DNA of 63,738 bases, filler included, from Hyphochytrium catenoides (lineage: Eukaryota > Protista > Hyphochytriomycota): the NCBI GenBank assembly GCA_900088475.1. It is 5 parts of 5 records of this genome, joined end to end, with 100 filler letters (N's around TTAATTAATTAA, not from the genome) between each part and the next. Parts side by side here need not be neighbours in the genome. Positions count along the whole stretch, not along the records: positions 24,398 to 44,947 come from FLMG01004524.1; 4 more parts are not named here. One strand, written 5' to 3'. How positions within the stretch are numbered: the first letter of the stretch is position 1; every line of letters begins with the position of its first letter. The translations under genes and the position numbers were made by a program. Of this stretch, positions 1 to 63,738 are shown one piece after another. The notes beneath the pieces were generated by a model that saw nothing but the letters and a program-made list of their open reading frames with translations, had not been told where the DNA came from and ran no database searches.

Positions 1-126
1 GAGAGAGAGAGAGAGAGAATACAAGGAAAGAAAATGGGATGCGCCAGAGAGTGTGAGAAAAGAAAGAGAGAGAGAGAGAGAGAGTGGGAGGACAACAGAC
101 AGAGAGAAAGAGAAAGTGAGACAAGG

Positions 127-158
<32 letters not shown>

Positions 159-276
159 AGGAAGAGAGAGAAAGAGAGAGAAAGAGAGAGAAATGGAGAG
201 AAGGTAATGAAAAAAAAGGAGGGGAGAAGAGGAGGAGGCGGAGAGAAGAAGAGAGAGAACAGAGAAGAAGCCTAAC

Positions 277-448
277 CTTGACCGCAGCAAACATGAGGGG
301 AGTAAAGCCTTCGCTGTCCTGCGGAAGTCAGCAGACCGTTGAGCCACTCCATTTGTCAGAAGAGAAGAAAGAAAGAGAGAGAGAGAGAGAAGAGAGAGAA
401 AGAATGAGAGGGAGAGACCGAGAGAGAGGGAGAGAGAGACAGACAGAC

Positions 449-483
<35 letters not shown>

Positions 484-702
484 GAGAGAAAGAGAAAAGA
501 TGAGGGAAAGAGAGGGAGAGAGACACTGATACAGAGGAAGAGAGTAAGAAAGAGCGTGACTGAGAGAGAAATAGAGAGAGAGAGACAGAGAGAGAGGTGA
601 TCACAGGAGGATTTCTCAGAAGCAAGTCTCACCTGGGCCTTGGGATTGATGTCGGCCTTCTTCAACAGCTCCTTACTGTCCGAAGAAAGAAAAAGAAAAA
701 GA

Positions 703-752
<50 letters not shown>

Positions 753-1933
753 GTACGGAAGGAGAGTGAAGAGAAAGAGAGAGCGAGCGTTGAGGGATTT
801 GTTGATAATAGAAAGAGAAAGTGATCATGAGCGATAGAGAGATTGTGTCAACCCACGGAGGAAAAGAAGGGCAAAACCTTTCTTTTCCGTTGTCTCTCCC
901 TTTGACTCTCTCTCCCCGATCTCTCTCCTCTCATGACGACGACGTCCGCTTTCTTTCTTCCTTACATGAGCTTCTTGTGTCCAGAAGCGATGGCGTGATG
1001 GAGACACGTTTGTCCTGAAACCGCTCTCTCTTCTCTCGCTTCTTCATGCTTCTCTCTTTCTTTGTCTGCTGCGCCCATTTCTTTCTCTCTTCTCTGCTTG
1101 ACGTCTGGAAGGTTTACATCGGCGCCTTTGCGGAGGAGGATCGGGATCACCTTATAGCTGCCCTAATAGGAGAGAGCGAAGTGAGAGAGAGAGAGAGACA
1201 GGAGCAGAGAGAGAGAGAGAGAGAGAGAGAGGGACAGACCAAAGAGAAAATGGAAGAGCAAGTTAGAGAGAACCAGAGAAGAGAAATAATAGGAATGGCC
1301 TTCCATCATCTCATTCAGCACCAGCAATGAAATTGCAGCGGCAGACAGAGACGGAGAGCCCTAGACCTTGAGCAGGAGAGATGAGAGAGAAAGAGCAGAG
1401 AGAGAGAAAGTGAGAGAGCAAAGAGAGAGAGAGGGAGCAAAAAAGAAATGAAGAAGACAGCATTTAAAAGAGCGGATGAAGGCATCCTTGTCCCTCGTGG
1501 AGGGTAGTAACTAACATTATTAGAAAGAGAGAAAGGTCGAGATGAAGAGAGAGACACAAACAAGAGAGAGAGAGAGAGAGAGAGTATGATGAAGAAAAAG
1601 TGAGAAAAAATGAAGTGAGAGTGCTCTGGTTTTCCTCCTCTCTCTTACCCTGACGATGGCAGAGGAGAGAAGCGTCATTCCCGCGTCAGTGTAAGAATTG
1701 ATAAAGTCGTCCTGCCCTCTAACATCCTCATAAGCGATGTCTTCTTTTCTCTTCTCTCCTCTCGTCTCCTCCTGTTGGCCGCCGTCCCCTCTCTCTTCGT
1801 CTTCTTCTTCATCATCTGCTTCTTCTCTCTCTTTCTCTCTCTCTCTTGTCCTCCCTCTGCTAGCGAGTCTCTTGTCTCTAACCAGCACTTCCATCAGCAG
1901 CGGCTCATCGGCTTCAATGATCTCTTCAGCGCT
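277..1933 (-). CDS. Ankyrin-repeat protein, multi-exon, partial (continues past window start)
   Basis: GT-AG splicing joins in frame: GMTLLSSAIVR|GSYKVIPILLRKGADVNLPD...SGQTCLHHAIASGHKKLI|KELLKKADINPKAQ|DSEGFTPLMFAAVK, giving three ankyrin consensus repeats (GxTxLHxA...LLxxGADVN). Introns are filled with (CT)n on the sense strand. Confidence 0.85.
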
Positions 1934-2512
1934 GAGAGACACAGGAGGAGGGGATACTGCGCTTTCACCACAGGAGAGGGAGAGAGAGAGAGAGAGAGAG
2001 ATACACAGAGAGAGAGGGAAGACAAGACGGAGAGAAAGAGGATTAAAAGACAGAGAGAGAGTTAGAGAGTACGAAAAGAGAGAGAGAGAAGGATGAATAT
2101 GGTTGTGGAAAGACCAAGAACAAAAAAAAGAGGATTAGATCAACGGGTAAGGGACAGGCAGCAAACGATGAGAGGAAGCATGAGTTAGAAAGATACACGC
2201 CAGAGAGAGAAGAAAGAGATGAATAAAGAGAAAGAGAGAAAGAGAGAGAGAGAGAGAGAGAGTGGAGAGTAGACCGTACAGCTAGTCAGGAACCAATCGG
2301 AAACTTAAGGGCGGCCAAAGAACAAAAAGAGGAAAGTGAGATGTCACCATCCATCTCTCTCTCTTCCCTCTCTCTCTCTCTCTCCTCCCCCTTCCTCTTA
2401 TAACACTCTCGCTTTCTGTTTCTCTGTCCTTCTCCATATCTTTTTTCTCTCTCTTTCGGAAGACGACTGCTTTCGGCCCCCGTGCTCGACAAATAGTTCC
2501 ACTCCTCTCTTC

Positions 2513-3130
2513 TTACCTCTCAGTCTTTCTAAGAGCTTGAAGGCCAGGAGCGTGCTTGCAACTTTTTTTGAGCCTCCGGTACCACCGACTCTCTCTGAAG
2601 TTTCTCTTTTCTCTTTCCTTGTTTCTCTCTCTCTGTCTCTCTCTCCTTCTGTCTCTCTCTCCCTGTTCCATTCTAAGAACTATCCGTCTTTGAAGGCGGC
2701 GGAGAGAGTCTTCTCTCTCTTCATATTCTTGCAGGACTTGCGCTACATCAGAGGCATTATACCCTCGAAGACCTCCTTTAGGCCTCTTCTCTTCTCTTTC
2801 GTTCTCCTTCGTCTTCTCTCCTTCTTCTTTCTCTCGCTTCTCCCTGGCTTTCACTTCCTCTTTCTTTTTCTGCTCTATGACTTTGTGTCTCCATCTCTCC
2901 TGACATTGAATTCTTTCCTCTCTTGTCCACTCTCCTGGCCACCAGTCTTCCCGCTCTGGAGAAGAGAGAGAAACAGCAGAGGAGGAACGGGAGCGAGCTC
3001 TCCTCTCTTCTTTCGCTCCTTCCTCCTGCTCTTGTTGGCCATATTCATTCTTCTCTCTCTCTTGTCGTCCTTCTTCCTGCGGATCTACTTTGCTTCCCTT
3101 TGTTTTTATGGTTAAAGAAGCAAGGACCAT
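2513..3130 (-). CDS. Charged/coiled-coil exon, probably the N-terminal part of the ankyrin gene
   Basis: 205-aa ORF with non-microsatellite segments (EDWWPGEWTREERIQCQERWRH, RGYNASDVAQVLQEYEE). It ends at a GTAAG donor-like site at about 2516 and is on the same strand just upstream of the ankyrin exons. I did not resolve the join. Confidence 0.45.
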   Translation of the reverse strand: MVLASLTIKTKGSKVDPQEEGRQEREKNEYGQQEQEEGAKEERRARSRSSSAVSLSSPEREDWWPGEWTREERIQCQERWRHKVIEQKKKEEVKAREKREKEEGEKTKENEREEKRPKGGLRGYNASDVAQVLQEYEEREDSLRRLQRRIVLRMEQGERDRRRERQRERNKEREKRNFRESRWYRRLKKSCKHAPGLQALRKTER

Positions 3131-6100
3131 GCTTCTTCTCCTTTTATGTTTTCTCTCTCTCTATTTCTCTCTCTGGGCCACGGTCTTCTCAATGGAGGAC
3201 CACCTCAGCTAGAGAGAAAGGAGGAGAGAGAGAGAAGGGGGGGGGGCCGGGGGAGAGAGAGAGAGAGAGAGAGCGATCTTCCCGACTCTGTTACACTGAT
3301 GTCTTGGTGGTAGCCCTTTCCATCTCTCCTGCGTCACATCCCTAATTTACTTTGGGCTCTCTCTCTCTCTGTCTCTCCTTCCGTCACCAATTTTGACTGA
3401 TGTTCTTTCCTAGGATCCTCTCTCGTCCTTGGTCGAAGAAGGATTCCTGCTGTCTTCTCCTCCTTGTCTCTGTTCTTAATACTCGGAGAAATAGGAAAGG
3501 ATAGCGGGGCGGAGAGGGAGAGAGGATGAGAGAGAGAAAGAAAGAGAGAGAGAGAGAGAGAGGGAGAGAGAGGAGAAGGGAATACAAGAAGAGAAGGTGA
3601 GCCACCCATGAGAAAGTGTGAGAAAGAAGGCGGACTTCCGAACTCAAACCAGAGAGAGAGGAGAGGGCGATGAGGGTCTAAGAGAGAGCAAAGGAGAGAG
3701 AGAAGGGAACACCACGGGAGAGGCGCGAGGAGGAGGAGGGCGGGGTGAAGAGAGAGAGAGAGAGACATACATTCAAAGGAGAGAAGAGACAGAGCACTGA
3801 CGGACCGAAAGAGAGAGAAAAAGAAAAGGAGGGGACGAAAGGACAGTAGCCGGTAACGTTAACATACAGTAACGGCTCTTCTAAGTGCAATGGGGGGAAA
3901 GGAGAGAGGACAGCCCAGAGATAGAGCGGCTAACGGCTAAACAGTATAATCGTAAGAATCCATGCTGCTTCTCTTCTGTCATGCTGCTTCGCTAATCTCC
4001 TCTCAGTTGTCTCGTCGCCGTTCTTCTTCTTTCTCCTTCTTCCTTTTCTTCTTTCTTCTTCTTCTTCCCCCGTTCTCGTCAACCTTGTTCTCTACTCTTA
4101 CTCCTTCGTCAACCCGCACTCCTCCTCCTCCTCCGCGGTCTTCCTCCTCTATCTTCTTCTCTTACTATTCCCTTCTTTTTGTTCCCCCTTATTTCTGCTT
4201 CTCTTTTCTGGCTCTGTGGGTCCTCGTCTTTGCCCCTTCTTCTCTTAGATCTTCACGTCTTGTTCTCTTCCCCTAAAGCTGCTTCTTTAGCTCTGAAGAG
4301 GTGAAGTCCCCTGTGCGTGATGAGGGACTTGTCTAATAACAAGAGTGAAAGAAGCATCTCCTCCATCATTCAACCCTCGTCCGCGGTCTTTTTATCTCCT
4401 CTAAAGTCTTCTCTTATCTTCTTCTCTGCTGAGATGATCTTCCGGTGAGGCTGCGCCATCCCCGTAGTATCAAGATAGGAGGCGGGCACAGGGTCAACAA
4501 CAAGGGGCGAGCAAGCTCTGCCTCGACGGCTGATACAAAGACGCCAACGCTCACGTGTGACGCTATGGCCAAGCTCTAAACGGAGACTTTCGGAGAAGCA
4601 TGATTGACCTACTACCCATTCATCGCCACCACTGGACGAGAAAGAAAAAGAACCCGTGCTGCCCCATCGCATGCGCGTTTGAACAGCTCCTCGCCAGCAG
4701 CGAGACGTCTTCCCGCCTCCCCTTTCTAGTTAATAAATGGGTTAGCGGGTTTTCTCGTTCTGCTGCTGCCGCTTTGCCACACTGCTGAAGAGGCGAATGA
4801 CAACTTAGCTTAGCTCCTTCATCTTCGGATAACAAGTGAACCTTCTTCCCCATGTTTGCTAAGCCTAATGAGAATTGCCTGCGTACTTGAACTTCCCTTT
4901 TCTAGTCCTTTGCCTTGTTGATTATCTACGTCCATTCCTCCTGCCGTCCTTTAATAATAGAATCAGTGGCTTCATCGTCTTTCTCTACCTAGTAGTCTAG
5001 TCAATGCCAATCAGATCTCAAGGAACTTAATTAGAACAAGAGTGTTGTCCGCCGCAACTAGCTATGGCCCGGTCCGGGCCCTTGAGTGAAGAAGTAGTAC
5101 CTCTTCTGGTCTCAGCGGCAGCTTCTGGTCCCGCCGCTGCTAATAATATAGTCTCTCGCTTGATAATGAAGAAGACTAGTCCCACAGGTGACGATATCCT
5201 ACTCTTCTTCCTGGCCCTGTCCTTTTCTTCTTCTTCAATGCTGCTGGGAGCACCACGCAGCGTCGTAGGAATCCTGTGCCCAAACAGAAAAAAGGATACC
5301 AAGCGCAATAACTTCTTCCTGCTGCACGGCCGCTCTTTGTGGGTTGGCTCTTTCTTCTTCTCTCTCTTCTTTCTTTCTTCTCTTCATCTTCTGGTCACTC
5401 TTCTCTTCCTTCTTGGGTCTCCTATCGCCTCCTCTATACCCAGCTACCTACCAGCCCAACAAAGGGAAGAAGATGATGCACTCACTCCGTCCATTTCCCT
5501 TTTCAAAGAGAAAAGAGAAGTGCACTTGTACGACGTCGTTAGTACATTTACTGTGTACAACTATGGCCTTGGCCGACGAACAATTTGGTCGTTACATTTT
5601 GGTGGATTTGTCTTGTGGGTGAAGTGAAAGGAAAGAATGACCGAAGAAAGAGGAAACGGACGGGAGGAGGAGGAGAGACGCAGGAGGGGAACGGGGGGAA
5701 GAGAGAGCAAGAGAGAGAGAGAGATCAGAGAGAGAGAGAGAGAGAGACAAGAGCAAAGATAGAGGAGAAGAGAGAGTGTGAAAGAGAGAGAGAGAGAGGG
5801 AAAGGAAAATAGAGCAAAATAGGAGAAGGGAGAGATGTGAAGAAGAGAGAGATCTGGCATCCCAAACAGAAGAAGAAGCAGTGTGACAAGCAGGTGCTGA
5901 TCCACGGCTTGGCCCCAGTGGCGGCCCTGACTTCCCCTTTACACCACGTCCTCTATCTAGAAATTTATGGCTGGCTTCTCTTTGATACCAAGGGAAAAGA
6001 TGGTGGCAAAAAGGAGATGGGAAGGCGGGGAGCAGCTTCAGATGAGCGGCCGAAAAGGATCAGCAGTCTGTTCTCCTTTTAGGGTGCCCCTCTCCTCGCC

Positions 6101-7209
6101 TCTTTTGCACATTTGGTGAAGGAAGAAAATAGGGAGAGGAGTCAGGCAGATGGAGAATAGCCATAAAAGAGAGGAAGAAGGAGCGGGTGCTTCTTCTGCC
6201 TCTCGCTAGCTGTTTCCCTAAGAGATGGAGCAAATGTGACTAGTGTGGGACAGGTTCATAAATGGCACCAGTAGGTCAGGAGAATTGAGGCGTGACACTC
6301 GCCATGGTAGGAAGTTACAATGCGTTTCTCTTCTCTCTTTCTTGTTCTCTCTTCTTTCACGTTCTGCTCGCCAACAGTGGTGCCTAGGTCCTGCCCATCA
6401 GCTGCCGTTGCAGAAGTGTTCGTGAGAGCAGTGGTCAAGGGAGACCGAGGGCCAGCCAGAAGCGGGAGGAGAGCGAGAAAATGAGAGAGAGAGAAACTTT
6501 TATGGCAGAGAGAGAGAGAGAGGCAAGCAAGAGACAGGACCAGATGGTGGCCGCCGGACACCACTACCACTATCGCCAGCGGGTCATGAGGAGGAGTTAC
6601 TCAGTCTTGTTGAGGGAAAGAAGATAGTCCAATGCTGTCTCCTGCTGTCAGGCCAGCACTTCTCTTTGACTTCTAGTATTAGATAAGCTTAGGAATCTCT
6701 ATAACTATTCTCTCTTTTCTTGACCTATTCCTTCTCTTTCTCCCGTTTATGCTGCTGTGGCTGGGCAGGCGTTACTGGGATGTGCAGATAGATCAGATGA
6801 CTGACGCAGAAGGATGCGCATGATGAAGAACTCCTCAAGAGCTCTGACCTTCTCAGAGGAGTGAAGCTTGTTAATGAGAGAGATGGGGACCAACAAGCTA
6901 GAGTCTCTCTTTTTCCTGCTTCTTCTTCCAATTCTTCGTTCGTCTCTCTTCCTGTCTGCTCCCTTCCTCTCGCCGCTGCTTCTCCTCTCTCCTCCTCAAT
7001 TATCTGGCCTAGGAGACCTGAAGACCATCCTCCTCTTCTATCGCAGCGGGCGCAGAGCCAAAGAGTTGGAATCATTCCAGGTTTTGCTAGATCATCAACA
7101 GGAAAAACAGCTAGAGCAGCAAAAAGATTATTCCTCTTAAACTCCTCCTACGCCGCCGCCGCCGCCGCACCATCAAGGTCATACTCCTGCTACTAGAACG
7201 GCACCAAGG

Positions 7210-7947
7210 ATGCAGCTCAAGGCCCTTTTAGCCCTCGCCAATCTTACCCTCGCTGCTGATCACAGGGTATATCATCAACAACCAGTGGTGGCTCACCGCC
7301 AGCTAGCAACAGCAAGCGAGGAATGTGAGGCGAAGGTTCAAAACTTGTCTTCGGTGGTAGACAGAGATTGCAACAGCAACGCCACCAGTAATGACCCACT
7401 TCCCCTGGAAAGTGTACTGCCTGCCACGTGTGAGCCAGCCTGCTTCAACGCCTCCTATAACTTCTTCAACGGACTCATCTCCTGCATCCCAGACAGTGCG
7501 CCAGAAAAAGTGAAAATTTTATATGGTCAAATTCCTGGGATCATGAAGGACGTGGCGTGCGTTAAAGACACGGACAACAATCTCTGTGCGCTGAACGTGA
7601 AGGCGGCAATCCAAGCGAATGTCACGGACGCTCACTGTCGTGCTTGCTCCCTGACAACGAACGAAAAACTCCAGAAGTATAACGTCAGCGTCATCGCACC
7701 GGGTTTTCCTTTCTATGAGATTGCTCACTCCGGCTTGGACTTCTCTATCTGTCCCAAGCCCACAGTTGGCGCTGCTGCTGGCCTGTCCACCGCCGCCCCG
7801 TCCACGACTGCCCCGTCCACTAGCGCCCCGCCCGTCGCTACCACCTCTAAGCCATCCTCCGCCGTCCTGGGCTCTCAGGTCTCGTCTTCTGCGCTTGTCG
7901 GTGGCGCGGTGGCCCTGCTGGCCGTGCTAGGATCGTTCCTAATCTAG
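7210..7947 (+). CDS. Secreted Cys-rich protein with S/T/P stalk and GPI-anchor signal
   Basis: Intronless 245 aa. Signal peptide MQLKALLALANLTLAA, a 10-Cys domain, an STAAPSTTAPSTSAPP linker and a hydrophobic C-terminus SSALVGGAVALLAVLGSFLI. Confidence 0.85.
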   Translation: MQLKALLALANLTLAADHRVYHQQPVVAHRQLATASEECEAKVQNLSSVVDRDCNSNATSNDPLPLESVLPATCEPACFNASYNFFNGLISCIPDSAPEKVKILYGQIPGIMKDVACVKDTDNNLCALNVKAAIQANVTDAHCRACSLTTNEKLQKYNVSVIAPGFPFYEIAHSGLDFSICPKPTVGAAAGLSTAAPSTTAPSTSAPPVATTSKPSSAVLGSQVSSSALVGGAVALLAVLGSFLI

Positions 7948-8812
7948 ACAACAGCAAGGGGCTAAGTGTCTCCTATAATGATAGAGAGTCCCCAGCTTTA
8001 TTTCTAGGGTTAGGAAGAATATAAACTAGAGTAAAGCATTGCTTCCATCGTCCTCAGGGTAGCTGTTGGTGTGGCCTAATAAGCTTCTAACGTCCTCGTG
8101 CGCCTCCTCCTCCTCCTTCGACATCCTGCGTGCGCATCTGTCTTCTCTCTCCCCTCTTAGTCTCTCTCTCTCTCTGTCTCTGTGTGTGTGGGGTGTGTCT
8201 CTCTCTCCCTCTTCTCCTCTGTTTTAAGCTCTCATTGTGGTTAGCTCTTACTTCGTCTTCTTCTTGCTCTCACTCGTTTCCTCTTCTTCCTGACAGGTGC
8301 ACATCCCTCTCTCTCTCTCGGTCTCTCTCTTCGTTATCAATCTGCTGTCTCTTCCAGGTTATTGCACTTTTTTCTTTCTTTGCTCAGAGATCCTCTGCAG
8401 ACTGCCCAGGAGAGAGTCGGAACAACAGCGAAGAAAGAGGAACAAGCCACAGCAGAAGAGACAATCTTTATTCTAAGGGATCAACATTTAACAAACATGA
8501 TCGAGGAGAGAAGAAAGGACCTTTGTCCCTCAGGAGGGAAGAGAGATGAAGAAACAGACCGCCACCACGTCTTGAAACTGTCTATTCTCTCCTCTTTTCC
8601 TCCTGGGCAGACTTGTCGTCAGTATGGGAGAGATCCCTACGACGAGTTCGCCAATGCTTAGCCCATTGGGGTTCCCTCTTTTTCTTTCTCTCTCTCTCTT
8701 TCCGGTGAGAGGTGCCAGTGTTCCGTTGCACTCTCTCTGTCATTTGACAATGGCTTGCCTTCACCCAAAGCGGAACTCTCCATTTGGGAGAGTGAACGTC
8801 TCTCTCTTTGCC

Positions 8813-8856
<44 letters not shown>

Positions 8857-8859
8857 ACT

Positions 8860-9948
8860 TCAGCCCGGCGGAGGACCGCCTGCGGAGACTCTGGCTGCTG
8901 GCTGGTGCTTGCCCTTAAGAGATGCCAATTCCGCCCGCTGCTGACGACAGAGACGCTCCAAAGCCTTGACTCTCTGCTGAAGGGCTGCGAGTCTCTTCTC
9001 GCTCTCTTGCAGAAGCCTCTCTCTCTCTCTTCTCTCCTCCATAAGACCGTCATTGATGCAGGCGATGGTCGTCTCCGCTATTTCCAATTGTTTTCTGGTT
9101 TCGGCTCTCTCCCGTTGCAGAAGACTTGTCTTCGCCTGAAGGTCTGCTAGCTGTCCTTCTCTCTCCTTTTTCTCTTTTTCTCTTTCCTCTCTCTCCTCTC
9201 TCCTGGAATCCTCCAGCCAAAGACAAGTACTTTCAAGCACATCAAGCTTCCTCTGAAGCTCGTCTCTCTCCTTCAGAAGCACTTTGTTTCTCTCTTCCAA
9301 CTCTAGAAGTCTCTTCTCTCCCTCTCGCTTTTCCCTCTCTCTCTCGCCCTCTTCCTCTCTCTGACTCTCTCCTAACCACGCGGAGCTGCTAAGAGAGACT
9401 TCTAACTCTGTCTCGAGCCTTCGCTTCTCTCTTTCGAGCTCTATGATCCTTACTTCCAGAAGTCTCACCTTCTCCTTTAGCTCTCCCTTCTCTCTTTGCA
9501 GAGTTCTCTCTCTCTCTTCTAGACTTGTGACTTTCTCTTCTTGCTCTCTTCTCTCTTCCTGGCTCTCACTTAGGAGAAACGCGTATGTGCTCTCTGCCAC
9601 CTCCAGTTTCCTTTTGAGACGGTTGTGTTCTGTCTTTTCTCTCTCTTCTCTCTCTTCTGAAAAGAGTCTCCTTACGCCTCCTCCTCTCTCTTCCCTAGAG
9701 CGAACAGACGAGGAAGAGAGAGAGGCAGTGGGAGGGCTTATGATGCTCTCTCCTTGAGCTTCTTCTCTCTCTCTTCTCCTCTCTGGCGTCGGCGTGTAAG
9801 AGAGGGAGAGATGATCTTGAGATTGTGGCGTCTGGAACTCTTCTTCATCTGTCTTTTCTTCTTCTTCTCTTCTCTCCTCTTCTGCGGCTCTTCTTCCATA
9901 CAAGAAAGTGAGGCTTGTACGAGGGAATGCTCCTCGAGACCGCTCCAT
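8860..9948 (-). CDS. Coiled-coil protein with four internal repeats
   Basis: Long ORF from ATG 9948 (MERSRGAF...). E/R/K/L heptads with the recurring module LxRKLEVxESTxxWLxES. Confidence 0.6.
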   Translation of the reverse strand: MERSRGAFPRTSLTFLYGRRAAEEERREEEEKTDEEEFQTPQSQDHLSLSYTPTPERRREREEAQGESIISPPTASLSSSSVRSREERGGGVRRLFSEEREEREKTEHNRLKRKLEVAESTYAFLLSESQEERREQEEKVTSLEERERTLQREKGELKEKVRLLEVRIIELEREKRRLETELEVSLSSSAWLGESQREEEGEREREKREGEKRLLELEERNKVLLKERDELQRKLDVLESTCLWLEDSRREEREEREKEKKEREGQLADLQAKTSLLQRERAETRKQLEIAETTIACINDGLMEERRERERLLQESEKRLAALQQRVKALERLCRQQRAELASLKGKHQPAARVSAGGPPPG

Positions 9949-9971
9949 GATCTTTATCGCGGAAGAGATAG

Positions 9972-10002
<31 letters not shown>

Positions 10003-11085
10003 AGGAGAGAGAGAGAGAGAGAGCAATCAGGGAAGCTAAGGGAACAAGACAAAGAGGAAACGGAGCACAGAAGGAGTGAACCAGAGAGAGAGAGTTCAAG
10101 GAGAGATCTAAGAACGAGAGAGAGGAGGAGAAGAAGAGTGAGAGAGACAGAAGAGAGGGAGAAAGAGATTGGATCCCCCTCCCAGAGCTCGGAGAAGAAG
10201 AGAGAGAGGTCGTTGACTTAGTTAGGTTTCCGCGTCAGAGGGCAATGTCCTTCCTTCTTCCTTTCCCTCTTGGTCTCTTGAGCCGTTCTCACTCACTCCT
10301 CTCTCTTCAATCACTGGCTGCTGCTCCTGCTGCTGCTGCTGCGGGCCATCGCTGTCCTCCGCCGCTGCTGCGTAGTTCCCTTCTGGCATTGGGGAAAGTT
10401 ATTTATAGGAGCGGTCCAAAGCAATAATAATGACTTTCTCCCTTTCTCTCCCTCTCTCTTTTCTCTCTGTCTCTCTCTCTGTCNNNNNNNNNNNNNNNNN
10501 NNNNNNNNNNNNNNNNNNNNNNNNNNNNNNNNNNNNNNNNNNNNNNNNNNNNNNNNNNNNNTCTCTCTCTCTCCTCTCTATCTCCTCTCTCTCTCATTCT
10601 CTCGCTTCCTCCGTCTGTCTGCCTCTATTTCTCTTCCTTAAGAACTCTCTCCTCTCCTCCCACCTTTGTTTGTTCAACCTGTGTCTCTCTCCCTCTCTTC
10701 TCTCTCTCTCGTTCTCTCTCTCCCTCTCTGTCTGTCTCTCTTCTATTCCATCTGTTTCTCTTCTCCCTCGACCTCTTTTACCTGTAAAAGGACTCAACTC
10801 TCAACGAAGCACTCGTTGTTGTTGTTAACCTTCACAAAGCTGTACATCAACACAACGCCTTTCCAGAGCTCCCCCGGGAATCTTTACATTGAAGCCAGGG
10901 AACATCAGAAAAAAGCTTCACCTTCGTTTATCACTTTTTTTATAGAGCTAGTTATTATGGAGCTTACTGCTACTACCATCGCTACTAACAGACTAATTCT
11001 AGAAGAAGAAGAAAGTGAAGAAGAAGAAGAAGAAGAGGAAGAAGAAGAGAAGAAAAGCTAAGAAGCCTTAGGCTCTTCCCTCATC

Positions 11086-11820
11086 TCAGCTCGAACCTGC
11101 TCCCTGCTCATCATCAGTAAAAGAAGAATCATAGTTGATTTCCTCAGTAATGATGAGCGGAGAAGGAGGAGGAGGAGGAGGTGAACCATCAGCAAGCATG
11201 TCATCATCAGCAACCAAGTCATCACCAGCAACCATGTCATCACCGTCGAGCTCAGCCTGCGCGAAACAAGCAAGAGAAGGGTCCAGTTGTTCAGGAGGAA
11301 TGCGCTTCAAGATTTGAAGTGCATTTTCTTCGTGAATGGCCAAAGACACTCGCGTATGAAGGCGTAGGCCCATAGCGAAGCGAGACCAAGCTTCATAATT
11401 GTTGGAAAAAGCTTCATACTTGTCGGAGAGAGCTTCATGTTTGCTGGAAAATGCTTCATATTTTGTTGGGAAAAGCTTGATATTTGTCGGAGAAAGCTTG
11501 ATATTTGTCGGAGAAAGCTTGATATTTGTCGGAGAAAGCTTGATATTTGTCGGAGAAAGCTTCATATTTGGCGGAGAGAGCTTCATGTTTGCTGGAAAAT
11601 GCTTCATATTTGTTGGGAAAAGCTTGATATTTGTCGGAGAAAGCTTGATATTTGTCGGAGAAAGCTTCATATTTGTTGGCATAAGCTTCAAATTTGTTGT
11701 CGGACAACGATCTGTTAGATACTTTATACCCTATTTGTGATAAATCGGGGTGGCACTAACTCTTGTTGAAAGGAAGCTTGAGCAGGTTGAATATCCGGGG
11801 GGGATATTAGGTTTATTTTC
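11086..11820 (-). CDS. Spliced heptad-repeat (KYEAFSD)n coiled-coil protein with a 1-nt frameshift; 5' end missing
   Basis: Exon 11820-11761 (ENKPNIPPDIQPAQASFQQ), then a 49-nt intron 11760-11712 (GTTAGT...CTAACAG), then 15 heptads and a unique acidic/Pro-rich tail. An extra base at about 11461 shifts the frame. Confidence 0.55.
11388..11700. repeat. 21-bp minisatellite, about 15 units (AGCTTGATATTTGTCGGAGAA)
   Basis: Directly visible tandem array, including a higher-order block repeated at about 11431 and 11579. Confidence 0.95.
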
Positions 11821-11836
11821 CTGGCGCGGTTAGAGG

Positions 11837-12180
11837 ATGCGGCATTCAACACACTCTCTGAGGGTAGGAGGCGCCACTGCGCTAATGAATGGTCAGGCAG
11901 GCGACCTAACTATCAAGTTCTTGGGACGCTGGCACTCCGACGCTTACCAAGGCTACCCGGCATATCAACCTGTGCAGACGGAGGACACGGCGGCTAAAAT
12001 GGTAGGGCCCAAGCAGACAGGAGGCTCTCAACTACGCTAAGCGCACTTACAACCTACTGCTGCTACGACAACCTACTCTTTGGGGGCCAAGAGCCTCCTT
12101 CCGCTTGACCCAGCTAGGGGCGGCAAGGAGAGCTCCCAGGCTAGTGATGTCAAGCGCCAGTTGATTCCCCCAGCCAGAGG
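11837..12180 (+). mobile_element. 3' fragment of an Ngaro/DIRS-type tyrosine-recombinase retrotransposon
   Basis: STHSLRVGGATALMNGQAGDLTIKFLGRWHSDAYQGY carries the YR HxxR...W...Y motifs and is nearly identical to the copy at 55629. The downstream TGGGGGCCAAGAGCCTCCT matches the start of the repeat in that copy. Confidence 0.85.
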
Positions 12181-12236
12181 CTTACCATTGACCTGCATGC
12201 TCTCTCACGCTCATCCTGGTGAGCAGAAGGAAAAGG

Positions 12237-12440
12237 TTGGAGTGAAAGATTGTTGAGTAACTGTTCAGGTCCAACTTCAGCCGAAGGAGCCTCTATAGCA
12301 GGTGAAAGAGCGATGAAGCTCTTGGAAGAAGGTTATCGCAGCAGGGGATGACAGCAGGGAATGACCATAGCTCTCCCAAGAAGAGCTTCATTGCTGAAGT
12401 TGGACCTAAACGGTTAGTCATCAACGATCTTTGACTCCAA
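12237..12440. repeat. Imperfect inverted repeat (about 200-bp hairpin)
   Basis: TTGGAGTGAAAGATTGTTGAGTAACTGTTCAGGTCCAACTTCAGC pairs with GCTGAAGTTGGACCTAAACGGTTAGTCATCAACGATCTTTGACTCCAA, with an inner pair ATGAAGCTCTT/AAGAGCTTCAT. Confidence 0.8.
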
Positions 12441-13135
12441 GGTGGCTCAACAAGCGAGGATATTAGAGTATAAACTAACAGATCAACACAACGCCTTTCC
12501 ACAAAGAGCTCCCTCCGCTCGCGACTGCCAGGCCTTGAATCTCCGACCTTGTTACCTTGTGCCGTCGATAAGAAGTCAGGACAACAGGGGCTTCCGCTTC
12601 TCTTTTGTTGAGATCTCCACCAGCTAGGCAAGGGCGATATTAGGTCTCACTGAGGAGGGCTTAAGTGGCGATTGAGGGCTTCTTCCTGGTGATGACATAT
12701 GGACAAAGGTGTGATCTATCTAGCCTTCCATAGTTCATTCGCTTATAATCTGAGGTGGGGCTAATAACGAAGCGACGGAGGGAGAGAGAAGCCGTTGCGT
12801 TGCTGATTGCTCTAATTGAAGAAGGGAGAACTCTGAGAATGAGGACGCGCCTAGCGTGGGAGCCAGACGAATCTGAAGAGATGATAGTGAGAGACAGAGA
12901 AGGCTCGCTGCTCCATGAGAGATATCTGTCGTGCTCTACATTGACAAATTTTTCATCGTGGACGTAGTATCTGAAGGCAGGGAAGCAGAATGACTGAATC
13001 TTCTAAACACTAATAAATAAACTTCGAGAGGAGAGAATGAGAGAGAGGCCATGCCAAAGAAGAGAGAGAACAAAGAGAGAGAGAGAGAGACGCCCACGAG
13101 TCCGATCTAGGTCATGGCTGTCACTCGCCTGCTCC

Positions 13136-14365
13136 TTAGATATACGTCCTGTCAGAGGTCGCAAAGTATAGCAAGGTGCCCAACCCCCAGTGCTTCTCAT
13201 AGTCCTCATATCCATTCTGAGACAGTAACAACTGCCGAGTCTTGGGCATGATCTCGCTGCAATCCGCAGCGCCTCTCATTCCTCCTCCAGCATCTCTTTG
13301 CTTAGCGCACTGCCTATAGACATAGTGATGATAGACCAGCCACCAGTTAGCAGGGATATACTTGTCGCTCCAGAGCAACGTCTTTCCCTGCACTGCAGCG
13401 GGTCTCTCTCCCAGAAGGATGGAAGCATGGAGTTCAAAGGCATTCTTAAGGCNNNNNNNNNNNNNNNNNNNNNNNNNNNNNNNNNNNNNNNNNNNNNNNN
13501 NNNNATGATGGTCTCAAACGCCAGTCCACTCTCATCAGTCAGCATCCTGTGTGCCACTTGCCTTGCATTCCTGACGCTGCTGTCAAACATCGCCTTGTCT
13601 TCAGTAAAGATTGCATACTGCAGATGCGCATACGTGATGGTGCTGCCCCAGTTTGTTGCTCTCATCGCTTCGTCCACGAGACCGTCAGGACCTATGCGAG
13701 CGGCAATTGTAGGGAGGAGTATGCTCTGTACAAAGCTCTTGAAGCGATCTTCCACGCCTGAAGCAGTCCATCCCTGACTGTATTTGTGCTTGAGAAGCTC
13801 GGCTGCCATCGAGAAAGAGGAAAGCGCCCACGCAGCCTCTAGCGGACCATTCTCTGCTTTCTTCCCAAAGATCTTGCAAGTTGTGGCCCATGCATCGATT
13901 AGCTGGATGCCTTTGTCCGCATACTTGGTCTCCTTCGTGAGCAGATAAGCGATGGTATGCTTAAAGGCTCTCTCTGCGTCCCCAGTAAAGTTTTCATGAC
14001 CAGCGACGACTCTCTGCGCAACCAGAGCGTCTGTCTCTATCTTTCTCTGCCACTGGTACTGACGTCTCTGTGAAGGTATGTTCTCCTTGTCCTTGAGCGT
14101 AGGGTTGAAGAAGGACTTCTCGCAGTGCTTGCGGCGGTTGGCCCAGATCTGCGCTAACAAAGTTCAAGAGTTGCTGGTACGCGTTCTGCGTCTGAGGATT
14201 GGACAGCGGCTTTAGGTTCATCAGTTTCTCGGTTAGCTGGGGACCGAGAATGGTTCCAGGATGCTGAAAGAACGCTGCAGCGGGTGTAGGGGCAAAGCTG
14301 CTTGATAGACATACCAGGAGAAGAAGGAGGACTGCTTTGAAAGGAGGAAAGAGAGAAGGAGACAT
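13136..14365 (-). CDS. Secreted alginate-lyase-like (PF05426-type alpha/alpha toroid) protein, copy 1; frameshifted and gapped
   Basis: Signal peptide, FQHPG, FTGDAERAFKHTIAY, NGPLEAAW, AAELLK, NWGSTI, HYVYR, WGLGTL. Colinear with the 17862-19268 paralog. Frameshift at about 14115 (REV to FFNP) and an N gap at 13453-13504. Confidence 0.75.
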
Positions 14366-17300
14366 GATGATTCAAACAGAGGCGAGGCCTTCGGTACGAG
14401 TACGAGAGGAAGGGGAAAGAAGAACGTCCGAGGGGCAAGAGAGAGAGAAAAAGAGAGAGGGATACCTTGACGAGCCTTATAATGGCAAGTGTCTTAGAGT
14501 GGAGGTCAATAGGAGAGACAAGATTTGAGCTTTGAGAGAGGGCGGTGGCTGAGGAGCCACTAGCATCTGCTAAGTGGCAGGAAGTTTATAGAGTGAGGTC
14601 CTCGTCTGGCCAGCAAGAGAGGCGCGAGCAGCATGGCAACCCTGCTGCTCTCTCTCCTTACGTCGCTCTTCCCTTGGCACCTTCCCAGTCATCATGTCTC
14701 TCCGTCTCTTCCTCTCTCTTTCTCTCTCTCTTTCTCCTTCTCTCTCACTTTCTTTTTCTGGCTGTGCCATCAGATCTTTCTTACGACGTCACTTTAAGGG
14801 CCCATCATCTTTTTTCTGCCTCCGCCTTGTTTGCTCCGTAGAAAGTCACAAGGCTTCTTCATCGTTTCCTCTCCCATTCTCCCTCTTCTCTCTCTCTCTC
14901 TCTCTCTGTTGCTTTACCAGTCTTTTCGCGTCCCCTCTCTCTCTCAGTTTCTCTCGTCCGTTTCCCCTCTCTCTTGCTCTCTCCTCTTTCTTCATCAGGA
15001 CATTTTGCCTGGCCAGAACTTTTGGCAGCAGCGCCCGTTCAGTGGTAGAATCATGAGTGTCGAGAGAATAGATCTTCCTAATGGATCTCCTCCAGTCTTC
15101 TACTTTCGCCTGTAGTGCGTGTCCCCTCTTCCTCTTTCTTGTCTGGAAGAAAAGAAGACCTTTCACTACCTTGGTACGGAGGTCAGAAGAAGATAAAGCT
15201 CAAGAAGCGTGAGCATGAGAGAGGCGGTAGTCACAGCCTTCGTGGACGTACGCCCCAAGAAGCAGGATAGAGAGCGTGCAGCAAGAAAGAAACGGAAAAG
15301 AAGGAGAGGAGAGAGTAAGAATAAAAGGGAAGCGAGAGCGAGAGAGAGAGTAAAGGAGGAAATGGAGAAACGAAGACTAATAAGAGGGTTTTAGCTCTCT
15401 GTTAGCCATCGTACGAAAGTCACAAAGAGGTTCTGTCACCAGGTCGAATGACCATCGCCAAATTTGCATCCTTGATGTCATTGTCTCTCTCGGTCTTCGG
15501 TCGCTCTCTCTCTCCCTTAATGCGCCCACTCTGTCTCTCTTTTTGTCGTATCACACACGTGTCTCCTACTCTCCCGCCACACGCTCTCTCTTTCTGTCGT
15601 GTTATTACCTTTACCTTTTCTTCATCCCGCAGCCTCTCTCTTTCTCTTGCCTTTGCCCTCTTTCTTCCAGCCATCTTCTCGCTGTTCTCTCGACATCTTG
15701 CTTTCTCTCACTTTCTCTCTCCTTATCATCTCTCTATTTTCTCTCATCTCTTTCTCTCTTTCGCTCTCGGTCCCTCTGGCTCTTTTTCTTTCTCTCTCTC
15801 TTTCTCTCTCTTTTTTCTCTCGTACTCCTCTCTTGCAGTCTCTCTCAGGCGGCTCCACTCCCACTCAGGTCTCCAGCATAATAAGGCGGAGAGGTTCTTG
15901 GCTCTCTTCAGCGCCAATAAAACTGAGAGACTGACATCTTTCGTTCTTTGCTTCTTGTTGAGAAGAACCTGTGCGGCCTAAGATGACTCGCGGCCGAAGC
16001 CGGAGGTAAAATCCTCTCTCTTCTTTCCTTTAAAGCCTCTTAGAGCCGGTAACGCTCACGACACGAGATCTAACACCATAGGCTTTAGCCAATTAACAAT
16101 AACCCTATTGCAACCGCTAAGCAGGCTCGTTGACTTAGTGTGCTGACCGTTAGAGGCTATTATAGACTAGTTGTTCTCCACAATGTGTTTACCGTTCTAC
16201 TGGCCTGTAAAACGGTAGTTCGGCCATGTCTGTCTTTTAGAAGGTTGGAGGCGCGCGCTGAGGAAGAAGCCTGCAAGTTCTGGACGACCTGGTACTGGGT
16301 GGCATGGGACATCATAGGCACGGATCCCTATTGTTTCTTAGCTTTTAGCAGCCAGCGGCAGCAGCAAGGGCTGTTGACAGTGAAAGAGAGAGGAGAAAAA
16401 CAGCTACGAGGATGGGCCTAAGATAGTTCTATTCTGCCCTAGGGAGTATAGAGAATCGATTAACCTGCAAGGTAGGGGCGTCAGCCCGATAGGAAGTCCA
16501 GATCTTTCGGGCTCGCTTTCTCTCTATCTTTATTTACCTCGTTTCTTCAACTCTTCTATCCCCACTTCTCCGGCTCTCTTTCCTCTGAGTTTATTTGTCT
16601 CCCAATTCTATCGTTCTCTTTGCTTTCCCTCTGCGCGGTCCTTCAACTCCTAGTTCTAAAGAGCGTTATCCCTCTGTTCTATTCTTTGACTCTCGTGGCG
16701 TCGTCTCTGACAACGTTAGCAACAGCGCGGCCCGCCTTTCATGAAACTTTGAATCCATGCCAGCTGCAGGAGATGAAGAAGAACAACCACCATCTGATAT
16801 TCTTTCCACCGTGGTAAAGAAGGATCCCTTCTGTTTGTTGGGAGCAATTTTAAAGAGAGCAACCGAGAGACAACCATCGAGACGAACCGTTCGCCTTCAG
16901 TTTCACGACAGGAGAGAAGAAGGGACAACCGGTCCCCTGCTGCTAGATTCAGAGGTCATCGTCACTGACTTTGCGCAACCAAGGACGACGTTTAAGAGGA
17001 GAAAGAACGTGGAAAGGAAGAAGACGAGACAAGAGAGAAGCGAAAGAGACAAACATCCGAGTTTGCTTTTATCAAACTAAACAGCTTCAGTGTAAGGAGT
17101 TCGAGTATGGAGGTTTCTCCTTACATTCAGTTCCTCATCTCTTATTAATATTTAACAAACGCCACGACTGAAGAAGAGAGTAGAGTCTAAGAGCTAGAAC
17201 TAGGCGAACACTTCAATAAGAGCTGGCAGGTCGCTTAGGGAAAGGACGTTCAGTTCAAAGACTCGTCAGCCGCAGATAGACTGGCACCGCTATTACCCAT

Positions 17301-17861
17301 ATTAGATGCTAAGTGAGGTTAATGAATCGCCTGTTTTTGACCTGATGAGGAGCCTATGGCAGCGAGGGGAGAACAGGAAGGAGAGGCGTTCAAGACGGAG
17401 GCTTTGTCCGTGGCGGTCGTGCCTTATTGCCTCCTCTTTGCCGGTTGTCTTCTTCCTCCACCGGAAAAGGCTGCTAATAGGTGGTTATTATAAAGAACTA
17501 GCAGCGAACAAGAGCTTGGGTTAGGCTTTTATGAAGGAGGATGAGAGACAGATACGCCTCATTACTTGCTGAGAAGTGACAAGACTATGTTGACGACTGT
17601 CGAAGAAGTAGAAGGAGAAAACGCCAGCGGTTGCCTAGTAGACAGGAGGTCAGACAGGGATAAGCTAAAGTTCGCCAGCATTGACAGTGATTCGTCTATA
17701 AAGTCTATGATAACGTTAATGATAGAGGCCGCTCTGGGTAACGATGTGTTATCAGAGAAAAGCCGCGCTCGTCTTCCTTCTTTCAGAAGTTTTCCTAGGC
17801 AAACAAAAGTAGTGTACCATCTCTCTTCTCTCTCTCTCTCTCCCTCCTCTCTCTCTCTGTC

Positions 17862-19268
17862 TTAAATAGATGTACGACCAGTCGTAGCAAAGTGCGTCAG
17901 TGTCCCCAAGCCCCAGTGGAAGCTAAAGCTCTCGTATCCTCCCCTACTGATCAGTAGCCGCCTTGCCTGAGGCATAGATGTCCCTGAACTGTCCAGGCTA
18001 CTAGAAGCAGACTCCTGACTGTTCAATGTGGCCCATTCTCTTCGAAGAGCATCATCGCCTTCATAGTTGCTTTCCAGTAGTTTCTCCTCTGATGTGAATG
18101 GTTGCTCTTCCGCGCTGGACAGCTTTCGGGCCAGCTGTTGGTCTTCTTGGCGGTAGACATAGTGATTGTACGCGATCCACCAGTTGCCAGGCAGCCAACG
18201 GACCCATCGGAGCTTCTCATTTTTGATGTCTTCAGGGATCTCTCCCAAGAGAATAGAGGCGTGATATTCATAGGAAGTTCTCAGGATGTTATTATTGGTG
18301 GAGAACAGGTCAATGCCTTGGTGCCAGAGGATCTCACAGATGCCAGCGAGCCCTGCAATGCCAAACTGGCCGTGGATAACATCCCGTTTGACTGTCTCCG
18401 CGCCAAGCCCATTTTCCTTGATAATAATCCGTGGGAAGAGCTGCATGGCGTTGCGGATGCTGAGGTCAAACAGTGTGTTGTTCTGTGTGAAGATAGCGTA
18501 CTGCAGCCTCGCCTGAGTGATCGTGGTGCCCCAGTTCCCCTCAGCAACAAAGCCCGTCAGCAGGCCGTCTGGGCCGTCTCTGTACTCAAACTGCGGCATG
18601 AGGATGGTCTCCACAAAGGTCCTGAACTTGACCTCGACACCTGAGGCGGCCCAGCCCTCATAGTACATATACTTCAGCAGTTCAGCCGTCATTGCCATTG
18701 TCGCTAAGCCCCAGCCCGCCTCTAGCGGCCCATTCTCATCGATTAGTCCCCATTTCTGACATCTCTCTGACCACTGAGTCAGAATATCAATGGCCTTACG
18801 GGCATATTTCTCCTCCTGGGTGATAAGATAAGCGATGGTGTGTTGGTATGAACGCGCAGCATCGCCCGTGAAGTTTGCGTTGCCTCCAATGACGCCCTGC
18901 GCCATCAGCCTTGTCTGGTTGGCCAGTCTTTCTTCCCAGAATTGACGCCTTTCCGGGGTCATTTTTTCCAGCTCGGCAGGCCCAGGGTTGAAAATCACTC
19001 GCACTTCAGGGACGGCTTGGACAGGCATGTCTAGATCGGCATTCACGAAGTCCATCAGTTGCTGCAGCGCATACTGTGTGATGTTTGACGTTGGCTGATA
19101 AAACTTGAGCTTGTTGATTTGCTCTCGGCTCATGAAGGTGCCAGGATGGTTCCAGTTAAAGTATGTGTCAGACCGAACAACTGACCGCACATCATGCAAG
19201 GCACCAGTGAGGGGCAACGCCAAGGTGACGGTGGCGACTGCCCCGAGGGCTAGTAGACTTGCTTTCAT
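17862..19268 (-). CDS. Secreted alginate-lyase-like (PF05426-type) protein, copy 2, intact and intronless
   Basis: 468 aa with signal peptide. Motifs HPG, DAARSY...YARKAIDILTQW, NGPLEAGW, AELL, GNWGT, ETVKRDVIHGQFG, HQGIDLF and HWGLGTLTH are typical of the chondroitin-AC/alginate lyase-fold family in bacteria and fungi. Confidence 0.8.
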   Translation of the reverse strand: MKASLLALGAVATVTLALPLTGALHDVRSVVRSDTYFNWNHPGTFMSREQINKLKFYQPTSNITQYALQQLMDFVNADLDMPVQAVPEVRVIFNPGPAELEKMTPERRQFWEERLANQTRLMAQGVIGGNANFTGDAARSYQHTIAYLITQEEKYARKAIDILTQWSERCQKWGLIDENGPLEAGWGLATMAMTAELLKYMYYEGWAASGVEVKFRTFVETILMPQFEYRDGPDGLLTGFVAEGNWGTTITQARLQYAIFTQNNTLFDLSIRNAMQLFPRIIIKENGLGAETVKRDVIHGQFGIAGLAGICEILWHQGIDLFSTNNNILRTSYEYHASILLGEIPEDIKNEKLRWVRWLPGNWWIAYNHYVYRQEDQQLARKLSSAEEQPFTSEEKLLESNYEGDDALRREWATLNSQESASSSLDSSGTSMPQARRLLISRGGYESFSFHWGLGTLTHFATTGRTSI

Positions 19269-21397
19269 CTCTCCACCTGCAATGAACTACTGGCTAGCGA
19301 TAAATCCTTGCCACTGTTGAGCCTGATGCTATAACCTTCTGTGGAAGGAAGAAGAGAAACCTTTCCCTGGTACCTTTAGGAGCTATAGGAACTCTGATCG
19401 TACCGTAGGCCCAGAAGACGACGGCAAGGAGGCGCCAAGAGTTACTCTTTCCCATCAATCCAAACTTCGGAGAATGAACGCCAGGAAGGTAGGCGAACGA
19501 TGACAGCCGGCAGGCGGGTATATCGCTCCTTAGCAAGGCCTCACCGTCCGTCGTGCTTGTCTCTATTCATCGCCCATCAAAGAGGAGAAAGCAAGAGAAA
19601 AGAAGACGGAGCCGGTTGGCTGAGTAATCTTCTCTCCTCCGTGTTTCCTCCTTCGCTCGCTTCAAACGGCCTCCCTTATACATCCATAAGAAGAGAGGGA
19701 AGATGACGGAGGAACGACGCAGCTGCGCTAAAGCCGTCCACCATGGTCTGAGTGGCTGCTGCTGAAGCTGCTACTAGCGACAAAAGTATCAAGCACATTC
19801 AGGAGAGAGTCGCTCAGGCCCCTAGCAGGTTATTACTAGGAGGCGCACGGCCAATGATAACACGCTTCTCCGTCCTAGCTCTCTCCATCCTGCCAGGAGT
19901 ATGAACGAAGCTAATGACAGCGACTGCACGGCGAAAGACGAAAGAATAGGCTGTTATCCTGCTCACCGTCTGGCTGCCCACGTGACCAGGAGCTTTATCC
20001 CTCCTGCAGCGTGCACCGACTGTTTACTACCAAGCCTGGCTGCAGCTTGTCAGGAAAGGAAGAAGATGAAGATACGACTCTTACTTATTTTCTGTGTGTC
20101 CGTGGGGGTGTACTACCGGTAGGCACGGCTGCCTGGTGTCGATTATTAGTCTCCTCCGGCTTTTATTATGAGGAGAGCAGAGTAGTTCTCCTGGTTCTTG
20201 ATCCACCAGCTCTTTCTGGTACCTTCTCCGTTCACTTCCTTTCCTTGTCTCCCTCTCACTTGATTGAATTTTCTTCGTTCTTCTTCTTGCCCTCTCTTGG
20301 CCATCTGCTCGCTCTGTCTTTCTCTTTTGTTTGTCTCTTCCTCCTCTCACTCTCTGTCTCATTCTCTCTCGCTTACTTTGTCTTTCTCTCTCTTATTTTG
20401 TCTCTCTCTCTTATTATGTCTCTCTCTCCTAATTTGTCTCTCTCTCTCTCTGTTTTATTCTCTTTCTCTCTCTCTCTCTCTGTTTTACTCTCTTTCTCTC
20501 TCTGTTTTACTCTCTTTCTCTCTCTCTCTGTTTTACTCTCTTTCTCTCTCTGTTTTACTCTCTTTCTCCCTCTGGTGTACTCTCTTTTTCTCTCTCTCTC
20601 TCTGTTTTGCTCTCTCTCTCCCTCTCTCTCCTTCCAGGCGTCCTGCTCGATCGTCCCCGACGTTCAGAGCTGAAATCTCGGATTGGCTAGAACTGTCCAA
20701 GTCTAGTTCTAGATCGTATCTCACTCCGAACGTACATAGATCTCACTCTTCCTTCGGCTCCGTTAGAGGTTCGGCCTATGTGTGGCCTCAGAAGTTCTTC
20801 AAACAGTGAAACAGCACCAAGATTAAAGGCCGTCGTTCGCCCCGACACGTGCTGCTTTTCAATGATAAACAATGGCCTAAGATGTTACTACCTAGCACCC
20901 ACGTCAACCGCCGCAGGATCGATGGAAGTAGACCAAGTTATTAGAAGCATAGTTCTACGATGAGGGGTAGCGAATAAGATAAAGACCAGGGACCAATGAA
21001 GAGAACGCTGCCCTAAGGCTTCGAAGTCTGGCGGGCGCCATCGCGGGTAAATTAACGCCACATAGTTCCAGGTTCCAGGCATGAACGAATAAAGAAAGGT
21101 AGTGGCACCTTGACCAGCAGACTCTACGTACGAAGAGAGGACAAGTAGGAGCCTGGGCATGGCATGAAAGGTGGAAGGTAACCAGTGCTTGGCGATGGTA
21201 AGTTCTTCTTAGATGAGTACCATAGCAGATTATATAGCTCATAGAGCATGCACACTGCTGCGCCAGAGGACGTGACGGACTAAGACCTCTCCTACCGACT
21301 GCTTCCGCTCTCTTTACTACGAAAGCTACTTATATTCTGGAGACTAAGATAAGGCCTCAGCCTTATTTTTATAATAGTGTTGCCTATGTGTTATCAG

Positions 21398-21590
21398 CGT
21401 GTGGCTTGACGAAGGGTGTAACAGGCCCGAGCTGAAGCAGCTGCGGGACCTTGTGAAGCTTCTGACTGGCCGGTTTGCGATTGAGATGGGAAGATTCTGG
21501 GACTCTCTCATGCTAATTGGAGATGGCTGGAGCTTCACATTGCGTCAATCAGAAGATCAGAACATGCCAGGGATTGGGAGCTGTCAGAAG
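21398..21590 (+). other. Orphan exon-like segment of an unidentified gene
   Basis: An open frame bounded by CAG and GTAAGG: VWLDEGCNRPELKQLRDLVKLLTGRFAIEMGRFWDSLMLIGDGWSFTLRQ... Confidence 0.3.
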
Positions 21591-22106
21591 GTAAGGAAGG
21601 AGCAGGAGAGGTCAGCCAGGGGAATCAAGGAGTGATGGTCAGATGGGAGAGATCTTCGGGTGTGGAGAAAAGTAGGGGGATTATGTGTGTTAAGCAGTAG
21701 AATAGGATACACGAAGATCTTGTAGGGATGTAAGCAAGAGCAGCAAAGAGACGAGGAGATCAGAGACAGCTCAGAGAGAGAGAGAAGAGAAGCTAGGATA
21801 GATGATAGGAGCATTAGGAAGTAGGAACAAGAAGGCAGTGACAGTCAGTCAGGATTTGGCTCTATCTTTATAATAACGCTAACCACGCTACTTTTTCCGG
21901 CTAAAAGGCCGCTCGTTAGACTTACTGCCTTGAAGCTGCACTGAAGCTCTTCTGAATGTTGCACTGCCAGCTCAGATTAGTCTCTTTGCGAATTCGTTAT
22001 CGGTATCTGTCGGCCGGTATTATCTGAAGCTTATCGTGGCTTCAGAAATCAGTCTGCGGATTCGATCCGGGGTGCAGTCTTGGCTAATCCTGACACTGTC
22101 TCTTTG

Positions 22107-22268
22107 GTAGCTGATCCCGACAATGCTGTTCGTAGTAGTCCCCACCACCAAGGAACTCCCTTCGAATGAGGCCTTCAAGCTCCGCCCAAGTAGTGATCGA
22201 ATCTCTGCGCCAGGCGGTAATAATATCGTGTCGCAAAGATGTCCACCACCACGTTTTAATGCGTTGCG
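22107..22268 (-). mobile_element. Inverted partial duplicate of the gag capsid segment
   Basis: QRIKTWWWTSLRHDIITAWRRDSITTWAELEGLIRREFLGGGDYYEQH is a near copy of 22856-23017 on the opposite strand. Confidence 0.85.
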
Positions 22269-22479
22269 GACGAATTTTGCCGCCCTGCACTTGAAGTGAC
22301 GGTTGGTGGGTAGCAACCAACCTACACTTGAAGTGATGCTTAGTGACTACCTTTCTTTTCTTCTTGTCTAGTCCTTACCCTACTAAGAGAGCTCTGGGTG
22401 GCTGTTTGTACTTTATAGCCCGACGTCAGCTATAAAGAGTTGGGACAGAAGAAGACTGTTAGCGAGAGATAGAGTCGTC

Positions 22480-23600
22480 ATGTCGTCCTTCCGAGAGCGA
22501 GTACCAGAGGTGGATGAGGGAGTATTGTTTGAGCCATGGCAGAGGAAGGAAGAAGAGAGGAAGCTGCTAGAACTGGGAGAGATGATTTTCCCAATGCTGA
22601 GAGCAACGTTTGAGAAGAGAAGACCGAGTGGAGGCGCGGCGCTCCAAATTTCTGAGCAAACAACCGAGGCGACAAGGTTATTGGTGCATCAACGCACTGG
22701 TCCACATGGTCTCTCATTGGAAAGGGGCCGGACATTACGGTATGTAAGAGATTGGTGACAAGAATGGCTTGACAGGATCGATAAGGTTGAGGCGGCGAAC
22801 ACCGATGAGGCTAGGTTATGTAGGTTATACCTTCTTATAACCTTTGCTTTTAAGTCGCAACGCATTAAAACGTGGTGGACATCTTTGCGACACGATATTA
22901 TTACCGCCAGACGCAGAGATCCGATCGCTACTACTTGGGCGGAGCTTGAACGCCTCATTCGAAGGGAGTTCCTTGGTGGGGACTACTACGAACAGCATTA
23001 TTGTCGGGGTCAGCTACGAAGGCTGCAAGCTCAAGGACCAAGAATGCCGCTGCACCGCTATAATACCTCTCAATTCCGTACTCTAGCAACGGAGTTAGCA
23101 TCATACGATGAATCCACCCGCTTGTATGAGTATATGGAGGAATTGCGGGTAGAGACAGCATATCATGTCCGGACCAATCGTCCCACCACTTTAGACGATG
23201 CTGTATTCTTCGCCCAAAGCTTTATAAACCTTGCTAACTCGCTGAGGGGTAGAAGAAGGCAATTTTTCTGGTGGAATCACTAATAACACCAACCCGCGCA
23301 ACACACCGCCAGCAAGAGAGAGAACAGATCAGCGTGATCATTCTAATGGTGGTGGTGCAGGAAATCGTAATGAGGATAGACCGGAGCTCATGGACCTGGA
23401 CCGAATCGGGAATGGCAAGAATTAAGCAAGGTACAGTGCTACCGCTGCCGCGGGTACGGGCATTACGCTCGTGACTGTGCCACGCCTCCCGACCCATCTG
23501 AGGAGCAAAAGGATCTCCGCAAAAAGAATGATAAGAAGGGTGACAAGGGGAACAAAGGCGACAAGAAGGACCCTGTTCAGTGAGCCCTTCTCAGTCAGTT
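22480..23600 (+). mobile_element. Decayed Ty3/Gypsy-type LTR-retrotransposon gag
   Basis: Retrotrans_gag-like KTWW...TTWAELERLIRREF...LRRLQ, then RPTTLDDAV, PELMDLD (PMDLD-like) and the CCHC knuckle CYRCRGYGHYARDC at about 23437. Stops and frameshifts are present; no pol is seen. Confidence 0.8.
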
Positions 23601-24297
23601 GGAGCTGAGAAGAGGCAAGGACCAAGGAAAGAGACATCTCTACCACCTACTACCAGTATCAGTTCAACGAAGCTGGCGAAAATATGTACATTAAGCGGTG
23701 TGAAAGTCTGTTGCTAACGAGTAAAATGGCGTGTTCTCAATCATTTGATATGTCTCAACCATTGAACCATCTCCAAGGGACACTATGACTGGTTCTTTCA
23801 TCACCGGAGGTTTATCCAGACGCTGTCAAATGATTGAGGGGCTTACTCTGGAATGGGACCAAGGACTACGACAACGGGTGGACGTCTGTGTGTTTCCTAT
23901 ACGTTCATATCACGCAATCAATCCGTGGCGCAGTCTTGGCTAATCCTGAGACTGTCTCATCAAAGGGCAGGAAGAGTAAATCAGATGTCAGATGATAGTG
24001 CTCCGCAACCGACTGTGAGACAAGGTAGGTTCTATAGATGATAAGGAAAGACTGGGCTAGAACTCAATGAACAAGGAGGAACTACGGCTCTTATCGCAGG
24101 GGGAGAGGCGGAGAGAGAAAAAAGAGAGAGAGAGAAAGAGAGAGAGAGAGGAGTCACGCAACCAACTGTTGGTGGTACTTGCATCTTCATCTATTAGTAC
24201 CAAGAAAAATTAGCGACGGAATAACCTTGTAGAACGACTAGTCATCACATCCTGTTCTCTCTCTCTTTCAAAGTTTATAAAAAAATGATGGGCAGTT

Positions 24298-24397
24298 NNN
24301 NNNNNNNNNNNNNNNNNNNNNNNNNNNNNNNNNNNNNNNNNTTAATTAATTAANNNNNNNNNNNNNNNNNNNNNNNNNNNNNNNNNNNNNNNNNNNN
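24298..24397. other. Artificial contig linker N44-TTAATTAATTAA-N44
   Basis: Six-frame stop linker, repeated identically four times in the window. Confidence 0.95.
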
Positions 24398-25268
24398 GAG
24401 AGAGAGAGAGAAGAGAAAGATATATATATACATTATTACCTGCTGATTGTGAACAAACTCGGTTGTGCTTCCTCTTCAGTCTTCCTCCTGGACTCGAAGG
24501 AATGAACTGTACAGTTGCCACTGCGCTCCCTCTCCCCAAAGTAGTTACCTCCTATTTTGTCATCTCTCTGTCTCGTATACTCTGGCCTTCTACCCCATCA
24601 TTCTAAGCTAAGGGTTCACACATCGTCAGCCCTCTGTCTAGCGGACTGTGTGATGCCGGTGATAACGGACAAAGATTCGTCTTTCGACTTGCGACCGAAC
24701 AGCCACCGACAGAACCTGCAATCTCGTCCACGAACACTTTGTGCGCACCATTTGGGAGTCATACCTGTTATGCCTCATTAGCGCTCAAAGCGCTCCGAAC
24801 ACGAACTGTTGCTGAAGCGAAAGAAAGTCCCAGACTTTGAGAGGAAGAAAAGAAGCAGAGAAGAAGATATATACCCGTGGAAGAGAGAAAGAGAAGGAAA
24901 ACAGAGAGAGGCACAAGGAAAGAGACCGGCGGGAGATCTAAGAGAGAAGAGAGGGCAGAAGAGGGGCGGGAGACAGAGAGAGAGAGAGAGAGAGAAGAGA
25001 CACAGAGAGAGAAGGGGGAGATGTATAGGATAGGTTCGCACTGAGCTGGCTGAAGTTCGCAAGGAGGAAATCAACGATGATTGCGGAAGGAAAGTGGATG
25101 ATAGTCTTTCCCGAAGCTTGAAGATTTGAGGAGTTCAGAGTCGACAGCGAAGTGAAGAGCTGCTGGGGTCGGGTTCTGTTCTGGACTCGATACCGTTTCC
25201 CAGCTGCCACTTTTCAGGTGCACCGGACCCGGTCGGCTGCCCATTAAATTGCCTGTGACGTTGCCGCG

Positions 25269-27761
25269 ATGAAAACCATGACGGATACAGAGAAGAGAAA
25301 GGCCAGAGACAAGTTCAGGGAGAATCTATCAGTATGTACCTCTTTCCCTAATGGAACAGAGGACCTAGTTGGAACAGAGAAAGGAGGAAAAGCCAAGACA
25401 GCGGAAGGGCGGTGTGCTGCTCTCAGCACTGTTGAATTAAGTCCTGCCACGCCCCTGCTTCAAACACCGTGCAGGCTTGAGAAGCAGGGCTCTTTGAACC
25501 TGCTGCCTTTGGAAAAGCGTGTGCATGGATACAATCTCCTGATGCTAATGTTTGTCGCAGACGTCATTATTGCCGTCACCACCATGGTAAGGACAAAGGA
25601 GTTGAGAAGTGGTGACATCGTATAGTAGCGGAGTTGAGGGTCCTAGGTTGGCTGAGCACCGGTTTCGAGTACATCTTAGTGATAGGGAGAGGTAACGTGC
25701 GCTATAGAGGTAAAGTGCACTCAGCCTGGCCGGGACTTACTCTCAAGGCAAAGAAAGACTTGTTGTTCCGAGCGGCTGTAGAGGTTGGAAGAATGGTCTT
25801 GGTTCTAATGAACGCTATCCCTGTAGGGTGGAGGTAACAGCTGGATCCAAATGGAAAGAGTAGGTTCTACCCTGAATGAGTACGACTTCCAGCGATCCGT
25901 CGCCTGTTTCGCCACCATCATCGCCAAGGTTATTGCAGGCTATACAATTAGCTACTTCGCCAGGAACAACATGATGGAAGAAGAGAGGTTTGGAATGAAC
26001 GATAGGCGTTCATCCGGTGAGTTTTGACATTTCCGATCATCTGGTCGCCCCTTCCGGGGCTTGGCTTCGCGTGGTCGACTTCTGATATAGAGGAGACGTT
26101 TCCCATTGACAGCTTTCTTCTTCTCACTCTGTATGTTTTTGTCATTTCGCAGCTTAATAAATTGTTATGTTTCCTACCGCCTTAAGACAGAACGGTTGCT
26201 CTTGGAACTCTCTACCACGTCTCCTATTGATCACTTACCTTGTTCTCCAGGGTTCAAGCTGCTAATTCTGATCACGATGATCTTCCAGCTGTTGACGGCG
26301 GTCCTCTTTATCATCTCTCCATTGCTCGGGCCTTGGGTCTTCTACCCAGCTAACATCTTCTGGGGATTGGACTTCTCGTCGGTAGTTATCATCACCTACT
26401 CAAACAAGGTAAGGAAGGAAGATAGAATCCTCTTTAACGCGCACAGTGCCTCTAGAGGCACCAATAACAGCTTCAATCTTCATCTTTTGAGGCACGTGCG
26501 CTCTCACAAAGCTTCCGTACCTTTATATTTTGTGTGGCTATCCTATCGCTGGCAACGCCTTCCTCCCCTTCTCTTCACTATTCTCTGTAGCGATCAGACC
26601 AAGCCTCTGCCACCTCTCCCTTTTGCACCCTTATCGCTCTTCTTGGGCAACTTTTGGACGAGCTAATCTGTCCTCACGTATAGTTCTCACGGTTCTTTAC
26701 TTTACCCGTTCGCCAGGTGCTGGACAAGGAGAATATATCCCAGTATTCCGCCCAGTGGTTTATCGCCTCAGGCATTGGAAGCATCAGTGGGAATCTTCTC
26801 AACATAGTCTTAGCAGCAACCCCAGCGATTCACATCTATGGCAATCTCTACCTCGATCACATCTCGGCCCCTGCGTTGGTGGGGCTCGTCCTCGTGGGCG
26901 TTCTCACCATTTATATCCTTAGGGATTTTGATGATAAAGGGCTTCACACGTGGGAAAGTGCCGAGGAGGAAGCCCAGGACTCTCTTCTTCATCTTTCCTC
27001 AGAGCCAGGCGATCCTCTGCCCCCGAAGCTCCTGATAGTGAGCATCACCTGCTTCAACATACTTGTGTTTGATCTACTGGCAGGAGCATCAGGGACCTTC
27101 TTCTACCCTTGGCTTCACAACCGGCTGGGCTGGCAAAGCGCAAAGATCAGCGCGATGACTCTATGTGTCTCTCTTTCCTGTATCATAGTCCTAACAGCCT
27201 TCAGCAAATTATCCGCCATATACAACTTCAAGAAGCTCAATGTGTGGCTCGCGTGTCAGGTAGGAGGAAGTGAAGTGTGGGAGACAGAGACAGGAATCAA
27301 ACAGTAAGAAAGAAGCGCGGCGACATTAACACTACTTCTTCTCATTGCAGATTGTTTTTCTCTTCGCTTTCGTCGGGATTATCCGCCAGGCGAATCAGTA
27401 CGAAGCTGTCCTCAGCCTTCTACTGGTAGGGACCGACTTCTCTACTCTTCTCGGATCGTCTTGCCCTCTGTCTAACTCCTATATGCCTGCTTAGATGTCA
27501 CTGGCATCCACAGTAGGTGGTTCTACCCTCCTCTCTTTCTACTCAGGCTTCATCAAGCTGCATCCAGGAAACAATGTCAAATTTCTTAGTATCTGGGAGG
27601 TGACAAGAGCCATTATCGCAGTCTTCGCGCCTACTTTGGCACCGCTCTTTTGGTGCTGCCGCTATACTTTGATGATTGGTGGCACAGTGGCTCTCGTCAT
27701 AGCTATGAAGCTGGGATTACTTATACGCTATAAAACAGCTAAGCTGGGAGATGACTTGTAA
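25269..27761 (+). CDS. MFS-type membrane transporter, multi-exon (start uncertain)
   Basis: In-frame exons: ...YNLLMLMFVADVIIAVTTM|GGGNSW...ACFATIIAKVIAGYTISYF...|GFKLLILITMIFQLLTAVLFII...TYSNK|VLDKENISQYSAQWFIASGIGSISGNLL... and further hydrophobic exons to the stop at 27761. About 12 TM segments with a central loop. Confidence 0.7.
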
Positions 27762-28566
27762 GAGCCGAATGGAGGCGCTGTATGTATAGAGCTAAGGACA
27801 ATATTCTAGCAATGAATAGAGTGTCTTTATCCATAGAAGTTGCCTAAAAGGCAGCGTTGAATGGCTTAGGACGACTGTGCAGCCACCTCTGTTAGTTTGC
27901 GGCGGCTAAGACCGTCATTCTTCTCTCAGACCCTCGCTAAGGAGAGCATCCAGTCCGAATGCAGATGTTGGCCTCCTGCCCATGAACGCCTACGGACGGG
28001 CGCTAGAGGAGCCGCATAGTAGTGATAACCTTGACAGAGTCTCTCTCTCTCTCTCTCCCGAACACTTTCTAAACTTTCTATAGTTATGGGAGCGAGGGCC
28101 TCTATCACAAGCGCCTTCCTTATGGCATCTCTTGTCCGCTGCGGCGGCACCTTGGTGATGATCTCTCTCGTCCCGATGTCCCTTCACGAGATGATTGTTG
28201 AGAGGAATGAAGATCAGAAGAAAGCTGCATGCTGACGGGAGTGATGTGGCGGGCAAGAGAGACGTTACCGGCCGTCAGAACCTTCCAACGAAACATTGCC
28301 ACGTTTCGGAAACAAATGGGCTTGTTTACTTTCCTGTGGTGGTGTGAGGAAAAGGCAGCCCACGCTGAAGATTGCTCCAGGGACGGATGAATCTTTCATA
28401 AGTCCACCTTGCAAGCCACAGAATCTTTCCTGATAGCCGGTAACGCTAAAAGGCTTACCCCTCTGGTTCCGACCTTCGACGTGCTTTTTCTCTCTCGCAC
28501 TCTCTCTTTTTCTCTCTGTCTCCTACTTTTTCTCTGTGTCTCTCCTATCTCCTCTCTTTCTCTCTC

Positions 28567-28644
<78 letters not shown>

Positions 28645-28939
28645 CCTCGCTCTCGCTTCTCGCTCTAAAGGCTTTGATACTTCTCACTCTCCTCTTTACT
28701 GTGCTCTCCGCTTTCTCACACACCACCTCTCTCGAACTACCTTTCTCTCTTTTCCATCCTCTCTTTCTTGCTGTTGCTGGTCCTTGCTATTGCCGACTGG
28801 CTCTGCGGTCTTTCTGAAAGCTCTCATCGCATCACATTCATATCTCCAATACTGTGCACCGCGCCCGAGAAGGAGAGTGCATCGGACTGGCGACTCTATT
28901 GAAAGCAGCAGAGATTGATACTAAGATTGGAAAGGGACC

Positions 28940-31900
28940 ATGAGCGCAGTGGAGAAGGAAGAAGGTAAGGCCAGTGCACGGACTCGTTGAAGCAACCATC
29001 GAAACTGTATCCTGCACTTAGCCGACAATCGCCTTAGAGTCTATCTCCATATCCATCATTCTCATTAGTCTTGCCGGTCTCCTCTACCAGTGGCTCCTCG
29101 TTGCGTTTGTACCTACTCATTTTTCGATACAACTGACCACGCTTCTGACTGGCTGCGTCAGCCGCAAGGCAGCAGCTAGAACAGACTTCCCTAAACAGCC
29201 AGGCTAATGGGGGAGAGGAGAGACAAGGAGGAGGAGGAAAGTCTAGGGTGAAGGCACGCCTTATCAAGTCTAGCGGGCCTTCGATAACAGGCGAAGGGGA
29301 CAAGAAGATCGGCGGGCCTTTCTCTGTCAGCCGCCATCCCGCTTTCATCTCCAAGAGGAAGGATGTGTTCGATCGCATCCTAGAGAAGAATAGAAAGGAG
29401 CTAGAGTGTGAGTTTCTGCACTTACCCTCTTCTCCTATCTCCAACACTTTTAGTCCTGCCCGCTACTTCCTCAGGGATCATTTCACTTCTTTATTCCATC
29501 ATTTATCTGGCAGATTGCCTCCATTTTCATAGTCATGGCCAACTAAGCCGTGGTCCTCATGTACTGGGTCTGTCTGCCCTTCCTCAGTACCCTACATGTC
29601 TCACATCTCCGCGTATATCTGACACACGCGTTCTGCTTGGAATTGCTCCTTACGTGTGACCCTACTCGCCCTTCCAGCCAAGCCGCGATTCCCCATCAAA
29701 GTCACTCTTCCAGATGGAGCCGTGAAGGAAGGCGTCGCGTGGGAGACCACTCCGCTCTCCATTGCCCTTAGCATTTCTAAGGGTTTGGCAGACAATGTTG
29801 TCGTCGCTAAGGTAATGGAGCTATCTGCGGACTCGCAACCTCCCCCCTTTTTGTTGCTTCGGATAGCCTCGCGTCGCCTCTTTATAAATCTCATCTCCGT
29901 TAACATCATTCATTCCTGTAGGTGCGGTACACAGCATCGGTTGAGAAGGAAGAAGGAATGGTAAATGCGGAAGAGGAACTTGAAGACCACGATCATCAGG
30001 AAGAAGAGGTAGGAAGAGAACTGTACCTATACTGGCGGAGGGCTACGAGGGTAGTACTCCGAGAGTGGGAGGAGTTAGGGTGCTCGCCTTTGCTCTTTCT
30101 CTGGTTGGACTTCTGATGCTCTCGTCCTCTTTGCTGTTAGAGTGAAGCAGAGCTGTGGGATCTGACCCGGCCGCTTATCGGAGATTGCGAAATGTCTCTC
30201 CTAAAGTTTGACGAACCTGAAGGCAAGATGACCTTCTGGCACTCTTCTGCGCACATTCTGGGTGCCTCACTTGAGGAGCTGAAGGGCTGCCATCTTACCA
30301 TTGGGCCACCGCTAGCCAACGGCTTCTACTATGACGGCTATATGGGCAGCGAGTAAGAACTGCATGTTCCTTGTCCTCCTTTTCCCATACCTCCGCCACC
30401 AGCTTGTTTTCCTTATCATGTAGTATGCAAGCTAGCTGATGGGAGTCTGGACTCTTCTCCTTAAGCTGTAGAGTAGCACCCTGCAGGCCTTCCTGTCAAT
30501 TCTACCGATACCACTGATGCCTCAACGTTACTAAGATGTTCTTGCACCAGGGCGATTCATGAGTCCGACTACAAAGAGCTGGAGGGAGTGGCCCAGAAAC
30601 TTTGCTCTTCGAAGCTTCCCTTCGAAAGACTCGTTCTTAGCAAGGAAGAGGCCCTAGAGGTACAGCACACCAATTTTGTTGGCTCAGCCAGCTCGTGCTG
30701 GCTCTCCGGCCGCCTGAACCTCCTCTTCCGGCCGCCTCTCTCGTAATGCTTTCCTTAAAGGTGTCTCTGTGCCGCACGCTTAAGGATTACCTTGCTTACT
30801 GCTATTATCCACCACTCTCCCTCACATGCTCGCTATACTTGGCTTCATGTCGGCAGTACCTCTTACTCGTACTTGTCGTGCGTTCTTCTTATGATTCTAC
30901 TTCCCTGTTGGCAGCTGTTTTCGGACAATCCTTTCAAAGTGCAACTCATCAAGAACAAGATCCCAGATGGCGCCAAGACTTCAGTGTACAAGTGCGGGGA
31001 CTTGGTCGACCTTTGCCGAGGTATTTGGCGCTAACTTCACGCTTTTCTGATCCTCTAGTACTTTAGAGACCCATTGACATTCAGTGAGCTAACTCCCATT
31101 CTGCCCTCAACGTTCATTACTGCCATGGCATTCCACCCTAACCAACCTTCTGTCAAAAGGCCCTCATCTGCCCAACACCGGCAAGATCAAGGCATTTGCG
31201 GTCATCAAGAATTCGTCGGCGTATTGGCTTGGTAATGCAGAAAATGACAGGTATGCCCTGACAAAGACAGAGCGGTTGAGGGTAGTGCCTCCCGTTGACG
31301 CGATTGACAGCACTTCGTTGCATGCTTTAAAGTAGTGCCTTGTCCTGTCTCTCTCTGTTCCTTGACTATATCCTTGTTCCCCCCTACGTGGGTGCGGTTC
31401 TCTGTTCCTTTTTCTCGGTTGTCTTAATAACATTGGCCTTGGTCCTGTTGCAGTCTACAAAGAGTCTACGGTATTGCATTCCCTGACAAGAAACAGTTGA
31501 AGGAATGGCAGCACTTTCAGGAGGAGGCTGCCAAGAGAGATCATAGAAGGATCGGGGTGCAGCAGGAGCTCTTCTTCTTCGACGACTTGTCTCCTGGCTC
31601 ATGCTTTATGCTTCCTCACGGTACCAGAGTGTACAATAAGCTCATGGACTTTATTCGGCAACAGTACAGGTAATGATCCAATTAGGACTGTGCAATTTAT
31701 GTCTTCATAGGTTATAAGCACGTACGAGAAGATGCGCGTCCATCTTCCAACGAGAACGAGCGTTTCCTTGAAAGTGCTACTCCCGCCGCATCACGGCTTG
31801 TCTGCGGTCCTATTCTACAATCGCCCAACGGCATCAACCCTCCATTGGCTCCTTCCTATCTATCAATACTCTTTGCGAAGCCTTCCACCACCCATTGACT

Positions 31901-34715
31901 TTCCTACCTACGTTCTTTCTTAGGGTTCGTGGCTACGACGAAGTCTCTAGTCCGAATATCTTTGACATGAAGTTGTGGGAGACCTCTGGACATGCTAAGC
32001 ACTACAAGGATGATATGTTCCTTTTTGATGTACGTATGGTTGATTCCTCGTTGTCCATTTCTCGACCTAGGTCTGGCCCTATGGTCAGTTTCTGCTGCAG
32101 TCTGCTAGCATGCAATCCCTAAGTGATGTCCTGCCCTAGGTTGAGAACAGAGTCTTTGGGCTGAAGCCGATGAACTGTCCTGGCCACTGCGTCATGTTTG
32201 ACCACCGCTTGAGATCCTATAAGGAATTGCCCATCCGGTTCGCCGATTTTGGGGTGAGTGAGAGCCCAACAAGCCTTGAGTCGCGCTATCTTTCTCTTCA
32301 AAGATTCGTCGTACTTGCTATGACGTTACTTTGAAAGTGGGTTCGACGCTTTTCCTTGCCCTGGCAGCTGTTAATCGCTTAGACCTCGTTGTTACCGTGT
32401 GGGTTGACCTCCGACTATCCATCCTTTCTTATGACTTCCAATAGGTTCTTCACCGGAATGAGATGAGCGGTGCGCTTTCAGGACTCACTCGCGTGCGCAG
32501 ATTCTGCCAGGATGACGCACATATCTTTTGCCGGAAGGATCAGGTGAGCAGGGCTCTCTGAGGAAGTGGCCAATCGTACCACCCCCGTTATCATGCGCAG
32601 ATGCCTCTAACAGCCTGCCCTTACCTTGGGATGTTGTTTAGATCAAGCAAGAAATCTTACAAATACTTGACTTTATCAAGTATGTCTATGGTGTCTTCGG
32701 AATGACCGTAAGTGAACCGCTGCTACTCTCTTAGGACCTCAGAATCCTATCTCTCCTTTCCCTCGCAGTTTCTGCTCGTTATGGCTGTCTTCTGGCCGTA
32801 ATAGACTTGCTGACATTGCTCATCGTTTCCTCTTGATCCCAGTATAAGCTAGAGCTCTCTACAAAGCCCGCCAAGGCCATGGGTGATCCTGCACTTTGGG
32901 TCATGGCTGAGCAGGTTTGTCCTTGTCAATTGCTCTTACTGTCACTCCACCGCGTTCCATTGTAACTCTTTCAATTCCTTGGTTTGCTCCGTGCAATCCC
33001 TTTCGTATGCCTCAAAAGTCCATTGTCTGATATAGTCGAATGGGCAGAGGCAGCCGCTACTAAGCTTCTGTTGCCTGTGGTCATGTCAAGTCTACCCTAA
33101 CCCAAAGCACCTCTCCTATCTTTTCTCGCTCATGTGTGACACAGCAACTAAAGGAAGCTCTTGATGAGACGGCAGGGCCAGGAAACTGGCGGGTCAATCC
33201 AGGCGATGGTGCGTTCTATGGCCCTAAAATCGATTTCAAGGTACATTTGCCATTAATTATGGGTGAAAAAATGGGCTTGGTGTTAGCAAGTGTAGGTAGC
33301 AAGAGACGAGGCCGTATGTGGCTGCTAGTCAGTATGCCTACAAACATAAGAGACCCAAGGGGAGAGTCCGGTTTACAGGCCTAACGACAAGCTACCAGGT
33401 AATGGACGCCCTCCAGCGCGTCCATCAGTGCGCCACCGTGCAGTTGGACTTCCAGCTGCCTATCAACTTCAAGCTAAAGTACCGAAGTGATAAGCAAGTG
33501 CAACACGAGGAGGGCGCGGACGGAGGAAGCGAAGATAGGTAAGAAAATGGCTAAACCTTTGTAGCTACCTTGGAAAATAGCTGGCATACTTTAGAAGTGC
33601 AATTAGCGAGGAATCTTAGCTATCAAAGCGAGAGCAAAAGGGAGTTGAGCTCAAGGGTGGAGTGACAAAAGAAAACCTGATGATGGCCACAGTTCTGATC
33701 CTCATATAAACCGCCCTTTTCTTCAACCTTTCCCTCCATCCCTTCGTCCGTCCATCCTTTACACTCCAGTGCCTTCGAGACTCCAGGTGAGATCCTTTTC
33801 ACTTTAATCGTTCGCCTGACAGATGAGCTGACCTGTTCGTTTCTTTTCCTCTCCCTTGCTTGACTGCTCATCAGTTATCGTACACCGCGCTGTTTTGGGA
33901 TCTGTGGAGCGGATGATGGCTGTGTTGATTGAACATTTTGGAGGGAAGTGGCCGTTCTGGCTCTCTCCTAGACAGGTAAATAGATGCGAAGTAGTGGACC
34001 AATCCTTCTTTTCTGTGTGCAGCGCCGGTGTTTTATGTTTTTTCTTGTGGGAATAGTGGTGAGGTTATCTCTTCTGTTACTTGTTTGGGCCTTTTAAATA
34101 GCTAGATGCATACCTGCAGGACCTTCGCTTCATCGAAGCTAATGCATTTGCTTGTTCTCTCGAAGGTCCGTGTCGTACCTGTCAGCGTAGCGAATGCGGA
34201 ATACGCTCGCGAAGTATACCGCAAAGTGTCTGCTGCTGGGTTCTATGCTGAGGTGGACGACTCCACTAAGACCCTAAACAAGAAGATTAGGGAGGGCCAG
34301 CTGGCACAGTTCAACTTTATTCTCGTTGTCGGTGCCAAAGAACAGGTACGCGAAAGGCATTGAAAGCTGAAAGAGGGCGCAAGCACCAGAAAGAGAAGAG
34401 GAGCATGCCTGTGAAGGAGGGAGAGAGAGTCAGAAGGGGAAGGAGACGGAGTGAATGAGAACCCTCATCCGTCCAGTGTAGCAAGGGCCCTGTGGCGAAC
34501 CTAGTCTTGGTAAACTGTTTGCTCAGGCGACGTATGCTATCTATTACCGCGATTTTCGAACCTTGGTTTCTCGTTCTTCCGTATCTTACTCCTATTTCCC
34601 TCTCTAGGAGGATGGATCTGTTAACATCCGTACCCGCGACAACCAAGTGCTTGGGGTCAAGCCACTTGATGAGACCCTTCAAATGTTCCACCAGCTGTCC
34701 GCAGAGTTCAAGTGA
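28940..34715 (+). CDS. TARS: Threonyl-tRNA synthetase (eukaryotic cytosolic type), many exons
   Basis: TGS domain (IKVTLPDG...WETTPLSIA), [95 protein letters not shown], anticodon-binding C-terminus; TGA at 34713-34715. Confidence 0.97.
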
Positions 34716-35454
34716 AGGCAGACAAATGGTCAAGAGCTTGGGAAAGAATGATAGGGACGTTTAGTAGAATGAACACCCTTCTAAACCGCGGTTCTGGGGC
34801 CACTATCTATCACGATAAGACGTAATGGGATTTGAACGACTCTTTCCTTATCTCTGGTGCGCTCTTCACAGTGGAGCCTTTTAGTTTTCATTTCACTCGT
34901 GGACTGAATGGACTTCCAGCCATGTTAGGGAAGCATGTACCATGATGTCAAAGCTACACGACGTCACAGGGCAGCCCTACTTTGTGACGCGCTGTAAGGA
35001 AGCTTTCGTGGACTTCCCTTAGGTGTACTTCCGCCAAGCTCATTCTAAGACGACCTATTGAAGATAACAAAGAGCGAGAAAAAGCGCAGAGCCGATCGCT
35101 GACCCAGCATTGAAAAACGGCTGCTGAGACTCGGGTATGGCATCATCCAGGCAAAGCAGAAGAGAAGAGATATCACAAAATAAGAGGCTATTTGCTTTCA
35201 GCGGTCTTAAGAAGCAATGGAGGGATGGCTGAGGCGTTTCTCGGAGGTGGTAGAGGCGATAACCACGGCAAGAGGTGCTTGCTAGGGAGAATAAAAGAGC
35301 TTCTGGGCTTGTAGAGCGTGCACCCTGTATATTCATCTCGCTTCGGGCATGCTGCCTCGGGCAAAGTTATAGTAGAAAGGTGGCTGCCACCATCACCGAT
35401 TCGGCACTCAACAGCTGTTTAAAGTATGGTGAGCTATGCCCTCTATCTCTTCTT

Positions 35455-38215
35455 CTACACTCCTTCTTGAGCTCCTCCTTTTGTCTCATCTCCTTGGTGA
35501 TCCTCACCGTCCCTTGCTACACCTCCCCGCGGTAGTTGAATGCACAAGAAGTCCGCAGCGGCATATACACAGACATTAGGGCCAAGGGTTTGATGTGCTT
35601 GAAGGAGGTCGGCGCCAAGAAGGTCTCTTGTGCTATCAAATCTGCCCAGAGGAAGGTAGACATTAGCGCTCAGCGGTCAATGCCTCCACTTACAGGTAAA
35701 AAGGTACCTGGCGCCGAAGTGAGTCAGGACTAAATGCTTTGTCCGCACTTTTCGAGCAAAGTCCGCAGCAATATTGGCGGTTGCATGCTGGCTTACTTGC
35801 GCCTTCGGACGACCAAAGTGGGGAACAATAGAAAACACGATTAGTTTTCTCCCGTTCTGTACAAGATGTATTAGATGGTATGAGAACTGACCCGTCTTGG
35901 CTGGCTGTTGGGCAATGTTGCCTCATGTATCACTAACTGCTCAGACAGCACATAGAAAGGGAAGAGAGCATGATATCAATACCTAAGTACTCACTAGGAT
36001 TGAACTGCAACATCAGTAGGGAAGACGAGACTGGGACCAAGAGCGGACAGGAGCAGGGGAAAGATGGCAGAGAAGACGACGCACAACTGAGGAGCCGAAG
36101 GTGTCTTAAAAGGCTTACATCAGCATCCAAAGAAAGTGGCACGGAGGACGAGGCATCGTACGTGTCTCCCAGAACCACTACCTTCCGTCCTTTGTGAGGC
36201 TTGCCGGTAACCTGAACCCAGAGAGGGAATGGCGAATATATGAGAATGGTGCTCTTCAAATTCTAGGCAGACCAGCACAGATGAGAAGCTTTGGAGAGGA
36301 CAGGATCCCCTTTGATAGAGCAAATGGAGTTGAGCAAGCCTCAGTAGGGGAGAAACCACTGACGCGGACTACGCCCTCGAAGTACGTGCGTTTGAGTCTA
36401 TGGAATGCCAGTTATGCAGTGGAGCTAAAGGAAAAAGGCACTAACCTCCTGTGGGTGAACCCACTCCCCTGAAGGTAACTGCACACTTTCCCCTTTCTTC
36501 AGCCGAGCGTAGTTTGGACCCGGATGCAACCCTCGCCTTTTAGCTGCTTCAACATCTAGCTTACCAGGTATGTCCTTCTCTTGCAAGACGTAGCTGGGAG
36601 GGACGAGAGCAAACGAATCCTTAGTAAGAAAAGAGTCAAAGAAGGGTCAATAAAAACCGAAACACGAGGACAGAGCCAGAAGAGTAGTTCTACATCTACA
36701 CCCTTAGTGATATTTACAAGAGGAGGTCAGAGAGACGGAGAGACGAATAAGGTAATGCATTGAATGAGAGAGTCAGTTCCCTCTCCTCACCCAAAAGTTG
36801 TCACAACGTGGTGTATCCGTGTGGCTTGGACCCGTAGGTCATCCTCTAGCTCCATCTCCCAGACCTGTGTCGTACCCTCCGGGCTACTCGGTCTTAGAAT
36901 ATGATGGCTGATCAGCTTGAAATAGATACAGCCAGAATCGTGGCAAAGAGACATTAGCGATAAGTCAGGCGAGGTTAGAGCAGCAGGATTTAAGTAGACC
37001 TGACGGGCGGTATCTCAGAAATAGGACAAGGCCAGATAACGGCTGAAGATGTTTAGGGGACTAATGTAGACATGACTGCAAGAACATACAAAGAATCTAG
37101 ATGAGTACCGCGACGCCAGAGGGAGCACGCTACACATAGCACTGTACGAATAAGAGCCAAAAGAGTTCTCTCGCTTTCCACCCCTAAGGCTTTACAAGAA
37201 TTCTCTATTACCTGATACGATTGAGACGGCGCTTCCTCCGTTGCGTGACTGGACCGGGAATGGAGTTCAATGATATCGATAGGAACTATGAGCTGACTTT
37301 CTGTGGACAACACCGAATTCACTAGAAAAGAGTAAAGTCCCGGCGGTCCATATATCTTGAGTCCCCGCTCGCAGTTTGCAGCTTCCATCGACTCGCGCTC
37401 TTGGTAGATGCTCCTTTGGCAGGTGAGAATGACGCCAAGTAGTCCCAGGACGTGGTCGCCGTGCATATGAGTAATCAAAATGTTCCTCAGCGCTGTAATG
37501 GATATTCGACTGCATCTCTGAAGCTGAACCTGAGTGCCTTCTCCACAATCTATCAGAACGGTGTGCTTTTCCATCCGAACTGCTACTGACGAGCTACCCC
37601 GATTGGGACCTATCAACGTTTGTTAGACAGTAAAGGCGAAACTATAAGAAAAGGTGGTCGGAAGATATAGCCCAAAGGCTACGAGGGATAGGTAGGGAAG
37701 TGAGAAGCGAGCCGGCAGCTGACAGCGACAGCAACCAAAGCCATCACGAGACGAGCACGTACACCCCCAAGATTACGCTGGGTGAGTATGGAGGAAGCTA
37801 AGGCGTAGAGATAATTGGGCGAGATGGTGTTACCAGGCGACCCAGCTCCAGTCCCAAGAAACACTACTTCCATGCCAGAGAAGTCCGGGTGTGCTGGACC
37901 TCCTTCTGCCTTGCTATGTGCGATGTAGCTCGGATAAGGATTGCCTCCAATGTGATAGCTTTCGAAGATTGAAGGCGCGACATTAACACTCACTCTAACT
38001 ACCTCATTGCCCTTCCTGCCCTCCGCATTAGTAGACAAGCTTGTCCAAGGGCCGTCTATGCTACGGAAACGATAAACAGAGGCGGAATAATGCTTCTTCG
38101 CCCATGCTACTGGGTAATTCCTGCGGGCGATAATTGGGTGAGCCCATCTTGAGGGGACTAAGCGAGATTCTGCGACCCCCCGGTACCCTGACAATGCCTC
38201 AAGGCAGCGCTTCAT
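35455..38215 (-). CDS. Ribonuclease Z, short form (rnz/ELAC1-like) with N-terminal targeting-like extension
   Basis: MEVVFLGTGAGSP, LIDCGEGTQ, ITHMHGDH (HxHxDH), IYGPPGL, exosite GLHPGPNYARLKKGE, VVLGDT, IHEAT, HAT, LTHFGAR, AAADF across GT-AG exons. Confidence 0.92.
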
Positions 38216-38426
38216 GGCGTTGCCCACCTCTTTTGAACTGAGGTCTTCGGAGTTCGTAGCGAACAGCAAGAGGGCTCCAGTCGCTAGCTAATGTCGGCCA
38301 CAGTCTTCCAGAGCTTTCTCGCTGCTCAAGGATGAAAAGCCCATCAATTCACACAGCTACTACTTACGCGCCTCAATCGGCATATCAGCTTCGACTGCTT
38401 TGTCACTGGGGAGGATTAGTTGAGGA

Positions 38427-38488
38427 GTGCCACAGCAGCAGCCCAAGCAGGAGCAAGCCAGTGCCACAGCAGCCCAAGCAGCAAGCCA
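38427..38488. repeat. Short tandem duplication (GTGCCACAGCAGC...AAGCCA x2)
   Basis: Visible in the divergent RNase Z/SmD1 intergenic region. Confidence 0.7.
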
Positions 38489-39253
38489 CTACCTACGAAG
38501 GGCAGCGCACTCTCCGCTGCGTCTGACTCACTTCGAGCCTGACCTTCAATAACCTCCAACCCTGCGCCTCGAGGCGTTCTTCCTGGTCACTGCAGACACA
38601 TCAGAACCTCCAGGGAAAGGGAAAGGAGTTTGATCGTCCGTACTTGTACAGCTCTGTATACTGTATCGTGTACACCTGCATCCCATCATCACCATTCGAA
38701 ACATCGTGGTGCCATCTCGCCTGTTATTCAGGATCTACATAGGCATATTACTAACAAGTGAACCACTTAATGGCGGTGCTTTAAACATTGTAAGGCGGAT
38801 ATTGTGCTACAGACTTAAGGGGCTGTTTCCACACAACATTTGTCGGTCGGCCGTTCCTGGACTTAGTTGTGATTAGTTGAGAAGTTTATGTGGCGACTGA
38901 CAGGAGGTGTGATGGCGGCGGCGGCACCCTACAAATTGGTGCAGATCAAACCTTTGGCAAAGCTCTGTCAAAAGCTGACAACGCAGCTCCGCCTCGCAGA
39001 AGCAGACAAATCTTCCAGATATCTGCAGATAGAGCTGCTCTATACATTCAATAGCAGCTACTCCAAGCCGTACTGAGCTCCATCCTTCCATTTCGCCAAC
39101 TACGGCTGTGGCACCTCATATCATTAGTCAAAGAGAGCTGACCTGCACGTTCAAACTCTCTAAGAGATTTTCCGACTTTCATCTACGGAGAAGAGTCGGA
39201 CCTAAGACGTCAGCCTTCTGAATCACCCCTATCCTTGCGCATTTCCAGCAATC

Positions 39254-39932
39254 ATGAAGCTTGTTAGGTAACGAGTCTACATGATAATTTCTTCCATCAT
39301 AGGGCAGGGTCTAACGTTTTGAGTAGATTTTTGATGAAGCTGAACGGTGAGCCCGTGACCATAGAGCTGAAGAACGGGACACTTGTGCACGGAACTATTG
39401 AAGGTTCGGGAAACATACTGCCCTTCAATGTCGTCTTCTGCGTGAGCAACTCGTTACTGTCATATCCATGTGTTCACAAAGTTGGCCGTAAGAAGCATGC
39501 CATACATCCCTTATCTCATCCCACTCCGTTAGACGCCCAATCGTAAATGTTCAATTTCTCCTTCCACCAACCTACTTTTCTCGTCCTCATATTAGTGCCA
39601 GGGATCGTAGCTATGGGTCTGCTCAGCTCACTCTATGCCCTCCACCTCCCTTACCTATTTCTGTGACTGCAGGCGTGGACATTAGTATGAACACGCATTT
39701 GAAGAACGTGAAGATGACGCTGAAGAACAAGAACCCAGTCAATTTAGAAAAGCTCAGCATTAGGGGAAACAACATCAGATACTTTATCCTGCCAGACTCA
39801 CTCAATCTGGATACACTTCTGATTGACGACACGCCCAAGCAAAAAGTCAAGCCGACAACAGTGGGCATGGGCAGAGCAGGCAGAGGCAGAGGAAGAGGAA
39901 GAGGGCGGGGTCGTGGCCGAGGGCGCCCTTAG
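39254..39932 (+). CDS. SNRPD1: Small nuclear ribonucleoprotein Sm D1, 3 exons
   Basis: MKLVR|[25 protein letters not shown]|[16 protein letters not shown]...[22 protein letters not shown] plus a GR-repeat tail. Confidence 0.97.
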
Positions 39933-40354
39933 ATCCAGAAAACTTCTCCTTCGTACCTTAACCTCTCCAATTTCCCTTCTTCCGTGATCTTCACTCTCCT
40001 CCTTTCATGTCAAGCCGCTTTCTGTCCTCTATAACCTTAGGGTCTTGATGGGACCTAACTCTCTAGGAGTAGCCTCTCTTCAATAAACTATCATATGACC
40101 TCAACATTGCAGCGACAGTTGGAAAATCGGACTTGACAAGCAATCTATACATCAACTCTAGGAAGCATGATTGGCTTCACCTTTAGCAGAGGTGGGAGAC
40201 AGTAGCGTTTCTCATTATTTGTTATGTTTGCATCTAACACATATGTAAAAGACAGCTACAGCTTTCACGACAGGGCAGAGCTGCACGAACGACTCTGTGA
40301 GAGTGACTTATGGAGTATATAGGATGTGACTGCTGAGTCAGTACGGCCCTTAAG

Positions 40355-43063
40355 CTAGCAGTAGATAGGGATGTAGATGAAGCTGCAGATTGGGGGCTTG
40401 GTTGGCGCCGGTGTTGGAGCGGGAGTCGGAGCTGGTGTGGGTGCCGGAGTAGGAGAATTGGTTGGCGGAGAAGTCGTCCGCATTGAGGCGGCAGGAGTAG
40501 GAGCAATTTGACTGGGAGCCGGGGTGGTAGGCACCAAAGGCGACGGAGCAGGAGATGGAGATGGCGGAGAGCCACTGCCGCCACTGAGACCAGAAGAGAC
40601 CGACACATCCGTGAAACGAACAGTCCCTGTAACCCCGGGCCGTGCAAGGATGTGCAGGGTCATGCTCTGGGGAATCTTGCAGGGCTCATTTACTGACAGG
40701 CTAACCTCTTTCCAGCCATAAGAACCGGTAGTGAAGCTGTTACTATGGATAGAAGAGGAGCCATCAGCCCACTTCATCTCCAAATAGAAGCCAGCCACGG
40801 AGCCAGAAGAGCTCTCAGGAAACGTGAGTCCGTCAGCACTAATATTGGCAGAAACAGTGAAGATCCCAGCCGTAATGGCAGAAGCATTGAATGCGGAGAT
40901 TGGCTGGAAGGCCCCTGACAGATCTCCATTTGGCCTATTGAGGGTCCCATAAGTCTTCTTCTCCCCTCCTTCTTCTCTTCCGAGGGTATAACCCAAGCCA
41001 TCTACAAACCACCAATCGTTGTTTTCAACTCGCGGATTCTGTACAAGAGTAGTCGGGGCACTAGGAGGCGCTGATGGCGCGNNNNNNNNNNNNNNNNNNN
41101 NNNNNTGCCGATCATGCCATCAGAGCCAATATTAGCTGTAGCCGAGTGACCACAGTCATCTAGGGCCATGCGGGCTAGGTAAGCGGTGTGGAGGTCCTGC
41201 TGCTTCAGAGTTTGTACCGGAAGCTTTACATAGCGCATCACCTTTTCCAGCGTCTGCTCGATCCACAGTGTCACAAGGCTCTGACGAGCGAACTTGGTGA
41301 TGGTAGATACCCCAGAGGGAGCTGGATGCATGACTAGGTTGGCCTGATGTGTCATGTAGGGATCATGTTGCAAGGCCAGAAGCTGACTAGCACAGCGCCA
41401 GGACTCTCTTTCATAGAAAGTCTTGAGGTCAGTCATGCCTAACGTCTGATTGTAAAAGACATTATACAGCTGTAGGTTCTTTTCAAAGTCTTGCATGTGG
41501 AAGTACACGTTTAGGGCGTAGCGTGGGATGATGAACATTCCAGTATGCCCGTTCCGGGTGCTGTTGGTAGTCCAGCCGTGATAACGGTTGCCCTTCCAAG
41601 GCAGTAGCTGTGGGTAGCTGTTGTCCCCGACGATGGAGGTGATCCCATGGTTAGAGATTACCTTCAGAGCGTCTCCATTAAAGAGACCACTGATTCTGGG
41701 TGTTACCATTGCGGCGGGAGAACTCCACGGCTTACCCACAAGACCCAAAGCCTTCGCGAAGTATTCATTAGCCGTTAGCTCGACGTCGGCGTCAAAGGAA
41801 GTGATGTTGAAAAAGGCTAAGTGGGTGTAAGTGTGGGTCAGCCAGAAGAATTCCTTTTGTACATTTTCGTCCCTAGACTTGCGGAAGAGCGGATCCTTTA
41901 GGAGCCAGGTCATCACCTCCAATAGAGAGAAGTCTCTGAACTTATTGTTAGGAAGCATGGTCCACACCCGAGTCCCGCTGCCCAGGGGCTTCTGCCATCC
42001 AAATGGAGACTCTTCCAAGTATTGCAGAACTACTGGGTTTTCCCAAGGGTCTTGGGTTTGTCTGGTTTCCTTAGCCACTCCCATGCCATTGTATGCCAGC
42101 TCTAGCTTTACGCTAGAGCCTGCTGGAAGAGCTTTATTTAGCGCGCGTTGCCATTGGATCAATTCATCTACATCTTTAGCCGAGACTCTGCCTATCGTCT
42201 TCTCATTAAGTGCAGGATTAATGTCCCATAACTCCGTGGGCAGGAAGTAGTCGTCCACCTGAGTACTGAGGAGAATCCTTCTAGAGCCAATGAAGAGACC
42301 TTTTGTCACCCATTCGGACCAGATGTAGGAGAGAGCCACAGAATTGGCGTCTGGATTACGGGTNNNNNNNNNNNNNNNNNNNNNNNNNNNNNNNNNNNNN
42401 NNNNNNNNNNNNNNNNATTCCTATGTAAGGGGTGCCACCTGGTGAGTTCTTATTGAGGATAAGTAGAGGTGTGAGAGACGGCGATGGAGTCTTTACATAC
42501 GAGCCGATAGTGTAGACGCCAAATTGGTAAGGGGACTGGCTGAGGTCAAATAATGCCTCAGGCTTTACAATGGAGGAACGGACAGTTTGCTTCCATGCTT
42601 CAGTGAGAGTGGCAGTGGTGCCAGCAGGTGGAAGGCCATTCGTGGTAAAGTCTGCCTGGAAACGCATCCCGGGCACAGTGTCGGGATTGGACTCGAGAAC
42701 AACTCTTCGCACTCCATACTTGACCTCATAGGCTTGCAAGGCTGCATACTGACTCGACGTCAGGGCATCTACCCAATAGTTTCCTCCTTGGTCGTAAGTG
42801 GTTGGGCCCTTGACGATGCAGGAGTACTTGCCATGTCCATCTGCATGTTCAAGCGAAAGGCCCCCGCTGAGTCCTTTCGGAGGAATGACGATTTCGTCGA
42901 AGGGGATGGAAGCACTTTGGAATGCTCGGCCAGCGTCACTGGCGCCATTTGAGAAAGCTTCGTTCACGATAACGGCGCACTTCAGATCCACCTCAAGAGC
43001 AGCAGCGAGCTGAGTGATCGTAGCTAGCGCCGCGGCGAGTGTGACCAGTCTGAAGTGTGTCAT
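40355..43063 (-). CDS. Secreted Agd3-like (CE18) polysaccharide deacetylase with C-terminal beta-sandwich CBM-like domain and Pro/Thr stalk
   Basis: Three ORF pieces separated only by N gaps. Signal peptide; LQAYEVKYGVRRV; GSRRILLSTQVDDYFL; WLTHTYTH; MVTPRISGLFNGDAL; HDPYMTHQANL, which are the Agd3 family metal/catalytic motifs. Then TLVQNPRVE...GTVRFTDVSV and (PTPA)n. Confidence 0.8.
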
Positions 43064-44947
43064 TCTTCAGTTGACTGTGGCAGTTGCCTTAGTTAAAGAG
43101 AGATATTCCCGAAGTGGCAAACTCTGACATGGTCCGGAGCATCACTATCAGCAGAGGGCACATCATCAATAGATGAGGAGCAATGAGGAGAAGTTGAGGA
43201 GACAAATAGGGGAAGCAGAGGTGGGCAGCGGGAGAGACCGATCTAGTACGAGATATGAAGAAACCACTCACATACTCTGCAGATATGCAAGACAGAGTAA
43301 CGGCATAGAGGAGAACGGTACAGGTACAAGGTATCAGGGACCCAAGAGGTGGGCGGCGCGTACTTGGGATGATGGCTAGGGGTACTATTTGCCTCACTCG
43401 CAGAACTCTATATGGTTAGTTTCTCTGATATATTATTACTGTCTCGGGCACTGATTGGCTAGTGAAAAAAGCATCTGACTCTGACTCTGAAATGCACCAT
43501 CTCTTCGCGTCTAGATTGACATACAAAATATACACTTTATTTAGGCATAATCTAGGATGTAAGTGTCGCATTGTGGAAGTCAACATTTACCTCAGAAACC
43601 TATGTGGAAATAGGTAAGGGTGTTGTTCTAAATCAGAGACCATACGCCTCACTCAACACCAGGAATGCAGCGGCAGGCACAAGAGATCCAAAAAGCTTCT
43701 GTTCCCTGTCCACTGCCCCTTCATTTGGGCCACAGCGGTGGGTGGGTGAGCCTTACCCTACAGTAGACTCGCTTAGATTTCATAGGCTATCGATGACCGG
43801 ATGGGTGGGTAGGAGCAGAACGAGTTGGGCTCAAAGATAGGAGAGGAGGTGGCCCCAAAAGTCCGCTCCTCCCAAGGCTCCACTGACAACAGAAAATTTT
43901 CTCAGATCTCTGCTGAAAGATCTTCACACACGAAGAGCTGGAGCTGTGAGCTGAGTCATCAGTTGGCCATCTCACTTATTATTGTGAGTCACCAGGAATA
44001 CAGCAGCACAAGAAGAGCTTCCTTGCTGCTTATCACCTCTCTCTTCTGTACCTTTAGACTATAGCTCTAGTCATGAAAGCACAGCCAGTGCAGAAGGTGA
44101 CACACGCCTTACTTGACACACATCCTTCCGCCAATGCACAGCAGAAAGGAGGCACATGCCAACTGCTCCTTTTAACAACCACGCTTATTAGATATCATCC
44201 TTCCTCTTCTTCCCCCTCCTCCACCAGAACAAACAGTAGGAGACGTAAGGTCTCAGATCGAATAGCTCAACAGGCTAGTACGGTGCAGCAACAGAGCAAC
44301 AGTCAGATCATGACGACGAGAGACAGGATAAGAACATTGACAAAAAGACGGCAGGTGAGGAGCTTATCTAACAGCCTGTAGACGACACTACAAATGCCTG
44401 TGCGGGTGTAAGAAGAATCTATTTTCACTTCTGGAACACTACATTTGTATATGATAGTTGCTACGGAAAAGAAACGTTAGAAGGAGCGTCAGACGAGTGA
44501 GCACTTGGTCACCTGCCTGTTTCGATCCCACTGATGAGGTTCTTCTTATAGGAGAAAGTAGATAGTATCAAGCAACATAATCTGATGAAGTGGTTGACTC
44601 ATTGACTTGCCACACCGGCATATTTTATAGACTTCCAACCACGCTTGCTTCTTGATGAAAGATCTTCACTTACCATGCATAAATAATAATGATTCCTACT
44701 CTGGCTAGCCTGGTGCTTTAATTGTGGCGAATGGGAATCAATACTGCCCTAGATGGAAGCAGGCAGGAGAACCCATGTGCGCGATGATTCATCCTACACA
44801 CTAATAACCCTTCCTGTAAGACTATCAGCTACCCCCCACCAGTCCAACCACCACTTGGCTATGCCAAGCTTGGAGAGCGAACAGTGTTAGATTGCGACAG
44901 GGAAATGATATGAGAAGGGTCTAAGAAAGAAGGGAAGAACGTGAGGC

Positions 44948-45047
44948 NNNNNNNNNNNNNNNNNNNNNNNNNNNNNNNNNNNNNNNNNNNNTTAATTAAT
45001 TAANNNNNNNNNNNNNNNNNNNNNNNNNNNNNNNNNNNNNNNNNNNN
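44948..45047. other. Artificial contig linker
   Basis: N44-TTAATTAATTAA-N44. Confidence 0.95.
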
Positions 45048-45317
45048 TCTATAGCGCAGCATATACTGTTGCTGATCATCAAAGTGGACGTCCGTGAAGA
45101 GAGAAAGGAAGAGAATACGTCATCTGCCTCTCTTGTGCTCTCTCTCCCTCTCTCTCTTCCATTTTGTTCTCTCTTCTCTCTAGCCAAGCTCGTGACTCTC
45201 TGTCGCTTTCCTTGATTTGCTCTTGTTCTTCTTTTGCATCACTCTCTCTTCTTCAGAAACCAGCCATTCCTTCGTCGTGGTTTGGAGAAGACAACGGGAC
45301 TGTGAAGATAGCCAACC

Positions 45318-48300
45318 ATGGTTTCTAAGGCAAAGAATACCTTCGGGCTCTTTTTATTGAGCAGCGTTATCTTTCTCATCTTTGCCTCTTCTTCTTCACT
45401 TGTCCCGGGACTTGGTGTGGAGGCCCTTATCCCTAGTGCTGAAAGGGACGTAACCGCGGTCCTGTTCGAATGGAAGTTCGAGTCGGTAGAGCGAGAGTGC
45501 GAAAGGCTTGCCCGCCTGGGGTATGGATTCGTACAAGTCTCTCCGCCGCAAGAGCACATACACGGGCAGCAGTGGTGGTAAGAAGCGAGGAAGCGGAGAA
45601 AACTCCATCAATCTACAGAGAGGCGAGAAGAATTATCATGTCCAAGAGGCGTCCCACAAAAGCGAGGACAGCGAGTTAGGGGACCGGGCATAGATAAGGC
45701 ACCGAAAGGGGAACTGATATCTGGGCTAGAGAAAGAAGATGGTGGATGATATATCAATGGGCGGGGACAGCAGTAACCATAATATGAAGAACAGAAGAGA
45801 AGAATCTATCGTAGTGGAGGAACCGGAAGCCGTTGTTTAGTAGGGGAGAAGAAGGAAAGGAAGCGTCTACAAACAAGATCTACCTCACTGTCGGTCTTTT
45901 GCTGATGTCTCACGTCCTTTCTTCATGTCTTCTTCTCTCACCTCAGGACGAGCTATCAGCCTGTGAGCTATAAGATCGCTGGTCGTCTAGGAGATCGTGA
46001 ATCATTCAGCAGCATGGTAAAGACCTGCAATCGTGCAGGGGTAAAAGTCATCGTGGACGCCGTAATCAACCACATGACCGCTGGTGGAAGTGAGACAGCC
46101 ACCGGCACGGGGGGTTCTCTCTACACCAAATATAACTATGCTGGTATCTATCAGGATGAACATTTTCATCACTGCCGCAAGGACATACAAGGGAAGGACT
46201 ATCGTGGTAAGCACGAAGAGTATTATCTATGCAGTTTACGCTTTGTTTGCTGTTGCTGTCAGTTTCTTGCTGTTGTGACATTCCCTGATGCCAATATCTC
46301 TGTCTTGCCGATCCTGGTCCCCGCCGCCAGAGTTCCTTTTCCTCCCATGTTGCTCATCAATCGAACTTAGACTACCGTCCCTAGCTGTCACTTTCTGTCC
46401 TCCTCGTTTCTCCGCTTTCTTTTCTGTCAAAACGTACTGAGCAGTCGAATATCATAATCTCTCACGGCTCCTCGTTGAGCACATGGTTCTTCGACAAACT
46501 ATATTGTCCTCCCACAGTCTCTCTCTCTCTCTTGTCTCCCTTTCTCCTCTGTCTCTCTCTCTCTCTCTCTGTCTCTCTGTTTGTCTCTCTCTTTCTTCTC
46601 TTTTTATTAGTTGCCTCACACTCTCTCTCTATCTCCCTGTGTCTGTGCTCCCCATTCCAATTCGCCTTCTTTTGTCTGTCACTGCTCTCTCTTGCACCTC
46701 TATCTGTATTCCTCACCTCTCCTACCTATCTCTCTTCTCGTAACCCTTTCTCTTCGCTTCTCCCCTTTTCTGTCTTTCTATCCCTTCTCTTTCTCTTCCT
46801 TCTCCCCCTCCTCTTCGGGCGAACACCTCTACCTCATCAAGCTAATGATGACTAACTACTTGCGATATCCTTTCTGCCAGGCGATCGCCGAAACGTGCAA
46901 GAGTGCGAGCTGCACAGCCTGGCCGACTTGGACACCGGATCCGAATATGTCCAGCAGAGGCTAGCCAGTTACTTCAATGATCTGCTCGCCCTAGGTGTCT
47001 ACGGCTTTCGGGTGGACGCAGTCAAGCATATGGCCGCCAAGGATCTGACCGCGATCAAGGCCAAGATCACAAACCCAAACGTCTACTGGGTCCAGGAGGC
47101 TATTTTTGGACCAGAGGAGGCTGTCCTGCCAGAGGAGTATGTGGCGACTGGAGAAGTGCAAGGTACGACGACGAAACGGTGGAATTGATAAGGATAAGAA
47201 GGAAACGAGAGGGAGTAAACTGAGCAAAAGTAACGACAAACACTAAACGTCGGCAAGTCAGACTAAAGATCAAGAAGGAAAAGCTCTTTCTTCGGAGCAA
47301 AACGTTAAACAGCCTGGGGTCTGAAGTAGTCGATGCGCTTGATGAGGGTAAAACCGAGAAAACAGTGGTATGCTCGCTGCGACAATAATGTGAGATGAGA
47401 CGCGGCAGGAGAAGGAGGGGGGGGTGAAGTTCTAATGACAAATAGGCTTAGCAATTGATGCGCTAGGATTGTTGATAAGCTCTTCCCCTCTCTCTGGTGC
47501 TCTTGGCCTGACCTTTGAAACCTTCTTTTTTGTCGCCTTCTTAGAGTTCCGGTACCCCAATATGCTCAAGGCAGTGCTGCGCAAAGAAGATGGGCAAAAG
47601 CTGGCTAACCTTAAGAACTTCGGGGAGGGGTGGGGCTTCCTAAAGAGCGAGCAGGCCAACGTCTTCGTCACCAACCATGACACGGTTAGATCATCTTTTA
47701 ATGTGTTCCCTTGCTTATGAAATATATTCTCGTGCTCAAGTCCTCTCATGTTAGCCCATATCAACTTTTCTGTTTGTCTGATCATTTGGGCATAAGCATT
47801 TCGACCTCCGTTCCTCTGTTCCACATTTCTCTTCTCATCTCTACGTTCTCGCTCGTACCTCAACTCAAATCCTTTTTTTCTACTTTCCATTCTTTTCGCT
47901 CCGTACCTTCAGGAGAGGAATGGTTGGAGTCTCACCTATAGGGACGGCCCTCTCTACACGCTTGCCCACATCTTCATGCTCGCTTGGCCCTACGGGACGG
48001 TAGGAGTGCATTCAGGCTACGAGTTCCCTGAGACTGACTACGCAATGGGACCCCCAAACAATGGAGCCGTCCGAGACTGCTATCGAGACGGTTGGCAGTG
48101 CCAACACGCCTGGCAACATATATCTAACATGGTCCTGTTCAGGAATGCCGTTCGCGGTGAGCCGGTCACCGACTGGTGGGACGACGATGAACATGCTATT
48201 GCCTTCGGGCGGGGTCAGAAGGGCTTCGTTGTCATCAACAATGGGGACGGCGCCATTTCTCGGGTTTTCAAGACCAGTCTTCCGGCGGGTCAGTATTGTG

Positions 48301-48851
48301 ACGTCCAACAGGGAGACGTGACATTAGACGGTCGATGCTCCGGACCCATTATTACGGTAGGAGATAACGGGCAATTCTCCGCCACCGTCCCACCGAAAGA
48401 AGCCATTGCTATTTATCAGCAGCCAACGTCCGAAGCTGCCCCTTCCGCAGCCCTTCCCAGTCTTCTTTCAGCGGATAAGAAGGACAAGACAGCCACAGCT
48501 AACATGACTGACAACGCGGAAGAAGTGGAGAAAAAGACTGTGGAGGTGTCTTTCTACGTCAAAGCGGAGACTAAGTGGGGGGAGAATATCTTCATCGTTG
48601 GAGATATTCCTGAACTTGGAGGATGGAATCCTTGTCTCTCCGTTCCTCTGAGCTCTGCTGCTTATCCTGCTTGGACCGCTATCATTGAGCTAAAAGCAGG
48701 ACAGTCATTCTCTTATAAGCTAATCAAGAAAGAAGTAGGAGATGGTAACATGGTGATCACATGGGAACACGGCGAAAACAGGATCGTTATAATCCCATCT
48801 GGCGGGCCGAACAAGATTAACCTTGATTCTACCTGGAGGATGCGTACGTAA
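45318..48851 (+). CDS. Secreted GH13 alpha-amylase with CBM20 starch-binding domain, 5 exons
   Basis: Exons 45318-45577, 45947-46206, 46881-47162, 47545-47684, 47913-48851. Motifs [46 protein letters not shown]; CBM20 [21 protein letters not shown]...WEHGENR. Confidence 0.95.
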
Positions 48852-51234
48852 TGAGCATTAGACCACTAGAGAGGGAAGACAGAGAGAAAGACAGAAGCAG
48901 CAGGTAAATAGAAAGAAAGATGGTCATTTGCATCCATCCGTACCTCCACTATGCCACTTCTCTTTCTCAACACTCCTTCCCATGTTTGCCAAGTCGTCTG
49001 CAGCTACTACTCTTGCCTCTCCTGGCACGTCTCTTCCATCTTCTTCGTCGGTTCTCTATGGTCCTCTACGACAGCATTCATTGGTATCTATAAGTCCACT
49101 CCTAATTGAAGCTTTGAGATCTTCCTTTTCCTCTCATTGCCCGCAGGACTCTTTTCAATATAACGACTCTTCCTCTTTTCTCCTTCTCTCCGGTCGTCTT
49201 CTTGCCATGCTCTCCTCCTCCTCTTATTCTATAATCCCCCTCGCCCTTCCTATCTTTTCCTCCTTGGTTAAATACACCACGATCGAGCACCTTGAGTGCT
49301 GCCCTTTCTCTTTGCCTTTAGCCTTTCACTGCTCATCATCGGCCCATCGTGCTTACCTGTTTCCTCCCATGATGCCCTTTTCTTCTTCTACTATATGCTG
49401 ACGTACTAGTCAAGAAAATGCAAGTCTATATCTCCGTTTAGCGCGAGACAAAATCTTGCAAAATAAGGGCAGCACGGAAGTGTCAGTCAGACTGTTACGG
49501 GTTCTTGAAAACACTAGTTCTAACAAACGGGCAACAGCCAAATGATTGAATGAACTCCTCCTTCGCCATCGTCGAGGAACTCATTTAGTTTCCTCTTCCA
49601 CTTCTGACAAATAACGTGGTGGAGGAGGAGGCGAGGGAGTTGATGAAAGAGGCGACCAAGACTTTGTAGCTCTTGCTGCTATCTCCTTGTCTTCTCCTTC
49701 TTCTTCTCGTTCTTCTTTTACTTCTTAGTAGTATTATTATTCTTATAGAAGTCGCGGAACACCTGATCAAAGAATTGGACGACTGAAGAGAAGGATTCTT
49801 TAAGGAGATGTGTCAGACTTGAGGTCCGTAGTTCTTGACCAGTCAAACTCTATCGATGATCCGCTCGCTCACGGATAAGATAAAAATATCAGTACTAGTA
49901 ATAATAGCAACCACGGCCAATGATGAATCTGATCGCCCTGTAATACTAGCTCTGGACCTGGGGTGGGCGGCAGATGATCAGTTGCCTGGCTTCCCCTGTT
50001 CCGTACGAACGAAAAAAGGCCTTTATTTACCGAACGGCACACTCACCTCCGCCTATCAGAGGCTGGGGTCAATGAGTGTGCACCGCGGAAGTGGGGGAAC
50101 TCTTCTAACCCTACCTATTGAAAGGAGAAGAAGAAACTACAGCACGCCAAAAGACATTCTTCACTCCTGTCTGCTTCCTTCTTCTTAGTAGGAAATTTGA
50201 ATCTGGATGGTACAATCGGGGAATGGAGAAGAATCACGGGCCTGAACTTGTAGGGTAGTAGAAGGTGGTGCGAATATTTTGGTTATTATTGTTGTCTCTC
50301 CTTGTCCTCCTACCGAGAAGTCAAACTCCACCCGCCGCGGCTAACGAATGAGAGCAACTAAAGAAAGACAACAACGAGGGTGTACCGCTCTTCTAGGCAC
50401 AGAAGAGGGAGATCTGAGTGAGATTGTGAACGACGAGAGAAATAAGGGCTGGCAGAGAGGAGGTTAGAGAACGAAGGAAGCGTGTTGGCAGATAGACAGT
50501 AGACAGACAGCGATTGAGAAGAAGAAGAGGAGGAAAAAAGTAAACGGACACCAACGAAGAAGAGAGAGAGAGAGAGCAGAGTGAGAGAAGGATAGTTCTA
50601 GGAGCAGAGAAAAGTAGAAGACGAGAGAGGGACGGCAACAAGACGAAAGGTCGAGAGAAGCAAGGAGTTAGAGAGCCAGTAGAGAGGGACCGACACAGAA
50701 GGAGGGGAGAGAAAGACAGAGCGAGCGAGAGAGAGAACGAGAGACAGGAAAAGAAAGAGGGATAGACAGAGGAGGAGAGAGATTCTGCTTCAGTAACTAG
50801 GAGAGATGTGAAGGGGCAGGGATAGGCAAGATAATACTACACAGTGTTGTTCGCGGATTTTATGGATGGAGTAGTTATGGATGGAGTAGTAGCTAATAAG
50901 ACGGATGGTGCATAGGAACACTAGATATTGGAAAGTCTTTGTACTTTGGACACGTGGTTATTTTTATTGTAAAAAACATCATCCAGTCTGTTGTCATTGG
51001 ACACTTCTCCTCTTTCTCCGTGCAGTAGAAGAACTAGGGCAAGTGCTTCTTGCAGACCTTGGGCGGCCGCCGACGACACAGGCTGGCCGAGTAGTAGCGG
51101 ACTGAACTCTTTCCGTCGCTTCTTTATTCATTGATTCGCCAGCCTCGCTCAAGATAAAAGTCTCACTACGAGATTCTTGCTTGCTGCACGATTCCACACC
51201 AGGAGTACTTCCTCTTCTTCTTCTATACAAAGCG

Positions 51235-52567
51235 ATGGACATTGAGTCAAGAAGAACAGCAGAAGAAGAGGACAACCATTTAGCGGAAGCCGGCCAACCA
51301 CAACAAGCACAGCAATTTGATGCTGCTGTTGCCGGTGCCGCACAACCGGCGGTGGTCTTTTTTGGGAAGGGACGTGACCACATAATTGGTAAGCTAATTT
51401 TATTTTCATCGGTAAGCTTCTTGTTCTTCTTCTTCTCTCACCAGAGTAATAATTCTCGCAATCGCTTTCAACGACACTTCTCCCGTCGTCTACTCCTTCT
51501 TCCCTTCTCTCCATTAAATCACGCAACGCGTCATCCCTGATATCACAGAATCTCCTTTCCTCAAAGCCCTTGGTTTGATGATCAACAAAGAGGTACGCGT
51601 AGCGATCTGTGTTCGATGCAGCCTCGCTCTTGCCCTTGATGACAGCATTCACAACCACCTCTTACGCTATCATCGAGACCACTTTGGAACTTACAAGAAG
51701 AGAGAGTTGGCTCACGAGATGGAAAGAGTTGGCTTCCCCCTCATAAAAGGTTCTGACCGTGCGTGGTGGACCGACTGTACGCGAAAACATACACATCCCA
51801 CCAAGGAGCATTTACCCTACGTACAAGGGCTTCCTATCATTGGAAACGGCTTTAGTTGTTTCCTCTGTTTGGTAGGACAAGGACCAACGGAGGCATACTA
51901 TTGTGCAAAAGAGAAGACTATACGCAAGCACTTTTCGTTCGCTCACAAGTCGATATCTCCCAAATTTTACAGGGTGCCTGTTCAATATCTCTTCAGCCGC
52001 TGCGTCAAATACTTCGGTGTCATTCTCGATGATGGCTGCTCTGACCTTAACTGCGCTCAAGCGAGCAAAGTCAAGCGGATGCCCATTGATAACGGCGAAA
52101 GATCAGCCTCCTTTGCGATCTGCTCCGAGTATAGGCGGCCTTCTAATTACGGGGTCGTTCCTGCATCAACGGATATAGAAGATAAAGTGTCACCTCACAG
52201 AATAGTACAAGCAGAAGTTGCAAAAGCGAAGGAGACAAAAGTAGAAGAGAGCGGCGGCTGCCTGACGGAGAAGAAAAGATCAAGCATCTTCCCGACAGAA
52301 GCAATACCAAAGAAGACGTGTGGCATGATACAGAGCCGCACTCGGCAAGATACAGTCGGCGGCTTTCTGGGGAAAAGCAGCACGCGCATTAGCAGGAGGC
52401 TTCAAAGCACCGAAAGACGATTACTCTTGCCCTGCTCCCGTCTTAGGGGAATTCAAAAGGTGCACGAAGAAGAGACGTACCTATCGCATTACTTTGAGAG
52501 GCTTCATGAGCTTAAGAAGATCGAGGTGTGTTCTGAAGCATGGCTTCAAACAGTTCAGCGGCCTTAG
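51235..52567 (+). CDS. OrsD/DUF3505-like zinc-finger domain protein, 2 exons
   Basis: Exon 51235-51388, intron 51389-51548 (GTAAG...CAG), joined in frame to LGLMINKEVRVAICVRC...IHNHLLRYH...PYVQGLPI..GFSCFLC...IRKHFSFAH...VPVQYLF...KYFGV. This matches the DUF3505 pattern (CxxC...H...H twice, then Q-x-x-F...YFxV). Confidence 0.65.
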
Positions 52568-52879
52568 AGGGTCCCCAAGTGTACATCATTCTTCTCAATT
52601 GAAAAAATCGAGAGAGCAAAAGTAATTGATGCTCCACAAAGCATGCACATTCGAGGATAGCTCGTTAGTCCTGGCGACGACCCGTCGTAAGGCAGTCATT
52701 ATTAGTCACTTAAGGCTGTGGGGCTGCAATTTGCCGCGTTAGTTCATAGTCTTTATTTGGAGGAGCTATGCCGCGTGACCTTGACTGTGTGCAGTAACGG
52801 CTTTTGAAGCCTCAATGTGATCGCTCTTCGCTTGATGCTTTCTCGGCATTTCGGATCATGCCAGGCAAATAAGGTTTGC

Positions 52880-53990
52880 ATGTGGTGGCACGTCGACTGG
52901 CACAAAGACTAACAGGTCTTATCTACCCTGACGATTCTGATGGCAACTTAGCTGGCACCTACTAGGCTTTCACCTAACTTGGTTGGTGAATAACAATGTC
53001 ACCTAGGCCGGCAGCAAGGCTCGCACTATGTTTACGCCTAAGGCTGGGACTTAGAATGGCCCCAGGAATAGCACCTTTTGGATGAAACCTAGGCGTACCT
53101 CGGGCCCCCTTGTCCCTGCCATTGGGGTGGCAACGAAGGCTAAAAGTTAAGCTGGCAACATGGGTAACGAGTAACGCTCGAGCTCAGGGTGGCAGGTGGC
53201 ACGTACGCTGCTCACGATCGGGTTAAGTTTAATGACCTAAAGTAATGTATATGTGTGATTCGTTAGGCTGACCCTAGACTGATACCAATGCTACTCCTGC
53301 TTTGACTCCATCCGCCAAAGTTAGTACCTAGGTTGGCACCCATTCAGGCACCTACTACGCTGCCACCTAAAACTGGCGCATAAGGCTGGCACCAAGGTTG
53401 CTGGGATCAAAATTGGCACCACGACCGCACCTAGTAGCCTGGCACTTGAGGTTGACGCCAGGCGGGTACTCTCTAGGTTGTTACTACCTAGGCTTGCCCC
53501 TATCTGGAAGCTAGGGCGGCACCTACGTCTCCTGACCCTAACCCTAACCTCGCATCAAGGCTGCACCGCAGAGCTGGTATCTAGGCGGTGCCTGAGGTCT
53601 GCTTAAAGAGAATTCCCGATCTAAGTCTCCTAACCCTAACCCTAACCTCGTATCAAGGCTGCACCCCAGAGCTGGTATGTAGGCGGCACGAGGTCTGCAT
53701 GAAGACAATTCCCGAAGCTGGTATCATCAGGGCCGGCAAGTAGCTGGTACCTACTAGGTGCTGCCTCATCTGAGGCCTCTGGTAGGCTAAAAGCTAGGGG
53801 GTGGGACCTGTGACTCGCATCAAGGGGCGCTTCTTAGAGCTAATATTATCTAGGCCGGCTCCTAAGGCTGGTATCAGGCTCCTGCTAAGTGGCATCTAGG
53901 TGGCAGAGTGAACCTGGCTCCTAGCGAAGCACCTAGACTGACATCTGTCGCTGGCACCACTACTGGCTATCTGTACTTATGGTGGCACGT
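52880..53990. repeat. Degenerate ~12-bp satellite (consensus about AGGCTGGCACCT)
   Basis: Dense recurrence of GCTGGCACC, GCTGGTATC and CCTAGGC variants. Confidence 0.6.
53527..53715. repeat. 98-bp-period direct repeat carrying telomere-type (CCCTAA)n
   Basis: Copies at 53527-53619 and 53625-53715 begin GTCTCCT(G/A)ACCCTAACCCTAACCTCG. A degenerate third copy starts at about 53814. Confidence 0.85.
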
Positions 53991-55199
53991 AGACCTATAT
54001 GAAAGACTACGATGTAGTCCCCAATTTGCCTCTCTCCTCCTCTTGCCCTCTCCAGGTAATATTACCCCTCTTATTGTGTTCACTCTTGCTTCAGTGGCTA
54101 GGACAACTCTTTGTCTCGCCTTAATTCCCGCATGCTTTCTGTCTTGTACTAGCCTACTCGATCCCTTCCGTCTTTCCTTGAACCCTGGTCGCCGTTTAGA
54201 TAGATTCACTAACTTCCTATTCGCCACAGCTTTCCTTTATGCCCGCCTTATCCAATCTCTCTCCCGCTCAATCACTCTTCATTTTTCTCTTATTGTTTTC
54301 TCTTTCTCTCTCTCTGTGCCTCTCTGTCCTCTCTCTGTCTCTCTGTGTCTCCCTCTCTGTCTCTCTTTGTCTCTCTTTGTCTCTCTCTGTCTCTCTCTGT
54401 CTCTCTCTGTCTCTCTCTGTCTCTCTCTGTGTCTCTCTGTGTCTCTCTGTCTCTCTCTGTCTCTCTCTGCTCTCTCTGTGTCTCTCTGTCTCTCTGTCTC
54501 TCTTTGTCTCTCTCTCTCCCTCTCTCGCCATATACATACCTGTGTACATGACGTAGCGTTTCGCTTCTTTTAACCATGTTCATTTCCACTTCTTGCTCTA
54601 AGAAGCGTCCCCTCTCTTCCTTCAATCAGCTAGCCTCCCAATGTGGACCGATTGTCAGCACTCCTATCTTATCTCAGCGGTTTGCAGCTGCTTCGATACA
54701 GCAGCCTTTCTGTCTTCTCTTCTCCAATGTATAGATTCTTAGTGCTAGGCCTTAGCATTCCTTTGTCCCCTTCACTTCTGAATTAGCCCAACTCTCGGTC
54801 TCATGCTGCAATCTCCATCTTCACGAGTCAAGTTCGTTCTCTGACTAGCTTTACATTGACGATCAAGATTTTTGTAGAAGAATTCATGGACAGATTCAAG
54901 GACTGACGAACGAGGTCAGCAAACAGAAACCTCCGCAAATAGGAACCTTCTGCAACCAGAAAAGCTGAGGGGTAGGAAAGCGGTAGTAACTACAAGATGA
55001 AGGATCAGGGGATAATAGTGACGTCGTGGCTAAGGGCACGGAAGGAGCAGCTCTGCTCTTCTTCCGGAGTTATGGGCTGATATGAGGGTGTTTCGATGGG
55101 CATATTACGTATCTTCTCGTGGTCGTAGCGAGCTACCCTTCGTCCCAAGGTATTACTTTCTTTCCTTCGGCTTCTTCTAGGGGAGACTGACCTCTATAG

Positions 55200-56362
55200 T
55201 TTGGGATCCAACGGCAATACTTGGGGGTTGCACGAGGCTCTGATATATATTGAAGGTGCCGAGGCCTTTCGCCTTCGCAGTGTGACAGAAGTAGGAGGCT
55301 CTGGCCCCCCAGAAGCCTGTTATCTAGCTAGTTTATCCTCAAAGTGCCTCTATTCTACGACAAATTCTACACCTAATCTCCATGCTGCAATGGGAGGGAG
55401 GGTGGTGCAAAGAAGTGCTTTGAGGCACCAGCAGGCAGCAGGGGCCTGCTAACTGACTGCCCTGAGCNNNNNNNNNNNNNNNNNNNNNNNNNNNNNNNNN
55501 NNNNNNNNNNNGATATATATTGAAGGTGCCGAGGCCTTTCGCCTTCGCAGTGTGACAGAAGTAGGAGGCTCTGGCCCCACAAGTTGTTCGTCGTAGATAG
55601 GGGAGAGAGTATTGGCCCTTATTGGAGCCTACGTGCGATGTCGCCCACCATTGTTGCTGCTGTATCTTTGGTACGCGTCTGAGCGCCATCTTCCTAAAAA
55701 CTTGATCGTCAGGTCTCCTGCATTGCCGTTCATCAGTGCAGTCGCTCCTCCGACCCTCAAGGAGTGTGTAGAGAACCCTTCGGCTGGGAGACCGTGAGAT
55801 GCCGCCGCTTGCTTCACAAGGTTGGCCACGTCCTCTGCGGATACCTTGACCGTGCCTAGTCCCCTTGCTACCTCCTGGTCCGCCTTGCTTCCCCACGCCG
55901 AGTGCAGGGACAGAAGCAGTTTGCCAGCTACTACTGGGCATACTAAAGGATGGCCTGACTTGCCTAAACGCCGGTGTGAACCTCTGCCTACCTGGTCGTT
56001 CTTAGCTCCCCTGAGGTCGATTGAGACCGCCTCCGCTCGTTTTGACGGGCTGCACCGCTGACCCTTGGCGTCCCATAATCGTAGGTCTTGTACCTTTAGG
56101 GCGAAGCCGTGAATCCTCCCATCTACGAAACAGTACTCGGACCGCCGAGCAAGAAGAAGTAGGCTAGTATAGTGAGGCCCCACAGGAGTTGGTGTCGAAG
56201 AAGGGACCACGATAGAGAATGAGAGAGAGAAAGTAACATGGCAGCCGTCACAGGCTGCTTCCGTTTAGAGGGGGCTGTGTCCTTAGAGAGGCTTTACTGG
56301 AGCAGGTGGAAGCCCGAGCTGAGTTCGGGTGAGCGCCCGAGGTAAAAGCGATGCACCCAGAG
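55200..56362 (-). mobile_element. 3' half of an Ngaro-type YR retrotransposon with split direct repeat
   Basis: YR: RRSEYC...GAKNDQ...CPV...STHSLRVGGATAL...GRWRSDAYQRY. An identical 67-bp repeat at 55512-55578 and 55242-55308 lies downstream of the YR. Confidence 0.88.
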
Positions 56363-56462
56363 NNNNNNNNNNNNNNNNNNNNNNNNNNNNNNNNNNNNNN
56401 NNNNNNTTAATTAATTAANNNNNNNNNNNNNNNNNNNNNNNNNNNNNNNNNNNNNNNNNNNN
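56363..56462. other. Artificial contig linker
   Basis: N44-TTAATTAATTAA-N44. Confidence 0.95.
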
Positions 56463-56877
56463 GATGGACTGGTTCTGGTCAGAGCGGCGGTGCAGGGTTT
56501 GCGCAAGCATGAACTGAAGACCTTCATCCACGTAAAGGCTGTGCTCTCTCTCTCTCTCTTTCTTTTTCTTTCTCTCTCTCTCTCTCTTTCCTTGTCTCTG
56601 TCTGTTTCTGGCCCTCTCTCCGCTCGACCCAAATCAGTCATAATTGTCTCTATCTCTCCCTCTCCCTGTCTTTCTGTCTCTCTCTCTTTTCTCTCCCCTT
56701 TTTCTCCTTTTCCGGACTTCTGAACGTTCTCTCTCGATTTCGATCCTTCCTTGGGCTCTTCTCAGGAACTTTCGGCTCTCGCAGCTGCCTGCTCGGCCCT
56801 AGAGAGCCCTGAAGTCCAAGAGATGCTGACAGCGATGATAGTGGAAATAATAGGTTAGCCAAAATACTCTCTCTCTG

Positions 56878-56930
<53 letters not shown>

Positions 56931-57474
56931 CTCTTACTTCTCAACAGCTTCCTCCGTCTCTGTCTTTGTGCATCTAGCACTCTCTCGCTCTGTTTCTCTC
57001 TCTCTCTCTCTCTTTCTTGGCAACTACGTTCTATATTTCTCCTCTCCCCATTTATCTCTTTCTTCTTGGGGTCTGTGTAATCTACCTGCTGTCAAGGCAA
57101 GGCCTCCTTTTCTTTCTCCCTTTCCTCTGTCTGACTCCACTTCAAGTCTCCTTCTCTCCTTAACTTTCTCTCTCCTCTCCTTCTCTCCCTTTAACTTTCT
57201 CCTCTCCGCCTCCTTTACGTCTCTCTCTTCCTCTCTGTTTCTGGCTTTCTGGTCTCAATTCCTGTTCTCTCTCTCTCTGTTCTTCTCCCTTTCTTCCTCT
57301 ATTCTCTCCCGTCTAATCAGTTCCTGACCGCTTTTGAAATGGACCTATCTCCTTTTTCTTAGAGCGCGGTGGCGAGCTCTGTGTGGACGGAGAAGTGCTA
57401 GTGAACCTCCATCAGGCGCTATTGCAAGTGATGGGCTCCTCCTCCTCTCCTATTATATCCGATGCGGTAAGGAA

Positions 57475-57511
<37 letters not shown>

Positions 57512-58665
57512 CTCTCTCTCTTTGTCCCTCTCTTCATCCCTTTCATAGATGCTAAGCTCATATATAGTCACCCCGCTCTCAATTCATTTCTCTCTCTCGT
57601 TTTGTTTTCTATTTCTTGCTGTCTGTATATTAGACTCTTGGTAAGGTCTCGGGAGAAATTTTCTCTTTCACTTTCTCTTTTCTTTTGTCTCTCTCCTGCT
57701 TTCCCCTCTCTTCTCTCCTCTCAGTCTCTCTGCTGGCCTTTCCTCCTGGGTCTCTCTACAGATTGTACAGTCAGTCATTGGAAGGCTTGGAGAAGCTTGT
57801 GGCCTGTCTGTGAAGGTAATATAGCCCATTTGGTTCTCCCTTGGTTCTACTCTCGCTCAGTGTTTCTCTCTCTCTCTTATCCGTTCTCTCCTCTTGCCCT
57901 AAGTCCCTCTATCTCTCTTCAACATCATTTCAGCTTCGTAGTCCTTTTAGCGCTCTGTCTCGGCTCACCTTTCTTCTCTCGCTTCTCTTTCTCTCCTCTC
58001 TGTTCACCTTCTGCTAGGTAATGGCATCGCGGACTCTCTCCCCTTCGTTTTTCTTTGGATTCTCATCTCCTCAAATCCCTTCTTTCTCTCTATTCTACCC
58101 TGATAATATACCTACCTATCCTTATTTGTTTCTCTCTCCCGTCCCTTGCTCCTTTCCTCTTGTCTCTCTCTCTCTGTTTTTTTCGTTTTTGGTGCCTCTC
58201 TGTCTCTGTGCTCTCCCCTCTCCTTCTCTTTGTCTCTCTCTCCTTCTCTTTGTCTCTCTCTCTTTCTTTCTATCGCTCTCTCCTCCATTAACATTCTACC
58301 TCTCTTTTCCTCTTTCCTCTCTTTATCTATCTTTGTGTTTGTCTCTCTCTCTCTTTCTAACTCTCTCTCTCTCTATCCCTCTCACTTTAATATTCTTTCT
58401 ATCTTCAGGAGCTATATTCTCGCACTGTCCCGCAACTCCTAGTCAGACTGCAGCCTCCTCAAGTGTATGAAGGAAGCTGCTGGGAGAGAAGAGACCTCAA
58501 AAGGATCCTCTTCGACACTCTTTGCAGACAAGGAAAGGAGGTGAAGAGAAACCAGATCCACCCTCTCTCCCTCTATTTCTGTGTCTTCATCTGCCTTCTT
58601 TCATCTATTCTCTCTTTCTCCGTCGTCTGTCTCTCTCTTCTTTCTCTCTCTCTCTGTCCGTCTCT

Positions 58666-58721
<56 letters not shown>

Positions 58722-59363
58722 TCTTTCTTTCTCTCTCTCTTTCTCTTTCTCTTCTTGCTCCTCCTCCCTCTCTTTGTTTTCGTTTAGGAATGTCCACGGA
58801 GCTTATCTACCGGAGCACTTTTCTAACTTCATTCTCTCTCTTCTCAAAATAAACTCTATCCCATGCAGTCTCTCTCTCCTTCTCTCTCGATGATTGTCCC
58901 TTGTCTCCTCTGCCACCTTGCGCCGGGGAGAGAACCCGAGCTTCGTCTCTCCTTCCTAACGCTCCTGGAAACGTTGCTAGAAGATCGAGAACTTGTGCAG
59001 GTTCACTCTCTTTTCCTCTTCTTGCGTCTCTCCTCTTATGAGTGTCTTTGGCTTCTCTCTCTCTCTCTCACCCCCTCTCTCCCTCTTTCTCTCTCTCTCA
59101 CACTCTCTCTCTTTTTCTCTCTTTCTCTGTCTCTGTCTCTGTCTCTCTTTCTTTCTCTGTCTAGCTGGCGGCCAGCTTTCTCACTTCTTCAAATCGTCAA
59201 AGAAGTTCTCTCTCCTCTTGACTTTTACTAATCTTTCGTCCAGTAGCTCAGTCTTTACTGGTCTCGTCTCAATCTCTCTTTCCTTTTAATGATTCTCTTC
59301 CTCTCCTTCACTTTTGTTCCTTCGCCCTCCTCCCTCTGTCCATCAGCCTCCGTCTCTCCCTCA

Positions 59364-59408
<45 letters not shown>

Positions 59409-60321
59409 CTCTTCGCTCTCTCTCTCTCTCTCTCTCTCTCTCCAGCTCTGTGTCCCTCCCCAATTCTCTTCATTCCCTAACATTCAACTCTGGTGTCTCT
59501 CTCTTAGAGCTTCAAGCCTTTTGCTTCGGCGATCATTCTCAAGGGAATTCTGCCCAATATTGTCTGGCAAGCCGGAAGGGTCCCCGCCACCATCCGGTCC
59601 GTCTCTCTCACTCTTCCTCTGTCTCTCCCTCTATTCTGTCCCTCCTTTCTTTGTCTCCTTTCACTAGTATACGTGTTCTTCGCCCCTCTTCTCTCTCTTT
59701 CTGTGGGTTCCCTCCTCTTTTGCTTTCCTTCGCAGTCTCTCTTTCATTTACTCCCAGTTTATCTCTAACGCCCTCAATCTCTCACTGGGCTCTTTCTTCT
59801 CTCTCTCTCTCTCTCTCCTTCCTCTCTCTCTCTTCTCTTTTCTTTGTCTCTGCCTGTCTGTCTGTCTGTCTGTGTCCCCCCTCCCCCTTCTTTTCTTCCT
59901 TTCTCTCCCATCTCCCCTCTCTCCCCTCTCTCTGTTCCTCTTCCACCTTTGTTCTCTCCCTTTTCCTCTCTCTTCCTCTCTCTTGTTCTTCTGTTCGGTG
60001 TCACATTTCTGCAGCAAAGTGGCTATGGTGGCTCTCTATGTTCTGTACAGAGAAGGAGTGGCGGAAAAGGCTTGTTTATATGAGACAACACCGCAGGTTA
60101 GTAACTTTCCACCCTTCTTAGATACTCTCTCTCTCTCTCTCTTTCTTTCTCTCTCTTTTTTTCTTCCTTCTCTTGTCGCTATAGCGCATGGTTCTTGCTT
60201 GTCTCTCTCCGATTTGTCAGTCCACTTATGTTAGGTTGAAAGAAATGCTTCCTCTCCCTCCTCATCGCAGTCTACCGGTGTGCTCTTTGTCTCGCTGTCT
60301 CTGAGTGTACTTACCACTCAT

Positions 60322-60365
<44 letters not shown>

Positions 60366-61296
60366 GTCTCTCCCCCTCCCTCTTTCTCTTTCTCTATCTC
60401 TTTGTTTGTCTCTCTATCTCTCCTCATCACTCTCTCGGGATCCTGAAAGGTCCTCCCCGTGCTGAAGTCTTCTCTCGATGATGGAGATGAAAAGACCAGA
60501 CATCTTGTCTCTCTCGCTCTCCAGTTCTTATTTGTTGCACTTCCGGGCTCGCTAGGAGGTAATCTCTCTCTCTCTCTGTCTGTCTGTCTCTCTCTGTCTC
60601 TCTGTCTCTCTCTCTGTCTCTCTCTCTCTGTCTGTCTCCTCTCTCTTTTTTGCTGTCTGCCTACGTTGTCCCTTATAGTACCTTTAATATCCCTCTACAT
60701 AGTGCTCTCTCTTCCCTTACCTACTTCTGTCTCTCACTATATCTATGTATACCGTTCCTGACCTCCCTGTACAAGTGTCGTTAGAATATGAAGCGTTTCT
60801 CTCTCTCTCTCTCTCTCTCTCTGTCTCCTCTCTCTCTTCACAGTTGTCTCTCTTTCCATCTTCCTCTTCCTTCGTTCTCACTCTTCCCGTCCTCTCTCTC
60901 TCTCTCTTTCTGGTGATGTTAGAGGAGCCTGTCCGTCAGCTATATCCTGAGCTGTTGAAGCGTCTGGATGACAGCAATGAAGCGGTCAGGAGAGAGATCT
61001 GCCGTACTCTCTCCGCCTTTTTGAAAGCCGCGCCGGCGCAACACTTTAGAGGTAAGAGAGAGAGAGACAGAGAGACTTTATGTCCTTATCCCACCCTACG
61101 GAGAGAGAGAGAGAATGATAGTGAGAGAGAGGAGCAGAGAGAGAGAGAGAGAGACAGGAGAGATAGATATGGAAGACGCTGTTGTAGCGTCTAACGATCT
61201 CTCTTTTCTACATTTCCTGCACCTCAGGCACAATCATTCAATACACAGTGGACTGTCTCCTCATCCATTTAGACGACCCGGAGGAGAGTATGCAGG
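56463..61296 (+). CDS. DNAAF5: Dynein axonemal assembly factor 5 (HEATR2), partial, multi-exon
   Basis: Exons give EPELRLSFLTLL, ILPNIVWQAGRVPATIR|KVAM, LKSSLDD..EKTR, LYPELLKRLDDSNEAVR and LLIHLDDPEESMQ, the characteristic C-terminal HEAT repeats of DNAAF5. Confidence 0.85.
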
Positions 61297-61321
61297 TACG
61301 TAGCGCTTCTCTCTCTCTCTC

Positions 61322-61421
61322 NNNNNNNNNNNNNNNNNNNNNNNNNNNNNNNNNNNNNNNNNNNNTTAATTAATTAANNNNNNNNNNNNNNNNNNNNNNN
61401 NNNNNNNNNNNNNNNNNNNNN
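61322..61421. other. Artificial contig linker
   Basis: N44-TTAATTAATTAA-N44. Confidence 0.95.
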
Positions 61422-63738
61422 TCCGCAGGCTGCTGCCGCTTGCTTCACCAACTTGGCCACGTCCTCCGCAGTAACAGCGATTCTAACAGCGATTCCCGTG
61501 GTCCTCTTGCTAACTCCCGCTCGCTTGTATGACCCCAGGCCGAGTGTACCGCCTTCAGCAGACATCCTGCCTTGACAGGGCACAGAAGCGAGTGGCCCGA
61601 CCTCCGTAAGCGACGATGAGACCCTCTCCCAATCTGATCGTTTTTGCCGCCGCATAGATCGATAGAGACTGCCTCTGCTCTGGCGCTATCTCTACACGGT
61701 CTGCCGGCACGGTCCCAAAGCCGTAGGTCGCTGATTCTAAGAACGCAAGAGTGGGTCTCTGCCCCCATGAGGCAGTACTCCGACCGTCTGAGGAGGAAGA
61801 AGTAGGCCAGAATAGTGAGGTAAGAGTTGGTGGTGTGGTGTGGACCAAGAGAGAAAGTCCGAGAGGCGCAGCAGGATTGGCACAGTCACGGGCTGCTTCT
61901 GAGTAGTGGGAGCGGATGCGCGGCTAAGGCCTTGTCTCAAAAGTGCGAAACCCGGGGCTAGAGCGATGTCCCGCGCGAGGAAGAAGCGTTGAAGCCAGAG
62001 GATTGCGCTGAGCTTGCCAAGAGTGGTGGCCTCCGTGTTGCCATCCTGGGCATCCCGCTGGATTCGTACGCTCTGCAGTAAGCAGCGAAAGCGCCAAGCT
62101 GCTCAGTATTCGTTGCCCCGGATCCGCTGAGCCAGACAGGGAATCCAAAGAACTGACACCAGGCGACCCACTACTTCCAGACCCCTCGATACTTCGAAAG
62201 GGTGGAGCGTGCCAATGCTCGGATTTGCAACTCTTCGCCCATAGCGCAGAAAGATCGCGCCAAGAGGCCGGGATCGGAACCCGCGTCGGCCGCCTTATTG
62301 AGCGAACCGGGCACGTGGCTTGCCGTACAATACACGCCAAAGGTAATCTCAAGAAAGGATAGCAGACGAAGAATAACTTGGGCAGATGGGTTCTGGGATG
62401 CGCGCCGCTGGTTCCACGCAATCGCGGACACATTGTCGATAAAGAAGCGCACGTGGAGGTGCCGCTCACGCGGTAACTGGTGATAGGAAGGTCTCCAAGC
62501 CAGAAGGGCATAAGCCGCGCTAGAGAGCTCCCGAATGTTGATCCCGAAGTCCGAGCTACCAGCCGCAATAGCAGAGCGCTCCTCCGAGGTGAACCGGATT
62601 TGCACGAACTCCTTCCGGTGGAGATTGAGCGCGGCGAGTCCTTCATTGCTGGCGTCCATGAAGATGACCCGGTCTGGGCATGCCGTCCGGGTAAATGTGG
62701 CGAAGCTCACTCCATTCAGGTAGTCACGGGAGAGAATTTGTTCGAACCATTCCATGTCGCGAACGGCCTCTGGGGGAAGAAGGTCTCCGGGTCCGTACGA
62801 GGTAGAGAGACCATTATGCGAGAAAGGCCCTGCACGAATGCGCGAGCCGCAGGGAAGCACGTCATTACATGCCGGAGGCTGCCCAACAACTGCTGTATAT
62901 CGCGCCGGCGTACTCGATGGGGAGGCTTGGCAAGACGCAGACGGTTCAATGCTTTGTCCACCTTGTTATCTGGCGTGCATAGTTGGCGACGAGCCACGTC
63001 CCACTCTAACCCTAGGGCCGTGCAACCCCGCGACCAATCCTGCTCCTTTTCCTCGTTGTAGGCCTCCGGGCCCAGGACGCTTACCATAGCCCGGCGAAGA
63101 GCGAGGCGCGCCTCGTAAAGCCGTGTACCGATGTCAGGTTCCAAGCAGACGTGGTCATCGCACCAGTAAAGGGAACGGAACCTCTCGCGGCCCGCCACCG
63201 GTTGCAAGGGCCAAGCTGGAGTGGAGGCGCCGTATGACTGCCAATGAGGGAGGCCGCGACGTTATAGAAACCGGGAGAACCCGTCCAACCGAAGGGAGTG
63301 TAAAGGTCTATAATGAGAGCGTTGTCCTCGGGTAGGGTAGCGGCAAACTTGGCCACCCAGTCCGCATGGAGAGGAATATGGCGAAATGCGGCGCTTACAT
63401 CCGCGGTAGCCATATATACGTGGGCAGCGCTATTTTCCAACTGGTGCAGACGATGAGCGATCGCGGCGGGTCCGTCGTAAGCTGCCAAGGGAATGCGGGA
63501 CTTGTCAGTATAGTCATTTATGCTAGCGCCCGGAGGGTAAGACAGATCGTGGATGACGCGGACTTTGCCCCCATCAGAGCCTTTGGGGACCGCCCCGACA
63601 GGGCTACATACAACTTCAGGCCACGATGCTAGCAAATCTAAATCCACAATAAGGAGGCGTCCTTGGTCCTGGCCCTTGCGCAACTCGGTCCGTACTGCCG
63701 AAAGGTGCGCACGGGCAGAACCGTGATTGGCAGGAGGT
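61422..63738 (-). mobile_element. Decayed Ngaro/DIRS-type retrotransposon: RT, RNase H and tyrosine recombinase
   Basis: RT: SPVGAVPK, RVIHDLSYPPGASIND, DVSAAFRHIP, PFGWTGSP, YWCDDH, LGLEWD. RNase H: MDASNEG, INIREL, IDNVSA, HVPGSLNKAADAGS. YR: ALARSTLSKY, KQPVTVPIL, FFLLRRSEYC, GKNDQ. Several frameshifts and a TAG in place of a Trp codon. Confidence 0.92.

What the first reader, a model, noticed from the sequence alone, without database searches (positions are those of the whole stretch)
40355..43063. Agd3/CE18-type galactosaminogalactan-deacetylase homolog in a flagellated protist, with extra domains
Seen: QVDD, HTYTH and MTHQAN motifs intact in a secreted protein with no visible introns, next to the host gene SmD1 on the same contig. 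Known: Aspergillus Agd3 (CE18 with N-terminal CBM87) deacetylates alpha-1,4-GalNAc in GAG to make a cationic adhesive biofilm polymer, and is encoded with gtb3, ega3, sph3 and uge3. Here those partners are not adjacent, and the protein adds a CBM4/9-like sandwich, a PTPA stalk and a PPICSFIYIPIYC tail. Inference: either an undescribed GAG/Pel-like exopolysaccharide system in this lineage, or an enzyme that modifies microbial biofilm polymers.
Basis: partly seen in the sequence, partly recalled or inferred. Interest (0 to 1): 0.75.

Follow-up and report, generated by a model that had tools for sequence, protein, structure and literature searches.

The report
Agd3-type polysaccharide deacetylase gene in a protist
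This is a nuclear gene for a secreted enzyme of the Agd3 family, which in moulds strips acetyl groups from a sticky biofilm sugar polymer; it sits in an intron-rich eukaryote, groups with copies from an animal relative rather than with fungal ones, and carries an extra sugar-binding-like domain and a stalk.

Summary
On the minus strand, 43063..40355, three open pieces separated by two assembly gaps encode: a signal-like N-terminus plus CBM87 (Pfam 54 bits); a complete CE18 Agd3 deacetylase domain (Pfam 266 bits, E 6e-79; PDB 6NWZ E 6e-48) with all four catalytic motifs; then an all-beta domain, a 66-residue Pro/Ser/Thr/Ala stalk and the PPICSFIYIPIYC tail.

At the nominal gap lengths the pieces are out of frame. 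They are colinear with the one close relative (L001, 52-59% identity), and gap 1 fits it to within 2 nt. Gap 2 stands where L001 has 58 residues, so the Agd3 C-domain is unread or missing.

The gene is native. Its last piece is contiguous with a three-exon SmD1 gene 423 bp away, and its GC3 matches the neighbours.

No GAG partner gene lies in the 20.5-kb piece. Chytrid homologues are unclustered too.

CE18 is not confined to fungi and bacteria. Databases hold copies from Corallochytrium (six), a green alga, brown algae and an MMETSP transcript. The window protein groups with Corallochytrium copies at moderate support (79/86).

The host could not be identified, and "flagellated" could not be tested. 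The substrate is inferred, not shown.

Verdict: a sound CE18 homologue with a variant architecture, of moderate interest.

The parts
42417..43063 (-). Piece A: start codon, signal-like N-terminus, and the Agd3 N-terminal/CBM87 region (215 codons plus 2 nt up to gap 1)
   Evidence: Open frame from ATG 43063. Pfam CBM87_Agd3 54 bits, E 2.4e-14, residues 38-132. Matches 6NWZ chain 29-141, E 3.7e-8. 52% identical to L001 product P0122.
42364..42416 (.). Assembly gap 1 (53 N), inside the CBM87-to-CE18 junction
   Evidence: L001 has 19 residues here. Frame is restored if the true length is 55 nt (or 52 or 58).
41106..42363 (-). Piece B: complete CE18 (Agd3_CE) catalytic domain, 419 codons
   Evidence: Pfam PF25115 266 bits, E 6.4e-79, profile positions 1-364 of 366. 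Matches 6NWZ E 6e-48, chain 224-615. 765 homologues in the representative library.
42250..42261 (-). CM1 QVDD: catalytic base Asp and first metal ligand (Agd3 D377/D378)
   Evidence: Aligned to 'qidd' of 6NWZ. Residue roles from PMC7229062. Coordinates.
41821..41835 (-). CM2 HTYTH: the two metal-binding His (Agd3 H510/H514)
   Evidence: Aligned to 'htfth' of 6NWZ. It lies about 140 residues after CM1, as in Agd3.
41515..41532 (-). CM3 IIPRYA: Arg that positions the catalytic base (Agd3 R613)
   Evidence: Aligned to 'vnprwa' of 6NWZ. Role from PMC7229062.
41338..41355 (-). CM4 MTHQAN: catalytic acid His (Agd3 H668)
   Evidence: Aligned to 'mfhqan' of 6NWZ. Role from PMC7229062.
41082..41105 (.). 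Assembly gap 2 (24 N), where the Agd3 C-terminal beta domain is expected
   Evidence: L001 has 58 residues between the flanking matches. No PF25117 hit in the window.
40595..41080 (-). Piece C, part 1: short Pro/Ala linker, then an extra all-beta domain (about 160 aa; NPRVENNDWW ... GFYLEMKWADGS ... TGTVRFTDVSV)
   Evidence: No Pfam hit at E<=1. 33-34% identical to the L001 C-terminal domain. Profile matches to the C-terminal regions of P0041, P0038/P0314 and the P0094 cluster. Atlas gives CBM_4_9 clusters at 0.94. AF2 gives an 11-strand model at pLDDT 57. Fold hits are to many CBM jelly-rolls at background Z of 6-8.
40397..40594 (-). Pro/Ser/Thr/Ala-rich stalk (66 aa, ending in PTPA repeats)
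   Evidence: Composition P22 S11 T11 A9. L001 has a shorter Thr/Ala-rich counterpart.
40355..40396 (-). Tail PPICSFIYIPIYC plus stop codon
   Evidence: At 13 residues (mean hydropathy 1.35) it is too short for a membrane span or a typical GPI signal. It is not conserved in L001.
39254..39932 (+). Neighbouring host gene SmD1 (three exons), convergent with the deacetylase gene; it shows that the locus is nuclear and eukaryotic
   Evidence: Sequence reading. LSM domain hits. 4209 SmD1 homologues, best 87-89% identity.

Best explanation
The locus encodes a secreted, metal-dependent polysaccharide de-N-acetylase of family CE18 (Agd3 type).

Shown: an N-terminal signal-like peptide; an Agd3 N-terminal/CBM87 region; and a full CE18 barrel. 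The barrel has the catalytic base Asp and metal-binding Asp (QVDD), two metal-binding His (HTYTH), the base-positioning Arg (PRY) and the catalytic-acid His (HQAN). An additional beta-rich domain follows, shared with a few other non-fungal CE18 proteins, then a Pro/Ser/Thr/Ala stalk. The gene is native to an intron-rich eukaryotic chromosome, is itself intronless in the 875 codons that can be read, and is not clustered with polymer-synthesis genes.

Inferred: after secretion the enzyme removes N-acetyl groups from an extracellular N-acetylhexosamine polymer, most likely alpha-1,4-GalNAc-rich (GAG/Pel-like) by analogy with Agd3. This would make the polymer cationic and adhesive. The extra beta domain would add glycan or surface binding, and the probably O-glycosylated stalk would hold the enzyme away from the cell surface.
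For: Family and catalysis:
- Pfam Agd3_CE 266 bits against a cut-off of 27.6, covering profile positions 1-364 of 366; CBM87_Agd3 54 bits.
- 6NWZ matches at E 6e-48 and 3.7e-8, with all four motifs aligned. Residue roles come from PMC7229062.
- CM1 to CM2 spacing is about 140 residues, as in Agd3.

Secretion: a hydrophobic N-terminus directly after the Met, five N-x-S/T sequons and the stalk composition.

Native gene:
- Piece C is contiguous with SmD1.
- GC3 is 0.51-0.59, against 0.44-0.62 in the neighbours.
- The pieces are colinear with L001.

Extra domain recurs: the A2 profile hits P0041 (4e-5), P0038/P0314 (about 1e-4) and the P0094 cluster (0.02).

Affinity: window plus L001 pair at 100/100. 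They are sister to Corallochytrium P0052 plus P0025 at 79/86, then to Corallochytrium P0054/P0057 at 76/80. Forcing them into the fungal clade costs 33.8 lnL, AU p 0.037.
Against: - No biochemical evidence; the substrate is inferred from one characterised enzyme that is about 35% identical.
- No synthase, GH114, GH135 or epimerase in the 20.5 kb available, so there is nothing to show that the organism makes a GalNAc polymer.
- The reading frame is not continuous at the nominal gap lengths.
- The Agd3 C-domain is unread or absent at gap 2.
- The CBM assignment of the extra domain rests on a 0.94 Atlas score, a sub-threshold Pfam hit on L001 only (E 0.068), and fold matches at background level on a model of pLDDT 57.
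- The tail is too short to be an anchor.
- Tree supports are below the starred level. The AU group was named after the tree had been seen, and its constraint also excluded Monoraphidium and P0002/P0014, which sit with the fungi in the free tree.
Confidence: 0.65

Rival explanations
1. The enzyme acts on foreign polymers. As a secreted CE18 it would modify or help digest GalNAc-rich matrix polysaccharides (Pel, GAG-like) of bacteria or fungi that the organism eats or competes with, rather than maturing a polymer of its own.
For: No synthesis or hydrolase partner in the piece. The relatives in Gonapodya and Cladochytrium are unclustered too. Corallochytrium carries six diverged copies, and chytrids carry multi-unit proteins; such expansion is typical of substrate-foraging enzyme families. 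An extra CBM-like module and linker is the usual architecture of secreted glycan-degrading enzymes (general knowledge of CAZyme architecture).
Against: Deacetylation alone does not depolymerise. The only characterised CE18 enzymes act on the producer's own polymer (PMC7229062; one search lists PelA-type work). Eukaryotic genes are rarely clustered, so absence of neighbours says little.
Confidence: 0.2
2. The enzyme deacetylates a different polymer of the organism's own wall, such as chitin or another GlcNAc-containing glycan. In effect it would serve as a chitin-deacetylase analogue.
For: CE18 shares its catalytic machinery with CE4 chitin and PNAG deacetylases (PMC7229062). The window protein is only about 35% identical to Agd3. 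It belongs to a clade with no characterised member.
Against: CBM87 and the CE18 groove are conserved as a unit. Agd3 is specific for GalNAc stretches according to PMC7229062. There is no direct evidence for any alternative substrate.
Confidence: 0.1
3. This is not one functional gene. The scaffold would join fragments of paralogous CE18 copies across the two gaps, or the locus would be a pseudogene.
For: The only two N runs in the piece fall inside this gene, and the pieces are out of frame at the nominal gap lengths. Relatives occur as multi-copy families. The closest relative, L001, itself carries a frameshift. Gap 2 is about 150 nt shorter than the matching stretch of L001.
Against: Each piece is fully open from gap to gap, with no stop in 215, 419 and 241 codons. 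All catalytic residues are kept. Order and orientation match L001. Gap 1 agrees with L001 to within 2 nt. Gap lengths are estimates only.
Confidence: 0.08
4. The sequence is bacterial or fungal contamination of the assembly.
For: The gene is intronless in an intron-rich neighbourhood. The family is common in fungi and bacteria.
Against: The C-terminal piece is physically contiguous with SmD1, which has spliceosomal introns. GC and GC3 equal those of the neighbours. No database protein exceeds 59% identity.
Confidence: 0.02

Closest known systems
Aspergillus fumigatus Agd3 (CE18 founding member with CBM87; PDB 6NWZ; PMC7229062)
   Same: Same N-terminal region/CBM87 followed by a CE18 barrel. 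All four catalytic motifs (DD, HxxxH, the Arg of CM3, the HQAN His) and the long CM1-CM2 spacing are kept. Both are secreted.
   Different: Only about 35% identical. Not encoded in a GAG cluster. The Agd3 C-terminal domain is unread or missing. The window protein adds a beta-rich domain of about 160 aa, a 66-aa Pro/Ser/Thr/Ala stalk and a short hydrophobic, Cys-containing tail. The gene is intronless and lies outside the fungal clade in the tree.
Unnamed homologue on Logan contig SRR12417984_66919 (L001; products P0122 and P0001)
   Same: 52-59% identical. Same order of signal, CBM87, CE18, extra beta domain and Thr-rich stalk. Sister to the window at 100/100 support.
   Different: GC 59% against about 50%. 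One frameshift. Keeps 58 residues where the window has gap 2. Shorter stalk, and a different tail (VRVLRHIL). No SmD1 downstream, so no synteny.
Corallochytrium limacisporum CE18 paralogues (EukProt Clim_evm139s149, 63s232, 36s88, 49s251, 76s215, 17s46)
   Same: CBM87 plus CE18 proteins of a non-fungal opisthokont. They are the nearest named relatives in all three trees.
   Different: At most about 40% identical. Long branches. None matched the window's extra C-terminal domain in BLAST or profile searches. Uncharacterised.
Chytrid and other early-diverging fungal CE18 proteins (Cladochytrium, Phlyctochytrium, Gonapodya, Neocallimastix)
   Same: CBM87 plus CE18, and likewise not in GAG-type clusters. 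34-39% identical to the window.
   Different: They form a clade with the Dikarya copies that excludes the window. They usually carry a detectable Agd3_C domain, and the two loci examined (Gonapodya, Cladochytrium) are longer than their coding sequence. Some are 3-4-unit tandem giants.
Bacterial PelA-type and Agd3-like deacetylases of Pel or GAG-like operons
   Same: Same chemistry, partial de-N-acetylation of an alpha-1,4-GalNAc polymer. This is the functional model.
   Different: They are encoded in operons and are periplasmic or exported by bacterial systems. They are much more distant in sequence (20-28% to Agd3 according to PMC7229062).

Membership tests
CE18 (Agd3 deacetylase family) | Match to the family profile over the whole catalytic domain, above the curated cut-off | tested here: met
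   PF25115 at 266 bits against a cut-off of 27.6, profile positions 1-364 of 366. 6NWZ E 6e-48.
CE18 (Agd3 deacetylase family) | CM1 Asp-Asp (catalytic base plus metal ligand) | tested here: met
   QVDD at 42250-42261 aligns with Agd3 D377/D378.
CE18 (Agd3 deacetylase family) | CM2 HxxxH metal ligands, more than 120 residues after CM1 (beta2 insertion) | tested here: met
   HTYTH at residue 177 of piece B, and DD at residues 37-38, giving a spacing of about 140. The criterion is from PMC7229062.
CE18 (Agd3 deacetylase family) | CM3 arginine that coordinates the base | tested here: met
   IIPRYA aligns with the Agd3 'vnprwa' (R613).
CE18 (Agd3 deacetylase family) | CM4 catalytic-acid histidine | tested here: met
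   MTHQAN aligns with the Agd3 'mfhqan' (H668).
CE18 (Agd3 deacetylase family) | Metal-dependent de-N-acetylation of GalNAc polymers | not testable with these tools
   Needs an enzyme assay.
Agd3 three-domain architecture | N-terminal CBM87 | tested here: met
   PF25116 at 54 bits against a cut-off of 27.6, but only profile positions 12-106 of 214. 6NWZ chain 29-141. The part holding Agd3 W334/W344 falls at or in gap 1 and could not be read.
Agd3 three-domain architecture | C-terminal beta domain (PF25117 Agd3_C) | tested here: inconclusive
   No hit in the window. The expected position is gap 2. L001 has 58 residues there but also gives no PF25117 hit.
GAG biosynthetic gene cluster (uge3, gtb3, agd3, ega3, sph3) | Adjacent GT4 synthase, GH114, GH135 and UDP-Glc/GlcNAc 4-epimerase genes | tested here: not met
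   A six-frame Pfam scan of 113 ORFs in the rest of the piece gives only LSM, ThrRS domains and metallo-beta-lactamase, plus a weak MFS match. Only 16 kb on one side and 1.9 kb on the other could be examined.
CBM_4_9 (PF02018) for the extra C-terminal domain | Profile match above the cut-off, or a clear structural match | tested here: inconclusive
   The window gives no hit at E<=1. The L001 domain gives E 0.068, 14 bits against a cut-off of 25.9. Atlas gives 0.94 to CBM_4_9 clusters. AF2 pLDDT is 55-57. Foldseek TM is about 0.4 and VIA Z is 6-8.4, spread over many CBM families and other jelly-rolls. The PDB profile search found nothing.
GPI-anchored or membrane-anchored surface protein | C-terminal hydrophobic stretch of about 15-20 or more residues after a small-residue omega site | tested here: not met
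   The tail is 13 residues with mean hydropathy 1.35 and is not conserved in L001. No predictor was available.

The most novel reading that the evidence does not exclude
The window protein, L001 and the Corallochytrium paralogues would represent a separate, non-fungal (possibly holozoan) lineage of CE18 deacetylases. Members would carry their own accessory glycan-binding domain and mucin-like stalk. This would mark an undescribed cationic GalN-type extracellular polysaccharide system in unicellular relatives of animals or other protists. The intronless state in an intron-rich genome would hint at acquisition by transfer, for example via a giant virus, given the virus-like context of homologue P0002.
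Probability: 0.2. Interest if true: 0.7.

Novelty: new variant of a known kind. Interest (0 to 1): 0.42.

Why it matters
Agd3-type deacetylation turns a neutral GalNAc polymer into the cationic glue of Aspergillus and Pel biofilms. The published range of CE18 is fungi (mainly Ascomycota, with five species listed under Chytridiomycota) and bacteria.

This is an intact, native CE18 gene in an intron-rich eukaryote. It groups with Corallochytrium copies, and database copies also exist in green and brown algae. Together these suggest that such polymers, or enzymes aimed at them, are far more widespread among eukaryotes than described. They also give a concrete gene to test for adhesion or matrix formation in a protist.

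The recurring extra beta domain is a candidate new binding module attached to CE18. The practical value is limited until the host is named and the substrate is measured.

Tried and rejected
- Host identification. The SmD1 exon-3 search gave best hits of 87-89% scattered over Glomeromycota, chytrids, oomycetes, plants and animals, so it places nothing. No near-identical protein for any window product was found, so the genome is apparently not in the protein collections. Paper searches for the run and assembly accessions found nothing.
- Synteny with L001: none; its downstream gene is not SmD1.
- Metagenome scans with the C-domain alignment and with piece B both found nothing. An IMG/VR scan with the CE18 alignment also found nothing, so the giant-virus idea has no support beyond the gene content of L002.
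- Structure of the extra domain. Both AF2 jobs gave pLDDT 55-57. Foldseek and VIA gave only generic jelly-roll matches. The PDB profile search was blank.
- A first AU run wrongly included the Corallochytrium rows in the 'fungi' set because of a name filter. It was abandoned and is not used.
- Contamination and recent transfer were rejected on contiguity and composition.
- GPI or transmembrane anchoring was rejected on tail length.
- Steps left out under the rules. The three pieces of the deacetylase were always searched apart. The L001 row in the trees was read through its frameshift with X.
Full report
**1. What is in the sequence**

The piece has only two N runs, 41082-41105 and 42364-42416. 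Both lie inside one minus-strand gene that runs from ATG 43063 to the stop at 40355-40357. Each of the three stretches between the gaps is open from end to end:
- Piece A, 42417-43063: 215 codons plus 2 nt.
- Piece B, 41106-42363: 419 codons plus 1 nt.
- Piece C, 40358-41080: 241 codons.

At the nominal gap lengths the pieces are not in one frame. The offsets are 700 nt (1 mod 3) and 1283 nt (2 mod 3). That is why the mechanical ORF list shows three ORFs with out-of-frame read-through tails. All searches therefore used the pieces apart, by reference.

**2. Identity of the protein**

- Piece B matches Pfam Agd3_CE (PF25115) at 266 bits, E 6.4e-79, over profile positions 1-364 of 366.
- Piece A matches CBM87_Agd3 (PF25116) at 54 bits.
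- Piece C has no Pfam match even at E 1.

Against PDB sequences the only real hit is Aspergillus fumigatus Agd3 (6NWZ). Piece B scores E 6e-48 over chain 224-615, and piece A scores E 3.7e-8 over chain 29-141.

The Agd3 paper (PMC7229062) defines four catalytic motifs. In the alignment these correspond to the following window features (coordinates):

| Motif | Agd3 residues and role | Window sequence | Coordinates |
|---|---|---|---|
| CM1 | D377 base, D378 metal | QVDD | 42250-42261 |
| CM2 | H510/H514 metal | HTYTH | 41821-41835 |
| CM3 | R613 positions the base | IIPRYA | 41515-41532 |
| CM4 | H668 acid | MTHQAN | 41338-41355 |

CM1 and CM2 are about 140 residues apart. This is the long spacing that distinguishes CE18 from CE4.

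**3. The ends of the protein**

The N-terminus (MTHFRLVTLAAALATITQLAAA|LE) is a typical signal-like hydrophobic stretch. L001 starts in a comparable way.

Piece C starts with a short Pro/Ala linker. A segment of about 160 residues follows, which AlphaFold models as an 11-strand all-beta domain at low confidence (pLDDT 57 and 55). Evidence on its fold is weak:
- The Atlas feature search puts it next to CBM_4_9 clusters at 0.94.
- The equivalent L001 domain gives a sub-threshold CBM_4_9 hit, E 0.068.
- Foldseek gives TM of about 0.4.
- VIA gives Z of 6-8.4, spread over CBM22, 27, 28, 15, 35 and other families, but also viral capsid, MAM and TNF-like jelly-rolls. That is the tool's stated background level.

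So 'beta-sandwich, probably a carbohydrate-binding-like jelly-roll' is a reasonable lead, and 'CBM4/9' is not established.

A profile of the window and L001 domains also finds the C-terminal regions of other eukaryotic CE18 proteins: P0041 (E 4e-5), P0038/P0314 (about 1e-4; one member is an MMETSP transcript) and the P0094 cluster (0.02). They share a motif GFY..i.w.DGS....tGs.gW......G...fDDv. The module is therefore a recurring companion of CE18 outside fungi.

Next comes a 66-residue stalk (P22 S11 T11 A9, ending in PTPA repeats), and then PPICSFIYIPIYC. This tail is too short for a membrane span or a usual GPI signal and is not conserved in L001. An acceptor-like CTGCAG just before it means that the true C-terminus needs RNA evidence.

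**4. The gaps**

The only close relative in 5.8 billion clustered proteins and 1.84 billion representatives is on a Logan contig, L001 (SRR12417984; GC 59%). It is 59% identical over the C-terminal part of the CE domain and 52% over piece A.

L001 carries the same domain order on one strand, with a single 1-nt frameshift near 'MLPG'.

- Across window gap 1, L001 has 19 residues (57 nt). The window has 53 N plus 2 leftover nt, so the gap estimate is right to within 2 nt and a continuous frame is plausible.
- Across gap 2, L001 has 58 residues, in the position of the Agd3 C-terminal beta domain. The window has 24 N. Either the gap is underestimated by about 150 nt or the window protein lacks that segment.

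Continuity and frame are thus inferred, not shown.

**5. Is the gene native?**

Piece C is contiguous, without N, with SmD1 at 39254-39932 (+). SmD1 has three exons and two GT-AG introns. It is convergent with the deacetylase gene, 423 bp from its stop.

The rest of the piece holds a many-exon threonyl-tRNA synthetase (about 29.6-34.4 kb), an RNase Z/ELAC-type metallo-beta-lactamase gene (36.4-38.3 kb, minus strand) and a weak MFS-like gene (26.1-27.8 kb).

GC is flat across the piece. GC3 of the deacetylase pieces is 0.51-0.59, inside the range of the neighbours' exons, 0.44-0.62. Contamination and recent transfer are therefore unlikely.

The 875 readable codons contain no intron, although the neighbours are intron-rich. 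By contrast, the Gonapodya and Cladochytrium homologues are longer than their coding sequence (3827 nt for 811 aa; 2463 nt for 748 aa).

**6. Partner genes**

A six-frame Pfam scan of all 113 ORFs of 62 codons or more outside the gene found only LSM, ThrRS domains and metallo-beta-lactamase. There is no GT4, GH114, GH135 or epimerase.

This is not unusual outside Pezizomycotina. The Gonapodya copy sits in a tandem CE18 pair among unrelated genes, and the Cladochytrium copy lies next to a sugar transporter and unrelated genes.

**7. Relatives and range**

phmmer against the representative library gave 765 hits. All are at or below 42% identity except L001.

Named relatives include many chytrids (Phlyctochytrium, Cladochytrium, Nowakowskiella, Dinochytrium, Fimicolochytrium, Blyttiomyces, Chytridiales sp.), Gonapodya, Neocallimastix, Ascomycota and Trichosporon.

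Non-fungal relatives also exist:
- Six Corallochytrium limacisporum proteins with EukProt Clim_evm identifiers. That prefix is used for this species in bioRxiv 10.1101/2020.11.12.379420.
- Two proteins from a Monoraphidium minutum MAG.
- Two brown algae, Choristocarpus and Scytosiphon.
- One MMETSP transcript.

The 2020 Agd3 paper reports the family only from fungi (mainly Ascomycota, plus five species it lists under Chytridiomycota, including Gonapodya) and 45 bacterial species. No held paper links CE18 or galactosaminogalactan with Corallochytrium or Holozoa.

**8. Phylogeny of the CE domain**

Three trees were built: FastTree on 175 rows, IQ-TREE quick and IQ-TREE careful, the last two on 67 rows and 398 columns under LG+C20+F+G4. 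The bootstrap of the careful tree had not fully settled.

All three agree on the placement:
- Window plus L001 pair at 100/100.
- They sit with Corallochytrium P0052 and the Logan protein P0025 at 79/86.
- Corallochytrium P0054/P0057 join next at 76/80.
- In the quick tree this group lies outside a clade (SH-aLRT 95) that holds all fungal copies, Monoraphidium and P0002/P0014.

Forcing window plus L001 into one clade with the 32 fungal rows costs 33.8 log-likelihood units, AU p 0.037. This rejection is marginal. The group was named after the tree had been seen. The constraint also separated the fungi from Monoraphidium and P0002/P0014. Several Corallochytrium rows have long branches.

My reading is that the protein is probably not of the fungal CE18 clade and is nearest to the Corallochytrium type. 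This does not identify the host.

The intron-rich neighbourhood argues against Corallochytrium itself; that rests on my own recollection that its genome is compact and intron-poor, which I did not check. In addition, no Corallochytrium SmD1 appears among the best hits.

**9. How it most likely works**

Shown: a secretion-type N-terminus, a CBM87-type groove extension, and a complete CE18 active site.

Inferred from Agd3 and the Pel deacetylases: a metal-activated water is deprotonated by the first Asp of QVDD, which is held in place by the CM3 Arg. It attacks the N-acetyl carbonyl of a GalNAc residue in an alpha-1,4-linked polymer. The CM4 His protonates the leaving amine. Partial deacetylation gives a polycationic, adhesive polymer.

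The extra beta domain may add binding to the polymer or to the cell surface. The probably O-glycosylated stalk may act as a spacer.

My estimates:

| Claim | Probability |
|---|---|
| CE18 membership | about 0.95 |
| The protein is an active deacetylase | about 0.8 |
| The substrate is a GalNAc-rich polymer | about 0.5 |
| That polymer is the organism's own | about 0.35-0.4 |

Rivals are action on foreign biofilm polymers, action on chitin-like polymers of its own, and an assembly mosaic or pseudogene. Contamination is practically excluded.

**10. Verdict**

I rate it a new variant of a known kind. It is an Agd3-family enzyme with an added, recurring beta domain and a mucin-like stalk, in a non-fungal-type clade.

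Interest is moderate. The family, chemistry and fold are known, and databases already hold non-fungal copies. However, the eukaryote-wide spread and the holozoan affinity are not in the literature and are directly testable.

Noticed in passing
window 41082-41105 and 42364-42416: The only two assembly gaps in the 20.5-kb piece both fall inside the CE18 gene. This may reflect assembly breaks caused by paralogous copies, since relatives occur as multi-copy families.
   Followed up: partly
L002:1-12360 (GCA_013565615.1, JACCDO010083003.1): The CE18 homologue P0002 lies in a compact, same-strand gene array. The array holds a CBM87-only ORF, a polysaccharide pyruvyl transferase, an ATP-dependent DNA ligase, a YqaJ exonuclease and a cyclin-like ORF. 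The context resembles a giant virus or an endogenised virus. An IMG/VR scan with the CE18 alignment found no viral copy.
   Followed up: partly
P0005 (Phlyctochytrium planicorne, 2398 aa) and P0006 (Chytridiales sp. JEL 0842, 1926 aa): These chytrid proteins carry three to four tandem units of CBM87, CE18 and Agd3_C in one polypeptide. They may be gene-model fusions of tandem genes or true multi-unit enzymes.
   Followed up: no
L003:5745-13827 (Gonapodya prolifera KQ965772.1): Two CE18 genes sit in tandem, flanked by unrelated genes (enoyl-CoA hydratase, MOSC, tripeptidyl peptidase II). There is no GAG-type cluster.
   Followed up: no
L001:2000-2100: The closest relative of the window gene has a 1-nt frameshift near the 'MLPG' codons. 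It is therefore called as two overlapping ORFs (P0122, P0001). This may be an assembly error or a pseudogene.
   Followed up: partly
window 24780-25070 and 28400-28900: Long CT/GA microsatellite-like tracts give spurious ORFs rich in SLSLSL and ERERER on both strands.
   Followed up: no
window 29623-34360 (+), 36428-38287 (-), 26091-27758 (+): Neighbouring host genes: a threonyl-tRNA synthetase split into at least nine exons, an RNase Z/ELAC-type metallo-beta-lactamase gene, and a weak MFS-like membrane protein. All are intron-rich, in contrast with the intronless CE18 gene.
   Followed up: partly
P0115 and P0060 (Monoraphidium minutum MAG); P0151 and P0139 (Choristocarpus, Scytosiphon); P0314 (MMETSP): CE18 homologues are present in green and brown algae and in a marine protist transcriptome. 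This range is not mentioned in the Agd3 literature held here.
   Followed up: partly
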